Of a DNA stretch of 51,350 nucleotides, positions 1-51,350 are shown one piece after another. Position 1 is the first letter of the stretch, and each line of letters opens with the position of its first letter. The DNA is taken from the IMG/VR virus record IMGVR_UViG_2690315831_000003. The stretch is one strand, 5' to 3'. The notes under the pieces are model-generated. The model was not told where the DNA came from. It did no database searches and saw nothing but the letters and a program-made list of their open reading frames with translations. Source of the DNA: a virus (Duplodnaviria > Heunggongvirae > Uroviricota > Caudoviricetes). The position numbers were made by a program, and so were the translations under genes.

Positions 1-1131
1 TCAAATGACCAGTTTTTTCCACTCTTTACCGCGTACATCGTTGTAAATATCGGTCATTTTTTGATTCGAATGACCCAGCAAAATTTGGGTATCAATTCCC
101 TGCTCCCTGAACAATCGCTCTGATAAAGATCTCTGCTCATGGAAAGAGGGTGGAGTGCCATTAGCGCGCCAGTTGTAATCCACAGAATCCCGGGCTTTTT
201 TAAATGCAACTGTCAACGTTGCTGGCTTAACCATCCCGCCGCGCTTAGCTGTCCCTTTAGCATGATGGTGGTGCAATAACCACGGACTAAGAACGCAATC
301 GCGACAGGATGACACTACATCATCCAGGGTGAGATTTAATTTATCGCAACGCAGAGCCAGAGGGATGGCAATCCGGGTTCCTGTTTTTTGCTGTTCGACA
401 TGAAGATAACCATCCCTGATATCCGAAAATTTCATTTTGCAAATATCTGAAAGGCGCTGGCCTGTCATCAGCGCCAGCAGCATACCACGTTGTAAAAAGT
501 AACCATCCTTTTCCGCTGCATTATAAATCATCATCCACTCATCAAAGGTCAGTCGTTGCCGTGATATCCGTACCTGTGGTTTTTTTGCCGATTCTGCAGG
601 GTTAAAGCCTGGCGAGACATCGCCCGTTTGCTGGGCCTCCCGGAAAACATCAATCAGTACTTTCCTGAAAATTTGTCCCATTCTGTTATGTCCTTTTGCC
701 TTGTAATCTTCCAGCACCGATACCACATCTTTTACGGTTATGGCATCTAATGGTCTGGTACCAAAACGTTCATCAAATACCCTGAGAGGGGATGCTTTCT
801 GTTTCAGTGTGTTGAGTTTGATCTCTCCGTTTTCATATCTTTCCTGTTGAATTTTTCGGTAACTATTCAGAAAAACAGAAACGGTTGATGAACCACCGGT
901 ATCACGAATAATTTTCTCCTGCAGAGTGAGCATTTGTTCCATTTGTTGCCTGGCAAGACGGCTGTTCGCTTCTGCTGCAATAGCTTCTGCCTGTTTCTGG
1001 TCAATACTGCCGAGCCCGTGATTTTTTCCTGTTATGGGATGCCTGTAACGCCAGTAAACTTTGTTATTTCTTTTGTCAAAATACGGAGATAATCCCGGAA
1101 CTTCAGTTTTATATTTTCGTGGGCGCGCCAT
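1..1131 (-). CDS. int: Tyrosine-type site-specific integrase
   Basis: 376-aa ORF ending exactly at window start; position next to an excisionase-like gene; typical phage integrase length and basic N-terminal arm. Confidence 0.85.
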   Translation of the reverse strand: MARPRKYKTEVPGLSPYFDKRNNKVYWRYRHPITGKNHGLGSIDQKQAEAIAAEANSRLARQQMEQMLTLQEKIIRDTGGSSTVSVFLNSYRKIQQERYENGEIKLNTLKQKASPLRVFDERFGTRPLDAITVKDVVSVLEDYKAKGHNRMGQIFRKVLIDVFREAQQTGDVSPGFNPAESAKKPQVRISRQRLTFDEWMMIYNAAEKDGYFLQRGMLLALMTGQRLSDICKMKFSDIRDGYLHVEQQKTGTRIAIPLALRCDKLNLTLDDVVSSCRDCVLSPWLLHHHHAKGTAKRGGMVKPATLTVAFKKARDSVDYNWRANGTPPSFHEQRSLSERLFREQGIDTQILLGHSNQKMTDIYNDVRGKEWKKLVI

Positions 1132-1357
1132 CTTCCAGTATCCTCTTCAAAGCAGGGTGATCTGTGGCGATCACTTCCGGCTTGTTTACCATTCCGACAA
1201 AGCGAGCTCGAGGATCCACTCGCCAGTGTCTTCCAACTTTTTTGGGGAGAGGAAATATCATTCCGGCTTTAGCGTATTTACTTAACGTGCCCGGAGTCGG
1301 GACCGGTTCACTGAATTCCTCTTTTGCCCACTCAGTGAGCAGAATAAGTCTTGCCAT
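1109..1357 (-). CDS. xis: Excisionase-like small DNA-binding protein
   Basis: 82-aa basic ORF overlapping the int start by 23 bp, as in lambda xis/int. Confidence 0.6.
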   Translation of the reverse strand: MARLILLTEWAKEEFSEPVPTPGTLSKYAKAGMIFPLPKKVGRHWRVDPRARFVGMVNKPEVIATDHPALKRILEDGAPTKI

Positions 1358-1421
1358 GAGCGTTGTTCGCTAATCATGGCCGCCGCCACTATAGCTTGCG
1401 GACGACGACCGGGGTTGAACA

Positions 1422-3893
1422 TTAAAAATCAGCCTGACTCGGGATCAGTTTTTGCCAGATGGCTGAAACGTATTTTGCCTGGTAACGCGCATCGTGCAGC
1501 GCGTTATGGCGTTCACCTTCGAATGGAATAGTCGTTCTTGCGTCGAAATCCATCACCAGTCCCAGAGCAACCATCGTTCTTACATCGCGATCATTGGTGT
1601 AACGCCACGGGCAGGGGATCCCCTGCCGTTCATATGAACGGCGTAAAATCACGTTGTCGAAAGTTGCACCGTTACCCCAGACCTGAACAAAAAATTCACC
1701 GGAGTTTTCGTCGATAAATTCCCGGAATTGCAGCAGTGCATCATCCAACGGGATTTCATCGGTCAGAATGGCGGATTGTGCTTCGCGTGACTGTTTCAGC
1801 CACCACTTAATGGTGTCCCGATCGATGACCCCGCCTGCGGTTTCCAGATCGATAGTTTTGCTGAATTCTGGCCCCATCTCTCCGGTTGCCGGATCAAAAA
1901 ACTTACCGGCTATAGCGTTTATTGGCGCATCAGGATTTTTTCCCATTGTTTCAAGGTCAATCATCAGATGGTGCCACAACCTGCTGGTGGATGTGATTTC
2001 ATGATGACCGTTCACTTTAATTAAGGGATTTGCTGTTTCGCCAGTTTTATTATCGCTGGCGTGATACCGATCGCTGACAGTGTTCTCCTTGTGCAGATGT
2101 TCAGTGCCTTCCATTTCCTCCGGATCATTTTCCTGAGCTTCAGCCTGATTCTCTTCATCGAATGTTTCCTGGTAGGTTGCGTTCCCCATCACCGCACCAC
2201 AGTCAGGACAGTTGCCGCCACCGGTCTGACCGCATGCGGTGCAAACTTTTTCCGGTTCTTGTTGCACTTCTGGTTCAGGCAGTTTCGTTTCTGGCTCGTT
2301 TTGTAACGCATTTGGGCTGTTTTGTTCCGCTTTCTGGTCGTTTTGTTCCGATTCGGGCTGGTTCTGGTTCACAGAATCGCGGGTTTCAATCCCCTTAACC
2401 CATTTCGGATCATTCGGGTCGCTAATCCCTTCAACAAACTCACCACGTGATGCACCAAGCAATTTATCGGCGTCAGGCTGGCTGATATTGGCTGCCTGCA
2501 TAATTTTGTTTACTTCGTCAGCGGTAACTTTTACCGGCTCTGGTTGTTCTGAATGTTCAGATATATCTGTATTTTGCGGTAAGCCCATGTATGTGCCGTT
2601 TTTGCGGGCAAAATATTCTTCTTTCGTGATTTCAGTAGCCCCGGCAGCCAGCGCCTTGTCCAGACCAGAAAGTTTGTTTGCGCGACCGTATTTTTCCCCG
2701 TCCTTATCGGTAAAGACGAAATAAAAAGGCCCTTCACGCTCTACAGATGGTTCAGCTTCCACCAGGATTTCATTTTTTTGAGAATTGGATTCCGCCGTCT
2801 CCACTGGATCAGTTTGTTCTGCTGACAGGAGGAGAGCATCAGCAGGGCTCTGGTCTGTTTCTTCATGTTCAAATACGCCCTTTGTAGTCAGGTATTCAGT
2901 GATGTATTTGTTCAGCGCCACGGGATCTTTATGAATGTCGATCGGACGTTCACGAACAAGGCCGAAAATAGTCTGACGGCTGTATAGAAGTGCATCAGGT
3001 TGTTTGCGCATTGATGCAGAGATACGCTTCCAGTCTTCGCGATCCTTGTCGATAACTTCATTTTTTGCCCAGCGATGGATGCTGCCGTCAATGTTTCCGG
3101 CATCAATATCACCAGGCCAGAGAGCGTAAGCCAGCTCTTCATCCAGTGTTTTCCATGTCTGCCTGTATTCGCGACGAATGGCTGTAGTGACAGGGTTGAT
3201 TTTTGCTGCTGAGTTTTCGGTGAGGTGCTGGTTAACTCTGGTGCGTGCGAGATCAACAACAGACGTATATTTTCCGGTTTCCTTGCGTTTACCTTCGCGA
3301 CGTTTTTTCCAGATGCGCATCTCTGCCTGAATTTCTGGCCATTTGGCACCAGGCTTACATTTATGCTTAACCCACCCGATGGCATGCAGTTTAATCTCCG
3401 GATACATGGCGTTAACTTCTGGCATTTTCATCAACGCTTCAACGATATGTCCGTCGAATGTTGCCATGTCTTCCTGCAACAATTCCTGTGCGCTAATCAC
3501 CATATCAACGGTGATGTTTTCACATGTGTCGAACTTAACCATGACAGCGTTCTGTACTTCAGGGGACAGCTTGTCAAAAGTGACGTTCATCGGATCTGAT
3601 TCAGTCTCAACCGGGACAAAGGAAGCAGACGCCTCATCCCAGCGGTTTTCCAGCATATATTCAGCATCCCAGGAGTCGAGGGCTGGGCGGGGTGTACCGG
3701 GTTTATCCTCACAGACAAGAAATTTATAAGCGCAGTCCTGAGCAGCCGGATAATGTTCAAGGAATTGCCAGTGAAATTTTGCGCGGGCGCGACGTTCATC
3801 ACCGGCTTCAATGGCAGTGGCCACAGCAACAGCGCCCTCGTTTTTTATTGCCTGTTCGTCAGGAATGGCGGCGCAAATAAATATTTTACTCAT
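1422..3893 (-). CDS. Large exonuclease (the type often annotated exodeoxyribonuclease VIII-like) with C-terminal DnaQ/DEDDh 3'-5' exonuclease domain
   Basis: 823 aa; C-terminal motifs IDLETMG and HNALHDARYQAK fit DEDDh Exo I and Exo III; Cys-rich CTACGQTGGGNCPDCGA segment mid-protein; RBS GAGG before ATG at 3893. Confidence 0.7.
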   Translation of the reverse strand: MSKIFICAAIPDEQAIKNEGAVAVATAIEAGDERRARAKFHWQFLEHYPAAQDCAYKFLVCEDKPGTPRPALDSWDAEYMLENRWDEASASFVPVETESDPMNVTFDKLSPEVQNAVMVKFDTCENITVDMVISAQELLQEDMATFDGHIVEALMKMPEVNAMYPEIKLHAIGWVKHKCKPGAKWPEIQAEMRIWKKRREGKRKETGKYTSVVDLARTRVNQHLTENSAAKINPVTTAIRREYRQTWKTLDEELAYALWPGDIDAGNIDGSIHRWAKNEVIDKDREDWKRISASMRKQPDALLYSRQTIFGLVRERPIDIHKDPVALNKYITEYLTTKGVFEHEETDQSPADALLLSAEQTDPVETAESNSQKNEILVEAEPSVEREGPFYFVFTDKDGEKYGRANKLSGLDKALAAGATEITKEEYFARKNGTYMGLPQNTDISEHSEQPEPVKVTADEVNKIMQAANISQPDADKLLGASRGEFVEGISDPNDPKWVKGIETRDSVNQNQPESEQNDQKAEQNSPNALQNEPETKLPEPEVQQEPEKVCTACGQTGGGNCPDCGAVMGNATYQETFDEENQAEAQENDPEEMEGTEHLHKENTVSDRYHASDNKTGETANPLIKVNGHHEITSTSRLWHHLMIDLETMGKNPDAPINAIAGKFFDPATGEMGPEFSKTIDLETAGGVIDRDTIKWWLKQSREAQSAILTDEIPLDDALLQFREFIDENSGEFFVQVWGNGATFDNVILRRSYERQGIPCPWRYTNDRDVRTMVALGLVMDFDARTTIPFEGERHNALHDARYQAKYVSAIWQKLIPSQADF

Positions 3894-4173
3894 TGTGTTT
3901 AAACCTCATTACAGATTTCAGGGTGAACGAATCCCTGCCATTGCTGGCATTTTTAATCCGTTGGTATGGCGTTAATATGGCTGGCGGGTTATCCAGCCGG
4001 TGTTTCGTTATTCAGGTACAGCGATACTTTGTTTAACGGGAGACATTCACCGGAAATTTATTGCTCGTCTCTTGCCTGATGGCAGGATTCTTTACTGGCA
4101 TAAATTCCGGTAATCACATTCTGTGGCTCACCTGTTATCAGAAAAACCGTCATCATCAGTGCAAACGCTGAAC

Positions 4174-4362
4174 TCACTGCTGCCCTCCGAAAATGCCAAG
4201 TTTAATAAGGGCAATTCTGGAGAGAATGGAATTATCATTGAGAAGATAAGGCTCATATTTTCTCATCCTGATGGCGTCCTCAGTAAACTCCCGGTTACTG
4301 AGCAGAATACCAATATTAAAACACCCTTCAGACGTATTAACGTTTGGTAGTGACGTTTCCAT
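4174..4362 (-). CDS. dicB: DicB-like cell-division inhibitor
   Basis: 62-aa ORF METSLPNVNTSEGCF... closely matches recalled Qin DicB N-terminus MKTLLPNVNTSEGCFEIG... Confidence 0.75.
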   Translation of the reverse strand: METSLPNVNTSEGCFNIGILLSNREFTEDAIRMRKYEPYLLNDNSILSRIALIKLGIFGGQQ

Positions 4363-4539
4363 TATCGCGTCCTCAACAATGAATTTTGTGATGTGGTGCC
4401 TGGTGCCTCCAGGTGACGTTAACCAGTTAACAATTAACGCCGGATTGTTAGTTGATGTCTGTTACGCCAGTAAAAGACCGCTTGTTTTAACTGTTCCGCG
4501 TGCGCTTAGCCGCATTCACCGCATCACAAAATACACTTT

Positions 4540-4578
4540 AAAAATGGCGGATATCCATTTCCGCCGAATCACCAGAAA
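4540..4578 (-). ncRNA. dicF: DicF-like small RNA immediately upstream of dicB
   Basis: Minus-strand reads UUUCUGGUGAUUCGGCGGAAAUGGAUAUCCGCCAUUUUU: DicF-like 5' seed followed by stem-loop and U-run; downstream spacer also resembles the recalled dicF-dicB spacer. Confidence 0.5.
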
Positions 4579-4890
4579 AGTGATAACAGAGGTTGTTGTG
4601 GCGGTGTTGTCACTCAGGCGTATGGTCAACCTGACAACCCGGTGCATTTTCTGGAGCAATGGAGGAAGCCCCAGCCATACTTACCGCCGCGCCATTTCGC
4701 GGATTGCCACAACCGGAAGCGCACGATCGAATTACATTTAACGACAACATATACAGAGAGACTAACTTCGCCGAGCGCTTTCGTGTTGTGTGCCTGCTTT
4801 TAACCACGTCAGGCGAGGTGGACCTGTTATTCCCCAACAACAAGGAGCTTGTTAATCTGGATATCCCCAACAACAATAAGAGTATTGAAT

Positions 4891-5406
4891 GTGATCGCTG
4901 AATTAACGGCAGCAATGACGGCTATTCGTGAAACCGCTCAGATTACAAAACTAATGAACGAGGCAAAAACTCAAGCTGAAGTAAATGCGGCTATTGGTGA
5001 ACTGAACTCAAAGCTTGCATCTATTCAGCACGAATGCGTGTCTCTCGTTGAGCTGGTGAGCACTTATCAAGAAATAAATGCTTCTCTCAAAGCTAAAATT
5101 GCAGAATTTGAAAACTTTGAGGCTCAGACGGAAGGTTATATCCTTAACCAACTTGAGTCGGGAACTTTTGTGTACTCGAAGGAGGTAACCGTGAACGGCG
5201 GCAGCATAATCATGCATCTTTGTCCAAAATGTTTTGGACAAAAGATAGTATCGATACTTCAACCATTCCCGGTTAGAGAACATGAGTTTTTTCATAAAAG
5301 CAGGTGCCTCTACTGTGAAAATCAGTTTCTTATGAATAAAAATCCGGATTATGTATCGCCTCCATCTATTGAGGAGTTGGCCAGAAAACTGAACGGCAAT
5401 CTGTAG
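4891..5406 (+). CDS. Hypothetical coiled-coil protein with C-terminal CxxC...CxxC zinc ribbon; low-GC cargo gene oriented against the leftward early operon
   Basis: Long ORF in AT-rich DNA; GTG at 4891 with AAGAG upstream (track start 4849 is TTG; ATG alternatives 4915, 4954); motifs CPKCFGQK and CLYCENQF. Confidence 0.45.
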   Translation: MIAELTAAMTAIRETAQITKLMNEAKTQAEVNAAIGELNSKLASIQHECVSLVELVSTYQEINASLKAKIAEFENFEAQTEGYILNQLESGTFVYSKEVTVNGGSIIMHLCPKCFGQKIVSILQPFPVREHEFFHKSRCLYCENQFLMNKNPDYVSPPSIEELARKLNGNL

Positions 5407-5519
5407 ATTGTTACTGTTATGGATATCCAGATTGTTAAAGAGCATGCCGGATGCTTGCTTGTGTCCGGCGCGTGTGCACCAGTTCTCCCCGTGGAGGATT
5501 CCTTAACTACCAGACTTCA

Positions 5520-5672
5520 TTAGTCAGAGTTTCTTGCTAACCAGCGACGCGCGCCAGCTTCAGTTTTAAACGTTTTGCTTCTGGTATACGTCATCGCGGT
5601 AAACGTGCCGTCCTGGTTGGGGAATACTCCGCATACCAGAGATTCGTTGTTGCCAAGATTGAGCGTATCCAT
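5520..5672 (-). CDS. Small YdfA-like early protein (50 aa)
   Basis: Minus-strand ORF MDTLNLGNNESLVCGVFPNQDGTFTAMTYTRSKTFKTEAGARRWLARNSD with GAGG RBS 6 nt upstream; below the 60-aa cutoff of the ORF track. Confidence 0.45.
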   Translation of the reverse strand: MDTLNLGNNESLVCGVFPNQDGTFTAMTYTRSKTFKTEAGARRWLARNSD

Positions 5673-5829
5673 GTTGACCTCATTTGCCCTTAACGCCGGG
5701 TCGCGGAACTAAAAACCTGCTGCGCTGTTATACAAAGTGTTCCCGCCGTCATGTTCATACGCCTCGGGCTGGCTACTTAACCCCTGACCACTGCCTGGTA
5801 ACTCGAAGTATTGCCTGGCGTTCTGTGGG

Positions 5830-5900
5830 GCGGGGTGGGTTGGTGATATAATGTACCTGCTGTTCATTAATGTAAAGTACTTTTAGTACATTTTTGTGAG
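5830..5900 (-). promoter_or_regulatory. Candidate leftward early promoter/operator region (pL-like)
   Basis: Sits between repressor stop and first leftward gene; palindrome AAAGTACTTT and a TTGTGAG motif shared with the oR region; promoter hexamers not resolved. Confidence 0.3.
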
Positions 5901-5967
5901 AGGTAAAATATCAGGAGGGGATGAGAGGAGCATAAACCCGGAGGGAAGCTACCGGATTTATGCAGAT

Positions 5968-6387
5968 TCAGGAGGCTTTTTGTTTTTTCTTTCGCGCTAA
6001 TTCTTCATAAATTGCGTTGTACTTCTGTTTTTTCTCCTCAAGAGTTTTTAAAAGTTCATCAGTTTCACTGTCAGGGAGTTCATCAAGAAGTTCAATGATG
6101 ATTTTTTGCTTCGGACTTAACTCCTGATAGAAACGCAGGCTTCCGCTTTCTTCAGTGTCCTCCCCCAGAAGGTAAGTTGGTGTTGTTCCGATAAGTGCTG
6201 CCAATTCTTTCAGTTTCTCTCGACGGGGAATTGCCTCTCCATTAAACCATTTACTAACCGCTTTGGGTGTTAGCTTCATTCGACGGGCAATTTCTGCCTG
6301 CCTTCCGTGTTGTTCAAAGCCAGCATTTTCACAGGCTAGCGCAAGCCTGCTGGCGAACTCTTTACGCGCTTCATCTTCATGAACCAT
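5968..6387 (-). CDS. Prophage repressor, DicA-like (HTH only, no S24 peptidase domain)
   Basis: 139 aa; N-terminal HTH segment; C-terminal acidic LP-rich helix resembles recalled DicA C-terminus; divergent from cro-like gene. Confidence 0.8.
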   Translation of the reverse strand: MVHEDEARKEFASRLALACENAGFEQHGRQAEIARRMKLTPKAVSKWFNGEAIPRREKLKELAALIGTTPTYLLGEDTEESGSLRFYQELSPKQKIIIELLDELPDSETDELLKTLEEKKQKYNAIYEELARKKKQKAS

Positions 6388-6466
6388 AAGTTCAATGATA
6401 TTTGCTATTGAATGTACTGTCAGTTCTGTTATATTGTGTACTCAAAGTTCACATTGTGAGGGTGAT
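6388..6466. promoter_or_regulatory. Divergent pRM/pR promoter-operator region
   Basis: Plus strand -35 TTGAAT (6408-6413), 16-17 nt spacer, -10 TATATT (6430-6435) before cro-like gene; minus strand CTGACA-17 nt-TATCAT giving a near-leaderless repressor mRNA; inverted repeats TTCAAT...ATTGAA and TCACATTGTGA. Confidence 0.5.
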
Positions 6467-6733
6467 ATGAGCCATACAACACTTGCAGATGTAATCAAAG
6501 CAGTTCGCGTTTCTGTTGTAGCCGATGTTTGCGGTGTCAGCCAAAGAGCAATCTACAAATGGATGAATAATGGAAAATTACCGCGCACAGAATATACAGG
6601 CGAAACAAATTACGCTGAAAAAATTGCTCTGGCATCAAACGGATTATTTTCTGCTGATGCGGTTTTGACTATTGGCAGGATTAAGCCTACAGCGAATGAA
6701 TCACTGGCGGTGAACAATGAAAATCACCCCTGA
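6467..6733 (+). CDS. Cro/DicC-like HTH regulator
   Basis: ATG at 6467 preceded by GAGGGTGA; HTH segment VCGVSQRAIYKWMNNGKLP; divergent from repressor. Confidence 0.7.
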   Translation: MSHTTLADVIKAVRVSVVADVCGVSQRAIYKWMNNGKLPRTEYTGETNYAEKIALASNGLFSADAVLTIGRIKPTANESLAVNNENHP

Positions 6734-7268
6734 ACAGGTTTGTGAGGCTCTGGATGCCTGGGTATGCCGACCAGGAATGACACAGGAGCAGGCGACGATA
6801 TTAATCACGGAAGCATTCTGGGCTCTGAAAGAACGCCCGAACATCGATGTTCAACGCGTCACGTTTAATGATGGCGAGGTTGATCAACGGGCGCTGGGCG
6901 TTAATCGAGTGAAGATATTCGAACGCTGGAAGGCTATCGACACCAGGGATAAGCGTGAAAAATTCACGGCGCTGATTCCGGCAATTATGGAGGCTATCCG
7001 GGTAAGTGATTTCAGGTTGTATTGTGAAATTACTGACGGAAAAAGCATTACGTACATGATCGCCGGGTTAAACAAAGAGTATGGCGATGTGGTGGAGTCC
7101 GGGCTGCTTTTTGCGGATCCAGTTGTTGTGGAACGTGAGACTGATGAGCTTATAGAAAAAGCCATTGCTTTCAAGCGTGCGTATCGTCAGCAATACCAAC
7201 ATTACTTTGCAGATAAACAAATATCTGTCTGGGGTTCGTATGAGTATCGATGCACTACGATGGGCTAA
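6717..7268 (+). CDS. Early protein in the CII/YdaT position, function uncertain
   Basis: 183-aa ORF overlapping cro-like stop; position between cro and replication genes. Confidence 0.5.
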   Translation: MKITPEQVCEALDAWVCRPGMTQEQATILITEAFWALKERPNIDVQRVTFNDGEVDQRALGVNRVKIFERWKAIDTRDKREKFTALIPAIMEAIRVSDFRLYCEITDGKSITYMIAGLNKEYGDVVESGLLFADPVVVERETDELIEKAIAFKRAYRQQYQHYFADKQISVWGSYEYRCTTMG

Positions 7269-8277
7269 AAAGGTGAAAACCGGCAGTTCATCCAGTAAGT
7301 CAGTATTGACCTGGCTTGCTGATATGTGCGGTGCCGATTTGTGCGCATACCCGTCTATATCTGCACTGGCAGAAGTAACGGAACTGAACAAAAAGACTGT
7401 GCAGGACAGTTTACGACACCTGATGGAGATTGGGTTAATTGTTGATACTGGTGAGAGAAAAGGCAGAACAAAGCAAATTGTGGTGTACCGACTTATCGGT
7501 GTAGAAGAAAGTGTTGCCGAGCCTGAATACACCCAAAAACGGGAGTCTTTAAAGGTGGGTAAAATTGGTACTGTTAATAAAAATAGTACCGAAAATGGTT
7601 ATGTTTCAGCACAAAACAGACCCAAAAACGGAACTCTTAGCTGCATGGAAAATAACCAAAGACACCCAAATTTTCCATCAAAGACACCCAAAAACGGATC
7701 ACGGAACCCAAAGGAACCCAAAGATCTAAACCCCACACATAACGCACGCGAGAGTGCTCCGACCAGTGAGCAGGAAGTTTTGTCGTTACAGGCAGCGCCC
7801 CCTGTATTCTTGGATGGCCTGAGCGAACCCATCGGGAAATTTTCGATGACTACTGTCTGGCAGCCGTCGCTGGATTTTCGACAACGGGCAGTAGTGTGGG
7901 GTATGGCTCTGCCTGAGCCGGAATTTACACCTGCTGAGCTTGCCGCATTCCGGGATTACTGGATGGCGGAGGGGAAGGTTTTCACGCAGGTTCAGTGGGA
8001 GCAGAAATTTGCCCGTCACGTGCAGCACGTCAGGGCACAGGTAAAACCAGTCAGCAAGGGGGTAAGCCATGCAGCATCAGGTGGCACGGCATCACGGGCA
8101 GTTCAGGAAATCCGGGCAGCACGCGAACAGTGGGAACGTGAAAACGGATTTATCAGCAACGGAAACGGCCTGGAAGCTGTGGGAGCTTATGGGGGAGGTG
8201 TATTCGAACCGCTGGACTCAGAAGAATGGGGCCGCACCTTCGAAGCTCTGGATTGCCCAGATTGGTGCGATGACTGA
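7240..8277 (+). CDS. Replication initiator, O-like (N-terminal winged-helix, iterons inside the gene)
   Basis: ATG at 7240 (MSIDALRWAKKV...) with GGGG upstream; iteron cluster within the coding sequence as for lambda O. Confidence 0.75.
   Translation: MSIDALRWAKKVKTGSSSSKSVLTWLADMCGADLCAYPSISALAEVTELNKKTVQDSLRHLMEIGLIVDTGERKGRTKQIVVYRLIGVEESVAEPEYTQKRESLKVGKIGTVNKNSTENGYVSAQNRPKNGTLSCMENNQRHPNFPSKTPKNGSRNPKEPKDLNPTHNARESAPTSEQEVLSLQAAPPVFLDGLSEPIGKFSMTTVWQPSLDFRQRAVVWGMALPEPEFTPAELAAFRDYWMAEGKVFTQVQWEQKFARHVQHVRAQVKPVSKGVSHAASGGTASRAVQEIRAAREQWERENGFISNGNGLEAVGAYGGGVFEPLDSEEWGRTFEALDCPDWCDD
7560..7730. repeat. Candidate replication origin: AT-rich palindrome plus ACCCAAA(AACGGA) iterons
   Basis: GGTACTgttaataaaaatAGTACC palindrome (about 7567-7590) followed by at least five ACCCAAA-containing repeats at about 7620, 7664, 7686, 7706, 7718. 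Confidence 0.55.
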
Positions 8278-8731
8278 ACAGCAAATCCGTCTGGTCTGCC
8301 GTCAGTGCATGGACCGCTGCCGGGCGGGTGAAACGTGGCCCCCGGACCTGGCTGAGTTTGTTGCGCTGATTTCGGAGAGTGGGGCAAATCCATTTGGTCT
8401 TACGGTGGATGCCGTGATGGAAGAGTACCGGCGCTGGCGCAATGAATCCTGGCGATACGACGGGAGTGATAAATACCCGTGGCCACAGCCTGTGCTGTAC
8501 CACATCTGCCTCGAAATGCGTACCAGAGGGATTGAGCGCCAGATGACGCAGGGTGAGTTAAAACGACTTGCGGAACGGCAACTGACGAAATGGGCAAAGC
8601 ATGTTGGTAACGGGATGAGTGTTCCGCCAGTGCGACGACAACTGGAAGGGGCGAAACACCCGAAAGGGCCAACGCCAATTGAACGGCTGAAACAGGAATA
8701 CGAACGCCGGAAGGCTGCTGGTTTTGTTTGA
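8069..8731 (+). CDS. Replication protein P-like (helicase loader)
   Basis: C-terminal half aligns by eye with recalled lambda P (segments around YPW and the preceding GxxTxEQ region); strong SD GGGGGT before ATG 8069; overlaps the O-like 3' end by about 200 bp in another frame, alternative start ATG 8189. Confidence 0.65.
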   Translation: MQHQVARHHGQFRKSGQHANSGNVKTDLSATETAWKLWELMGEVYSNRWTQKNGAAPSKLWIAQIGAMTEQQIRLVCRQCMDRCRAGETWPPDLAEFVALISESGANPFGLTVDAVMEEYRRWRNESWRYDGSDKYPWPQPVLYHICLEMRTRGIERQMTQGELKRLAERQLTKWAKHVGNGMSVPPVRRQLEGAKHPKGPTPIERLKQEYERRKAAGFV

Positions 8732-8764
8732 ATCTGGGAAACGATTTTGTCGGAGGAAATTTTA

Positions 8765-9481
8765 ATGGAAACCGTATTTGACGCACTGAAAGCACTGAAA
8801 AGAGCCTCTTCACAGGTAGTGGCGGCCCGCCTTGGAATCAGCCGTGAAGATGCGGTCAACGAACTGTGGAAACTGAAGCGCCGTGGTGAAGCGGATAACA
8901 AGGGGTCGATGTGGTGGCTGACTCAGGCAGGTGAAAGTGAACCAGTGTCACCGGTACCGAAAGTGACAGCGCAAATGCTGACTGAGGCGATTGAACAACA
9001 TGGCCCACAAACGGCGGATGAGCTGGCACTTATGTTCGGGATTACCTCCCGCCGGGCGAATTCATCGCTGGCCATGGCAATCAGCAAAGGGCGTCTGATT
9101 CGCGTAAATCAGGGCGGTAAATTTCGTTACTGCATACCGGGCGCTGATTTACCGGCAGAGCCGGAAGCTGCATCCGTAGCGGAAACCGATGGTAAAGCCT
9201 TTCCTCAGCCAGCAGGTGTTGCGTTACCAGTCCAGGAAACGACGACACAGGAAGAAATGAAAACAGAAATCGTGGAAGACATTGTGAAGTTACAGCCATC
9301 GGTCACCGAAACGAAAGCAGATGACCTGATTCTACCATCGCTGCATGTGGCTAACCGCGAGCTGCGCCGGGCAAAAGGTCAGGTTCAGAAGTGGGAGCGA
9401 GTCTGCGCCGCGCTGCGGGAGCTGAACAAGTGCCGGGATATTCTCCGGGATATTACCGCCACCAGAGAACAGCAGCGGTGA
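8765..9481 (+). CDS. Hypothetical protein, possibly tandem winged-helix
   Basis: ATG 8765 preceded by GGAGG; acidic central linker. Confidence 0.55.
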
Positions 9482-9795
9482 GTGGGTGGAAGACGTGGTG
9501 CCGGGCTGAAATTCTGATACTCCGGCAGTGCGCGGGAACAATGAAGGTAAAAAGCATTGGCGCACTTATCGGACGAACTGAAGCGGCAGTGAGAACGAAG
9601 GCACGGGAGTTGGGCATCAGCATGATGTTACGTGGTGATTTTCACCCGTCGGCAAAATATTCTCAGCGTGATATTGAGCTGGCGCGGCAACTGCATCAGA
9701 GAGGCATGCAAAGAAGGGAAATTGCCAGAAAATTAGGCATGCCGCTGCGCATAGTGAATAACTACGTTTATTTCGACAGGAGGGTTCAGGCGTGA
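9478..9795 (+). CDS. Small HTH DNA-binding protein
   Basis: GTG start overlapping the upstream stop (GTGA coupling); two HTH-like segments ([14 protein letters not shown] and [12 protein letters not shown]). Confidence 0.5.
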
Positions 9796-10097
9796 GGGTG
9801 AGCATTTATATCGCCGGTCCAATGACGGGATATGAAAATTTCAACCGCGAGGCGTTTCACAGGGCGGAAGAAGCACTGAAACGGGAAGGGCATACCGTTT
9901 TAAACCCGGCAGTACTTCCGGACGGGCTGACTCAGCCGCAGTACATGGATATTTGCATGGCAATGATTCGTTGTGTGGATGCGGTTTATATGCTGAAAGG
10001 CTGGCAGCGATCGGCAGGCGCTAAGGCAGAACTGGCACTGGCGGAGAAACTGGGACATGCGGTTATTTTCCAGGAGGCAACCAGTGAGCGAAATTAA
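9792..10097 (+). CDS. DUF4406-type / nucleoside 2-deoxyribosyltransferase-like protein
   Basis: N-terminal motif VSIYIAGPMTG typical of this fold; GTG start overlapping the upstream stop. Confidence 0.55.
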   Translation: MRVSIYIAGPMTGYENFNREAFHRAEEALKREGHTVLNPAVLPDGLTQPQYMDICMAMIRCVDAVYMLKGWQRSAGAKAELALAEKLGHAVIFQEATSERN

Positions 10098-10246
10098 TTA
10101 CCAGGAGCTACGGCAGGTGAAAGAGAAAGCATAATCCAGATCTGAATAATTAAAATCAGCACTGTAAATAAAATTTAATCCTTAACCGGAGGGATTTCTG
10201 CACCCTCAGAACATCAGGAGACCGCCAGAAAGGGCGGTAATGAAAA

Positions 10247-10615
10247 ATGACTGAATTAACAAAAGAGCAATTAATCAAAGAAGCCAAATTAAAAATAGCG
10301 GTTGCGAAATGTTACCCTAATTCAGAGATGGCCAGGGTAGAGGGAGAGCTATTCAAAATTGCACTGGCATCGCTGGAGGCGGTTCCGGTGGCATGGCTGC
10401 ATTCAGACAATGGCCTGGGTATTCCAGCAATAACCAGGAGTAAAAACGTTGCTGATAGTTGGTTATCAAAGGGCTGGTATGTTCAGCCGTTATATGTAGC
10501 CCAACCTGTACCGGTGGTGCCGGATGCTCGTCCATCTTTAAATAATGGCATTGTCGGATTTGATGAAGGCTGGAATGCCTGCCGGGATGCCATGCTTAAT
10601 GGAGATAAATCATGA
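10247..10615 (+). CDS. Hypothetical nin-region protein
   Basis: 122-aa ORF with ATG start, coupled to the next ORF. Confidence 0.5.
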   Translation: MTELTKEQLIKEAKLKIAVAKCYPNSEMARVEGELFKIALASLEAVPVAWLHSDNGLGIPAITRSKNVADSWLSKGWYVQPLYVAQPVPVVPDARPSLNNGIVGFDEGWNACRDAMLNGDKS

Positions 10616-11313
10616 TTAATCGTATCAAACTGGAGCACATCCTCGAATATGCCGGGCAGCAGAGGCATATTGGTCAGCATTGTAAAATTCCACCAGGAGA
10701 TATGGTTGAAATCATGGAGATTGCCATGCGCAAGGCTGGCAACCCTCCGGTAACTCCGGGGCGTTTGCCTGGCGGTTTCACCATTGAGGAGGCGAAGGAG
10801 TTACATGAAGACCTGGTGCGCAGCCACATAAGCAAGGCTTTAAGTGGCGAAAAGATGAAGAAGAAGGATCTCGATGCTGATTTGCGCTGGATCCATGGGG
10901 TTATAGTCCAGGCCGCCTGGTTTGTAAAAGCATCACTGGAGCAGAATGTGCTAACGGGTAACTCTCAGGTAATCCCTGATGACGGTCGCGAACAGTTTGA
11001 AACACTTATCAGGTTCCATGCAGATGATAAAAACCATGAAACATTATTGCTTCGTGCTAACGAAGGGATGAATTACCGGGATCCAAATGTGGATTTGGCA
11101 TGGATATTCTGGAAATCCAGTCGAGAGCACATATTGCCTGGAAAAAGCGACAATAATCCAGCATCAGGCGATCAGGTAAGTGAATTAACAATGTGGGTGA
11201 AGCGGTTATCTCATTCCTTAAAAAGCGTTAATAAATCAAGCAAACTACCGGATAAAGCGATGGACTACCTGAAGCGAAACGGACTGATAAACGAGGAGAA
11301 TATTTTACGATGA
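10612..11313 (+). CDS. Hypothetical nin-region protein
   Basis: 233-aa ORF, start overlaps the upstream stop. Confidence 0.5.
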   Translation: MINRIKLEHILEYAGQQRHIGQHCKIPPGDMVEIMEIAMRKAGNPPVTPGRLPGGFTIEEAKELHEDLVRSHISKALSGEKMKKKDLDADLRWIHGVIVQAAWFVKASLEQNVLTGNSQVIPDDGREQFETLIRFHADDKNHETLLLRANEGMNYRDPNVDLAWIFWKSSREHILPGKSDNNPASGDQVSELTMWVKRLSHSLKSVNKSSKLPDKAMDYLKRNGLINEENILR

Positions 11314-11393
11314 CCTGGCCTGAAGCGTTCATAACGGTAGGAATTGCAATGGCGGTGGCGCTGGTGGTGTATTCGATTTGCCGCTGGGGATAA
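11310..11393 (+). CDS. Possible small hydrophobic peptide (27 aa)
   Basis: ATGA overlap with the upstream stop; GAGGAG 11 nt upstream; sequence MTWPEAFITVGIAMAVALVVYSICRWG is one predicted TM helix. Confidence 0.3.
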   Translation: MTWPEAFITVGIAMAVALVVYSICRWG

Positions 11394-11603
11394 AAACGGT
11401 TTGCGGGGAAAGAAGAGTTAAGTAGAATTGCTGCGGGTGCTTGAGGCTGTCTGCCTCGGGCATGCCGCCGTAAGGCAGACAGAGAAAAGCCCCAGTTAAC
11501 ATTACGCGTCTTGCAGGACGCTTAACATTAATCTGAGGCCCAATCTATGCTTCACAAACGTAGGTTAGCCTCTTACGTGCCGAAAGGCAAGGAGAAGCAG
11601 GCT

Positions 11604-11759
11604 ATGAAGCAGCAAAAGGCGATGTTAATCGCCCTGATCGTCATCTGTATTACCGTTGTTGTGACGGCACTGGTAACGAGGAAAGACCTCTGCGAGGTAC
11701 GAATCCGAACCGGCCAGACGGAGGTCGCTGTCTTCGTAGACTACGAATCTGAGAAGTAA
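11604..11759 (+). CDS. hokD: Hok/Gef-family type I toxin (HokD/RelF-like)
   Basis: 51-aa MKQQKAMLIALIVICITVVVTALVTRKDLCEVRIRTGQTEVAVFVDYESEK nearly matches recalled HokD/RelF; structured 5' leader with 10-bp hairpin and 3' fold-back hairpin GCGAGGGAgaaaTCCCTCGC. Confidence 0.85.
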   Translation: MKQQKAMLIALIVICITVVVTALVTRKDLCEVRIRTGQTEVAVFVDYESEK

Positions 11760-11927
11760 GAGTGACCAAGCGAGGGAGAAATCCCTCGCCACCTCTGATG
11801 TGTCAGGCATCCTCAACGCACCCGCACTTACCCCGTTTCGGCAGACTTTGTTTTTTCCTGGCATTCTGGTTTACAATTCGCACGTCAGCCTGAACAACTG
11901 GCACCTGCTGCGTCACCGGAGAACCCG

Positions 11928-12200
11928 ATGGCGCAACATATAAAATCCCACAATTCTGAAGTCGATCCGGCCATTAAGCGGGGGCGGCGTTCGCACGTAT
12001 TTAAAACTGACTGGTACCAGCATCCCCCATGCACTGAAGAACAGGCCGAATGGCTGATCCAGTGTTACCGCAGGCGCGGATATGAGTTTGAGAAAGCCCT
12101 CAGCCTCGATTATCGTCACTGGATAATCTCCGTCAGGCTCCCTTATTCCGAACGCCCACCGCGTCCGTCCCGCACATTCCAGCAGCGCATCTGGAGGTAA
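11928..12200 (+). CDS. Small protein in the Rem position
   Basis: 90-aa ORF between hok and the DUF968-like gene, mirroring recalled Qin order hokD-rem-ydfU. Confidence 0.45.
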   Translation: MAQHIKSHNSEVDPAIKRGRRSHVFKTDWYQHPPCTEEQAEWLIQCYRRRGYEFEKALSLDYRHWIISVRLPYSERPPRPSRTFQQRIWR

Positions 12201-12201
12201 C

Positions 12202-13251
12202 GTGCGGGTATTACTTCGACCTGTTCTGGTACCGGAACTCGGTCTGGTTATCGTTAAGCCAGGCCGTGAATCAATGTCAGCATTCCATAACGGCAGAATA
12301 TTGGTGGAGGCGGAACCGAAAAACATGCGCGATCTGCCGTCCGGAGTCGTTCCTGCCGTTCGCCAGCCGCTGGCAGAGGATAAAACATTACTGCCATTTT
12401 TCAGCGATGAGCGGGTTATTCGTGCAGCAGGTGGTGCAGGTGCACTGTCTGACTGGTTATTACGTCACGTGAAATCCTGCCAGTGGCCACACGGCGATTA
12501 TCATCACAGCGAAACAGTCATTCACCGTTACGGTACCGGCGCGATGGTATTGTGCTGGCACTGTGACAACCAGCTGCGCGACCAGACATCAGAATCACTC
12601 GATCAACTTGCTCAGCAGAATCTGGTTGCCTGGATGATTGACGTCATCCGTCACGCAATAAGCGGTACGCAGGAGAGGGAGTTATCGCTGGCCGAATTAT
12701 CCTGGTGGGCGGCCTGCAATCAGGTGGTGGATGCACTACCTGAGGCAGTAGCGCGTCGTTCGCTGGGATTACCGGCGGAAAAAATCCGCTCCGTATACCG
12801 TGAGAGTGACATCGTACCGGGAGAACAGACAGCCATCAGCATACTGAAGCAGCGCACAAAAAATATTGCGCTGCCACTTCACGTCCACCAGCAACAAAAT
12901 CCACCACAGAAAAAAACGGTTGTCAGTATCGCCGTTGATCCGGAGTCTCCTGAATCGTTCATGAGGCGGCCTAAACGTCGCCGTTGGGTTAATGAGAAAT
13001 ACACGCGCTGGGTAAAGACACAGCCGTGTGCGTGTTGTGGTAAGCCAGCTGACGATCCGCATCACCTGATTGGTCATGGTCAGGGGGGAGTGGGAACAAA
13101 GGCCCACGATATTTTCACGCTACCGTTGTGCCGGGAGCACCACAACGAACTTCATGCAGACCCGCTGAAGTTTGAGAAAAAGTACGGCTCTCAGATTGAG
13201 TTAATTTTTCGTTTTCTTGATCACGCCTTTGCGACTGGCGTGCTCGGGTAA
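12202..13251 (+). CDS. DUF968/YdfU-like protein with C-terminal HNH-like Cys/His motif
   Basis: 349 aa; GGAGGT before GTG; C-terminal CACCGKPADDPHHLIGHG...CREHHNELH. Confidence 0.65.
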   Translation: MRVLLRPVLVPELGLVIVKPGRESMSAFHNGRILVEAEPKNMRDLPSGVVPAVRQPLAEDKTLLPFFSDERVIRAAGGAGALSDWLLRHVKSCQWPHGDYHHSETVIHRYGTGAMVLCWHCDNQLRDQTSESLDQLAQQNLVAWMIDVIRHAISGTQERELSLAELSWWAACNQVVDALPEAVARRSLGLPAEKIRSVYRESDIVPGEQTAISILKQRTKNIALPLHVHQQQNPPQKKTVVSIAVDPESPESFMRRPKRRRWVNEKYTRWVKTQPCACCGKPADDPHHLIGHGQGGVGTKAHDIFTLPLCREHHNELHADPLKFEKKYGSQIELIFRFLDHAFATGVLG

Positions 13252-13263
13252 AAGAGGTGACTG

Positions 13264-13626
13264 ATGCTCATAGATTTGGTTTTACCTTACCCGCCGACGG
13301 TGAACACTTACTGGCGACGCCGTGGCAGCACATATTTTGTATCAAAAGCCGGGGAGCGTTATCGCCGGGCAGTGGTGCTTATTGTTCGCCAGCAGCGACT
13401 GAAATTAAGCCTGTCCGGACGGCTGGCAATAAAAATTATTGCAGAGCCGCCGGATAAGCGCCGCCGTGACCTGGACAATATTCTGAAAGCACCGCTGGAT
13501 GCGCTGACGCACGCGGGGTTGTTAATGGACGATGAGCAGTTTGATGAAATCAATATTGTACGTGGCAAGCCAGTATCTGGTGGACGGCTGGAGATAAGAA
13601 TTACAGAGGTGGGTGTGCATGAATAA
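13264..13626 (+). CDS. rusA: Holliday-junction resolvase RusA
   Basis: 120 aa; motifs PDKRRRDLDNILKAPLDAL and GGRLEIRITEVG match recalled RusA. Confidence 0.85.
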   Translation: MLIDLVLPYPPTVNTYWRRRGSTYFVSKAGERYRRAVVLIVRQQRLKLSLSGRLAIKIIAEPPDKRRRDLDNILKAPLDALTHAGLLMDDEQFDEINIVRGKPVSGGRLEIRITEVGVHE

Positions 13627-14284
13627 CCAGTATTTACAGTTTGTTCGTGAGCAACTCATGATTGCCACTGCGGATCTTAGTGGGTCGACAAAAGGCCAGC
13701 TGGAAGTCTGGCAGGAAAATGCCCTGTTCGATACAGGGCGTTACAGACGCAAAAAAATTCGTTACCGCGATGAGGTAACCGGAAAAATGATCACGCGGGA
13801 TAATCCCCCGATCCCGGGTAAACAATCACTGGCGAAAGGCTCATCAATTGCCCTGGTCAGTCCGGTTGAGTTTTCGACATCATCATGGCGACGCGCCGTT
13901 CTGTCTCTTGAAGAACATCATAAAGCCTGGCTGCTGTGGTGTTACAGCGGTAGCATTTGCTGGGAGCATCAGATCGCGATAACGCAGTGGGCGTGGACTG
14001 AATTTAATGCTCAATCCGGTACCAGAAAAATTGCAGGAAAAACTCTGGTGCGCCTGAAGACGTTGATCTGGTTGGCGGCGCAGGCGGTAAAAGCTGAGCT
14101 TTTTGGTGGGGAAGGTTACGAATACCAGGAACTGGCGTTACTGGTGGGAGTAACAACCAAAAACTGGTCCAAGACATTTACTGGTCACTGGGTTGCAATG
14201 AAACACATTTTTCATCGGCTGGATAGTGAAGCTTTATTGTTGGTGGAGGGAACACGTTCAAAACAAAAGGCGGCATTTTCATAG
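13619..14284 (+). CDS. Late-gene antiterminator, Q-like
   Basis: Follows rusA and directly precedes a strong promoter plus intrinsic terminator pair (pR'/tR' architecture); Qin-like gene order. Confidence 0.6.
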   Translation: MNNQYLQFVREQLMIATADLSGSTKGQLEVWQENALFDTGRYRRKKIRYRDEVTGKMITRDNPPIPGKQSLAKGSSIALVSPVEFSTSSWRRAVLSLEEHHKAWLLWCYSGSICWEHQIAITQWAWTEFNAQSGTRKIAGKTLVRLKTLIWLAAQAVKAELFGGEGYEYQELALLVGVTTKNWSKTFTGHWVAMKHIFHRLDSEALLLVEGTRSKQKAAFS

Positions 14285-14291
14285 CAAAGTA

Positions 14292-14320
14292 TTGCAAAAG
14301 TAGATAAAAAGGCATATATT
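14292..14320 (+). promoter_or_regulatory. Late promoter pR'-like
   Basis: TTGCAA (14292-14297), 17-nt spacer, TATATT (14315-14320), immediately downstream of the Q-like gene. Confidence 0.6.
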
Positions 14321-14371
14321 TCGTGTAAATCTGATATTTTGCCGTTATTATACGTGATGGCAAAGCCACTA

Positions 14372-14397
14372 AAACCCGTGACCGAGCGGGTTTTTTA
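14372..14397 (+). terminator. Intrinsic terminator tR'-like (Q antitermination target)
   Basis: AAACCCG-tgaccgag-CGGGTTT followed by TTTTTT, about 55 nt downstream of the -10 box. Confidence 0.65.
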
Positions 14398-14537
14398 CCC
14401 CCCAAAAAATGGCATAGACATTAAACGTGATGACGATTGTGCCAATACTTTCTCCATCAATGACGCCCCTTGACTGCATGGAATCCAATTTGTTATGTAA
14501 TGTGTGTTGATATTTTTGAGTTGTTAATGGTGTTACT

Positions 14538-15251
14538 ATGGATGACAGTGCTCTGCTCAGAAACTCTTCACTTTTTGTTGCTTATATGGGCTGTCTCGGA
14601 TGGGGGAGCGCTTATTTCTATGGATGGGGTACTTCATTTTACTATGGCTTTCCATGGTGGGTTGTCGGGGCTGGTGTCGATGATGTAGCACGAAGTTTGT
14701 TTTATGCTGTGACAGTTATTGTTATATTCCTTATTGGATGGGGAGTTGGTATTGTTTTCTTTTTGGGCATAAAACAAAAGCGCAATATACAAAATTTGAG
14801 TTTTATCCGGCTTTTTCTCGCGATATTGCTGCTTTTTATTCCACCTGTTCTGGAGTTTTCTGTAATTCATCAGCATGTTGAGCCAGATGTACTGATTTTC
14901 TGCGTTCTTGCTGCCTTTGCAATCACGCTTTTTGTCAGGTCTGGAAGAAGACTTGTTTCAGTCAAATGTTTTTCGGAAATGTCTGTTATTCGCCATCACC
15001 GAATTGAGTTCATGATGGCTGGGTTTATGATTTATTTCTGGGCATTCTCTCTTATTGCCGGTTGGTACAAACCACAGTTTAAGAGGGAATATCAGGCGGT
15101 CCACTATGAGAATGTATGGTATTACATTATTGCGCGCTATGATGATCGTCTGGTGTTATCGAAATCATACAGGAGTGGGGGTAAGAAATTCGTTATATTT
15201 AATAGCGGAAATATTAATGATTTTGAAATTAATATTGTCAGAGTACGTTAA
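14538..15251 (+). CDS. Hypothetical polytopic membrane protein (late-region cargo, low GC)
   Basis: 237-aa ORF in AT-rich DNA; aromatic-rich hydrophobic segments (FYGWGTSFYYGFPWWVVGAG and others). Confidence 0.5.
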   Translation: MDDSALLRNSSLFVAYMGCLGWGSAYFYGWGTSFYYGFPWWVVGAGVDDVARSLFYAVTVIVIFLIGWGVGIVFFLGIKQKRNIQNLSFIRLFLAILLLFIPPVLEFSVIHQHVEPDVLIFCVLAAFAITLFVRSGRRLVSVKCFSEMSVIRHHRIEFMMAGFMIYFWAFSLIAGWYKPQFKREYQAVHYENVWYYIIARYDDRLVLSKSYRSGGKKFVIFNSGNINDFEINIVRVR

Positions 15252-15424
15252 AATTTCCTGAGTAATAAAGATTTTACTGCCCGGCATTGAGCGGTTTTTT
15301 TATGCCAGAAAAATGGTGCAGTACATAAAATGTGCAGGTGGTTATTAATACCGGTCTTTCAGCTTGCTGGCTTTTTTGACAAGAGTTATTGGTGTGTCAC
15401 GTTAACCGGAAAAGGGAAAAAGAC

Positions 15425-15622
15425 ATGCTGAAACAGCAGGATATGACAGAAACCGCCAGAGCAGTTTTTAATGAATTAAGTGCCACCGAACCGGCGACAG
15501 TCGGGGAGATTGCACAGAATACGTACCTTTCACGCGAACGCTGCCAGCTAATACTGACCCAGCTTGTTATGGCGGGTCTGGCAGACTATCAGTTCGGTTG
15601 TTACAGACGCCTTCAGTCCTGA
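15425..15622 (+). CDS. Small winged-helix-like DNA-binding protein
   Basis: ATG 15425 with purine-rich RBS; ATVGEIAQNTYLSRERCQLILTQL resembles a recognition helix. Confidence 0.45.
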   Translation: MLKQQDMTETARAVFNELSATEPATVGEIAQNTYLSRERCQLILTQLVMAGLADYQFGCYRRLQS

Positions 15623-15632
15623 AGGCTTTTTT
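15604..15632 (+). terminator. Intrinsic terminator
   Basis: GCCTTCA-gtcc-TGAAGGC then TTTTTTATTT, overlapping the stop of the upstream small gene. Confidence 0.55.
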
Positions 15633-15772
15633 ATTTGTGGTAAATGGGCGGCTGGTGGGGGTTAGGGGCACTCACCAGCCATCTGCTCATGCGTCCGGAT
15701 CACAAGCAAACCTCAGGCCCACTGCTTTGCGCAAAAGCAGAATGAGCCTATCAGAGACAGGCTTAATGATCC

Positions 15773-16831
15773 ATGTTTAATACTGTAAAAATATCCAGTT
15801 GTGAGTTAATCAACGCTGACTGCCTGGAATTTATCCGGTCGTTACCCGAAAATTCTGTTGACCTGATAGTCACGGACCCGCCGTACTTTAAAGTGAAGCC
15901 TGAGGGCTGGGATAACCAGTGGAAGGGCGACGATGACTACCTGAAGTGGCTGGACCTGTGTCTGGCGCAGTTCTGGCGGGTGCTGAAACCTGCCGGAAGT
16001 CTTTACCTGTTCTGTGGCCATCGCCTGGCATCTGACATTGAAATCATGATGCGTGAACGCTTCAGTGTGCTGAACCATATTATCTGGGCAAAGCCGTCCG
16101 GACGCTGGAACGGGTGCAACAAGGAAAGCCTGCGGGCGTATTTCCCCGCCACAGAGCGCATTCTGTTCGCGGAACATTATCAGGGGCCGTATCGCCCGAA
16201 AGATGCCGGGTATGAGGCGAAGGGCAGGGCACTGAAACAGCATGTGATGGCCCCGCTGATTTCTTACTTTCGTGATGCGCGTGCTGCCCTGGGGATAACG
16301 GCAAAACAGATAGTGGATGCCACAGGAAAGAAAAACATGGTGTCGCACTGGTTCAGTGCCAGTCAGTGGCAGCTACCGAACGAAAGCGATTATCTGAAAT
16401 TACAGGCGCTGTTTGCCCGGGTGGCAGAAGAGAAGCATCAGCGGGGGGAACTGGAGAAGCCCCACCACCAGCTGCTGGAGACGTATACTTCACTGAACCG
16501 GCAGTATGCGGAACTGCAGAGTGAATATAAGCATCTGCGGCGGTATTTTGGCGTGACGGCGCAGGTGCCGTACACGGATGTGTGGACGCATAAACCGGTG
16601 CAGTACTATCCCGGGAAACATCCGTGCGAAAAACCGGCAGAAATGCTGCAGCAGATAATCAGCGCGAGCAGTCGTCCGGGTGACCTGGTTGCAGATTTTT
16701 TCATGGGGTCGGGTTCGACAGTCAAAGCCGCGATGGCGCTGGGGCGGCGTGCTACAGGCGTTGAGCTGGAGACTGAACGTTTTGAGCAGACGGTCAGGGA
16801 AGTTCAGGATTTAGTCAGTCAGAACGGATGA
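15773..16831 (+). CDS. Orphan DNA methyltransferase (N6-adenine or N4-cytosine, beta-class)
   Basis: DPPY motif near N-terminus (VTDPPYF) and FxGxG motif near C-terminus (FFMGSGST); no adjacent restriction endonuclease gene. Confidence 0.85.
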   Translation: MFNTVKISSCELINADCLEFIRSLPENSVDLIVTDPPYFKVKPEGWDNQWKGDDDYLKWLDLCLAQFWRVLKPAGSLYLFCGHRLASDIEIMMRERFSVLNHIIWAKPSGRWNGCNKESLRAYFPATERILFAEHYQGPYRPKDAGYEAKGRALKQHVMAPLISYFRDARAALGITAKQIVDATGKKNMVSHWFSASQWQLPNESDYLKLQALFARVAEEKHQRGELEKPHHQLLETYTSLNRQYAELQSEYKHLRRYFGVTAQVPYTDVWTHKPVQYYPGKHPCEKPAEMLQQIISASSRPGDLVADFFMGSGSTVKAAMALGRRATGVELETERFEQTVREVQDLVSQNG

Positions 16832-16871
16832 TATTGCAGGATTAGTTACGTACCGTTATTATCCTGCGACC

Positions 16872-16947
16872 GGCCCTTTAGCTCAGTGGTGAGAGCGAGC
16901 GACTCATAATCGCCAGGTCGCTGGTTCAAATCCAGCAAGGGCCACCA
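16872..16947 (+). tRNA. tRNA with CAU anticodon (Ile2/ileX-like or Met)
   Basis: Cloverleaf folded by hand: acceptor GGCCCTT/AAGGGCC, D-arm GCTC-AGTGGTGA-GAGC, anticodon loop CTCATAA, T-loop TTCAAAT, 3' CCA. Confidence 0.85.
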
Positions 16948-16956
16948 TATCACATA

Positions 16957-17033
16957 CCGCCATTAGCTCATCGGGATAGAGCGCCAGCCTTCGAAGCTGG
17001 CTGCGCGGGGTTCGAGTCCTCGATGGCGGTCCA
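16957..17033 (+). tRNA. tRNA-Arg (UCG anticodon)
   Basis: Acceptor CCGCCAT/ATGGCGG, anticodon stem CCAGC/GCTGG with loop CTTCGAA, T-loop TTCGAGT, 3' CCA; unusual C1-G72. Confidence 0.75.
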
Positions 17034-17311
17034 TTATCTGCATTATGCGTTGTTGGTTCTGATGAGTGAATCATTGTCTTTTGAGCAACAGGCTATCATA
17101 TAAGATAGCCTCAGACTTCCTTGTTTATTCTCGCCGGATGCTTCGTAGATATTTGCAGGCATCTGTATGCAGGGGTATTATTGCGGCATATATCATCCGG
17201 AAAAATAAAAACTACATGCTGATCCGGAGATGATAGTTACAAGTCCTCCCGGATCCCGCATATTTACTATATTTTATAGATAATTGTTCTTGTTAATATG
17301 GAGATGGATAA

Positions 17312-17740
17312 ATGTATTGCCGTGCTGTACCGGTTCTTGTTTTGATATTAGCCAGTCTGACAACTGGCTGCACAAAAGATGTATCGACAAATAATTATGA
17401 TGCTTCTCTGTATCACTCAGATAAATTAATAAAGTCGCAAAATTTGAGCTCATCGGAACGTACCCCTGATGCCAGTGAAGAAATCCGGCAGTATGCCATT
17501 CAGGTCAGGAAAGCCATAGAAGAACAGTTAAAGGATGCGAGTAAGTATTCAGGAAAAGAGTGTTCACTGAGAATGTATATGGCCCCGAATGGTCTTCTGC
17601 TACAGGTTAAAAGAGAAAGCGGTGATCCCGATTTATGTCGTGAAGCGATGAATGCAGTAAAGAATGCTGATATACCATCACCACCGTCTTCAGGAGTATA
17701 TAAAGCATTTAGAAATGGCGTGCTGGATTTTAAACTCTGA
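17312..17740 (+). CDS. Lipoprotein with TolA C-terminal (domain III)-like domain
   Basis: Signal peptide plus lipobox LTTGC; C-terminal SKYSGKECSLRMYMAPNGLLLQVKRESGDPDLCREAMNAVKNADIPSPPSSGVYKAFRNGVLDFKL parallels recalled E. coli TolA III; AT-rich context. Confidence 0.7.
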   Translation: MYCRAVPVLVLILASLTTGCTKDVSTNNYDASLYHSDKLIKSQNLSSSERTPDASEEIRQYAIQVRKAIEEQLKDASKYSGKECSLRMYMAPNGLLLQVKRESGDPDLCREAMNAVKNADIPSPPSSGVYKAFRNGVLDFKL

Positions 17741-17877
17741 CAGGGGGAGAAGATTTTCTCCTGTCCTGATGATTTTGGGGCGCTGGAAAGATATTGTGCT
17801 GTGAAGTGTTAAATCCCTCACAATTCAGTAAGTTGACAGTTGCCTGTCAGACTGAGCATTTGTTAAAAAAATTTCGC

Positions 17878-18053
17878 ATGGTGAATCCCCCTGTGCGGAG
17901 GGGCGACTGGTGAACGGTATGATCTCTTTGATGATCGTAAGCGAGAATACGCGGGTTTGGTGTCACCGGGCTGAACTCACCGGGAGGCACCCGGCACCAT
18001 GCTCATGGTGATACAGAAATGCGGCTTCAGCCCCTCTCCGGAGGGGCTTTCTT
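17878..18053 (+). ncRNA. Putative sRNA, repeat unit A
   Basis: Promoter TTGCCT (17840-17845) / TAAAAA (17864-17869); terminator GCCCCTCTCCGGAGGGGC + T-run at 18030-18052; ORFs across the unit not conserved. Confidence 0.4.
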
Positions 18054-18060
18054 ATGGACA

Positions 18061-18128
18061 AAAAAAGCCCGCGCTGGGAGACGCGGGCGGCAAGGAATAA
18101 ACAATAAAACGTGAAGTAATACTTCAAC
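18061..18128 (-). ncRNA. Putative minus-strand sRNA, copy 1
   Basis: Minus strand: -35 TTGCGC, 17 nt, -10 TATTAT, then a ~70-nt transcript with hairpin GAAGTAtTACTTC and terminator GCCCGCG...CGCGGGC + T7. Confidence 0.4.
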
Positions 18129-18210
18129 TGGCGAATAATACCCTACAGTAATCACTCTGCGCAATAGCGTGGCCTTTTTCGAATTGCGGGCTGTAGTCTC
18201 CCTTCTGCCG

Positions 18211-18372
18211 GGTGTCCTGGTTGCAGATTTCTTCATGTGGTAGGGTTCGGCAGTTAAAGCAGCGATGGCGCTGGGGCGTCGTGCAACTGGCGTTGAGCTG
18301 GATACCGGGCGTTTTGAACAGACTGCGCAGGAAATCAGGGATGTATTTAGCGGGAGCGGTTTGCAGAAGTAA
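18211..18372 (+). pseudogene. Duplicated 3' fragment of the methyltransferase gene
   Basis: About 160 bp homologous to 16679-16831 (MTase C-terminus), with an in-frame stop and no start. Confidence 0.6.
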
Positions 18373-18435
18373 TCTCCCAAAATGCCATTTTTGGAATATA
18401 CTGGTATTAAGTCTTTTTGCTAAGGTTAATTCAAA

Positions 18436-19161
18436 ATGGATGTTGCCTGCTCTGTGGTCCTGATTCGCTATCCGATAGATATTTTTCTTGAAAAAGAAAA
18501 AGTTTCACTCGATGCCGGAAGTGTTATGCTTGTTGCCAGAAATATAAGAGGGCTTTTCTGTGCTTATGCCGACAGAGTGAAAATGGCAGATATAAGTAAC
18601 AGCGTCGTCAATCAGTATCTGGAAAGGGAGTGTGAACTGACGGAGTATACACCGACAAAAATGCCTCTTTATTTGATGTCTGATATTTACAATACGGAAC
18701 TGGCGGAGGCTTTAATAACCCGGCATAGTGAATCCAGTGATACTTTGAAGGATTTCTCTGTTATAACCGCATTTTCATGTATCTCCTTATTTGCAACAGA
18801 CAGACGTCTGCCATTATTTTTGTCCGGTGCTGTAAATAATATCAGCTGTAAAGTAAGGGCTATAATTCAGACCGACATATCGGCAGGCTGGATGCTTGGT
18901 GTGATTGCATTACAATTGCATATGAGCGAAAGCTTGTTGAAGCGAAAACTTAAGGATGAAGGTTATAGCTTTAGTCGGTTGTTGCTGGAGGAGCGAATGC
19001 GTGTTGCTGTTAATCTTGTATGTTTCCAGCGAGAGTGTGGACAAGCGATAGCGGAAAAATGTGGTTACTCAAGTAAGTCCTACTTCATTTCTGTATTTCA
19101 CCAGTATTATGGTGCACCACCTGAGAGCTATGCATATTTGCAGAAAGCAGACGTTATCTGA
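18436..19161 (+). CDS. AraC/XylS-family transcriptional regulator (cargo)
   Basis: 241 aa; C-terminal dual-HTH AraC signature region; AT-rich locus. Confidence 0.7.
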   Translation: MDVACSVVLIRYPIDIFLEKEKVSLDAGSVMLVARNIRGLFCAYADRVKMADISNSVVNQYLERECELTEYTPTKMPLYLMSDIYNTELAEALITRHSESSDTLKDFSVITAFSCISLFATDRRLPLFLSGAVNNISCKVRAIIQTDISAGWMLGVIALQLHMSESLLKRKLKDEGYSFSRLLLEERMRVAVNLVCFQRECGQAIAEKCGYSSKSYFISVFHQYYGAPPESYAYLQKADVI

Positions 19162-19250
19162 TGTTTTTTCATCAGGCATATATTGATTGACTGTATTAGA
19201 TATAGTCTGAATGTGTTCAGCATAAAAAGTTATAATCATTTGGTGTTTGC

Positions 19251-19529
19251 GTGAATATTGATGAGAAAATCAGATGTAGCCAACTGTTACAGCGTATTGA
19301 AGCCGTCAATGTGGAACGAACAAAGGTCTTCAGTCGTCTGACAGTTTTATTTTGTACCCCTGATCGACGTTCAGGTCAGGAGATGGTTCTTCTGGATGTA
19401 GATGCACTTCGGAACGTCTGTGAGGAGTTCACCGCGGCTAATTCGGAGTTACTGAGTCTTGTTCAGGAGTACAACAGAATTGCAGGTAGTAACGGTTTTG
19501 ATGAAATCAAAATTATATCCCGTGGATAA
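19251..19529 (+). CDS. Hypothetical protein downstream of the AraC-like regulator
   Basis: 92-aa ORF with GTG start and weak RBS. Confidence 0.35.
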   Translation: MNIDEKIRCSQLLQRIEAVNVERTKVFSRLTVLFCTPDRRSGQEMVLLDVDALRNVCEEFTAANSELLSLVQEYNRIAGSNGFDEIKIISRG

Positions 19530-19852
19530 AACATATCCTGTATATTTATGTTGTTACATACAGGCGCTTTTAGTATCTGCCGCACGGCAGTTGTACTTCA
19601 GAATAAGATGCTTTTGTGACTGGTGGTGTTGTATCTGGGGTTAGCCAGTAGGCAGGTTCAGAGAGTCCGGTGGTAATTATGTGTATGCAGTGGTTGTTGC
19701 TGTACCGTGGGCAAGTTCTGGAACTGGCTTCGTCCATTGTAGATGATTGTTAGCTGGATATCAGTTACCTCATGGAAATGTTAAATGACTCACAATTCGG
19801 TTGATGGGCTATTGTCTGATCGATGGAAGTCTTGTAAAAACGAGCCAGCATA

Positions 19853-20012
19853 GTGAATCCCCCTGTGCGGAGGGGCGTCTGACATGGTCTCCATAGCGAT
19901 GGTCACAATACGCAGATTCAGTAGTCAGGCTGAATCTACCGGGAGGCACCCGGCACTATGCTGCTTATGGTGTATACATAGCGATCGGCCCCTCTCCGGA
20001 GGGGCTTTTTTT
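19853..20012 (+). ncRNA. Putative sRNA, repeat unit B
   Basis: Same conserved 5' and 3' blocks, divergent middle; terminator 19988-20012. Confidence 0.4.
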
Positions 20013-20111
20013 GTGCGGGAAAAGGCTGTGTTGTTAAGTGTTAAATTCCTCACAGTTCAGATGGTTGATGCTTGCCTGTCTGAGGGGGAGTTGTTAAAAA
20101 AGTTCTGCATG

Positions 20112-20282
20112 GTGAATCCCCCTGTGCGGAGGGGCGACTGGTGTGATTTGCATCTTTTCTGTTGTAGGCAATGCAAACGCGGGTTCAGGGACACCAGACT
20201 GGACTCACCGGGAGGCACCCGGCACCATGTTCATGATGATACAGATACGCAGTGTCAGCCCCTCTCCTGAGGGGCTTTTTTA
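20112..20282 (+). ncRNA. Putative sRNA, repeat unit C
   Basis: Near-identical to unit A over the first ~35 nt and the 3' hairpins; terminator 20258-20282. Confidence 0.4.
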
Positions 20283-20381
20283 TGCAGGAAAAACGCTGTG
20301 TTGTGAAATGTTAAATTCCTCACAGTTCAGATGGTTGATGCTTGCCTGTCTTACGGGGAGTTGTTAAAAAAGTTCTGCATG

Positions 20382-20544
20382 GTGAATCCCCCTGAGCGGA
20401 GGGGCATATCAGCGCAGGTGTTTCTACTCTATCCTTTCTGTGCGGGTTCAGGTGCTGATACTGAACTCACCGGGAGGCACCCGGCACCATGCAGTATACA
20501 GAGATTAGGCATACATCCAGGCTCCTCATCGCAGGAGCCTTTTT
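20382..20544 (+). ncRNA. Putative sRNA, repeat unit D
   Basis: Conserved 5' box and internal hairpin; different terminator GGCTCCTcatcgcAGGAGCC + T5. Confidence 0.35.
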
Positions 20545-20550
20545 ACATGT

Positions 20551-20628
20551 AAAAAAAAACCGCTCCTGGGAAGAGCGGTTGGCAAGGAAGCAAGGAATAA
20601 ATAACAAAACGTGAAGTAATTTATTCAG
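20551..20628 (-). ncRNA. Putative minus-strand sRNA, copy 2
   Basis: Same promoter TTGCGC-17-TATTAT and conserved body UUACUUCACGUUUU..UUAUUCCUUGC; terminator AACCGCTC...GAGCGGTT + T9. Confidence 0.4.
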
Positions 20629-20777
20629 CACCCTAATAATACCTTAGAGTAATCACCTTGCGCAACTGTAAGGGCGTATTTCTTTTTTGCGGGCTGTTTT
20701 TCTGTGTGACTTTTGTGTTTCCGGAGGTCAGCCCGTGCCTTCTCTGACTCAGAACATTATCCCGGCCGGGAGGATTC

Positions 20778-22742
20778 ATGGCATTTAAACACTACGATGT
20801 GGTCAGGGCGGCATCGCCGTCAGACCTTGCTGAACGACTGACACAAAAACTGAAGGAGGGCTGGCAGCCATTTGGCAGTCCGGTGGCCATCACGCCTTAT
20901 ACCCTGATGCAGGCCATTGCGGCGGAAGGTGATGTCACCACACCAGTGGCGGTGACCGGTAATGAGGGTAAGGCGGTGGCTGTCAGTGCCACCAGCGACC
21001 CGGAGTATTACTTTGTTGTGGTTCTGGCAGGGCAGTCAAATGGCATGTCGTATGGTGAAGGTCTTCCGCTGCCGGAGACATATGACCGTCCGGACCCGCG
21101 CATTAAGCAGCTGGCGCGCCGCAGTACGGTGACACCGGGCGGTGCAGCATGCAAATATAACGACATCATTCCGGCGGACCATTGTCTGCATGATGTGCAG
21201 GACATGAGCCGCCTTAACCATCCGAAAGCGGACCTGTCAAAGGGGCAGTACGGTACCGTGGGGCAGGGGCTGCATATCGCCAAAAAACTGCTGCCGTTTA
21301 TACCGGCGAATGCGGGTATTCTGCTGGTTCCGTGCTGTCGTGGTGGTTCAGCGTTCACCACCGGAGCTGATGGCACATACAGTGACGCTGGCGGTGCCTC
21401 GGAGAATTCAGCGCGCTGGGGTGTGGACAAGCCGCTGTATAAGGACCTTATCGGTCGAACAAAAGCAGCACTGAAGAAGAACCCGAAAAATGTGCTGTTT
21501 ACCGTGGTGTGGATGCAGGGGGAATTTGATTTTGACGGCACGCCCGGAAATCACGCAGCACAGTTTGGTGCGCTGGTTGATAAATTCCGTGCAGACCTGA
21601 CGGATATGGCAGGTCAGTGCGTTGGTGGCTCTGCTGGCGGTGTTCCCTGGATATGCGGGGACACGACGTATTTCTGGAAGCAGAAGAACGAATCCACGTA
21701 CCAGACGGTGTACGGCAGCTATAAAAACAAAACGGAAAAGAATATCCATTTCGTACCGTTCATGACGGATGAGAACGGGGTGAATGTGCCGACGAACAAA
21801 CCGGAAGAAGACCCGGACATTCCGGGTATCGGGTATTACGGTTCGAAATGGCGTGACAGCTCAGCCACCTGGACGTCACAGGACAGGGCGAGCCATTTCA
21901 GCACCTGGGCACGCCGGGGGATTATTTCCGACCGTCTGGCAACGGCGATTCTGGTGCACGCCGGGAGAACCGCTGAATTCATTACCGGAAAACAGCCTGA
22001 TATGGTGAAGCCCACCGTACCTTCCGGTGAAGGTCCGGAGAGAGAGGCGGAAGCCCCGGTCAGTAACCGAACCCTGATGAGTCTGCTGGCATCCGGCGAA
22101 GACCTGGCATCACAGGGCTGGCGCTATTATCACAAACCGGCGGGCGGAGACAGTGTTAACAAAAACATTGCTGAAGCGGTGGTCAGTGATGCGGGGGCTA
22201 CGGGAGGTAAGGCCCTGCAACTGAACAAACCGGAAAACCACATCTGGTTTCTGGAGCATGATGCAGCCGGACAGGGGGCGGAGTTACTGAAGAAGGGCGG
22301 ACGTGTGAGCGTACGGTTTAAGTTGCCGGGTTCACTGGTGCCGAATCAGTTTGCCCTGGGCATTTACTGGCAGTTGTCGTCCCTGCCGGAGGGGGTGACG
22401 CTGTCAGGAGAAGGTAACGATATGCTGATGTCTTTCTTCCTGCAGACGGATACGACGAACCTGAACGCGATGCATCACAGGAAGCCGAATGCGAAGCTGG
22501 ATACATTCGGGGTCTTTGATAACGGATGGCACACGCTGGCTTTTGAGTTTGCCGGAAACAACAGCATTCAGGTGACACCAGTACTGGATGAGAAACGGGG
22601 AGCGGCGTTCACACTGGTGAAGTCACCGGCATCGGGGGCGGCGGACAAACTGCAACTGACCGATATATCAAAATCGGCGACGTATACGCTGCTGATTGAC
22701 AGCATTGCGGTGGAAGTGAACAGCACAGACACTGCGGCATGA
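20778..22742 (+). CDS. nanS: Prophage 9-O-acetyl-sialate esterase NanS-p-like (SGNH hydrolase)
   Basis: 654 aa; GQSN motif in VVLAGQSNGMSYGEG; same location relative to the stx site as the NanS-p gene of Stx phages. Confidence 0.7.
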   Translation: MAFKHYDVVRAASPSDLAERLTQKLKEGWQPFGSPVAITPYTLMQAIAAEGDVTTPVAVTGNEGKAVAVSATSDPEYYFVVVLAGQSNGMSYGEGLPLPETYDRPDPRIKQLARRSTVTPGGAACKYNDIIPADHCLHDVQDMSRLNHPKADLSKGQYGTVGQGLHIAKKLLPFIPANAGILLVPCCRGGSAFTTGADGTYSDAGGASENSARWGVDKPLYKDLIGRTKAALKKNPKNVLFTVVWMQGEFDFDGTPGNHAAQFGALVDKFRADLTDMAGQCVGGSAGGVPWICGDTTYFWKQKNESTYQTVYGSYKNKTEKNIHFVPFMTDENGVNVPTNKPEEDPDIPGIGYYGSKWRDSSATWTSQDRASHFSTWARRGIISDRLATAILVHAGRTAEFITGKQPDMVKPTVPSGEGPEREAEAPVSNRTLMSLLASGEDLASQGWRYYHKPAGGDSVNKNIAEAVVSDAGATGGKALQLNKPENHIWFLEHDAAGQGAELLKKGGRVSVRFKLPGSLVPNQFALGIYWQLSSLPEGVTLSGEGNDMLMSFFLQTDTTNLNAMHHRKPNAKLDTFGVFDNGWHTLAFEFAGNNSIQVTPVLDEKRGAAFTLVKSPASGAADKLQLTDISKSATYTLLIDSIAVEVNSTDTAA

Positions 22743-22876
22743 TAAAAAAAGCCGCCAGTTACCGGAATGGACTGGCGGTGGTAATACCCATGGAGAAATA
22801 TAAAGGAACGATACTTTCGTGCTCTGTTTTTTTAAATGAAAACAGTTCTTATTGTCAACAATAACGGTAAGAAATT

Positions 22877-23056
22877 ATGACTTTTATTCATCAGGTGATG
22901 CTGTACTTCTGTACGGCAGTCTGTGTGCTGTATCTCCTTTCGGGTGGATACCGGGCCATGCGTGACTTCTGGCGCAGACAGATTGACAAAAGGGCCGCTG
23001 AGAAAATCAGCGCCAGTCAGTCAGCCGGAAGCAAACCCGAAGAGCCGCTCATTTAG
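22877..23056 (+). CDS. Possible small membrane protein (59 aa)
   Basis: ATG 22877; hydrophobic N-terminus; below the ORF-track cutoff. Confidence 0.3.
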   Translation: MTFIHQVMLYFCTAVCVLYLLSGGYRAMRDFWRRQIDKRAAEKISASQSAGSKPEEPLI

Positions 23057-23096
23057 CGGCAACTTTCTTAATCACACCTTTCGACGAGAAAATCCC

Positions 23097-23342
23097 ATGT
23101 CAGAAATTACATCCCTGGTCACTGCTGAAGCAGTGAAGGACGTCCTGCGCTCTGAAGAAGTCCTGAGCGCACTGAAACAGAAACTTCGCCATAACCTGGA
23201 AGCGCGTCTTGATGCAGAAGTGGATGCCATTCTGGATGAACTGCTGGGCGCACCGGCAGCTCCGGAGCCGGAAGGCATCGCGGGAGAGGGGAGTGCTTCA
23301 GATAGCGGTGACCCCACACCTGACAGCGACATGATGATGTAA
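23097..23342 (+). CDS. Small acidic hypothetical protein
   Basis: ATG 23097 (MSEITSLV...); Asp/Glu-rich C-terminus. Confidence 0.4.
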
Positions 23343-23419
23343 GCATGCGTCAGGGACCATCGGTGTGTGCCGGTGGTCTTTTTTATTGTTGTGAGCTTCC
23401 GGATTGCGGGAGACGGGGT

Positions 23420-23635
23420 ATGTACCAGATGGAAAAAATCACAACAGGTGTGTCATACACCACGTCAGCGGTGGGAACGGGCTACTGGTTCCTGCAGTTG
23501 CTGGACAGGGTTTCCCCGTCTCAGTGGGCGGCAATAGGCGTGCTGGGGAGTCTGCTGTTTGGGCTGCTGACATATCTGACGAACCTGTATTTCAAGATTA
23601 AAGAAGACCGTCGTAAGGCGGCACGGGGAGAGTAG
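23420..23635 (+). CDS. S: Class II holin (phage 21 S-like pinholin), dual-start motif
   Basis: 71 aa [23 protein letters not shown]... closely matches recalled S21; two Met codons three residues apart. Confidence 0.85.
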
Positions 23636-23638
23636 GTG

Positions 23639-23968
23639 ATGAACCATGAAGAAATGAATCAGCGCTTCAGTCGTCTGGAAAATGAAATTGCTGAACTGAA
23701 TAAAAAACTGTCGGCGCTGATGCCTTCTGAAGATGCAAACAAACGCCGCGATGAGCAGTTTGCGGCGTTTTACGATGATTGCATCAAAATTGCTCGCAGG
23801 ATCTTTGCGAATATTTTGCAGGAAAAGTTTTTACCGACCGCATTGTCAGAAAAGTACTCCATTACGGTTAGAAGTGCCGGAGAGGAAGGCAATAAACGTT
23901 ATTTTATTGCGTCTGCACCGGATAAAGACCAGGAATGGGGGGGGGTAATCGGCCATCTTTTATTGTGA
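23639..23968 (+). CDS. Hypothetical protein, N-terminal part of a gene split at a G9 tract
   Basis: ORF runs into the G9 homopolymer (23937-23945) and stops 23 nt later; the next ORF starts inside the tract in the +1 frame. Confidence 0.45.
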   Translation: MNHEEMNQRFSRLENEIAELNKKLSALMPSEDANKRRDEQFAAFYDDCIKIARRIFANILQEKFLPTALSEKYSITVRSAGEEGNKRYFIASAPDKDQEWGGVIGHLLL

Positions 23969-24309
23969 CAAGCGATGACTGGAATATCACGATCAGTGAA
24001 GATGGAAAAGTAACACCAGCATCGCACCAGCACAGTGAGGCGCTCATTGAATTTGCCATTGATTACATGAAGAACAATAAAAAGCAGGGGCTGATGCAGC
24101 GCATTGGTCGCTGCATGGGATATCTGCAGCTGGCGGCAGAGATTGAAGCACTTGCCTGTGGTGCTGACAAGGATGTAGTTGTGCGGGAGGCTCTTCTTCG
24201 TGAGTTTGACAACCCGCCCTTTAAAAAAGTGCCGGCTTACTGGTTTCATCCTGGACTGACTTATCTGAAAGGGCGGTTTGGGGAGAGGTTATCTGAACTT
24301 AAGCGATAG
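23935..24309 (+). CDS. Hypothetical protein, C-terminal part of the same split gene
   Basis: Frame becomes continuous with 23639..23968 if the G-run has 10 rather than 9 G. Confidence 0.45.
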   Translation: MGGGNRPSFIVTSDDWNITISEDGKVTPASHQHSEALIEFAIDYMKNNKKQGLMQRIGRCMGYLQLAAEIEALACGADKDVVVREALLREFDNPPFKKVPAYWFHPGLTYLKGRFGERLSELKR

Positions 24310-24609
24310 TTTATTGAAGAGCCGTTTTTTTTGCAGACAGGCAAAGTTTTTATCCCATGAACAACCCGGGTGACTGAGTTCGTCATTAAACCATTTGTTA
24401 ATGTTGTGCTTCAGATGCTGAAGCATCAATGGTGTTAATGTGGTGATAATGATATCCAGAGTTTCTGTTGAAAGCATGCCGTAAGGCTCTGAGAGAATGG
24501 CCTGAGTGGCCTCGCTGTTATCCGGGATAAGCGCTTTTAATTCTGATTTAACATTTTCGTTCATTATCTGCAAAAACTCTTTGCGTAAATTGTTGTCATT
24601 ATTATTCAT
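24289..24609 (-). CDS. Hypothetical protein, convergent with the split gene
   Basis: 106-aa ORF in roughly 35% GC DNA, where long ORFs are unlikely by chance. Confidence 0.4.
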   Translation of the reverse strand: MNNNDNNLRKEFLQIMNENVKSELKALIPDNSEATQAILSEPYGMLSTETLDIIITTLTPLMLQHLKHNINKWFNDELSHPGCSWDKNFACLQKKRLFNKLSLKFR

Positions 24610-24734
24610 TTATAAAATCTCATTTGTTGTTACCGGGTGTGTCCTGGTGCCTGTTGATTATATTCATCGTGAGTACCGGATTATATATCTGACATATCCA
24701 GGAATAAGAGAGCTATAAATCCTGATAAATATCC

Positions 24735-25268
24735 ATGAACGCAAAAATCAAATACGGCCTGTCAGCTGCCGTTCTGGCGCTGATTGCCGCAGGGGCTTCT
24801 GCGCCTGAAATCCTCGACCAGTTTCTTGACGAAAAAGAAGGTAACCACACCACGGCATACCGTGATGGTGCGGGTATCTGGACCATCTGCCGTGGAGCCA
24901 CCCGGGTGGATGGTAAGCCTGTTATTCCTGGCATGAAGCTGTCGAAGGAAAAATGCGACCGGGTTAACGCTATCGAACGGGATAAGGCGCTGGCATGGGT
25001 GGAGAAAAACATCAAAGTGCCACTGACTGAACCCCAGAAAGCGGGTATTGCGTCATTCTGTCCTTACAACATTGGCCCCGGTAAGTGTTTCCCGTCGACG
25101 TTTTATAAACGAATTAATGCAGGCGATCGCAGGGGAGCGTGTGAAGCGATTCGCTGGTGGATTAAGGACGGTGGCAGAGACTGCCGTATCCGCTCAAATA
25201 ACTGTTATGGTCAGGTATCCCGTCGTGACCAGGAGAGCGCGCTGGCGTGCTGGGGTATCGACAGATAA
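24735..25268 (+). CDS. R: SAR endolysin (lysozyme-like, phage 21 R-like)
   Basis: 177 aa; N-terminal hydrophobic SAR segment YGLSAAVLALIAAGASA; lysozyme-like core; pairs with pinholin. Confidence 0.8.
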   Translation: MNAKIKYGLSAAVLALIAAGASAPEILDQFLDEKEGNHTTAYRDGAGIWTICRGATRVDGKPVIPGMKLSKEKCDRVNAIERDKALAWVEKNIKVPLTEPQKAGIASFCPYNIGPGKCFPSTFYKRINAGDRRGACEAIRWWIKDGGRDCRIRSNNCYGQVSRRDQESALACWGIDR

Positions 25269-25424
25269 GCAGAATATTTTGCTGAAAAATGACGTTGGCC
25301 AACGCGGACGGATAACACGAAATCCTGCGAACTGGCAAAACCTAAGTGAATAAAAGTAAAAACCCCGTTTGTTGGCAGCAAGCGGGGTTTTGTGTTTCTG
25401 ACCTTGGATAAGGCAAGGGAGAAC

Positions 25425-25607
25425 ATGGAAAAGTATAAACGAATTCTGTTGAGGTTGACTATGAAAAACGGCCTTGAACTGAAAGCGCCAGTAAGTGATG
25501 ACATCAGCAGAGCGCTGGCTTTTGCTATTAAGTGGGTGGCGGTCGGTATCGCTGTGTCTCCGATACTGTATGGGCTGGCAAAACTGGTCATTGCGTTGAA
25601 ATCGTGA
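25425..25607 (+). CDS. Small membrane protein between R and Rz
   Basis: 60 aa; AAGGGAGAAC before ATG; one C-terminal TM helix. Confidence 0.45.
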
Positions 25608-25621
25608 AGGGAGGATTAAGC

Positions 25622-25753
25622 ATGTCAGACAAACTCATAATGCTGGCGAAGATCCTCTGTGTAATCGTCGGCATTTCATTTTCACTAATGCTGGTTGCTC
25701 TTTTTCTTTCCATGGGCTGGATGATGTTGTCTTCGTCGGGGCTGCTGGAGTGA
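25622..25753 (+). CDS. Small membrane protein between R and Rz
   Basis: 43 aa; GGAGG before ATG; single TM helix. Confidence 0.45.
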
Positions 25754-26223
25754 GCATAAACCGAATGCTTTCCGCGTTTACCGTTATTCTGCTGGTGGTC
25801 TGTGGTGCGCTTAGTCTGGGGCTGAATCATTACCGCGATAACGCCATCACCTACAAAGCGCAGCGCGATAAAAAAGCCAGAGAGCTGGAGCAGGCAAACG
25901 CAACCATTACTGATATGCAGGTGCGCCAGCGCGATGTTGCTGCGCTCGATGCAAAATACTCGAGGGAATTAGCCGATGCGAGAGCTGAAAATGAAACTCT
26001 GCGTGCTGATGTTGCCGCTGGTCGTAAGCGCCTGCGGATCAACGCCACCTGTCCAGGCTCCGTGCGTGAAGCCCCCACCACCTCCGGCGTGGGCAATGAT
26101 GCCTCCGTCGAACTCTCTCCAGTTGCTGGACGAAACGTTCTCGGTATCAGAGACGGAATCATCAGCGATCAGGCCGCATTGAGAACGCTTCAGGAATATA
26201 TCCGCACTCAGTGCCTGAATTAA
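25750..26223 (+). CDS. Rz: Inner-membrane spanin Rz
   Basis: 157 aa; N-terminal TM then coiled coil; embedded lipoprotein ORF in the +1 frame. Confidence 0.8.
25991..26182 (+). CDS. Rz1: Outer-membrane lipoprotein spanin Rz1, embedded in Rz
   Basis: [15 protein letters not shown] lipobox followed by Pro-rich sequence, wholly inside Rz. Confidence 0.75.
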
Positions 26224-26403
26224 CAGAGCCTGCTTAATCGCTGGCTTTTTCATATCTGAATTTCACCGCGCACCGCAGCGCATGATAACCACCGAACCTG
26301 CCCCTTTGGAATGAGCCTTTGAGGATACCAGTTAGTGCTGGCGAGCCTCGGTGGGCTGGTTTCCTGTGCGGCAAAGGTTCATTTCAAAGAGCAGGTACAC
26401 GCT

Positions 26404-26949
26404 ATGAAATATTCTACCGTTGTTAACGGCATTGATTTTCGTGACATGGTTATGGTAGTGGGAGGCTCTGTCCTGACCACGAGTATTAAAGTGGCGGAAT
26501 TTTTTGGTAAGAGTCATAAGAACGTATTAAGAAAGATCAGGCAAACCATTTCTGAATGTCCTGATGATTTTGCCCGGCTCAATTTTGAGCCTACTGATTT
26601 TATTGATAAAAATGGTGATGTCCAGCCAATGTTTAACATGACGAAAGACGGTTACATGCTGGTCGTTATGGGGTTTACTGGTAAGACTGCGATGCAAATA
26701 AAGGTTACGTACATCCAGGCTTTCAACTGGATGGCAGAACTTATCATGCAGGGAAAAACACACCTGGAAGCTGAGAGAAATGCAGTCATGCTGGAATACA
26801 TGAAAGAGAAAGATGTCGCCAGTATGTCAGGTCGCTTGCTCAATCGCTGGGGCAGGGTGAAGAAGCCTCAGTTGCTGGCAAGGCTGGACAGGCTGGAGCA
26901 GCAGGGGCAGATTGCGTTACCCGGATTTGATAAAGGCATTTCAGCCTGA
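26404..26949 (+). CDS. Rha-family phage regulatory protein (antirepressor-like)
   Basis: N-terminal segment typical of Rha domain (VVNGIDFRDMV...); ATG 26404. Confidence 0.6.
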   Translation: MKYSTVVNGIDFRDMVMVVGGSVLTTSIKVAEFFGKSHKNVLRKIRQTISECPDDFARLNFEPTDFIDKNGDVQPMFNMTKDGYMLVVMGFTGKTAMQIKVTYIQAFNWMAELIMQGKTHLEAERNAVMLEYMKEKDVASMSGRLLNRWGRVKKPQLLARLDRLEQQGQIALPGFDKGISA

Positions 26950-27279
26950 CATAACTATGCGCCGTATCGTCGCCGTATTCCTGCATTAACAGAGACCGCA
27001 GCCCGACCGGGAGACTCCTCTGCGCGAGTGTGCGGGGATAATCAAAAACGATACACACCGGGGTTTACCGCGTTAACGGAGCGCGGCGTTGTCCCCTCAT
27101 GGTCGCTGGTCCGGTGCGATGGTGGAAGAAACCGGACGATGTGTTACCTCGCAAGCTCTGTTATGTCATGTGTCTGATTTGTGATTTAAGTCGGATAATT
27201 GTCGTTGCCATTAAGCAGAGGATTGATGACCGACAGGGTGGCATTGTTAGAATAAGACTTATTCTTATCTGTGCCGGGA

Positions 27280-27612
27280 ATGAAAATGAAAAGAAATCTT
27301 CCGTTAATTATTTTGTTGTCTTCTCTGGTTATGGGCTGTACGCAACATAAAACAGATATGCCCCGACAGTTGGTTAAGGCATTACCACAATATCCGGCCT
27401 ATGCAGCGGCAAATTATATAAAGGGACGGGTTGATGTGAAGTTTGATATTGGTGCTGATGGTACTGTCACCCGAATTGAGTTTATCCGTTCAGAGCCGCA
27501 CCATCTGTTTGATGAGCAGGTTGTAAAGGCGATGGCAAAATGGCGATTTGAGAAGGACAGGCCGCGTAAAGGCATGAAGAAAACGTTTATCTTTAGTCCT
27601 TCTGCACCCTGA
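27280..27612 (+). CDS. Lipoprotein with TonB C-terminal domain
   Basis: Lipobox LVMGC; PQYPAYAAANYIKGRVDVKFDIGADGTVTRIEFIRSEPHHLFDEQVVKAMAKWRFE parallels recalled E. coli TonB C-terminus; 17-bp palindrome just upstream. Confidence 0.75.
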   Translation: MKMKRNLPLIILLSSLVMGCTQHKTDMPRQLVKALPQYPAYAAANYIKGRVDVKFDIGADGTVTRIEFIRSEPHHLFDEQVVKAMAKWRFEKDRPRKGMKKTFIFSPSAP

Positions 27613-27743
27613 TTATTTCATCAGAAATTAATTATCACTCTGTTGTTATTCTGTACATCCCGGCTGGGTAAGTCTTGTTCCGCCGGGTATGAAGATGAAA
27701 TATTGTTGGAGGACAGTGGGTACCTGCTCCTGTAACCGAACGT

Positions 27744-27944
27744 TCATTTCTCGTTATTTGTCATGCTGGCCGGACGCAGATGCGTTGCATCTGTTGCCAG
27801 CCTTCTCCTGCAGGCTTCAATAACCCACGCTGAAAAGTTACCGGACCCTTTATGCTCAAGGGCGATGTTGATCTGTTCAATCATGTGATTGGGGAAACGG
27901 ATATTGCGGGTTGTGGTTCTACGGGTCCGGTTTTTCGATGACAT
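27744..27944 (-). CDS. YlcI/YnfO-like small protein
   Basis: Start MSSKNRTRRTTTRNIRFPNHMIEQINIALEHKG; 66 aa. Confidence 0.45.
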   Translation of the reverse strand: MSSKNRTRRTTTRNIRFPNHMIEQINIALEHKGSGNFSAWVIEACRRRLATDATHLRPASMTNNEK

Positions 27945-27985
27945 ATTTATTTCCTTTACTGATTGCCATATGACGGGGATTTTAC

Positions 27986-28351
27986 ATGGCTGAGCTTCGT
28001 ACACTCCAGAGCAGAATCAAAACACTGAATACCCGACGGGTGAATATTCTGAAGGGTGAACAGCGTCGTGTCAGTGGCAGTGCACGTGTTTCCCTCAAGC
28101 GTCATATCTGGCTCAGGGATGCCGGGCAGTGCTGTCTCTGTGGTCGTGTGGTTGACCTCTGTGACAGTGAACTCGATCACCGAATTGCACTTCAGTTCGG
28201 TGGTGGTAATGAGGAGACGAATCTCTGGACGCTCTGTACCGAATGCCATCGACAAAAGTCTGCTCGTGAAGCGGCGGGTGGTATGCCGGACCCGACGCTG
28301 CCGGAGGTGTCCGGAGGTAGTGACAGAGCGGACGACATCATCGGACTGTAA
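27986..28351 (+). CDS. HNH endonuclease (terminase-associated)
   Basis: Cys-rich HNH core (CCLCG...DHRIALQFGG...CTECH); immediately upstream of terminase genes. Confidence 0.8.
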   Translation: MAELRTLQSRIKTLNTRRVNILKGEQRRVSGSARVSLKRHIWLRDAGQCCLCGRVVDLCDSELDHRIALQFGGGNEETNLWTLCTECHRQKSAREAAGGMPDPTLPEVSGGSDRADDIIGL

Positions 28352-28429
28352 CCCGACCCGGGGGGGTATCATCCGGCGTAAAAAACGATCGCTTTGGACA
28401 CCGCGCCCCCTCTCACGCAGAGAAAAAAT

Positions 28430-28572
28430 TCCCGTTTCAGGGCAGTTAACATGTTAACTGGCTGTCCGGGCATTTTTTCGGTTTTTATCTTTATTATTCA
28501 GTTTGTTGCGTGGAAAAAATGTTAACAGGCTTTTTCAGCAAATGTTAACCTGGCAGCAGTTAACATTTGCGG
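28430..28572. repeat. Cluster of GTTAAC-containing repeats upstream of terS (candidate cos/terminase recognition region)
   Basis: At least five (T)GTTAAC(A) motifs within about 140 bp between HNH and terS. Confidence 0.45.
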
Positions 28573-28639
28573 CATGAGACGCCGGGAAAAATGGCTGAAC
28601 CATACCCGGCTGAGTGCGTTCTGGACCCGGGAGGAGGCT

Positions 28640-29203
28640 GTGCTGACAACGCAAAAACGAAAATTTGCGCTGGCGCTCATGTCCGGGAAAAACAAAACAG
28701 CGTCAGCCATTGCCGCCGGTTATTCGGCGAAGACAGCCAGGGTTAAAGGCTCGCAGCTGGCAAAAGATCCGGAGGTGCTTGCGTTTATAGCCCGTAAACA
28801 GTGCGAGACGGTGGAGGTGGATGAGGTTCCTGTTTACCGGCAGAAAAAATCAGAGCAGGAGGATAAACCCCGTCGCCGTGAGGCGGCTGCAATACCACAG
28901 CCGGACGAAACAAATCCGGAGATGCCACCGCCCGTGGTGATATCTCCTGGTATTGAGTATATGGAGGACGGTCTTCCCGATCCGGTGAAAGCGATGGGGC
29001 GTCTTCTGGTGGAGAACATTAATACCGACCCCAGGCTGGCGCTGGATGCGGCTTATAAGCTGGCGCAGTTCACGCACCACAAAAAAGGGGATGCCGGTAA
29101 AAAATCGGCAAAAGGTGACGCGGCGAAAAAAGCGGCTAACCGTTTTGCGGTGCCACCACCACCCCGACTGGTGGTGAATAATGATAATGAGGGCAACGGA
29201 TGA
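28640..29203 (+). CDS. Terminase small subunit
   Basis: GAGGAGG before GTG 28640 (track ATG 28574 is the alternative); N-terminal HTH; stop overlaps terL start. Confidence 0.7.
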   Translation: MLTTQKRKFALALMSGKNKTASAIAAGYSAKTARVKGSQLAKDPEVLAFIARKQCETVEVDEVPVYRQKKSEQEDKPRRREAAAIPQPDETNPEMPPPVVISPGIEYMEDGLPDPVKAMGRLLVENINTDPRLALDAAYKLAQFTHHKKGDAGKKSAKGDAAKKAANRFAVPPPPRLVVNNDNEGNG

Positions 29204-30861
29204 TACCTGTGTGGAGCACGGCCTGCCCGGACTGGGCAGAGCGCCTGAAAAAGGGGCTGTCGATTATTCCGGCCCCGATTTATCCGGATCAGGCTGCACA
29301 TGCACTGGCGATTTTTAAACAACTGCGGATTGTGGATGCACCGGGCAGCCCGACGTTCGGGGAGTCCTGCGCACAGTGGGTGTTTGACCTGGTGGCGACC
29401 CTGTTTGGCTCCTACGATGCGCAGACCGGTGTACGCCATATCAAGGAAGTTTTTATCCTTATCCCGAAAAAAAACAGCAAGTCCACGCTGGCTGCCGGGA
29501 TCATGATGACGGCGCTGTTACTGAACTGGCGGCAGGCGGCGGGCTACACCATTCTGGCCCCGACCGTGGAGGTGGCGGCTAACGCCTTTAATCCTGCGCG
29601 GGATATGGTCAGACGTGACGATGATCTGGATGACCTCTGCCAGGTACAGACACATATCCGGACCATCACCCACAGGGTGACGGACACTACCCTTAAGGTG
29701 GTGGCAGCCGATCCGAATACGGTGTCCGGTATCAAGTCCGTGGGGACACTGATTGATGAACTGTGGCTGTTTGGCAAGCAGTACAAAGCGGAAGACATGT
29801 TACGTGAAGCCATCGGCGGGCTTGCCTCCCGTCCGGAAGGATTTGTGGTGTACACAACCACCCAGTCGAATGAGCCGCCAGCCGGGGTGTTCAGACAGAA
29901 ACTGCAGTACGCCCGGGATGTCCGTGACGGCAAAATTCATGATCCGCACTTTCTGCCGGTGATATTTGAACACCCTCCTGAAATGGTGGAAAGCGGGGCT
30001 CACCTGCTGATGGAAAACCTCGCCATGGTCAATCCGAATCTCGGTTATTCGGTGGATGAGGCTTTTCTGTACCGGGAGTACCGTAAAGCCCGGGAGGCTG
30101 GTGAGGAAGCATTTCGTGGCTTCATGTCAAAACATGCCAATGTGGAAATTGGTCTTGCCCTGCGTTCTGACCGCTGGGCGGGTGCGGATTTCTGGGAGCA
30201 GCAGGGCAGGCGCGTCAGCCTGGACGATATCCTGCAGCGCGCTGATGTGGTGACGGTGGGGATTGACGGCGGGGGCCTGGATGATCTGCTGGGAATGTAC
30301 GTGATTGGCCGTGACAGGGAAACCCGCGAATGGCTGGGCTGGGGCCATGCCTGGGCGCATGAAACCGCGGTGGTCAGACGGAAGAGTGAGGCATCCCGGT
30401 TTCAGGATTTTGTGGCCTGTGGAGACATGACGATTGTCCGTCGGGTCGGGGATGACACGGCGGAAGTGGCGGAGTATGTGCGTCGTATTCATGAGGCTGA
30501 GTTACTGGAGCATATCGGTATTGACCCGTCAGGTGTGGGGCAGATTCTGGATTCACTGGCGGAAGCCGGGATCCCCGACGGAATTGTTGTGGGGATAAGC
30601 CAGGGCTGGAAGCTGGGCGGGGCCATAAAAACCACCGAGCGCAAACTGGCTGAGGGAGTGCTGGTGCATGGTGGTCAGCCACTGATGGCCTGGTGCGTTG
30701 GCAATGCCCGGGTGGAGCCGAAAGGTAACGCCATCCTTATTACCAAACAGGCCAGCGGACGGGGGAAAATTGACCCGCTGATGGCGCTCTTCAATGCGGT
30801 ATCCCTGATGTCCCTGAATCCGGAGCCGAAAAAGAAAGAATATGCGGTTTTTTTCATATAA
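29200..30861 (+). CDS. Terminase large subunit
   Basis: 553 aa, overlapping terS stop (ATGA), in the packaging module. Confidence 0.85.
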   Translation: MIPVWSTACPDWAERLKKGLSIIPAPIYPDQAAHALAIFKQLRIVDAPGSPTFGESCAQWVFDLVATLFGSYDAQTGVRHIKEVFILIPKKNSKSTLAAGIMMTALLLNWRQAAGYTILAPTVEVAANAFNPARDMVRRDDDLDDLCQVQTHIRTITHRVTDTTLKVVAADPNTVSGIKSVGTLIDELWLFGKQYKAEDMLREAIGGLASRPEGFVVYTTTQSNEPPAGVFRQKLQYARDVRDGKIHDPHFLPVIFEHPPEMVESGAHLLMENLAMVNPNLGYSVDEAFLYREYRKAREAGEEAFRGFMSKHANVEIGLALRSDRWAGADFWEQQGRRVSLDDILQRADVVTVGIDGGGLDDLLGMYVIGRDRETREWLGWGHAWAHETAVVRRKSEASRFQDFVACGDMTIVRRVGDDTAEVAEYVRRIHEAELLEHIGIDPSGVGQILDSLAEAGIPDGIVVGISQGWKLGGAIKTTERKLAEGVLVHGGQPLMAWCVGNARVEPKGNAILITKQASGRGKIDPLMALFNAVSLMSLNPEPKKKEYAVFFI

Positions 30862-30924
30862 CCCTGTTCACCCTGTAACCATCATGGACCGCTGCGGCGG
30901 TTTTTTTATTTTCAGGAGGTTGAT

Positions 30925-32862
30925 GTGACTCTTAAACGGGCCTGCTCCCTGCTGACGGTGAAATCCTTCAGTGAGGATGAGCGGGTGATCACCGGGATTG
31001 CGTCAACGCCTTCTCCGGATCGGGATGGTGACATCCTGGAGCCGGAGGGCGCGGAGTTTGGCAGTGCGATCCCGTTTCTCTGGCAGCATGACCATTCCCG
31101 CCCGGTGGGGCAGTGTACGGTGCGCCGGGTCAGCGAAGGGCTGGAAATCACGGCAACACTGGCGAAGCCCGTGCCGGATATGCCATCGCAACTGGCTGCC
31201 AGGCTGGATGAGGCCTGGGCGGCCATTAAGACCGGGCTGGTCAGGGGGCTGTCCGTGGGCTTCCGTCCTCATGAATACACCTTTCTGGACGGAGGCGGAC
31301 TGCATTTTCTGCGCTGGGAGCTGATGGAGGTGTCTGCCGTCACCGTGCCCGCGAATGCGGAATGCACCATCCGGACCATTAAATCTTACGACCGCCAGTT
31401 TTCTGCCGCGTCCGGCAACCGGAAACCGGTGGTGAAAATCGCATCTTCTGCCGGCGCTGCGGCACAGTCAACAACCGTTTTTCATAAGGAAAAGACCATA
31501 ATGAATATTGGCGAACAGATTAAAAGTTTTGAAAACAAGCGTGCAGCACTGGCAGCCTCCCTTGAGGAGGTCATGACCAAAGCCGCAGAGGAAGGGCGAA
31601 CGCTGGATGTGGAGGAGGAAGAGCATTACGACAACACCGCAGCGGAAATACGTCAGGTGGATGCGCACCTGAAGCGCCTGCGTGAACTGGAAGCCGGTAA
31701 GGCCGCCACGGCGCAGCCGGTGAAACAGGCCGGTAACGGGAATGTGGCCGCGGTGGCTTCTGCGCCGGTGATCCGTGTGGAGCAGAAACTGGATAAGGGG
31801 ATTGGTTTCGCACGTTTTGCCAAATCGCTGGCTGCGGCTAAAGGTGTCCGCTCTGAAGCCCTGGAAGTGGCCCGTCGTCAGTATCCGGATGACAGTCGTC
31901 TGCATCATGTCCTGAAATCGGCAGTGGGCGCGGGGACCACCACGGATCCGCAGTGGGCAGGCAGCCTGTCTGAATATCAGGAATACGCACAGGACTTTAT
32001 TGATTACCTGCGTCCTCAGACCATTATCGGGCGATTTGGTCAGGGCGGGATCCCTGCACTTCGTCAGGTGCCGTTCAATATCCGTGTGCACGCCCAGGTG
32101 TCGGGCGGTGCTGCCGGCTGGGTGGGGGAGGGTAAGGCAAAACCCCTGACGAAGTTTGATTTTGAATCCATCACCTTCAGTCATGCGAAGGTGTCGGCCA
32201 TTGCGGTACTGACGGAAGAATTGATCCGTTTTTCCAGTCCGGCTGCTGATGCACTGGTCCGTAATGCGCTGGCGGAAGCGGTGGTGGCGCGTCTGGATAC
32301 AGACTTTGTGGACCCGAAAAAAGCGGCGGTGGCAGATGTCTCCCCGGCGTCCATCACCCATGATGTGAAGGGCACGGCCTCAAGCGGTAACCCGGATGCG
32401 GATGCAGAGGCGGCGTTTGGACAGTTTGTTGCAGCAAACCTGCAGCCCACCGGTGCGGTCTGGCTGATGTCCAGCACCAATGCTCTGGCGCTGTCCATGC
32501 GTAAAAATGCGCTGGGTCAGAAAGAATACCCGGACATGACCCTGCTGGGTGGCTCCTTCCAGGGGCTGCCGGTGATTGTCTCCCAGTACGTGGGTGACCA
32601 GCTGGTGCTGGTGAATGCCCCGGATATTTATCTGGCGGATGACGGCGGCGTGGCAGTGGATATGTCCCGCGAGGCATCACTGGAAATGCAGTCTGAGCCG
32701 ACCGGCGACAGTACCACGCCGTCGCCGGTGGAGCTGGTTTCCATGTTCCAGACAGGCAGCGTGGCCATCCGTGCGGAGCGCTGGATCAACTGGCGTCGTC
32801 GCCGTACCGCGGCGGTGGCGGTGATCACCGGAGTGAACTATGGCAGTGCGTCCGGCGGCTGA
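30925..32862 (+). CDS. HK97-family prohead protease fused to major capsid protein
   Basis: 645 aa; N-terminal region with protease-like segments GIASTPSPDRDGDI and WQHDHSRPVG, coiled-coil linker, C-terminal capsid-like domain; AGGAGG before GTG. Confidence 0.75.
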   Translation: MTLKRACSLLTVKSFSEDERVITGIASTPSPDRDGDILEPEGAEFGSAIPFLWQHDHSRPVGQCTVRRVSEGLEITATLAKPVPDMPSQLAARLDEAWAAIKTGLVRGLSVGFRPHEYTFLDGGGLHFLRWELMEVSAVTVPANAECTIRTIKSYDRQFSAASGNRKPVVKIASSAGAAAQSTTVFHKEKTIMNIGEQIKSFENKRAALAASLEEVMTKAAEEGRTLDVEEEEHYDNTAAEIRQVDAHLKRLRELEAGKAATAQPVKQAGNGNVAAVASAPVIRVEQKLDKGIGFARFAKSLAAAKGVRSEALEVARRQYPDDSRLHHVLKSAVGAGTTTDPQWAGSLSEYQEYAQDFIDYLRPQTIIGRFGQGGIPALRQVPFNIRVHAQVSGGAAGWVGEGKAKPLTKFDFESITFSHAKVSAIAVLTEELIRFSSPAADALVRNALAEAVVARLDTDFVDPKKAAVADVSPASITHDVKGTASSGNPDADAEAAFGQFVAANLQPTGAVWLMSSTNALALSMRKNALGQKEYPDMTLLGGSFQGLPVIVSQYVGDQLVLVNAPDIYLADDGGVAVDMSREASLEMQSEPTGDSTTPSPVELVSMFQTGSVAIRAERWINWRRRRTAAVAVITGVNYGSASGG

Positions 32863-32906
32863 GTCTGATAAGGAGGACGGGAGGCGTGTGCCTCCCGTAA
32901 CAGGTT

Positions 32907-33128
32907 ATGGCAAAGATCCGATATCTGCAGGGCACGCATGATGCCCGGGCCGGGGATATCCGTGATGTGGCACAGCCGTGTGCGGAGGTGCTGGTTCGCC
33001 TGGGAAAGGCGGAGTACATCACGGTGCGACGTCCGGCAGGTCAGAAAAAGAAACGTGATGCGGAGCATGGCGAATGTGGAACCTTTTACGGCGAACCCGA
33101 AAAAACCAGAAATCAGGACGTGACGTAA
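32907..33128 (+). CDS. Possible small protein between capsid and portal genes
   Basis: 73-aa ORF preceded by AGGAGG and a hairpin; overlaps the portal start. Confidence 0.3.
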   Translation: MAKIRYLQGTHDARAGDIRDVAQPCAEVLVRLGKAEYITVRRPAGQKKKRDAEHGECGTFYGEPEKTRNQDVT

Positions 33129-35659
33129 GAGAGGCGGGCTGGACCAGCCTGTTTCAGGCGGTGGCTGAGCCCTTTTCCGGCGCCTGGCAGCAGGGCGTGA
33201 AAGCCGATCCTGAAGCCGTCCTCTCCTTTCATGCGGTGTTTGCATGTATTTCGCTGATATCCCAGGATATCGCCAAAATGCGGCTGCGTCTTATGCAGAC
33301 GGATGCGCATGGGATACGCAGGGAAACGCGCCGGGGGGATATTGCCCGCCTCTGTCGTCGCCCCAATGCGCAGCAGAACCGCATTCAGTTTTTTGAACTG
33401 TGGCTGAACGCCAAACTGCGTCACGGCAATACGGTGGTGCTGAAAATCCGTAATGCCCGGGGGCAGATCAAAGAACTGCGTATTCTGGACTGGAACCGGG
33501 TTGAACCTCTGGTGGCGGATGACGGCGAGGTGTTCTACCGCATCACGCCGGACCGGAACTGTGGGATCACTGAGGCGGTGACGGTGCCTGCCCGGGAAGT
33601 GATCCACGATCGGTTTAACTGTTTTTTTCATCCGCTTATAGGGTTGCCGCCGGTGTATGCCGCCGGGCTGGCGGCCACGCAGGGGCATCATATTCAGGAA
33701 AATTCGACGTCTTTTTTCAGAAATGGCGGCAGGCCGTCCGGGGTGATTGAGATCCCCGGCAGTATTACGGAAGAAAATGCGAAAAAACTGAAGAGCAACT
33801 GGGACAGCGGGTATACAGGCGAAAATGCGGGGAAAACGGCCATTCTGAGCAACGGGGCAAAATACAACCCCACGACGTTTTCACCGGTGGATGCGCAGAC
33901 GGTGGAACAACTGAAGATGACCGCTGAAATTGTCTGTTCGGTGTTCCGTGTCCCGGCCTACAAGATTGGCGTGGGACAACCGCCTTCCAGTGACAATGTG
34001 GAGGCGCTGGAGCAGCAGTATTATTCCCAGTGCCTGCAGACGCTGATTGAGTCCATTGAACTGTTACTGGATGAGGCGCTGGAAACGGGGGAAAACGAGA
34101 GTACGGAATTTGATGTCACCACGCTGCTGAGAATGGACAGTGAGCGGCGCATGAAAACGCTGGGGGATGCGGTGAAAAATACGCTTCTCACGCCCAATGA
34201 GGCCCGTAAACGGGAGAACCTGCCGCCCCTGGCCGGCGGTGATGCACTGTATCTTCAGCAGCAGAACTACAGTCTGGAGGCGCTGTCCCGTCGTGATGCC
34301 CGTGAAGATCCGTTCGCGTCGACCGGGAAAACGGCCTTAGCGCAACCGCCTGACGGCGCATCTGACGGTAATAAGGCAATCAGTGAAACAGAGCATGATG
34401 CGGTGAAAGCGATGTTCAGGGGGGATACTGCGAAAATGACGGAACGGGAACTGTCCATTATCCGTGCGCTGGGTGAAGAATTTTCCGCAGTGCTGGCGGA
34501 TTTACAGCGCACATTTGAGGGGAAAATAGCCGCGCAGGCACAAACGTTTGAAGAAAAACTGGCTTCCCTGTCTGTGGTATTACAGAAGTGCGTGACGGGC
34601 GATGATGTGCGTCCGATGCTTGAGCAGATGGTGAAGGAGGCGGTAAGCCATATCCCTGTTCCGCGTGACGGTCGTGACTACGATCCGGAAGTACTGCAGA
34701 AGGCGGTGAATGACGCGGTCGCAAATATTCCACAGCCAGCGGACGGTAAAAGTCTCACCCCGGATGATGTGCGTCCGATGCTTGAACAGATGGTGAAGGA
34801 GGCGGTAAGCCATATCCCTGTTCCGCGAGATGGTCGTGACTATGATCCCGATGTTCTGCAGAAGGCGGTGAATGATGCGGTCGCAAATATTCCTGTACCG
34901 GCGAACGGTAAAAGTATCACTCCCGATGATGTGCGTCCGATGCTTGAGCAGATGGTGAAGGAGGCGGTAAGCCATATTCCTGTTCCGCGCGACGGTCGTG
35001 ACTATGATCCCGATGTTCTGCAGAAGGCGGTGAATGATGCGGTCGCAAATATTCCGCTGCCGGCAGACGGTAAAAGTATCACCCCGGATGATGTGCATCC
35101 GATGCTTGAACAGATGGTGAAGGAGGCGGTAAGCCATATTCCTGTTCCGCGTGATGGTCGAGACTACGATCCGGATGTTCTGCAGAAGGCGGTTCTGGAT
35201 GCGGTGAGTGCCCTGCCGGCTCCGCAGGACGGGCGTGATGCCACGGCACTGGAAATACTCCCCGCCATTGACGATCAAAAATCCTTTCCCCGGGGCACGT
35301 ATGCCACACACCAGGGCGGACTCTGGCGGGCGTATGAAAAAACGCACGGGATGCGGGGATGGGAATGCCTGGTTGACGGGGTGGCGGATATTGACGTCAG
35401 TATGACGGGGGAACGGTTGTTCTCTGTGGTGGTCCGGCAGAGCAGCGGTCAGCGTACGGAAAAAACATTTTCCCTGCCGGTGATGCTCTACCGCGGTGTG
35501 TTCAGAGCCGGTGAAACCTACCACCCCGGCGATACAGTGACATGGGGGGGCTCGCTGTGGCACTGCAACAGTATGACCGGTGATAAACCCGGAGAAGCTC
35601 ATTCATCAGCCTGGACCCTGGCTGCAAAACGTGGGCGGGATGCAGGAGGCGGAAAATGA
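33074..35659 (+). CDS. Portal protein with C-terminal tandem-repeat extension
   Basis: 861 aa; N-terminal portal-like region (AVFACISLISQDIAKMRLRL); four ~54-aa repeats DDVRPMLEQMVKEAVSHIPVPRDGRDYDP... Confidence 0.75.
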   Translation: MWNLLRRTRKNQKSGRDVREAGWTSLFQAVAEPFSGAWQQGVKADPEAVLSFHAVFACISLISQDIAKMRLRLMQTDAHGIRRETRRGDIARLCRRPNAQQNRIQFFELWLNAKLRHGNTVVLKIRNARGQIKELRILDWNRVEPLVADDGEVFYRITPDRNCGITEAVTVPAREVIHDRFNCFFHPLIGLPPVYAAGLAATQGHHIQENSTSFFRNGGRPSGVIEIPGSITEENAKKLKSNWDSGYTGENAGKTAILSNGAKYNPTTFSPVDAQTVEQLKMTAEIVCSVFRVPAYKIGVGQPPSSDNVEALEQQYYSQCLQTLIESIELLLDEALETGENESTEFDVTTLLRMDSERRMKTLGDAVKNTLLTPNEARKRENLPPLAGGDALYLQQQNYSLEALSRRDAREDPFASTGKTALAQPPDGASDGNKAISETEHDAVKAMFRGDTAKMTERELSIIRALGEEFSAVLADLQRTFEGKIAAQAQTFEEKLASLSVVLQKCVTGDDVRPMLEQMVKEAVSHIPVPRDGRDYDPEVLQKAVNDAVANIPQPADGKSLTPDDVRPMLEQMVKEAVSHIPVPRDGRDYDPDVLQKAVNDAVANIPVPANGKSITPDDVRPMLEQMVKEAVSHIPVPRDGRDYDPDVLQKAVNDAVANIPLPADGKSITPDDVHPMLEQMVKEAVSHIPVPRDGRDYDPDVLQKAVLDAVSALPAPQDGRDATALEILPAIDDQKSFPRGTYATHQGGLWRAYEKTHGMRGWECLVDGVADIDVSMTGERLFSVVVRQSSGQRTEKTFSLPVMLYRGVFRAGETYHPGDTVTWGGSLWHCNSMTGDKPGEAHSSAWTLAAKRGRDAGGGK
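34602..35240 (+). repeat. Four in-frame ~160-bp tandem repeats inside the portal gene
   Basis: Repeat starts at 34602, 34763, 34925, 35078. Confidence 0.8.
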
Positions 35660-35982
35660 CGGCATTACTGACACTGGAAGAGATCAAGGCACATCTGCGT
35701 GTCGACCATGACGCGGATGATGACATGCTGATGGACAAGGTTCGTCAGGCTACCGCCGTGCTGCTGGCCTACATTCAGGGCAGCCGGGATAAAGTGATTC
35801 GTGAGGACGGTGAACTGATCCCGGGCGAGGCATTAACCCGGATGAAGGGGGCTGCCATGCGGCTGACCGGGATGCTGTACCGGAATCCGGATCTTGCGGA
35901 GCGGGAAGAACTGCTTCAGGGGGAGCTGCCGTTTTCTGTTTCCATGCTGATTTACGATTTGCGGTGTCCGACGGTGTTATGA
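35656..35982 (+). CDS. Head-tail connector (gp6-like)
   Basis: 108 aa, coupled to the portal stop; typical size and position. Confidence 0.6.
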   Translation: MTALLTLEEIKAHLRVDHDADDDMLMDKVRQATAVLLAYIQGSRDKVIREDGELIPGEALTRMKGAAMRLTGMLYRNPDLAEREELLQGELPFSVSMLIYDLRCPTVL

Positions 35983-35991
35983 GGAGGGGGA

Positions 35992-36342
35992 ATGGCAATA
36001 TATGCAGGTCGTCTGACACAGATGATAAGTGTTCTGAACCCGGTGTTAACCCGTAATGCTGCCGGAGAAATGACGGAAGAATGGGTGTCATGCGGGAAAA
36101 TTCATGCGGATATCCGTGGCAGGAGCAGCCGGGAGCGGATGCAGTCCGGTGCGGAAATGGCGCAGGCGGAAATCCGCATCTGGGTGCGCGGTCAGTCCGG
36201 TCGGGAAATCACGGCAGCGTCACGACTTCATGTGCTGAGTGGTCCATGGCGTGACCGGATCCTGAACGTTGTCGGGCTGCCCGTGCCGGATGCGACCGGC
36301 GGGCGTCTGGAAATTCTCTGTCGGCTGGGAGGGGAAAAATGA
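35992..36342 (+). CDS. Head closure / head-tail joining protein
   Basis: 116 aa, next in the head completion module. Confidence 0.6.
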   Translation: MAIYAGRLTQMISVLNPVLTRNAAGEMTEEWVSCGKIHADIRGRSSRERMQSGAEMAQAEIRIWVRGQSGREITAASRLHVLSGPWRDRILNVVGLPVPDATGGRLEILCRLGGEK

Positions 36343-36785
36343 TCGAAACCCTGCTGGATTTTTCGGGGCTGGAGGACATCCGCCGCGATTTGCAGCTTCT
36401 GAGTGGTGCGGAAAATAACCGGGTGCTGCGTGAGGCAACCCGTGCGGGTGCGAATGTGCTGAAAGAAGAAGTGGTGTCACGGGCACCGGTGCGCAGGGGA
36501 AAACTGCGCCGCAATGTGGTGGTCCTTTCCCGGCGCTCCCGCGATGGCGGGATGGAATCCGGTGTCCATATCCGTGGTGTTAATCCGGACACCGGTAACA
36601 GCGATAACACCATGAAGGCGGATAACCCGCGGAATGCTTTCTACTGGCGGTTTGTGGAAATGGGGACCGTGAATATGCCACCGCACCCGTTTGTGCGCCC
36701 GGCGTTTGATGTGCGCAGTGAACAGGCAGCGCAGGTGGCGATTGCGCGGATGAACCGGGCCATTGATGAGGTACTGAGACGATGA
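36339..36785 (+). CDS. HK97 gp10-like tail component
   Basis: 148 aa, coupled start. Confidence 0.6.
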   Translation: MIETLLDFSGLEDIRRDLQLLSGAENNRVLREATRAGANVLKEEVVSRAPVRRGKLRRNVVVLSRRSRDGGMESGVHIRGVNPDTGNSDNTMKADNPRNAFYWRFVEMGTVNMPPHPFVRPAFDVRSEQAAQVAIARMNRAIDEVLRR

Positions 36786-37126
36786 CGGAGGCGGATTTGT
36801 ATCCTCATCTGGCGCATCTTGCCGGCGGGCAGGTGTACCCGTATGTGGTCCCCCTGCTGGATGGCAGGCCGTCGGTGGCGCTTCCGTGGGTGGTTTTCAG
36901 CCTGATTTCATCGGTGTCTGCGGACGTGATGGGCGGGCAGGCGGAGTCCTCAGTGTCGGTGCAGATAGACGTTTATGCCGGGACTGTGACGCAGGCGCGT
37001 CAGATACGTCAGGACGCCCGTGAAGCCATAATGCTGCTGGCCCCGGGAGCCGTCAGTGAAATGCAGGACTATATTCCGGAAAACCGCTGTTACCGTGCAA
37101 CCCTGGAGTTTCAGGTCACGGTGTGA
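36782..37126 (+). CDS. Tail completion / terminator-like protein (DUF3168-like)
   Basis: 114 aa, coupled start, immediately before the major tail gene. Confidence 0.55.
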   Translation: MTEADLYPHLAHLAGGQVYPYVVPLLDGRPSVALPWVVFSLISSVSADVMGGQAESSVSVQIDVYAGTVTQARQIRQDAREAIMLLAPGAVSEMQDYIPENRCYRATLEFQVTV

Positions 37127-37155
37127 CTTTTTCTTTTTTCCCACAAAACCCATAC

Positions 37156-37176
37156 CCCGCCGCGTGCGGGTTTTTT
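37156..37176 (+). terminator. Intrinsic terminator/attenuator before the major tail gene
   Basis: CCCGC-cgcgt-GCGGG followed by TTTTTT. Confidence 0.45.
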
Positions 37177-37192
37177 ATTATCAGGAGGCAGA

Positions 37193-37909
37193 ATGTCTGC
37201 TTTGTATGAACGCTCACAGCTGACGCAGGTGATGATTTCATCTGCCCCGGCGACTGCTGAAACTATGGATAAGGCGGAATATCTGCGCCTGGACTGCACC
37301 ATCAAGGAAGTCCAGTTCACCGCCGGTCAGAAACAGGATATTGATGTGACCACGCTCTGCTCCACAGAGCAGGAGAACATCAACGGTCTGGGGGCGTCGT
37401 CCGAGATTTCCATGTCGGGTAATTTTTATCTGAATCAGGCCCAGAACGCCCTGCGTGATGCTTATGACAATGACGCGTTGTATGCGTTTAAGGTGCAGTT
37501 TCCGTCCGGTAAGGGCTTTAAATTCCTGGCGGAAGTGCGTCAGCACACCTGGTCATCCGGTACCAACGGCGTGGTGGCTGCAACGTTCTCACTGCGTCTG
37601 AAAGGCAAACCGGTGTCCTTTGTGGTACCGCTGGCGTTTGTGAAAAATCTGGATAAGACACTTACCGTGAATACCGGTGCGCTGCTGACAATGTCAGTCA
37701 GTGCCAACGGGGGAACGCCGCCGTATAAATACGCCTGGAAGAAGGATGGTCAGCCGGTTGACGGGCAGACGACAGACACCTTCAGTAAGCCAGGTGCGCA
37801 GTCCGCTGATGCGGGGAAATATACCTGCGTGGTGACCGATTCGGCAGAGAAAGCACAGAGTGTGACGTCTGTTGAATGCACCGTGACAGTGAGCGCATCC
37901 GCCGGATAA
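37193..37909 (+). CDS. Major tail protein with C-terminal Ig-like domain
   Basis: 238 aa; C-terminal segment GGTPPYKYAWKKDGQPV...GKYTCVVTD typical of Big_2/Ig-like. Confidence 0.8.
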   Translation: MSALYERSQLTQVMISSAPATAETMDKAEYLRLDCTIKEVQFTAGQKQDIDVTTLCSTEQENINGLGASSEISMSGNFYLNQAQNALRDAYDNDALYAFKVQFPSGKGFKFLAEVRQHTWSSGTNGVVAATFSLRLKGKPVSFVVPLAFVKNLDKTLTVNTGALLTMSVSANGGTPPYKYAWKKDGQPVDGQTTDTFSKPGAQSADAGKYTCVVTDSAEKAQSVTSVECTVTVSASAG

Positions 37910-37923
37910 GGGGATGGGGCATC

Positions 37924-38298
37924 ATGAAAAAGGATCTGAAAACGCTGGCGCTGGCCAGACTGTCAGGGTTTCGTCATAAAACGGTGAAGGTGCCGGAATG
38001 GGGTAATGTCAGCGTGGTGCTGCGGGAGCCTTCGGCAGAGGCCTGGTATCTGTGGCAGGAAGTGCTCAATGGTGATGGAGAGGATGACGATACCCTGTCG
38101 GTGGTGGCGAAAACCCGCCGTAACCTGGAAGCGGATGTGACGCTGTTCTGCGATGTCCTGTGTGATACAGACCTGCAACGGGTGTTCACTCCGGACGACC
38201 GTGAGCAGGTGCTGGCCGTCTATGGTCCGGTACATGCCCGCTTGCTGCGTCAGGCACTGGAACTGATCGCTGATGCAGAGTCGGCCAGAAAAAAGTAG
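37924..38298 (+). CDS. Tail assembly chaperone (G-like)
   Basis: ATG 37924; ends at an A AAA AAG slippery site before TAG. Confidence 0.7.
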   Translation: MKKDLKTLALARLSGFRHKTVKVPEWGNVSVVLREPSAEAWYLWQEVLNGDGEDDDTLSVVAKTRRNLEADVTLFCDVLCDTDLQRVFTPDDREQVLAVYGPVHARLLRQALELIADAESARKK

Positions 38299-38603
38299 CC
38301 CGCCCGGAAATTCGCTTTCTGATGCGACTTGCGCTCCGTCTGGGGCGCACCTTATCCGAACTGCGGCACAGCCTGAGTGCGAGCGAGGCGATGATGTGGA
38401 TGGAGTTCGACAGGATATCCCCGCTGGGTGATGAGCGCGGGGATATCCGTAATGCACAGATCGTGAAAGCGGTTTTCGGGGCACAGGGGATGAATGTTGC
38501 ACTGAAGGACGCCATGCTCTGCTGGGGCGAGGATGAGGATAAGCCGGAGGTGGATCCGTTTGCGGCGCTGGAAGACGCGCTGAGCTTTGCAGCACAGTCA
38601 TGA
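37924..38603 (+). CDS. Tail assembly chaperone -1 frameshift product (GT-like)
   Basis: Heptamer A AAA AAG at 38289-38295; the -1 frame stays open to 38603 (track ORF 38322..38603). Confidence 0.55.
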
Positions 38604-38650
38604 ATGATGAGAACCGCTGAGGCGGTTTTTTTACGCCCGGAGAAAGGTGA

Positions 38651-41600
38651 ATGGCGACGTTACGTGAACTGATTATAAAAATTTCGGCAAATTCACAGTC
38701 ATTCCAGTCGGAGATCCAGCGGGCGTCCCGTATGGGCAGTGAATATTACCGGACCCTGCAGAATGGCGGACGTCAGGCTGCTGCGGCAGCCAGGGAGCAG
38801 CGCCGGGCTCTGGCTGAGCTGAACAGCCAGTTGACGGAAATCCGCGCTTCAGCTGTCGGAATGACCGGTGCGTTTGCCGGTGTCTTTGCCACCGGACACC
38901 TGATTTCGCTGGCGGATGAATGGGGTTCCGTGAATGCCCGTCTGAAACAGGCGTCGCAGTCATCGGATGAATTTGCGTCATCACAGAAAGTGCTGATGGA
39001 TATCAGCCAGCGGACAGGCACCGCATTTTCGGATAATGCGGCCCTGTTTGCCCGCTCTGCCGCCTCAATGCGTGAATATGGTTACAGTGCTGATGATGTG
39101 CTGAAGGTGACGGAGGCCATTTCGACAGGGCTGAAAATTTCCGGTGCCAGTGCGGCAGAGGCGGGTTCGGTGATCACCCAGTTCAGCCAGGCGCTGGCAC
39201 AGGGGGTGTTGCGCGGCGAGGAATTTAATTCGGTCAATGAAAGTGGGGACCGGATCATTCGCGCACTGGCTGCAGGCATGGGCGTGGCCCGTAAGGATCT
39301 GAAGGCGATGGCGGACGATGGTCAACTGACGGCGGATAAAGTCGTTCCCGCGTTAATCAGCCAGCTGGGGATATTGCGTGATGAATATGCAGCCATGCCG
39401 GAAACGGTTTCCGGTAGTATCACGAAGGTGGAAAACGCCTTTATGGCCTGGGTGGGCGGCGCGAATGAGGCCAGCGGAGCGACGAAAACGCTCTCCGGCG
39501 CGCTGAACGGTGTGGCCGGAAATATTGATACCGTGGCAACAGCTGCGGGTGTGCTGGTTGCTGTCGGGGTGGCCCGGTACTTTGGTAATCTGGCTTCCGG
39601 AGCGATGTCTGCCACGGCAGGACTTGTGACCGCTGCACGTAATGAAGTGGCACTGGCTGAGGCCCAGTTAAGGGGAACGCAGATTGCCACTGCGCGGGCA
39701 AGGGCAGCCGTGTACCGGGCTCAGCAGGCTGTGGCGGCAGCCCGCGGGACTGAGATGCAGATTGCCGCAGAGGCCCGTCTGGCGGTCACACAGGAACGCC
39801 TGAACAGAAATATTGCTGCCAGAACCGCCGCCCAGAATGCGCTGAACAGTACAACGGCGGTGGGCTCACGTCTGATGAGCGGTGCGCTGGGACTGATTGG
39901 AGGCGTACCCGGACTGGTGATGCTGGGAGCTGCCGCATGGTACACGCTGTACCAGAATCAGGAACAGGCCAGGGAGTCTGCGCACCAGTATGCACTGACG
40001 ATTGATGAAATCGCGCATAAAACGCCATCAATGTCTCTGCCTGAAGCCTCAGATAATGAAGGGCGAACACGGGAGGCGCTGACAGAGCAGAACCGGCTGA
40101 TTGATGAGCAGGCCAGCCGGGTGAAATCCCTGCAGGAAAAAATCGCCGGGTATCAGTATGTGCTGGCTAATCCGGGCTGGACGACCGGTAACGGCTTCAT
40201 GATAAACCATCTGACATCGGTGAAAACTGTAACGGAAGAGCTTGCTCAGGCAACAGAGCAGTTTGCTGTTGAGCAGTCCCGTCTGGCACAGATGCAGGAA
40301 AAAGCGCAGTCCATTCAGGATGTGCTTGCCGGACTGGAAGAGCGCCGTGTTGTGTTAATTCGTCAGCAGGCGGCAGAGCAGAATAAAGCGTATCAGTCAC
40401 TGCTGATCATGAACGGTCAGCATACGGAATTCAACCGCCTGCTGGGGCTGGGTAATGAACTGCTGCAACAGCGTCAGGGACTGGCGAGTGTACCGCTGCG
40501 ACTGCCACAGGCCACTCTGGATGATAAACAGCAGGGCGCCCTGAATAACACAGAGCGTCAACTTGCCCTGTCCCGGCTGAAAGGGGAAGAAAAAGAGCGT
40601 GCCCGGCTGGGGTATGCGGCGGATGACCTTGGTCTGGTGGGGGATACGTATCAGGAGGCGAGGCAGCGTTACATCCGTAATTCGATGGAAGCCTGGCGCA
40701 ATAATGAGGCGAATAAACCCAAATCCCGGGCCGGAAAATCAGGGGCGGAAAAAGCGGAAGACAGTTTTTCCCGTCTGCTGAAGCAGCAGAAGGAACAACT
40801 GGCACTGGCCGGGAAGAATACAGAACTGGCAAAACTGAAATACCAGACCTCGCAGGGCGAGCTGAAAACCCTGACGGAGATACAGAAGCAGGAGCTGCTG
40901 CGCAATGCTGCCCTGATTGACCAGAAGAAAATCCGGGAGCAGTTACGGGCCCGGGAGGAGGCTCTGAAAAATGATAATGCAGACGAAAGGGCATCAAATG
41001 ACGCTGAGCTGCTGGGGTACGGGCAGGGTGAGCGGGTCCGTGAACGGATGCGGGAGCTGCAGCAGATTCGTGACGGCTACCGCCAGAAGGATGCGGACCT
41101 GCAGTCTCAGTATCAGACAGGGGATATCAGTGAGGATTTTTACAGACAGGCGCTGGCGCAGAATGCGCAGTATCTGAGTGAACGACTGAAAGACCAGGAG
41201 GCTTTTTATGCCGAATCGGATGCGCAGCGTGCTGACTGGCAGAAAGGGCTGCAGGAAGGGCTAAGTAACTGGGTGGACAGCGCATCAGATTACGCTTCAC
41301 AGGCAGCACAGCTTGCGACAGACGGTATCTCAGGGATGGTGAATAACATCACGGAGATGCTGAACGGAAATAAAGTGGAATGGCGCAGCTGGGCTGCATC
41401 AATCCTGCAGGAAATATCAAAAGTTCTTATGAATGCGGCCATTGTCAACGGCATTAAGATGGCGGCAAACAGTATGTCCGGTGCAGGAGGATTTTTCGGC
41501 AGTATAGGCAACTGGCTGGGTGGCGCGGTGGCAAATGCAAAAGGCGGCGTTTATACCTCGGCAAACCTGAGTGCATACAGTAACAGTATTGTGGACACGC

Positions 41601-41893
41601 CCACGTACTTTGCCTTTGCAAAAGGGGCAGGGCTGATGGGGGAGGCCGGACCTGAAGCCATCATGCCCCTGACCCGGGCAGCGGATGGTTCACTCGGCGT
41701 GCGTGCGGTGGGCCGCATGAACGGCAGTGCGGGTCTGGTGTATTCCCCGGTGTACCACATCGCCATTCAGAATGACGGCGCTAACGGGCAGATAGGGCCG
41801 GAAGCGGCGGGCACCCTTGTGCAACTGATAGACCAGAGGGTACAGGCGGTGATGTTATCCATGCGTCGTGACGGAGGAATGCTGAGTGGATGA
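38651..41893 (+). CDS. Tail tape-measure protein
   Basis: 1080 aa, Ala/Gln-rich coiled coil, position after G/GT. Confidence 0.85.
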   Translation: MATLRELIIKISANSQSFQSEIQRASRMGSEYYRTLQNGGRQAAAAAREQRRALAELNSQLTEIRASAVGMTGAFAGVFATGHLISLADEWGSVNARLKQASQSSDEFASSQKVLMDISQRTGTAFSDNAALFARSAASMREYGYSADDVLKVTEAISTGLKISGASAAEAGSVITQFSQALAQGVLRGEEFNSVNESGDRIIRALAAGMGVARKDLKAMADDGQLTADKVVPALISQLGILRDEYAAMPETVSGSITKVENAFMAWVGGANEASGATKTLSGALNGVAGNIDTVATAAGVLVAVGVARYFGNLASGAMSATAGLVTAARNEVALAEAQLRGTQIATARARAAVYRAQQAVAAARGTEMQIAAEARLAVTQERLNRNIAARTAAQNALNSTTAVGSRLMSGALGLIGGVPGLVMLGAAAWYTLYQNQEQARESAHQYALTIDEIAHKTPSMSLPEASDNEGRTREALTEQNRLIDEQASRVKSLQEKIAGYQYVLANPGWTTGNGFMINHLTSVKTVTEELAQATEQFAVEQSRLAQMQEKAQSIQDVLAGLEERRVVLIRQQAAEQNKAYQSLLIMNGQHTEFNRLLGLGNELLQQRQGLASVPLRLPQATLDDKQQGALNNTERQLALSRLKGEEKERARLGYAADDLGLVGDTYQEARQRYIRNSMEAWRNNEANKPKSRAGKSGAEKAEDSFSRLLKQQKEQLALAGKNTELAKLKYQTSQGELKTLTEIQKQELLRNAALIDQKKIREQLRAREEALKNDNADERASNDAELLGYGQGERVRERMRELQQIRDGYRQKDADLQSQYQTGDISEDFYRQALAQNAQYLSERLKDQEAFYAESDAQRADWQKGLQEGLSNWVDSASDYASQAAQLATDGISGMVNNITEMLNGNKVEWRSWAASILQEISKVLMNAAIVNGIKMAANSMSGAGGFFGSIGNWLGGAVANAKGGVYTSANLSAYSNSIVDTPTYFAFAKGAGLMGEAGPEAIMPLTRAADGSLGVRAVGRMNGSAGLVYSPVYHIAIQNDGANGQIGPEAAGTLVQLIDQRVQAVMLSMRRDGGMLSG

Positions 41894-42227
41894 GATTAAG
41901 ACCCTTCACTGGTGTCCCCGGGAAGGGATGCAGGTGACGGAGAAACCGTCGGTGGTGACGGTGAAGTTTGGCGACGGTTATCAGCAGCGTCGTCCGGCAG
42001 GACTGAATGCGCAACTGAAGACCTTTCAGGTGGTTTTTCGGGTGACAACGGATGCTGAGCGGGAGGCACTGTCCGCGTTTCTGTCATGGCATGGCGGTTA
42101 CCGGGCTTTTTTGTGGAAGCCCCCGAAACATAACCGGACGGTCAGGGTGGTGTGCCGGGAGTGGAGTATTACGGATAACGCCCGGTACAGTGATTTCAGT
42201 TGCACGATAGAGCAGGTGGTGAACTGA
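41886..42227 (+). CDS. Minor tail protein M-like
   Basis: 113 aa, coupled to the tape-measure stop. Confidence 0.75.
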   Translation: MDEIKTLHWCPREGMQVTEKPSVVTVKFGDGYQQRRPAGLNAQLKTFQVVFRVTTDAEREALSAFLSWHGGYRAFLWKPPKHNRTVRVVCREWSITDNARYSDFSCTIEQVVN

Positions 42228-42925
42228 TGCAGGATATTCACGAAGCAAGCCTGAACGAGTCGGTTAAATCAGAGCAGTCACCGCGGGTGGTGCTCTGGGA
42301 AATCGACCTGACGGTGCAGGGCGGTGAGCGGTATTTTTTCTGCAATGAGCTGAATGAAAAAGGGGAGCCGGTGACCTGGCAGGGGCGTGAATATCAGGCG
42401 TACCCGATTGAGGGGAGTAGCTTTGAGATGAACGGAAAGGGCAGCAGTGCCCGCCCGTCGCTGACAGTGTCCAATCTTTTCGGCCTTGTCACCGGGATGG
42501 CGGAGGATTTGCAGAGCCTGGTGGGGGCCACGGTGGTCCGTCGCCGGGTGTATGCGCGTTTTCTGGATGCGGTGAACTTTGTGGCGGGGAATCCGGAGGC
42601 CGACCCGGAGCAGGAGCTGACGGACCGGTGGGTGGTGGAGCAGATGTCAGCGCTGACGGCCATGACGGCCTCGTTTGTGCTGGCGACACCGACGGAGACG
42701 GACGGTGCGCTGTTTCCCGGTCGCATCATGCTGGCGAACACCTGTATGTGGGATTACCGGGGCGATGAATGCGGGTATAACGGTCCGGCAGTGGCGGATG
42801 AGTTCGACAACCCCACCACGGATATCCGGAAGGACAGATGCAGTAAATGCATGCGCGGGTGTGAGATGCGCGGCATGGTGGCTAATTTCGGCGGTTTCCT
42901 TTCCATTAATAAACTTTCGCAGTAA
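42227..42925 (+). CDS. Minor tail protein L-like
   Basis: ATG 42227 overlapping the M stop; C-terminal Cys cluster. Confidence 0.75.
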   Translation: MQDIHEASLNESVKSEQSPRVVLWEIDLTVQGGERYFFCNELNEKGEPVTWQGREYQAYPIEGSSFEMNGKGSSARPSLTVSNLFGLVTGMAEDLQSLVGATVVRRRVYARFLDAVNFVAGNPEADPEQELTDRWVVEQMSALTAMTASFVLATPTETDGALFPGRIMLANTCMWDYRGDECGYNGPAVADEFDNPTTDIRKDRCSKCMRGCEMRGMVANFGGFLSINKLSQ

Positions 42926-42935
42926 ATCCCGTTTT

Positions 42936-43679
42936 ATGACACAGACTGAATCAGCGATTCTGGCGCATGCCCGGCGGTGTGCGCCAGCGGAGTCGTGCGG
43001 CTTCGTGATAAGCACCCCGGAGGGCGAACGGTACCAGTCCTGCGTGAATATCTCCGCAGAGCCGGAGGCGTACTTTCGTATTGCGCCGGAAGACTGGCTG
43101 CAGGCACAGATGCAGGGGGAGATTGTGGCGCTGGTCCACAGTCATCCCGGTGGTCTGCCCTGGCTGAGCGAGGCGGACCGGCGGCTGCAGATAAAGAGTG
43201 CCCTGCCCTGGTGGCTGGTCTGTCGGGGTGAAATTCACCGCTTCCGCTGTGTGCCGCACCTGACCGGACGGCGCTTTGAACACGGTGTGACGGACTGTTA
43301 CACCCTGTTCCGGGATGCATACCATCTGGCGGGGATAACGCTGCCGGATTTTGTGCGTGAGGATGACTGGTGGCGCAACGGCCAGAACCTGTACCTGGAC
43401 AACCTGGCGGAAAACGGCTTTTGCCGGGTGTCTCCATCCTGTGCACAGGCAGGCGATATTCTGCTGTGCTGCTTTGGTTCATCGGTGCCGAATCATGCCG
43501 CCATTTACTGTGGCAACGGTGACCTGCTTCACCATATACCTGAACAACTGAGTAAACGGGAGAGGTATTCTGAAAAATGGCAACGACGAACGCATTCTGT
43601 CTGGCGTCACCGCCACTGGTCCGCATCTGCCTTCACGGGGATTTACAACGATTTGGTCGCCGCATCAGCCTGTATGTGA
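42936..43679 (+). CDS. Tail assembly protein K-like (JAB/MPN plus NlpC/P60-like)
   Basis: ATG 42936; HSHPGG motif consistent with JAMM/MPN; Cys/His of papain-like fold. Confidence 0.75.
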   Translation: MTQTESAILAHARRCAPAESCGFVISTPEGERYQSCVNISAEPEAYFRIAPEDWLQAQMQGEIVALVHSHPGGLPWLSEADRRLQIKSALPWWLVCRGEIHRFRCVPHLTGRRFEHGVTDCYTLFRDAYHLAGITLPDFVREDDWWRNGQNLYLDNLAENGFCRVSPSCAQAGDILLCCFGSSVPNHAAIYCGNGDLLHHIPEQLSKRERYSEKWQRRTHSVWRHRHWSASAFTGIYNDLVAASACM

Positions 43680-44257
43680 ACACGGCAGCGGAGGCCATCC
43701 GTGCCCTGTCGCAGCAGGTGCCGGGATTCCGCTGTCAGATGAACGAAGGCTGGTACCAGATACGTATTGCCGGTGAGGATACCGCGCCGGAGGCGGTGTA
43801 TGCCCGTCTTCATGAACCGCTGAGCGGGAGAGCCGTGATACATATTGTACCGAGGCTGGCAGGGGCCGGGGGAAATGGTGTTTTTCAGGTGGTGCTGGGG
43901 GCTGCAGCCATCGTGGGCTCTTTCTTCACCGCCGGTGCAACGATGGCGTTGTGGGGCGCAGCCCTGAGTGCCGGAGGGCTGACTGCCACCACGATGCTGT
44001 TCTCACTGGGTGCCAGCATGATACTGGGTGGTGTGGCCCAGATGCTGGCCCCGAAGGCAAAGACGCCGGAGTACAAAAGCACGGATAACGGCAGACAGAA
44101 CACGTATTTTTCGTCACTGGACAACATGATTGCTCAGGGGAATCCGGTGCCGGTGCCTTACGGTGAAATGCTGGTTGGTTCACGACGGATATCCCAGGAC
44201 ATCAGCACCCGTGATGAGGGCGGTGACGGGAAAGTGGTGGTTATCGGGCGGGGATGA
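43577..44257 (+). CDS. Tail assembly protein I-like
   Basis: 226 aa; N-terminus and Gly/Ala-rich hydrophobic C-half closely follow recalled lambda I; overlaps K 3' end as in lambda. Confidence 0.8.
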   Translation: MATTNAFCLASPPLVRICLHGDLQRFGRRISLYVNTAAEAIRALSQQVPGFRCQMNEGWYQIRIAGEDTAPEAVYARLHEPLSGRAVIHIVPRLAGAGGNGVFQVVLGAAAIVGSFFTAGATMALWGAALSAGGLTATTMLFSLGASMILGGVAQMLAPKAKTPEYKSTDNGRQNTYFSSLDNMIAQGNPVPVPYGEMLVGSRRISQDISTRDEGGDGKVVVIGRG

Positions 44258-44261
44258 AAAA

Positions 44262-45128
44262 TAAAAAAAATCCCGCAGTGCTCTGTAGCTGCGGGAAGAG
44301 ATACGAAGATTAACTTTAAGGAATTTTTCATTATTCTGGCAGATGAACTGTAACGCAGCGTGATTATGAGCACTACAGTCAGTGTGCGGAAATGTGAATA
44401 AACTCAGAATTTTTATTCACGGGAAGGGAGGGGCCGGATATCGGTGGCAGAGGACAGAAGGCATCATGCGGGTTCAGGGGATAAAAAAATCCCGCAGTAC
44501 TCCGTGCTGCGGGAAGAGAACGATGTTGACTAACCTGAAGGCGTTTTATTTTTATTGACCCGAAGAAACTGTAACCTGCCGGAATGCACTCTGCCACGGA
44601 GAATGACGGAAAATGTGAAGAAAATCAGAGTTTTTATTTATCCCGTACATTCGTCTCTGGCGACAGAGTGGCGTCAGTAATGTCCGTGATACTGAGGGGG
44701 GAATTAAAAAATCTCCCGTAATACACCTGGATATTGACGGGAGAAACGAATAGTCACCTTAAGGAGTAGTTTTGATTATTGCCTGTAATCAGCGGGTGAA
44801 TTGTAACGTATGGTGATTATGAGTGCCACAGGTAATTTGCAGAAATGTGAATAAATTCAGAATTTTTATTCACAGGAAGGGGCTGCGGGATATCGGTGGC
44901 AGAGGACAGAAAATATCAGGCCGGGTTTAAGGGATAAAAAAATCCCGCAGAGTCAGCGGAGCTGCGGGAGAGAACGATGAAGATTAACGTTATGGAGTTA
45001 TTTTTCAGGCATCAAAAAAGTAACGCAGCGTCATTATTGCGGCTACAGGCAATTTGCAGAAATGTGAAGAATTTCAGAAATTTTATTCCGTCATGACACA
45101 GGCACCCTCCGGGGTGCCTGTTGTTTTT
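44262..45128. repeat. About 860-bp non-coding insert between I and J with four degenerate ~215-bp tandem units
   Basis: Each unit has an A-run plus hairpin (CCCGCAG..CTGCGGG; minus-strand intrinsic terminator), a TGTAACG..GTGATTATGAG block and an inverted repeat GTGAATAAA..TTTATTCAC; no ORF. Confidence 0.7.
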
Positions 45129-45171
45129 GGGCATAAACAGATTCAGACATCAGACAGGAGAGGGGGACAGA

Positions 45172-48100
45172 GTGGGTAAAGGGGGCGGCAAGGGGCACAC
45201 ACCGCGTGAGGCGAAGGACAATCTCAAGTCAACGCAGATGATGAGCGTGATTGATGCCATCGGTGAGGGACCGGTGGAAGGTCCGGTGAAGGGACTGCAG
45301 AGTATTCTGGTGAACAAAACCCCGCTGACGGACACGGACGGTAATCCCGTGATACACGGTGTGACCGCCGTCTGGCGTGCCGGGGAGCAGGAGCAGACAC
45401 CGCCGGAAGGCTTTGAGTCCTCCGGGGCAGAAACCGCACTGGGCGTGGAGGTGACGAAGGCAAAGCCGGTGACGCGCACCATCAAGTCAGCGAACATTGA
45501 CCGTCTGCGGGTCACCTTCGGGGTGCAGTCACTGGTGGAGACCAGCTCAAAGGGTGACCGTAATCCCTCTTCTGTCCGGCTGCTGATTCAGCTTGAGCGT
45601 AACGGTAACTGGGTGACGGAGAAGGATGTCACCATTAACGGCAAGACCACCTCGCAGTACCTGACGTCGGTGATTCTGAATAATCTCCCTGAGCGCCCCT
45701 TTAACATCCGGATGGTCAGGGTGACGGCGGACAGTACCACGGACCAGCTGCAGAACAGAACGCTGTGGTCGTCATACACCGAAATCATCGATGTGAAACA
45801 GTGCTACCCGAACACGGCCATTGTGGGGCTGCAGGTGGATGCGGAGCAGTTCGGTGGCCAGCAGATGGTGGTGAACTACCATATCCGCGGCCGCATCATT
45901 CAGGTGCCGTCAAACTATGACCCGGAAAAACGCACCTACAGCGGTATCTGGGACGGGAGTCTGAAACCGGCATACAGCAATAACCCGGCCTGGTGCCTGT
46001 GGGACATGCTGACCCACCCGCGCTACGGCATGGGAAAACGCCTGGGGGCGGCGGATGTGGACAAGTGGGCGCTGTATGCCATCGGGCAGTACTGCGACCA
46101 GACGGTCCCGGATGGTTTCGGGGGCACAGAGCCGCGGATGACTTTCAATGCGTACCTGTCACAGCAGCGTAAGGTGTGGGATGTCCTGGGGGATTTTTGC
46201 TCGGCGATGCGCTGTATGCCGGTATGGAACGGCCAGACGCTGACGTTCGTTCAGGACCGTCCGTCGGATGTGGTGTGGCCGTACACCAACAGCGATGTGG
46301 TGGTGGATGATAACGGCGTGGGGTTCCGCTACAGCTTCAGTGCCCTGAAGGACCGGCACACGGCGGTGGAGGTGAATTACACTGACCCGCAGAACGGCTG
46401 GCAGACCTCCACTGAACTGGTGGAAGACCCGGACGCCATCCTGCGCTACGGGCGCAACCTGCTGAAGATGGATGCGTTCGGCTGTACCAGCCGCGGTCAG
46501 GCCCACCGTGCCGGACTGTGGGTGATAAAGACCGAACTGCTGGAAACGCAGACGGTGGATTTCACGCTCGGGTCACAGGGGCTGCGGCACACGCCCGGTG
46601 ACATCATTGAAATCTGTGATAACGACTATGCCGGGACCCTGACCGGCGGACGCATCCTGTCCATCGATGCCGCCAGCCGCACACTGACGCTGGACCGAGA
46701 GGTGACACTGCCGGAAGCAGGGGCATCGACGGTGAACCTGATTAACGGCAGCGGTAAGCCGGTGCGCGTGGACATCACTGCACACCCCGCCCCGGACCGG
46801 ATACAGGTCAGCGTCCTGCCTGATGGCGTGGAGACATACGGTGTGTGGGGACTCTCCCTGCCGTCACTGCGTCGTCGCCTGTTCCGCTGTGTTTCCATCC
46901 GGGAAAACACGGACGGCACCTTTGCCATCACGGCGGTGCAGCATGTGCCGGAAAAAGAAGCCATTGTGGATAACGGGGCCCGCTTTGAGCCGATGTCCGG
47001 CTCACTGAACAGCGTCATCCCGCCGGCAGTGCAGCACCTCACGGTGGAGGTGAGTGCCTCAGACGGCCAGTATCTGGCGCTGGCGAAATGGGACACGCCG
47101 CGGGTGGTGAAGGGGGTGCGCTTCAGTCTGCGCCTGACCAGCGGAAACGGTGAAAACAGCCGCCTGGTGACCAGCGCCATCACGGCGGACACGGAGCACC
47201 GTTTCAGTGGCCTGCCGCTCGGGGAATACACCCTGACGGTCAGGGCGATAAACAGCTACGGCCAGCAGGGCGAACCTGCCACCACCACATTCCGGATTAA
47301 TGCACCGGCGGCACCGGCCAGCATTGAACTGACGCCGGGCTATTTTCAGATAACGGTGGTCCCGCATCCTGCGGTGTATGACCCGACGGTACAGTATGAA
47401 TTCTGGTTCTCAGAAAAACGCATCACGGACACGGCACAGGTGGAAACCTCTGCCCGTTATCTGGGTACCGGCAGCCAGTGGAGCGTTTCCGGCCCGCACA
47501 TTAAGCCGGGGAAGGATTTCTGGTTTTATGTGCGCAGCGTCAACCTGGTGGGGAAATCTGCGTTTGTGGAGGCCAGCGGGCAGGCCAGCAATGATGGTGA
47601 AGGGTATCTGGAAATTTTCCGTGGGCTGATAGATGAGGCGCTGCTGGGGAAGGCACTGAAAGAGCGTATTGATGCGTCAGCCCTGCGTACTGAGGTCACG
47701 CAACTGGAAGAAGACATCCGCCAGCGACTGGAGACGGATGTTGCGGAAGTGACCCGAAAAATCGGGGAGGCGGAAAACAGCCTCACGCAGCTGGTTGCGA
47801 AAAAGAATGAGGACCAGACGCTGGCCATCGCGCAGGTGAGTCAGCAGGTGGACCGGGTGAGCAGTGAAATCACACAGACAGTCAGCCAGAGCACGGAGGA
47901 AAACGCCAGGCAGATAGCGCAGGTCCGCCAGTACGTGGATGACAAAGGGAGTGAAATCACCTCGACCACGGATAAAAAGCTGGAAGACCAGAGCGCGACC
48001 ATACAGCAGATACAGCAGGTCCAGTCAGACACGAATGATGAGCTGGCAGCGCTGTACATGCTGAAGGTGCAGAAAACGAAAAACGGCATTCCGTATGTTG

Positions 48101-48858
48101 CCGGTATTGGTGCGGGGATTGAGGATGCTGATGGCCAGACGCTGAGCAATATTCTGCTGCAGGCGGACCGTATCGCGATGATTACCCCGGAGAACGGCAA
48201 CACCACGCCGCTGTTTGTGGCACAGGGGAATCAGCTGTTCATGAACGACGTGTTCCTGAAGCGACTGTTTGCGGTGAGTATCACGTCATCCGGCAATCCC
48301 CCGACGTTCTCCCTGACGCCGGAGGGCAGGCTGACGGCCCGCAATGCTGACATCAGCGGACATATCAGTGCGAACTCGGGCACGCTGAATAATGTCGTGA
48401 TAGCGGAGAACTGCACGATAAATGGCACGCTGAAAGCGGAGAACATTATTGGTGATCTGGTGAAATGTGCCGGGGTGGCTTTTCCGGTGGATGGTAGTCA
48501 CCTTGCGAACGGTACACGAACGCTGACGGTGTATGACGATCACAGCTTTGACCGGCAGATTATAATCCCGCCGATAATCTATGTCGGGTCAAAACAGGAA
48601 TCCCGCACCAGTAATGACATCTGGACAGAGTGCTTCCTGCATGTTGATCAGAACGGACGCCGGATTTATTCAGGCAGGTCAGTGGCAGAGCCGGGAATTT
48701 TCAGCGGGATCATCGATATGCCAGCTGGCGGTGGTCATATCACCCTGAGTTTTACCGTGAGCTCACGGCGTCAGAATGACAGTTGGGGCAGTTCACGAAT
48801 CAGTAACCTTCAGGCGATAGTGGTGAAGAAAAACAGCGCGGGGATCAGTATCCGCTGA
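45172..48858 (+). CDS. J: Host specificity / central tail fibre protein J-like
   Basis: GTG 45172 after AGGAGAGGGGG; N-terminus [22 protein letters not shown] matches recalled lambda J start; about 1229 aa. Confidence 0.85.
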
Positions 48859-49056
48859 ACATCGCGCCCCGGGATTGCCGGAAGGAGACAAAAACCGTAC
48901 AGTATGCGCGGGTGCCTTTGGCTGATGGCCGGAGGGAACACCTGAAGGCCGGATGTGAAAAGGCCCCGGACAAAACATTCATGTTTAACCCGAGGCCTGA
49001 CGTTCTTCCTTCAGCAAGAAGAAGGTTAGCGCCTCTCCGTAAAAGGAGCAAGCGTT

Positions 49057-49197
49057 ATGTCGCAAAAACCGTTAAAAACCACCGTGATTTGTATCACGGT
49101 AGTGCTCATTATCTGGATCACCCACACTTCACTGTGCGAGTTCCGGTTCCGGATAGCGGGCGCGGAGATTGCGGCGTTCTTACAGTGTAAGCGGTAA
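49057..49197 (+). CDS. Hok-family type I toxin (second copy, divergent)
   Basis: 46 aa MSQKPLKTTVICITVVLIIWITHTSLCEFRFRIAGAEIAAFLQCKR: single TM plus LCEfR and E-x-AAF hallmarks; AGGAG RBS; overlapping mok-like ORF 48912..49190. Confidence 0.7.
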   Translation: MSQKPLKTTVICITVVLIIWITHTSLCEFRFRIAGAEIAAFLQCKR

Positions 49198-49295
49198 GAA
49201 ACCGTGGCGGGGGAGTGTACCTTCCCCGCCGACCGGTTGCTGAGGGTGATCAGCCGGATGGCACCTTTTTAACATCAATAAATCACAAATTTTAC

Positions 49296-49328
49296 CGCAG
49301 GCCGGGAAACCGGTCCTGCGGTTTTTTT
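49296..49328 (+). terminator. Intrinsic terminator after the hok-like locus
   Basis: CCGCAGGCCGG-gaaa-CCGGTCCTGCGG followed by TTTTTTT. Confidence 0.6.
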
Positions 49329-49341
49329 ATGGAGGAAATCC

Positions 49342-50610
49342 ATGGCAGTCAGAATATCGGGTGTGCTGAAGGACGGGGCCGGTAAGCCGGTACCGAGATG
49401 CACGATAGAGCTGAAAGCGCGACGCACAACGGAGACGGTGATTGTCACCACGGTGGCGTATGGTCAGCCGGGGGAAACCGGCAGTTACAGTATGGATGTT
49501 GAGCCGGGTCTGTACCGGGTGACGCTGAACACGGAAGGGTACGCGCCGTCATATGTGGGTGACATTCTGGTGAAGGCGGAGTCTGCACCGGGAACGCTGA
49601 ATAAATTTCTGATGGACCAGGAGGACGCACAGTATTACCCGAAAGCCCTTGCAGAGCTGGAAGCGGTGGCCGCGGAAATCCTGAAACGTGCGGAAGCGTC
49701 AGCGGCGAGTGCAGAGGAAGCGAAGAAACGGGCAGAGAATGCGCGGGGACCGAAGGGGGATAAGGGAGACACCGGGCCACAGGGTATTCCCGGGCCAAAA
49801 GGCGATACCGGCGAGCGTGGGCCAAAGGGTGAGCGTGGTGAGGCAGGCCCACAGGGGGTACAGGGGCCACGGGGTGAAACCGGACCCGTGGGACCGCAAG
49901 GAGAGGCGGGTATTCAGGGGCCTGCTGGTCCTGCGGGCCCGCGAGGTGAAACCGGAGCCAGAGGCGAAAAAGGAGAGCCGGGAGATCCCGGAGGACCTCC
50001 GGGACCAAAAGGTGACACTGGCCCCAGAGGGGAGCCGGGGCCTCAGGGCCCGGCAGGTCCGAGGGGACCCGCCGGAGAGAGAGGGCCGCAAGGATTGCAG
50101 GGTGTGGCAGGGGAGAGAGGCGATACAGGTCCGGCTGGTCCACAGGGTATACCTGGACCTCCGGGGCCAACAGGTAGCGTCGGTCCTAAGGGGGAAAAAG
50201 GCGAGCCTGGTGATCGAGGTCCACAGGGTGCTACCGGCCCCAGAGGACCACAAGGGGAAAAAGGGGATAAAGGTGACCCCGGCCCGGCAGGCCCTGCCGG
50301 TGAGCGGGGGCCGAAAGGTGATACCGGGCCGACGGGCCCCGCAGGGAAGGATGGCGCAGATTCACAGGCGAACAGAGTGCGTATCAGCGAGAAAACAGAA
50401 GTCACCTCCAGTACAGTCGTTTTCCCCTCTTTTTATGGCGGTGCGCAGGGGGAAAATGCAGCCCCTGATGGCGCTGTGATTCTGAATATCAGGACGGCTC
50501 CGGTATCACTGACGAACGGCAATTTAGGGGCAGCCTGTGTCACCGCTGTCACTTACGGCTTCCTTCAGGTTCATGATGGCAGGCAGTGGGTTACGGTGGA
50601 ACATGAATAA
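49342..50610 (+). CDS. Side tail fibre protein with collagen-like Gly-X-Y repeats
   Basis: 422 aa; N-terminal tail-fibre-like segment; about 200 aa of uninterrupted G-X-Y triplets. Confidence 0.8.
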
Positions 50611-50678
50611 CATGATTTTTCCGGGCGCGGAAAGCTTAAACGGGTACCCTGTCCTGAATATTCGTATGAGGAGAAGAA

Positions 50679-51350
50679 ATGAATCTTAAAAATCTGCAAC
50701 GTTATACTCCTGAGAAGTCGGATGTTCCGGGGGCAATGTACCTGAAGGCAGAGGATGGCCGTGACTGGTATGAAAGCCAGTCGTCATTTAAGGCGGATAC
50801 GCTGAAGCTGGTTTATGACAGCGAAGGCATAATCACGAGTATCAGTAAGGATGTGTCGATGCTGTGGCCAGTGGGACAGAGTGTGGTGGAGGTTGAGGAT
50901 ACAGAAGAAAACCGCAAAGCTGATATCTCCGGGCGCTGGAAGTTTGACGGGGAAAAAGTCGTTGATACTCTGACCGCGGAGAAAGCGCGCGGGATGAAGG
51001 GTGATGAAATAAACGCGTGGCGTAATGCGATGGAGGCGGCGAACTACACGTTTGAGCACAATGGCCGGAAATGGGACTACGGAAAGTCAACGCAGACGCG
51101 CCTTGAGCCATCGGTGGCGGCAGCGAAAGCGGGGAAACTGCCGGAGGCGTTTTTCTGGACGGATGCGGAAAACAATGATGTACAGGTGACAGCAGAAGAG
51201 CTTATTGCGCTGAGTGAAGCGGCAGAGCAGGCGATGTTCAGCAAAGGGATGGAAATCCACATTCGCCAGCGCACCATGAAGAAGGACCTGGAATCGCTGA
51301 GCAGTGCGGATGAGATCCTGGCATACAGGGTTGGCTGGGCACAGGAATAA
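50679..51350 (+). CDS. Tail fibre assembly protein (Tfa-like)
   Basis: 223 aa immediately after the tail fibre gene; stop at window end. Confidence 0.7.
   Translation: MNLKNLQRYTPEKSDVPGAMYLKAEDGRDWYESQSSFKADTLKLVYDSEGIITSISKDVSMLWPVGQSVVEVEDTEENRKADISGRWKFDGEKVVDTLTAEKARGMKGDEINAWRNAMEAANYTFEHNGRKWDYGKSTQTRLEPSVAAAKAGKLPEAFFWTDAENNDVQVTAEELIALSEAAEQAMFSKGMEIHIRQRTMKKDLESLSSADEILAYRVGWAQE

Follow-up and report, generated by a model that had tools for sequence, protein, structure and literature searches.

A predicted array of four PasB/EcOnc22-24-family small RNA genes in the I-J tail-gene gap of a lambdoid prophage

Described relatives of the I-J units

In EHEC and EPEC, a regulatory role in virulence and host physiology is coming to light for prophage-encoded small RNAs (sRNAs), among them AgvB, AsxR, StxS and HnrS. 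The closest described relatives of the locus analysed here carry two separate names. EcOnc22/23/24 of E. coli O157 Sakai give an Hfq-CRAC peak that lies antisense to the tail genes and a Northern band of ~85 nt, and are destabilised in an hfq deletion (Tree et al. 2014, PMC4104026 Table S2; see also Waters et al. 2017, PMC5286369); their target was listed as unknown in a 2021 review (PMC7873438). PasB of EPEC is an 83-nt, Hfq-dependent and Northern-verified RNA (Pearl Mizrahi et al. 2021, PMC8550237) whose RIL-seq partners include ler, perB, bfpB, bfpI, ftsZ and galE. The 2021 table gives no EHEC homologue for PasB (PMC8550237), and EcOnc is never mentioned in a recent preprint that describes PasB as the least diverse Pas sRNA, with typically one variant per genome (Zhu, Shabalina & Storz 2026, 10.64898/2026.05.13.724894).

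The window analysed here, a prophage stretch of 51,350 nucleotides, contains four repeat units between tail genes I and J. EcOnc22/23/24 resemble these units in their position in the I-J gap, their antisense orientation, their promoter box and their terminator. Sakai carries one unit per prophage in a 240-bp gap, with copies in Sp15, Sp14 and Sp11, whereas the window has four different units in a single prophage. PasB, which we mapped to the antisense strand of the I-J gap of EPEC E2348/69 prophage PP6, likewise matches the units in location, orientation and architecture, but it belongs to sequence class 11 and has a near-consensus TTCACA-N16-TATAAT promoter, while the window units fall into classes 7, 5, 1 and 9. 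The sRNA family is thus already published in single-copy form (PasB in EPEC, EcOnc22-24 in EHEC O157); the stacking of four different versions in one prophage is not previously described. A literature search for sRNAs located between tail assembly and host specificity genes returned none.

Other described elements share some of these properties. Members of the AgvB/AsxR 'anti-sRNA' family (RF02702, RF02703) are prophage-encoded and Hfq-bound, combine a conserved scaffold with a variable pairing region, and also occupy a conserved moron site of lambdoid prophages; they differ in lying downstream of PR', in sequence and in length (51-60 nt). HnrS (EcOnc10-12, PMC13502914) is a prophage-borne Hfq sRNA with several copies per genome, but it is a 66-nt RNA containing CUUCUACCCAAUCAGUAC that occurs once in each of several separate prophages; its location between the lysis genes and terminase and its unrelated sequence led us to reject it as the identity of the units. 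The published sequences of PasA and PasD1/D2 disagree with the units, which excludes both as their identity; PasC lies in a different prophage (PP5). Phage morons, including an antisense sodC at the I-J site, are autonomous promoter-gene-terminator modules inserted between operon genes (Juhala et al. 2000, as cited in a later paper). The units are likewise self-contained, lie between operon genes I and J and are absent in lambda. Their cargo differs from that of typical morons in being RNA rather than protein, and in being iterated four times.

OmrA/OmrB, PrrF1/PrrF2 and Qrr1-5 are paralogous Hfq-dependent sRNAs with a common scaffold and partly different pairing regions. The OmrA/B and PrrF1/2 pairs are adjacent in the genome; these are core-genome genes, usually two in tandem. 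Here, by comparison, there are four units, they lie within a phage structural operon and their number varies by prophage. The same sibling sRNAs are cited in the 2026 preprint (10.64898/2026.05.13.724894).

Anatomy of the four units

The I-J gap extends from 44258 to 45171, and the stretch holding the units occupies 44258-45131. It is preceded by tail assembly gene I (43577-44257, plus strand, from the ORF list), which matches Pfam Lambda_tail_I at E=8e-08 and ends with a TGA codon at 44255-44257; its RefSeq homologues are annotated as tail assembly protein and start at ~43676. The gap is followed by gene J, encoding the tail tip/host-specificity protein (45172-48858, plus strand), an intact reading frame of 1228 aa in the ORF list with the Pfam domains FNIII-A_GpJ, Phage-tail_3, Ig_J and Ig_GpJ_C. 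Its start is the GTG at 45172, not 45173.

Four degenerate units had been proposed for this gap in the first-pass annotation, and a unit-core profile run over the 51-kb window recovered exactly four matches, all on the minus strand (44264-44421, 44483-44641, 44707-44874 and 44936-45090). Their E-values ranged from 1e-39 to 1e-44, against 0.8 for the next best match in the whole window, and all four nhmmer scores fell within 128-146 bits (146, 140 and 128 for units 1, 2 and 3, respectively). The units are ~196-230 bp long, arranged head-to-tail and pairwise 56-75% identical. A repeat search recovered unit families at spacings of 217-232 and 452-454 bp; Tandem Repeats Finder, run on the window, reported no tandem repeat in the gap because this level of identity falls below its detection range. 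The units share one plan: an upstream box, a candidate -10 element (degenerate in unit 2), a predicted RNA body of ~91-104 nt with little structure, and a GC hairpin followed by six to eight U residues.

Could the region instead be a degenerate protein-coding remnant, or a set of small-protein genes? ORFs of 30-72 codons occur on both strands of the gap, and every unit has AAGGAG-like motifs on the plus strand, though these simply mirror the C/U-rich body of the sRNA on the opposite strand. The ORFs, however, show no conservation from unit to unit, and the lengths of the indels that distinguish the units are not divisible by three. For six gap ORFs (39-72 aa, the four longest included), neither Pfam nor PHROG gave a match below E=0.1, so that this check gave no sign of a degenerate gene, and the gap is unannotated in RefSeq at all nine related E. 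coli chromosomal loci inspected. We therefore regard a coding explanation of either kind as extremely improbable. At the RNA level, Rfam 15 had no match in the gap at the gathering score, and relaxing the threshold to E=10 over 44100-45300 yielded chance-level matches only; Rfam has no model for the PasB/EcOnc22-24 family, and annotation pipelines leave I-J gaps empty.

The best-conserved block across the whole family is a TCTGA-N6-TCACATTT box, present exactly and once in each window unit (four matches, compared with 0.00 expected from shuffles). This box had not been singled out in the first-pass annotation. In unit 1 the predicted promoter region (44363-44408, minus strand) was aligned against the TTCACA-N16-TATAAT promoter of PasB-type alleles, and comprises the box TCTGAGTTTATTCACATTT at 44390-44408, a weak -35 element (TCCGCA) and the -10 element CATAAT at 44363-44368. 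In unit 3 (44816-44861, minus strand) the box lies at 44843-44861 and CATAAT at 44816-44821; in unit 4 (45033-45078, minus strand) the box TCTGAAATTCTTCACATTT lies at 45060-45078 and AATAAT at 45033-45038. A -10 element of the form CATAAT or AATAAT, originally ascribed to every unit, is thus found in these three and missing from unit 2 (promoter region 44584-44629, minus strand; box at 44611-44629), which has GTGCAT at the -10 position (44584-44589), matching TATAAT at two of six positions. Judged from its degenerate-looking promoter, expression of unit 2 is doubtful and the unit may be silent; class 6, related to its class 5, has TATCAT at the same position.

The window units have weak -35 elements (three of six positions matching), and a generic promoter scan passed the CATAAT/AATAAT promoters in none of the four units. 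Its sole match was an overlapping alternative promoter in unit 3, GTGGCA-N18-TACAAT. Many alleles of the family carry TTCACA-N16-TATAAT. There are two candidate transcription starts ~15 nt apart, and sizes predicted from the -10 element exceed those measured (91 versus ~85 nt for EcOnc22; 98 versus 83 nt for PasB), leaving the 5' ends uncertain. Control by cAMP-CRP through the TCTGA-N6-TCACATTT box is possible.

All four predicted sRNAs lie on the minus strand; those of units 1-3 are supported by nhmmer scores and folding, and that of unit 4 by identity to EcOnc22/23/24, CLASH matches and folding. The unit 1 RNA (44263-44356, class 7) would be ~94 nt long, counting from a 5' end placed 7 nt past the -10 element, with AAUAAUGAAAAAUUCCUUAAAGUUAAUCUUCGUAUCUCUU in its body and a terminator at 44263-44295 (CCCGCAG-N10-CUGCGGG followed by U8). 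Unit 2 (44483-44577, class 5, ~95 nt) contains AAUAAAAAUAAAACGCCUUCAGGUUAGUCAACAUCGUUCUCUU and ends in CCCGCAG-N9-CUGCGGG with U7 (44483-44513). Unit 3 (44706-44809, class 1, ~104 nt, fold at -20.9 kcal/mol) contains CAAUAAUCAAAACUACUCCUUAAGGUGACUAUUCGUUU and ends in a 13-bp hairpin, UCUCCCGU.AAUAU/GUAUUACGGGAGA, with U6 (44706-44743), a terminator type common to classes 1-3 at other loci. Unit 4 (44936-45026, class 9, ~91 nt) ends in CCCGCAG-N11-CUGCGGG with U7 (44936-44968). The hairpin first described for every unit, CCCGCAG(N10)CTGCGGG, therefore holds for units 1, 2 and 4 with loops of 10, 9 and 11 nt, and is replaced in unit 3 by the longer CTCCCGT...ACGGGAG. Two further motifs attributed to all units, TGTAACG..GTGATTATGAG and the inverted repeat GTGAATAAA-N9-TTTATTCAC, are intact in units 1 and 3 and not in units 2 and 4.

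Selection on the terminators was assessed by directly comparing stem and loop variation among 62 distinct units. Both stem arms were unchanged in 54 of the 55 standard terminators while the loop took 19 forms, and a run of at least six T was present in 54 of 55. At least one unit elsewhere has decayed: at locus L077 the hairpin is shorter and the T-run is broken. Fold z-scores of the four window units are modest (-0.6 to -2.1, the lowest value being that of unit 4); such scores are expected for sRNAs with predicted unstructured bodies, yet they give no added support. Within the body an A-rich tract is followed by a C/U-rich CC-NNNNN-GUUAAUCUUC region, and two patches are variable (entropy 1.0-1.8 bits) amid conserved flanks and differ in all four window units. 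From the folds and sequences, the features of an Hfq-type sRNA are all present: a Rho-independent terminator with poly-U, preceded by a U/C-rich stretch, together with an A-rich (AAN) tract and a pairing region left single-stranded.

Homology to published RNAs and predicted mode of action

The predicted RNA of unit 4 is identical to EcOnc22/23/24 at 89 of 91 positions and is the orthologue of these RNAs. Exact matches to two published RNase E-CLASH reads lie on the minus strand of the window, at 44979-45010 and 44961-44998, both within this unit. When the Sakai CLASH reads were searched for the other sequence classes, class 9 alone was found, and CLASH support for trans targets of EcOnc22-24 amounts to only one or two reads. 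Identity to PasB over aligned positions was 81%, 74%, 74% and 89% for units 1-4, respectively. All four units lie in the I-J gap of a lambdoid prophage on the strand opposite the tail genes; units 1, 2 and 4 share the family terminator (CCCGCAG-loop-CUGCGGG with at least six U), and unit 3 has its other GC hairpin with U6. As judged by sequence, all four units group with PasB and EcOnc22-24, which unites both published names in one sRNA family. For these homologues, others have demonstrated transcription, binding to Hfq, stability that depends on Hfq and chimeras with mRNAs, in support of the first-pass suggestion that the units encode short minus-strand RNAs.

These results support a model in which the I-J gap probably holds four autonomous sRNA genes of the PasB/EcOnc22-24 family ("sRNA morons"), transcribed against the late operon. 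Each unit would have its own sigma-70-type promoter, composed of the TCTGA-N6-TCACATTT box, a weak -35 and a CATAAT/AATAAT -10 element, and would produce an RNA of ~85-104 nt with a largely single-stranded body, ended by an intrinsic terminator with a 7-13-bp GC hairpin and U6-8. This build is standard for an Hfq-dependent, trans-acting, base-pairing sRNA. The RNAs would be made in the lysogen, when the late operon is silent; they would bind Hfq via the U-tail and the A-rich tract, and the C/U-rich body would pair with host and virulence mRNAs. Units 1-3 are presumed to be expressed and to have targets. Because the four units present four versions of the two variable patches, the array most likely widens the target range rather than simply raising dosage. 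Within the window itself, RNAduplex comparison of the four bodies with 119 translation-initiation regions found none that clearly beat shuffled RNAs; the energies were dominated by long loop-rich duplexes, which makes this comparison uninformative about targets.

The position of the units raises an alternative, compatible with sRNA morons, in which the RNAs or convergent transcription act in cis on the late mRNA at the I-J junction and set the level of J relative to the upstream tail genes, either through long perfect duplexes cut by RNase III or through collision with late transcription, with more units giving a stronger effect. By construction each unit is the exact complement of its part of the I-J spacer in the late transcript, and in nearly all related prophages they occur at exactly this one junction. 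The C/U-rich 3' body (CUCUCC) could, by inspection, pair with the J Shine-Dalgarno sequence GGAGAG. In addition, the plus-strand hairpin with T-run proposed just before J is present: a terminator scan identified ACAGGCACCC-tccg-GGGTGCCTGT followed by TTGTTTTT at 45098-45131 (hairpin 45098-45121). This terminator-like structure occurs once, outside the repeated unit and between the units and J. Almost every related locus has kept it, and in the L039 class a single stem pair shows a compensatory change, from C-G to U-A.

Against control in cis, the homologues were found in uninduced cultures, in which the late operon is off, and they are Hfq-bound and chimeric with host mRNAs. The predicted RNAs stay clear of both flanking coding sequences, I and J: the U-run of unit 1 stops at 44263, 6 nt past the I stop codon, the promoter region of unit 4 lies ~90 nt from J, and complementarity is confined to the non-coding spacer of the late mRNA. 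Lambda functions with a 64-bp gap and no unit. The site also accepts an antisense sodC unrelated to the units, and in this it behaves as a site permissive for morons, not as one dedicated to control. Taken together, these observations make cis-antisense control rather unlikely. A cis-antisense RNA of the lambda OOP type was rejected as an identity because the units overlap no opposite-strand coding sequence.

Copy number and class make-up at the I-J junction

The anatomy and homology described above, together with the copy-number variation and modular arrays described below, come from the present analysis. The suspicion that copy number varies among related prophages was borne out, with 0 to 4 units per I-J gap. 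Lambda and lambda-like loci have the 64-bp gap and no unit, so that the premise of normally adjacent I and J genes is right for lambda; in this prophage lineage, by contrast, a gap of ~240 bp with one unit is typical, and two to four units are rare. Some related loci have antisense sodC plus a truncated unit at the I-J site. Scanning IMG/VR for exact matches to the promoter box gave 120 loci, 51 of them without a unit; among the 69 unit-bearing loci, 63 had a single unit and six (~9%) had arrays, and no locus of the 120 had more than four units. Many single-unit loci carry class 9, the class of window unit 4, or class 11, 6 or 4.

In a small sample, 62 distinct units fell into ~12 sequence classes, a far greater diversity than that given in the recent survey, and as many as four units with different putative pairing patches can be stacked in one prophage. 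In that survey, bacterial genomes were searched by BLAST with a word size of 28 (10.64898/2026.05.13.724894), a setting that would overlook classes sharing 56-75% identity and, as a result, these arrays.

A broader reading, which we put forward tentatively, is that the I-J junction of Stx-type lambdoid prophages is a dedicated, recombination-driven cassette site for regulatory RNAs. Phages would stack one to four sibling sRNAs there, all Hfq-dependent and taken from ~12 classes, and so gain a combinatorial and horizontally exchangeable means to reprogram different sets of host and virulence mRNAs. One scaffold and the CRP-like TCTGA-N6-TCACATTT box would be common to all units, while the specificity patch CC-NNNNN-GUUAAUCUUC-NNNNNN would differ in each sRNA. 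Since the promoter box is held in common, the units would answer one signal, and the box offers a concrete handle on what that driving signal is. The locus also provides a natural system for following the divergence of sibling sRNAs and the possible exchange of regulatory RNA cassettes between phages.

The most likely origin of the array is unequal homologous recombination, at the conserved promoter box or terminator, between lambdoid prophages that share a host genome. The same process frames a further alternative, in which only the J-proximal unit 4 works and units 1-3 are non-functional, slowly decaying by-products of recombination at conserved boundaries. Poly-lysogenic STEC genomes carry up to nine unit-bearing loci (median three), giving ample chance of unequal exchange; arrays are rare, unit 2 has lost its -10 element, and decay is seen in the unit at L077. 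Yet in the window the terminators are intact and the upstream box exact in all four units, CATAAT is kept in units 1 and 3, and the four-unit array is conserved at 98-99.5% identity in ~79 of 5426 complete E. coli genomes, from several serotypes and sources. Strains with the array include O178:H19 2012C-4431, O91:H21 FWSEC0008 and O22:H8 RM10809-3. The class make-up of other loci likewise speaks against by-products, which we consider an improbable explanation for units 1-3. The classes of these units recur elsewhere: the window order [7][5][1][9] is echoed by [7][5][9] at locus L124 and [5][9] at L128, class 1 is present in the arrays L009, L011, L013 and L127, and the neighbouring classes 8, 6 and 3 each stand alone as the sole unit of other loci.

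Four diverged units between tail genes I and J

Lambda tail assembly protein I (Pfam, 43676-44254; tail protein L lies upstream at 42200-42922) ends at 44257 and tip attachment protein J, complete in its Pfam domains (45172-48855), starts with GTG at 45172, giving an I-J gap of 914 bp. A repeat search recovered repeat families in this gap with spacings of ~217-232 and 452-454 bp. Tandem Repeats Finder detected no array there because the unit copies are just 56-75% identical. The four unit cores were combined into a profile, and its search against the whole 51-kb window gave exactly four matches, all on the minus strand (units 1-4, numbered from the I side: 44264-44421, 44483-44641, 44707-44874 and 44936-45090; E 1e-39 to 1e-44). 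The next-best match had E=0.8, so the four-unit array proposed in the first-pass annotation is real and far above chance. In the related E. coli loci inspected, RefSeq leaves the I-J gap without annotation, and no Rfam family covers this region. The possibility raised earlier, that the gap is a degenerate remnant of a coding gene, was examined and is not supported.

Read on the minus strand, every unit has the same order of elements: a box, a -10 element, (C/G)GUUAC, an A-rich tract, a C/U-rich stretch, a GC hairpin and U6-8. The box, TCTGA-N6-TCACATTT, has four exact matches, one in each unit, against 0.00 expected from shuffles. Approximately 25 nt past it, the -10 element is CATAAT in units 1 and 3 and AATAAT in unit 4, as had been reported for all units, whereas unit 2 holds a degenerate GTGCAT at this position. 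Similarly, the terminator stem CCCGCAG/CUGCGGG ascribed to each unit occurs in units 1, 2 and 4, while unit 3 has a different 13-bp stem. The palindrome GTGAATAAA-N9-TTTATTCAC and the motif TGTAACG..GTGATTATGAG, also ascribed to every unit, are the box and -10 region seen on the plus strand; both are intact in units 1 and 3 but not in units 2 and 4. A U run follows (C/G)GUUAC in unit 4 and in most alleles elsewhere, and window units 1-3 have no clean run. The C/U-rich stretch, between the A-rich tract and the terminator hairpin, has the form CC-NNNNN-GUUAAUCUUC-NNNNNN. Folded singly, the predicted RNAs adopt a mainly open body followed by the terminal GC hairpin and U-run.

Relationship to EcOnc22-24 and PasB

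Three homologous Hfq-CRAC peaks in E. coli O157:H7 Sakai, EcOnc22, EcOnc23 and EcOnc24, derive from prophages Sp15, Sp14 and Sp11, respectively; EcOnc22 gives a ~85-nt Northern band and is destabilised in an hfq deletion (Tree et al. 2014, PMC4104026). The published coordinates refer to an older Sakai sequence version and were shifted here by +135 bp, an offset calibrated on a CLASH read and cross-checked on HnrS. Each peak then falls inside a 240-bp gap between the tail assembly and host specificity genes, on the strand opposite to them. RNase E-CLASH tables include chimeric reads assigned to EcOnc22/23/24 (Waters et al., PMC5286369); the minus strand of the window contains exact copies of their sRNA halves, GCCTGAAAAATAACTCCATAACGTTAATCTTC (44979-45010) and ACTCCATAACGTTAATCTTCATCGTTCTCTCCCGCAGC (44961-44998). 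The predicted 91-nt RNA of unit 4 is identical to the Sakai EcOnc22-24 gene at 89 of 91 positions.

The EPEC sRNA PasB is 83 nt, Northern-verified, Hfq-dependent and higher in the non-activating condition. It maps to NC_011601 1466343-1466261, which is the antisense strand of an I-J gap, and its Northern probe corresponds to the terminator of the unit; over aligned positions its identity to window units 1-4 is 74-89%. The 2021 table gives no EHEC homologue for PasB (PMC8550237), EcOnc goes unmentioned in the 2026 Pas preprint (10.64898/2026.05.13.724894), and apparently no earlier work links the two names. What is new in the window is the arrangement; the sRNA family itself is known. The first-pass interpretation as short minus-strand RNAs was essentially right, since the homologues EcOnc22-24 and PasB are published Hfq-dependent sRNAs lying antisense in the I-J gap. 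While the single-unit version is already published, the tandem stack of four different alleles in one prophage, the putative promoter box common to the units, the unrecognised breadth of the PasB/EcOnc22-24 family and the link between PasB and EcOnc22-24 are new.

Copy number, allele order and conservation

To avoid bias, I-J junctions were sampled by a protein I anchor (80 IMG/VR and 34 GTDB loci). Lambda itself and lambda-like phages have a 64-bp gap with no unit, consistent with the initial statement that I and J are normally adjacent; most sampled relatives depart from it, the large majority having a gap of ~244-290 bp with one unit. Gaps of ~350-480 bp hold one unit plus extra sequence or two units, those of ~690-720 bp three units, and those of 914-918 bp four. 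In a second sample, drawn by way of the putative promoter box, one unit was present at 63 loci, two at three, three at two and four at one, with none exceeding four. The suggestion that the insert varies in copy number among relatives was therefore borne out (0-4 units per junction). Lambda or lambdoid I-J sequence was also seen in GTDB loci labelled Streptomyces, Bacillota, Pseudomonas, Bradyrhizobium and others (L089-L104, L111-L115, L117-L120); many of these contigs are low-coverage and some are ~48 kb, and the pattern resembles contamination of the assemblies with phage lambda or E. coli DNA.

At least 80% of a 1001-bp array query was present in 79 of 5426 complete E. coli genomes, and a near-complete unit 3 in 73 of the 5426. 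The array-bearing isolates are of human, bovine, food and wildlife origin; serotypes O178:H19, O91:H21, O91 and O22:H8 are among the named matches. The closest genome has the same array, but inside an Stx1a prophage; the window contains no stx, so the array moves together with the tail module.

In a further gap class (861-894 bp), a gene for Cu,Zn superoxide dismutase lies on the minus strand (Pfam Sod_Cu, E=4e-32 in the L018 type); the truncated unit that follows it retains RNA body and terminator and lacks the putative promoter. The I-J junction thus accommodates antisense morons in general. The sodC transcript may end at the sRNA terminator or be the source of a 3′-derived sRNA. Such minus-strand genes were observed in L018 (3574-4434), L015, L023, L029, L042-L044, L049-L051, L055, L073, L081 and L120. 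The single unit of L077 (IMG/VR 2690316227_000010) is visibly decayed, with a 2-nt loop, the stem CCCGCAA and a broken T-run (TTGTTTT); units can thus be lost through decay.

When the 3′ 100 nt of every unit were clustered at 75% identity, about 12 classes resulted. From the I side to the J side, the order is [7][5][1][9] in the window and L129, [7][5][9] in L124, [5][9] in L128, [9][1] in L009, [9][6][2] in L126 and L012, [12][6][2] in L014, and [12][1] in L011, L013 and L127. Single-unit loci carry class 11 (PasB type), 6, 9 (EcOnc22 type), 4, 10, 8, 12 or 3. The extra units thus represent old, distinct alleles that other loci carry as well, and are not fresh duplicates. Stacking most likely arose by unequal recombination, a step we infer, at the common box or terminator; STEC genomes, with up to 9 unit-bearing loci, offer the opportunity.

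The pattern of variation is suggestive of selection. Among 62 distinct units, 55 have the standard terminator, with both stem arms unchanged in 54 and at least six T in the T-run in 54. The loops of these 55 take 19 forms (9-16 nt) and the 12 nt upstream of the stem 13 forms. Across the unit the upstream box ranks first in conservation, followed by the -10 and CGTTA; many alleles, PasB included, carry TTCACA-N16-TATAAT. The RNA body contains two variable patches (entropy 1.0-1.8 bits) with conserved flanks, the first being the five nt after CC and the second the 6-8 nt before the terminator, and window units 1-4 have four different patch combinations. The alternative that only unit 4 works, the others being debris of recombination, loses weight because terminators and boxes are intact and the array is conserved in about 79 genomes.

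Proposed action and surrounding elements

The homologous RNAs are made in uninduced cells, are bound by Hfq and need it for stability, and are ligated in vivo to host and virulence mRNAs. PasB partners are ler, perB, bfpB, bfpI, ftsZ, galE and rplX; those of EcOnc22-24 are yjbJ and ECs5349, with few reads. In the EcOnc22-yjbJ chimera pairing involves the first variable patch, CCAUAACGUU with AACGUUAUGG. By analogy, window units 1, 3 and 4 would be expressed as their homologues are and would act in trans via their differing patches; expression of unit 2 may be weak or absent.

The CRP site consensus is TGTGA-N6-TCACA, and the unit box matches 9 of its 10 core bases. The box is centred at about -44.5 or about -59.5, according to which candidate start applies. 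A start 7 nt past the strong -10 predicts lengths of 91 nt for EcOnc22 and 98 nt for PasB, against measured lengths of ~85 and 83 nt, respectively, and an alternative ~15 nt downstream better fits the PasB length. PasB is more abundant in LB than in glucose-containing DMEM, which fits CRP control; as a candidate CRP site, the box is only a lead.

The units could also act in cis, as antisense RNAs at the I-J junction of the late mRNA, and this could coexist with a trans role. The plus-strand hairpin and T-run noted before J was found at 45098-45131, ~40 nt from J, as a single copy outside the repeated unit. The same element occurs in L037, L039, L064 and others; one stem pair changes from C-G to U-A (compensatory) in one locus class, with U-G intermediates elsewhere, and this conserved hairpin might belong to a cis role. 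Loci with ~350-bp gaps (L026, L027, L035) have a different plus-strand hairpin and T-run at that place. The J leader (45131-45171, plus) contains CAGACAT once, and in some relatives (L033, L128) the motif is iterated two or three times: CAGACATCAGACATCAGACA.

The prophage contains a second tandem array of sRNA-like elements. Rfam STnc100, related to PasD by the 2026 preprint (10.64898/2026.05.13.724894), matches four times on the plus strand (17847-18059, 19819-20014, 20078-20287 and 20349-20550; 119-172 bits), three copies lying head-to-tail within 730 bp. Between STnc100 copies, where related Stx phages have stx2AB, is an AraC-family regulator ORF (18436-19161, plus; Pfam HTH_18, HTH_AraC), and no stx gene was seen at this locus. 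An ORF with a TolA C-terminal domain (17312-17740, plus; E=6e-23) lies just downstream of two tRNA genes (16872-16944 and 16957-17030) and a 352-aa ORF (15773-16831) that aligns with DNA-methylase-annotated DNA of related Stx2 phages. An Rfam match to the sok antitoxin RNA (11435-11609, plus; 118 bits) points to a module of hok/sok type in the early region, and one related genome has a Hok/Gef gene directly past J.

Follow-up and report, generated by a model that had tools for sequence, protein, structure and literature searches.

Background

Genes of the Hok family are enriched in prophages according to the Hok catalogue of Escalera-Maurer et al. (bioRxiv 10.1101/2025.08.07.668861, v2 2026), which, by the account given in the parts of that work drawn on here, deliberately sets aside Mok, Sok and the features of the mRNA. 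The DNA analysed in the present study, a stretch of 51,350 nucleotides that we call the window, holds one lambdoid prophage, with an integrase (1..1131), an exonuclease, a replication and early region, tRNAs, a terminase, a tape measure and J. An earlier note, made from the sequence alone, had read the short interval downstream of J as a second, divergent hok-family locus. The question raised by this interval is whether it holds a complete toxin-antitoxin system of the hok/sok type and, if so, whether such a system would be controlled through an overlapping mok frame as in plasmid R1. We find that it is very probably a self-contained type I toxin-antitoxin cassette of the hok/sok type, a moron that the lambdoid prophage has between J and its side tail-fibre gene. 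We present below its predicted RNA-level anatomy, and we hypothesize that the mok frame may be dispensable in this group of prophage toxins.

Results

A Hok/Gef-family gene in the lambda lom slot

The neighbour upstream of the interval is an ORF at 45121..48858 that corresponds to the central tail fibre J (phrog_31), and the neighbour downstream is an ORF at 49342..50610 that corresponds to a tail fibre (phrog_366), the first 130 amino acids of which are 53% identical to lambda Stf/orf-401. Since the gene order in lambda is J, lom, orf-401 and the hok cassette is flanked by J and an Stf-like fibre, it sits in the lambda lom slot, the position that the earlier note had given it. The toxin gene itself is the following.

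49057..49197, + strand: hok-family toxin gene, 46 amino acids (Pfam PF01848, PHROG 251, RefSeq name, dN/dS, catalogue peptide)

This ORF begins with ATG and encodes the peptide MSQKPLKTTVICITVVLIIWITHTSLCEFRFRIAGAEIAAFLQCKR, in which an N-terminal hydrophobic stretch (residues 8-22) is joined by the motifs SLCEFR and AEIAAF, so that the hydrophobic helix, LCEFR and AAF that had been read as Hok hallmarks in a 46-amino-acid ORF are all present. The profile search that the earlier note had asked for gave a match of 42.2 bits to Pfam HOK_GEF (PF01848; gathering cutoff 22, E=6.1e-11, residues 10-44) and a match to PHROG 251, 'MokW-like host killing', at E=7.5e-21. Judged by its sequence, 49057..49197 encodes a Hok/Gef-family peptide, the profile matches lying far beyond chance. 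Both NCBIfam models, in contrast, fell far short of their cutoffs for this peptide (37.9 bits against 89 for the HokA equivalog NF007290, and 36.8 bits against 73 for the Hok subfamily model NF007279), and because these two were missed although Pfam and PHROG match, the peptide is best regarded as diverged within the family and not as one of the named chromosomal Hok proteins. No PADLOC model matches either Hok of the window. Measured against diverged relatives, the hok frame has a dN/dS of 0.2-0.7.

The positions reported in the catalogue as more than 80% conserved over 1264 Hok peptides (10.1101/2025.08.07.668861) are M1, C16, T18, L30, C31, E32 and E41 in its own numbering, and all seven are found in the 46-amino-acid peptide, as M1, C12, T14, L26, C27, E28 and E37. 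The exact peptide is itself listed there, as unique sequence 1566 of File S3, and is identical to a catalogued member of Hok cluster 79. According to the same source, the clone LRP163 carries variant 79_1563, which departs from this peptide by the single change T24S; of the 45 constructs tested 42 were toxic, 79_1563 not being among the three exceptions. A further close variant, RefSeq WP_000078853.1, carries the name 'Hok/Gef family protein', and RefSeq also annotates this gene downstream of gpJ in prophages of E. coli.

By tblastn the window has two hok genes and no more, one at 11604..11759 and the other at 49057..49197, with 47% identity between them over 34 amino acids. The first belongs to a locus at 11435..~11860 of the same prophage that scores 117.7 bits with the Rfam sok model, and it was the only hok locus returned when the whole window was scanned at the Rfam gathering threshold, the second surfacing in an E-value scan. 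The earlier note had called two different hok paralogues in one prophage notable; the two copies are there, but the arrangement, while uncommon, has already been quantified, since the catalogue, in the figures available from it, gives one copy for 96.3% of hok-carrying phages, two for 3.5% and three for 0.2% (10.1101/2025.08.07.668861). Pairs of both types occur about 33 kb apart (genome coordinates) in strains RM10466 and HY220605, and phage 1720a-02 and the Stx2d prophage of RM10410 have just the copy downstream of J.

Distribution of the locus

Of 5426 complete E. coli genomes, 142 contain the 482-bp segment, and its gene bears the PGAP/RefSeq name 'Hok/Gef family protein' there; the segment is also present in the Stx2 phage 1720a-02 (95% identical), where the gene is annotated 'hypothetical'. 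Relatives in lambdoid prophages, one Stx2d prophage among them, sit after gpJ, and those in P2-like prophages sit after ogr at the prophage end, sometimes in tandem; others are found in Salmonella and E. albertii. Co-resident hok/sok loci are exemplified by the pair in the window prophage and by these tandem P2-like copies. A scan of IMG/VR yielded 303 viral-contig relatives, among which 75 loci, representing 46 distinct mRNAs, were analysed further. A scan of genome contigs gave only five loci, two of them from records labelled Planococcaceae and Vagococcus that look like contamination.

Predicted architecture of the hok mRNA

The elements that we assign to the sense transcript are listed here in the order in which they are discussed; percentages of paired cells refer to the alignment of 12 relatives described below.

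48875..48903, + strand: predicted sigma-70 promoter of the hok mRNA, -35 TTGCCG (48875-48880), 17-nt spacer, -10 TACAGT (48898-48903); read from the sequence and recurring in relatives
48910..49327, + strand: predicted full-length hok mRNA, about 418 nt from tac to terminator (Rfam start, minimum free energy fold, relatives)
48910..48916, + strand: tac-like 5' element GGGUGCC, pairing with fbi (helix 1, paired in 95% of cells, sequence invariant)
49236..49265, + strand: fbi-like 3' element with core GGCACC at 49260-49265, pairing with the 5' GGGUGCC in the minimum free energy fold and in the 12-locus consensus
49035..49048, + strand: Shine-Dalgarno/anti-Shine-Dalgarno hairpin, anti-SD CUCC (49035-49038) with SD GGAG (49045-49048) (helix 8, paired in 94% of cells)
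49206..49230, + strand: GC-rich stem-loop GGCGGGGGAG...CUUCCCCGCC just past the hok stop (helix 16, 98% of cells paired, 4 of 9 pairs changed on both sides)
49294..49327, + strand: Rho-independent terminator CCGCAGGCCGG-GAAA-CCGGUCCUGCGG followed by U7, a 12-pair stem with dG -23.9 kcal/mol

A promoter consensus scan of 48700-49500 called no promoter, neither in the sense direction nor on the minus strand, and the sense promoter was missed because only 8 of its 12 consensus positions match. Both promoters proposed in this study were read by eye from the sequence and are backed by comparison with relatives. For the sense promoter, the pattern ATTGC(C/G)-17-TA(C/G)A(G/T/A)T stands just before GGGTGCC in most of the relatives listed, whether lambdoid, P2-like, from Salmonella or from E. 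albertii, despite their different flanks. The start of the hok mRNA is predicted at about 48910, and it is from 48910 to 49068 that the Rfam model RF01794 (hok mRNA leader, sense strand) matches over its full length, with 50.3 bits and E=3.5e-10, a score below the gathering score of 59.

The minimum free energy fold of 48905-49330 has a z-score of -7.4 against shuffled sequences and pairs the 5' end with the 3' end, closing the RNA. The tac/fbi helix that makes this closure is invariant across relatives and thus offers conservation but no covariation. When the RNA is truncated at the 3' side, its 5' end is predicted to refold into a local hairpin of its own. The hok Shine-Dalgarno sequence GGAG lies within AAGGAG at 49043-49048, 8 nt before the ATG. 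At the far end of the transcript, the strong terminator that had been noticed earlier can be placed at 49294..49327, with 12 pairs, a GAAA loop and seven T.

This architecture recurs among relatives. In the 12 compared, the distance from tac to fbi is 333-357 nt, and in every relative a terminator follows about 20-55 nt from fbi, its sequence varying with the context. The consensus structure of the 12-sequence alignment, which spans four genomic contexts, has 96.5% of cells paired. Changes on both sides are seen in 15 of 89 pairs, compared with a mean of 8.9 in shuffled alignments (0 of 500 shuffles reach 15) and with 2-5 for slid partners, the latter control being flattered in that the tested structure was derived from the same 12 sequences. 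The regulatory RNA elements are conserved, with compensatory changes, over four genomic contexts. Profile searches, homology of the RNA leader and the conserved architecture of the mRNA agree on the second, divergent hok-family locus that the earlier note had proposed.

With its place between J and an stf homologue, a promoter-like site (predicted) on one side and a terminator on the other, and a position after ogr in P2-like prophages elsewhere, the cassette appears to fit the description of a phage moron, that is, an insert between conserved late genes with its own predicted promoter and terminator. Searches of the main text of the Hok catalogue (10.1101/2025.08.07.668861) brought up no discussion of the position between J and stf.

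A predicted Sok-like antisense RNA and its hypervariable target

On the opposite strand, and in the leader that it would face, we assign the following.

48955..49017, - strand: predicted Sok-like antisense RNA of about 60 nt, beginning with a 5' tail of 19 unpaired nt that is followed by a GC-rich hairpin and then a U tail (minus-strand fold)
49023..49051, - strand: predicted promoter of the Sok-like RNA, -35 TTGCTC (49051 down to 49046), 17-nt spacer, -10 TAACCT (49028 down to 49023); read from the sequence
48962..48997, no strand assigned: hairpin GGCCCCGG...CCGAGGCC, predicted on the minus strand to be the hairpin that ends the Sok-like RNA, with UUUU (48961 down to 48958) after it (helix 5)
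48993..49035, + strand: Sok-target (sokT) hairpin with a conserved lower stem AGGCCUGAC/GUUAGC.GCCU and a hypervariable upper stem and loop at 49000-49021 (Rfam alignment, variant folds)

The ends of the Sok-like RNA are those implied by the positions of its promoter and terminator. For comparison with plasmid R1 hok/sok we used an R1-type IncFII plasmid locus (L009), and the minus-strand TTGCTC-17-TAACCT occupies the same position as TTGCGC-17-TATCCT in that locus. In 27 leaders AGGTTA is nearly invariant, and two relatives have AGGATA (TATCCT on the minus strand), a conservation of the minus-strand -10 element that is confounded by the overlap of this region with the hok Shine-Dalgarno sequence. 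The outer pairs of the hairpin at 48962..48997 are invariant in 12 of 12 relatives, and in the minus-strand fold this hairpin and its U tail reproduce the layout of the antisense RNA in the R1-type locus. In the Rfam alignment, 48993..49035 corresponds to hairpin three of the model.

Most of the difference between near-identical loci falls in about 22 nt, window positions 49000-49021, which form the upper stem and loop of the very hairpin that the 5' tail of the predicted Sok RNA would attack. In a set of 11 near-identical loci the leader varies in 30 columns, 17 of them within the 26 columns of this cassette; lambdoid-type loci have at least five versions of it, and a common one, present in phage 1720a-02, contains an in-frame TAA that closes the 'mok' frame. 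RNAalifold applied to the 27-leader alignment missed two variable hairpins, since MAFFT misaligns the cassette, and the variants were folded singly instead; all 16 of the distinct variants that could be extracted still fold into the target hairpin, with different upper stems. Their loops retain a pyrimidine-U-N-purine tetranucleotide (UUCA, CUAA, UUGA), reportedly the U-turn motif of antisense target loops described by Franch et al. in 1999. To us the pattern of the cassette suggests, and at the sequence level fits, a diversification of antisense specificity.

The overlapping mok-like frame

A 92-amino-acid ORF with a GTG start (48912..49190, + strand) overlaps hok in the +2 frame, and within it lies the following shorter ORF.

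48981..49190, + strand: 69-codon ORF from the internal ATG at 48981, +2 frame, contained in the 92-amino-acid ORF and mok-like in position

Were this a canonical, mok-dependent hok/sok locus, the 69-codon ORF would be a true mok, and its translation, blocked by Sok, would open the hok Shine-Dalgarno sequence as in R1. There is some likeness to commend the idea: the ORF stops 7 nt short of the end of the hok stop codon, much as the +2 frame of the R1-type locus runs open through hok and stops 4 nt ahead of the stop codon of hok, and the predicted Sok-like RNA would cover the ATG at 48981. We nevertheless consider it unlikely, on account of the distribution of the frame and of the start codon itself. 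A long upstream ORF that reads into hok is found in only about 11 distinct sequences of the 46 distinct mRNAs from 75 related loci; two relatives with the identical Hok peptide (L016 and L017) have no upstream ORF reading into hok, and in phage 1720a-02, 95% identical, as well as in three other lambdoid copies and one of three P2-type copies, no ORF with an upstream start gets to within 25 nt of where hok begins. In the remaining two P2-type copies there is only a 14-codon TTG ORF starting at -20, which is too close to the hok Shine-Dalgarno sequence for a Sok-controlled mok, and a Salmonella copy, read by eye, has no upstream ORF either. The ATG at 48981 lacks a Shine-Dalgarno sequence (upstream CCCGGACAAAACATTC) and lies at -76 in a hairpin loop, whereas in both canonical loci examined, the first locus of the window and the R1-type plasmid locus, mok begins with an ATG at -57, which belongs to the 5' arm of the target hairpin; at that canonical position the second locus has no start codon. 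Pfam and NCBIfam searches found no family for the 92- or 69-amino-acid ORF, the only match, to CsiV at E=0.057, being noise.

Two substitutes for such a start were considered and rejected. The position aligned to the ATG at 48981 is ATG, TTG, CTG or ACG in relatives, which could be taken for a conserved near-cognate start, but the TG belongs to a stem and its pairing explains the pattern. A 7-codon TTG ORF that crosses the anti-Shine-Dalgarno sequence occurs in a few alleles only, and the corresponding frame of the window has no start codon.

Whether the mok frame is open or closed depends on the version of the hypervariable cassette of about 22 nt, which differs from allele to allele. The overlapping ORF is most simply seen as a by-product of the leader allele that happens to be present, and it is probably not a gene. 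Of the 'mok-like' arrangement described earlier, the presence of the 92-amino-acid ORF and its +2 overlap stand, and the reading of it as mok finds no support in the comparison.

Discussion

A probable type I cassette rather than a relic

Several chromosomal hok loci of E. coli K-12 are decaying and non-functional, and the second locus of the window might be a relic of the same kind whose toxin is no longer expressed. The lack of a conserved mok and the weak matches of both promoters to the consensus could be taken in that sense, as could a relative in NCTC9112 (L007) in which deletions destroy the hok ORF. We hold this to be quite improbable, however, considering that the 46-codon ORF is intact in all but one of 81 gene copies from 79 viral loci, that its dN/dS is below 1, that the RNA elements are conserved with compensatory changes in four genomic contexts, and that the variant one residue away is counted as toxic in the construct set of the catalogue (10.1101/2025.08.07.668861). 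A chance ORF in the spacer between J and the tail fibre gene, for which its small size and nothing more would speak, has a practically negligible probability against profile matches in Pfam (6e-11), PHROG (7.5e-21) and Rfam (3.5e-10) and the occurrence of the segment in 142 E. coli genomes and 303 viral-contig relatives.

Proposed mechanism

For the preferred reading, a self-contained type I cassette, the following course of events may be envisaged. A weak sigma-70 promoter, TTGCCG-17-TACAGT, would start an mRNA of about 420 nt at about 48910. In the full-length RNA, as the folding model has it, the 5' GGGUGCC would pair with the 3' GGCACC to form the tac/fbi closure, and the hok Shine-Dalgarno sequence would be paired to the CUCC upstream of it. 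From the minus strand, the convergent promoter TTGCTC-17-TAACCT would make a Sok-like RNA of about 60 nt, the free 19-nt 5' tail of which is predicted to be complementary to the loop and upper stem of the conserved leader hairpin. By analogy with plasmid R1 hok/sok and with hokW-sokW, the full-length mRNA should be inert, slow trimming from the 3' end would take off fbi and let the 5' end refold, and the unstable Sok-like RNA would bind the trimmed RNA and bring about its destruction, in part via RNase III. Once the Sok-like RNA had decayed, the trimmed RNA could, on the same analogy, be translated into the 46-amino-acid peptide, which would insert into the inner membrane and kill or arrest the cell. 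The benefit to the prophage may lie in its retention, in assistance to lysis following induction, an effect demonstrated for hokW-sokW, in the exclusion of other phages, or in more than one of these.

One step of the R1 scheme, its translational coupling, is not simply transferable, because the subfamily has no conserved mok. It is quite possible, although we hold the idea with rather more doubt than confidence, that the prophage Hok subfamily ending in AAFLQCK works without mok, the Sok-like RNA silencing hok in some other way (decay triggered by the duplex, or occlusion of a ribosome-loading site), and that the cassette of about 22 nt is an exchangeable specificity element which prevents cross-regulation of co-resident loci.

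As a find, the locus is an ordinary one and is already known: it is annotated in RefSeq, belongs to a PHROG family, and its exact peptide is catalogued. The value for annotation is small, a near-identical variant having already been reported as toxic. What is added here is the anatomy at the RNA level, the non-conservation of the mok frame in this subfamily and the hypervariable Sok-target cassette. Should the lack of a conserved mok and the swappable cassette be borne out experimentally, they would restrict the extent to which the hok/sok mechanism of R1 applies generally, and prophages of the Shiga-toxin type would then provide a simple setting in which to study the antisense specificity of co-resident type I toxin-antitoxin loci.

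Comparison with known systems

The closest mechanistic model is hok/sok of plasmid R1. The R1-type locus and the second locus of the window share a toxin of about 50 amino acids with an LCE core, a tac/fbi closure of an mRNA of about 390-420 nt, a terminator right after fbi, a Shine-Dalgarno/anti-Shine-Dalgarno hairpin and, by prediction in the window, a convergent antisense promoter at the same position and an antisense RNA composed of a free 5' tail and a hairpin. They differ in the toxin, R1 Hok having 52 residues to the 46 of the window toxin and about 39% identity over 33 amino acids, in the replicon, a plasmid as opposed to the late region of a prophage, and in the lack, in the window, of a start codon at -57 and of a conserved mok.

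A prophage-borne type I system is provided by hokW-sokW of prophage Sp5, which is functional and, upon induction, promotes lysis and the release of phage; its antitoxin acts on the 5' UTR in a partly RNase III- and Hfq-dependent manner (PMC8621323). The second locus of the window is likewise a prophage-borne locus of the hok/sok type, its toxin having 46 amino acids compared with the 51 of HokW. The first locus of the window, 11435..11860, looks like a relative of hokW-sokW; its Hok has 51 amino acids and, going by the entries of the catalogue available to us, is two residues away from entry 35_712 in cluster 35, which also holds HokD. That locus lies in the early and replication region and has a canonical in-frame mok start at -57, whereas the second lies after J and lacks that start.

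Among the named chromosomal proteins, HokA of E. coli K-12 has the best-scoring NCBIfam model, NF007290, and since its 37.9 bits lie far below the equivalog cutoff of 89 the 46-amino-acid peptide is not HokA. The two have in common what we take to be a shared C-terminal AAFL-C-K motif. With regard to position, the cassette resembles lambda lom and the other morons of the gap between J and stf, which use the same slot of the late operon, and it would bring its own promoter and terminator, as predicted here. Lom is an outer-membrane protein unrelated to Hok; the slot between J and stf carries lom as its cargo in lambda and a toxin-antitoxin cassette, on the reading preferred here, in the window prophage.

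The first hok locus and the frame of mok

The first of the two hok loci in the window is the following:

11435-11860: first hok locus, encoding a 51-aa Hok peptide

This peptide is two residues apart from catalogue entry 35_712, whose cluster 35 also includes HokD. The canonical upstream ATG lies at 11547, that is, at position -57 relative to the hok start and in the same frame as hok, such that the 'Mok' of this locus is a 70-aa product consisting of Hok with an N-terminal extension. The target hairpin, the leader hairpin that Sok would attack, differs in sequence between the first locus and the second, and on the strength of this comparison cross-regulation between the two looks unlikely.

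The mok of classical R1 is read in the +2 frame. In the R1-type locus of the IncFII plasmid pMTY1886 (L009, 344-559), in contrast, the ATG upstream of hok lies at -57 and shares the hok frame, with no start codon present in the +2 frame, and we therefore suggest that the frame of mok may be variable even among canonical hok loci.

Surroundings and other copies of the second hok locus

A second small variable patch is found at 48954-48959, right next to where the Sok-like RNA is predicted to end, and reads ATGTGA in the window as opposed to AAAGACG in some near-identical loci. On the 3' side of the second hok, the tail-fibre gene (49342-50610) contains a long collagen-like Gly-X-Y repeat region, and this repeat region also gives rise to several spurious long ORFs on the two strands.

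Other elements carry the Hok subfamily of the second locus in tandem: the P2-like prophage of STEC17-183 has two copies downstream of ogr (L005, 2680-3291), and a single IMG/VR contig has three (L048). E. coli NCTC9112 carries a degenerate copy of the cassette, also in the slot between J and stf (L007, 3001-3360), in which deletions have removed part of the hok ORF as well as the region from mid-hok to fbi. Two further hok loci of enterobacterial appearance, with P2-type flanks, come from records labelled as a Planococcaceae MAG and as Vagococcus sp. (L010 and L011), both of which are probably contaminating contigs.

The stx-equivalent region

The region used for stx by related phages is occupied in the window by copies of the STnc100 sRNA family, and the features considered here are:

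16872-17030: two tRNA genes, a short way upstream of the STnc100 copies
17312..17740 (within 17054-17818): ORF of 142 aa, phrog_5772, unknown function
17847-20550 (+): four copies of STnc100 (RF02076), scoring 119-172 bits over a 2.7 kb span

No Shiga-toxin gene of at least 120 aa was found at the stx2-equivalent position of the window (17054-17818). Where the related Stx2 phage 1720a-02 and the Stx2d prophage of strain RM10410 have stx2, the window instead has the phrog_5772 ORF.
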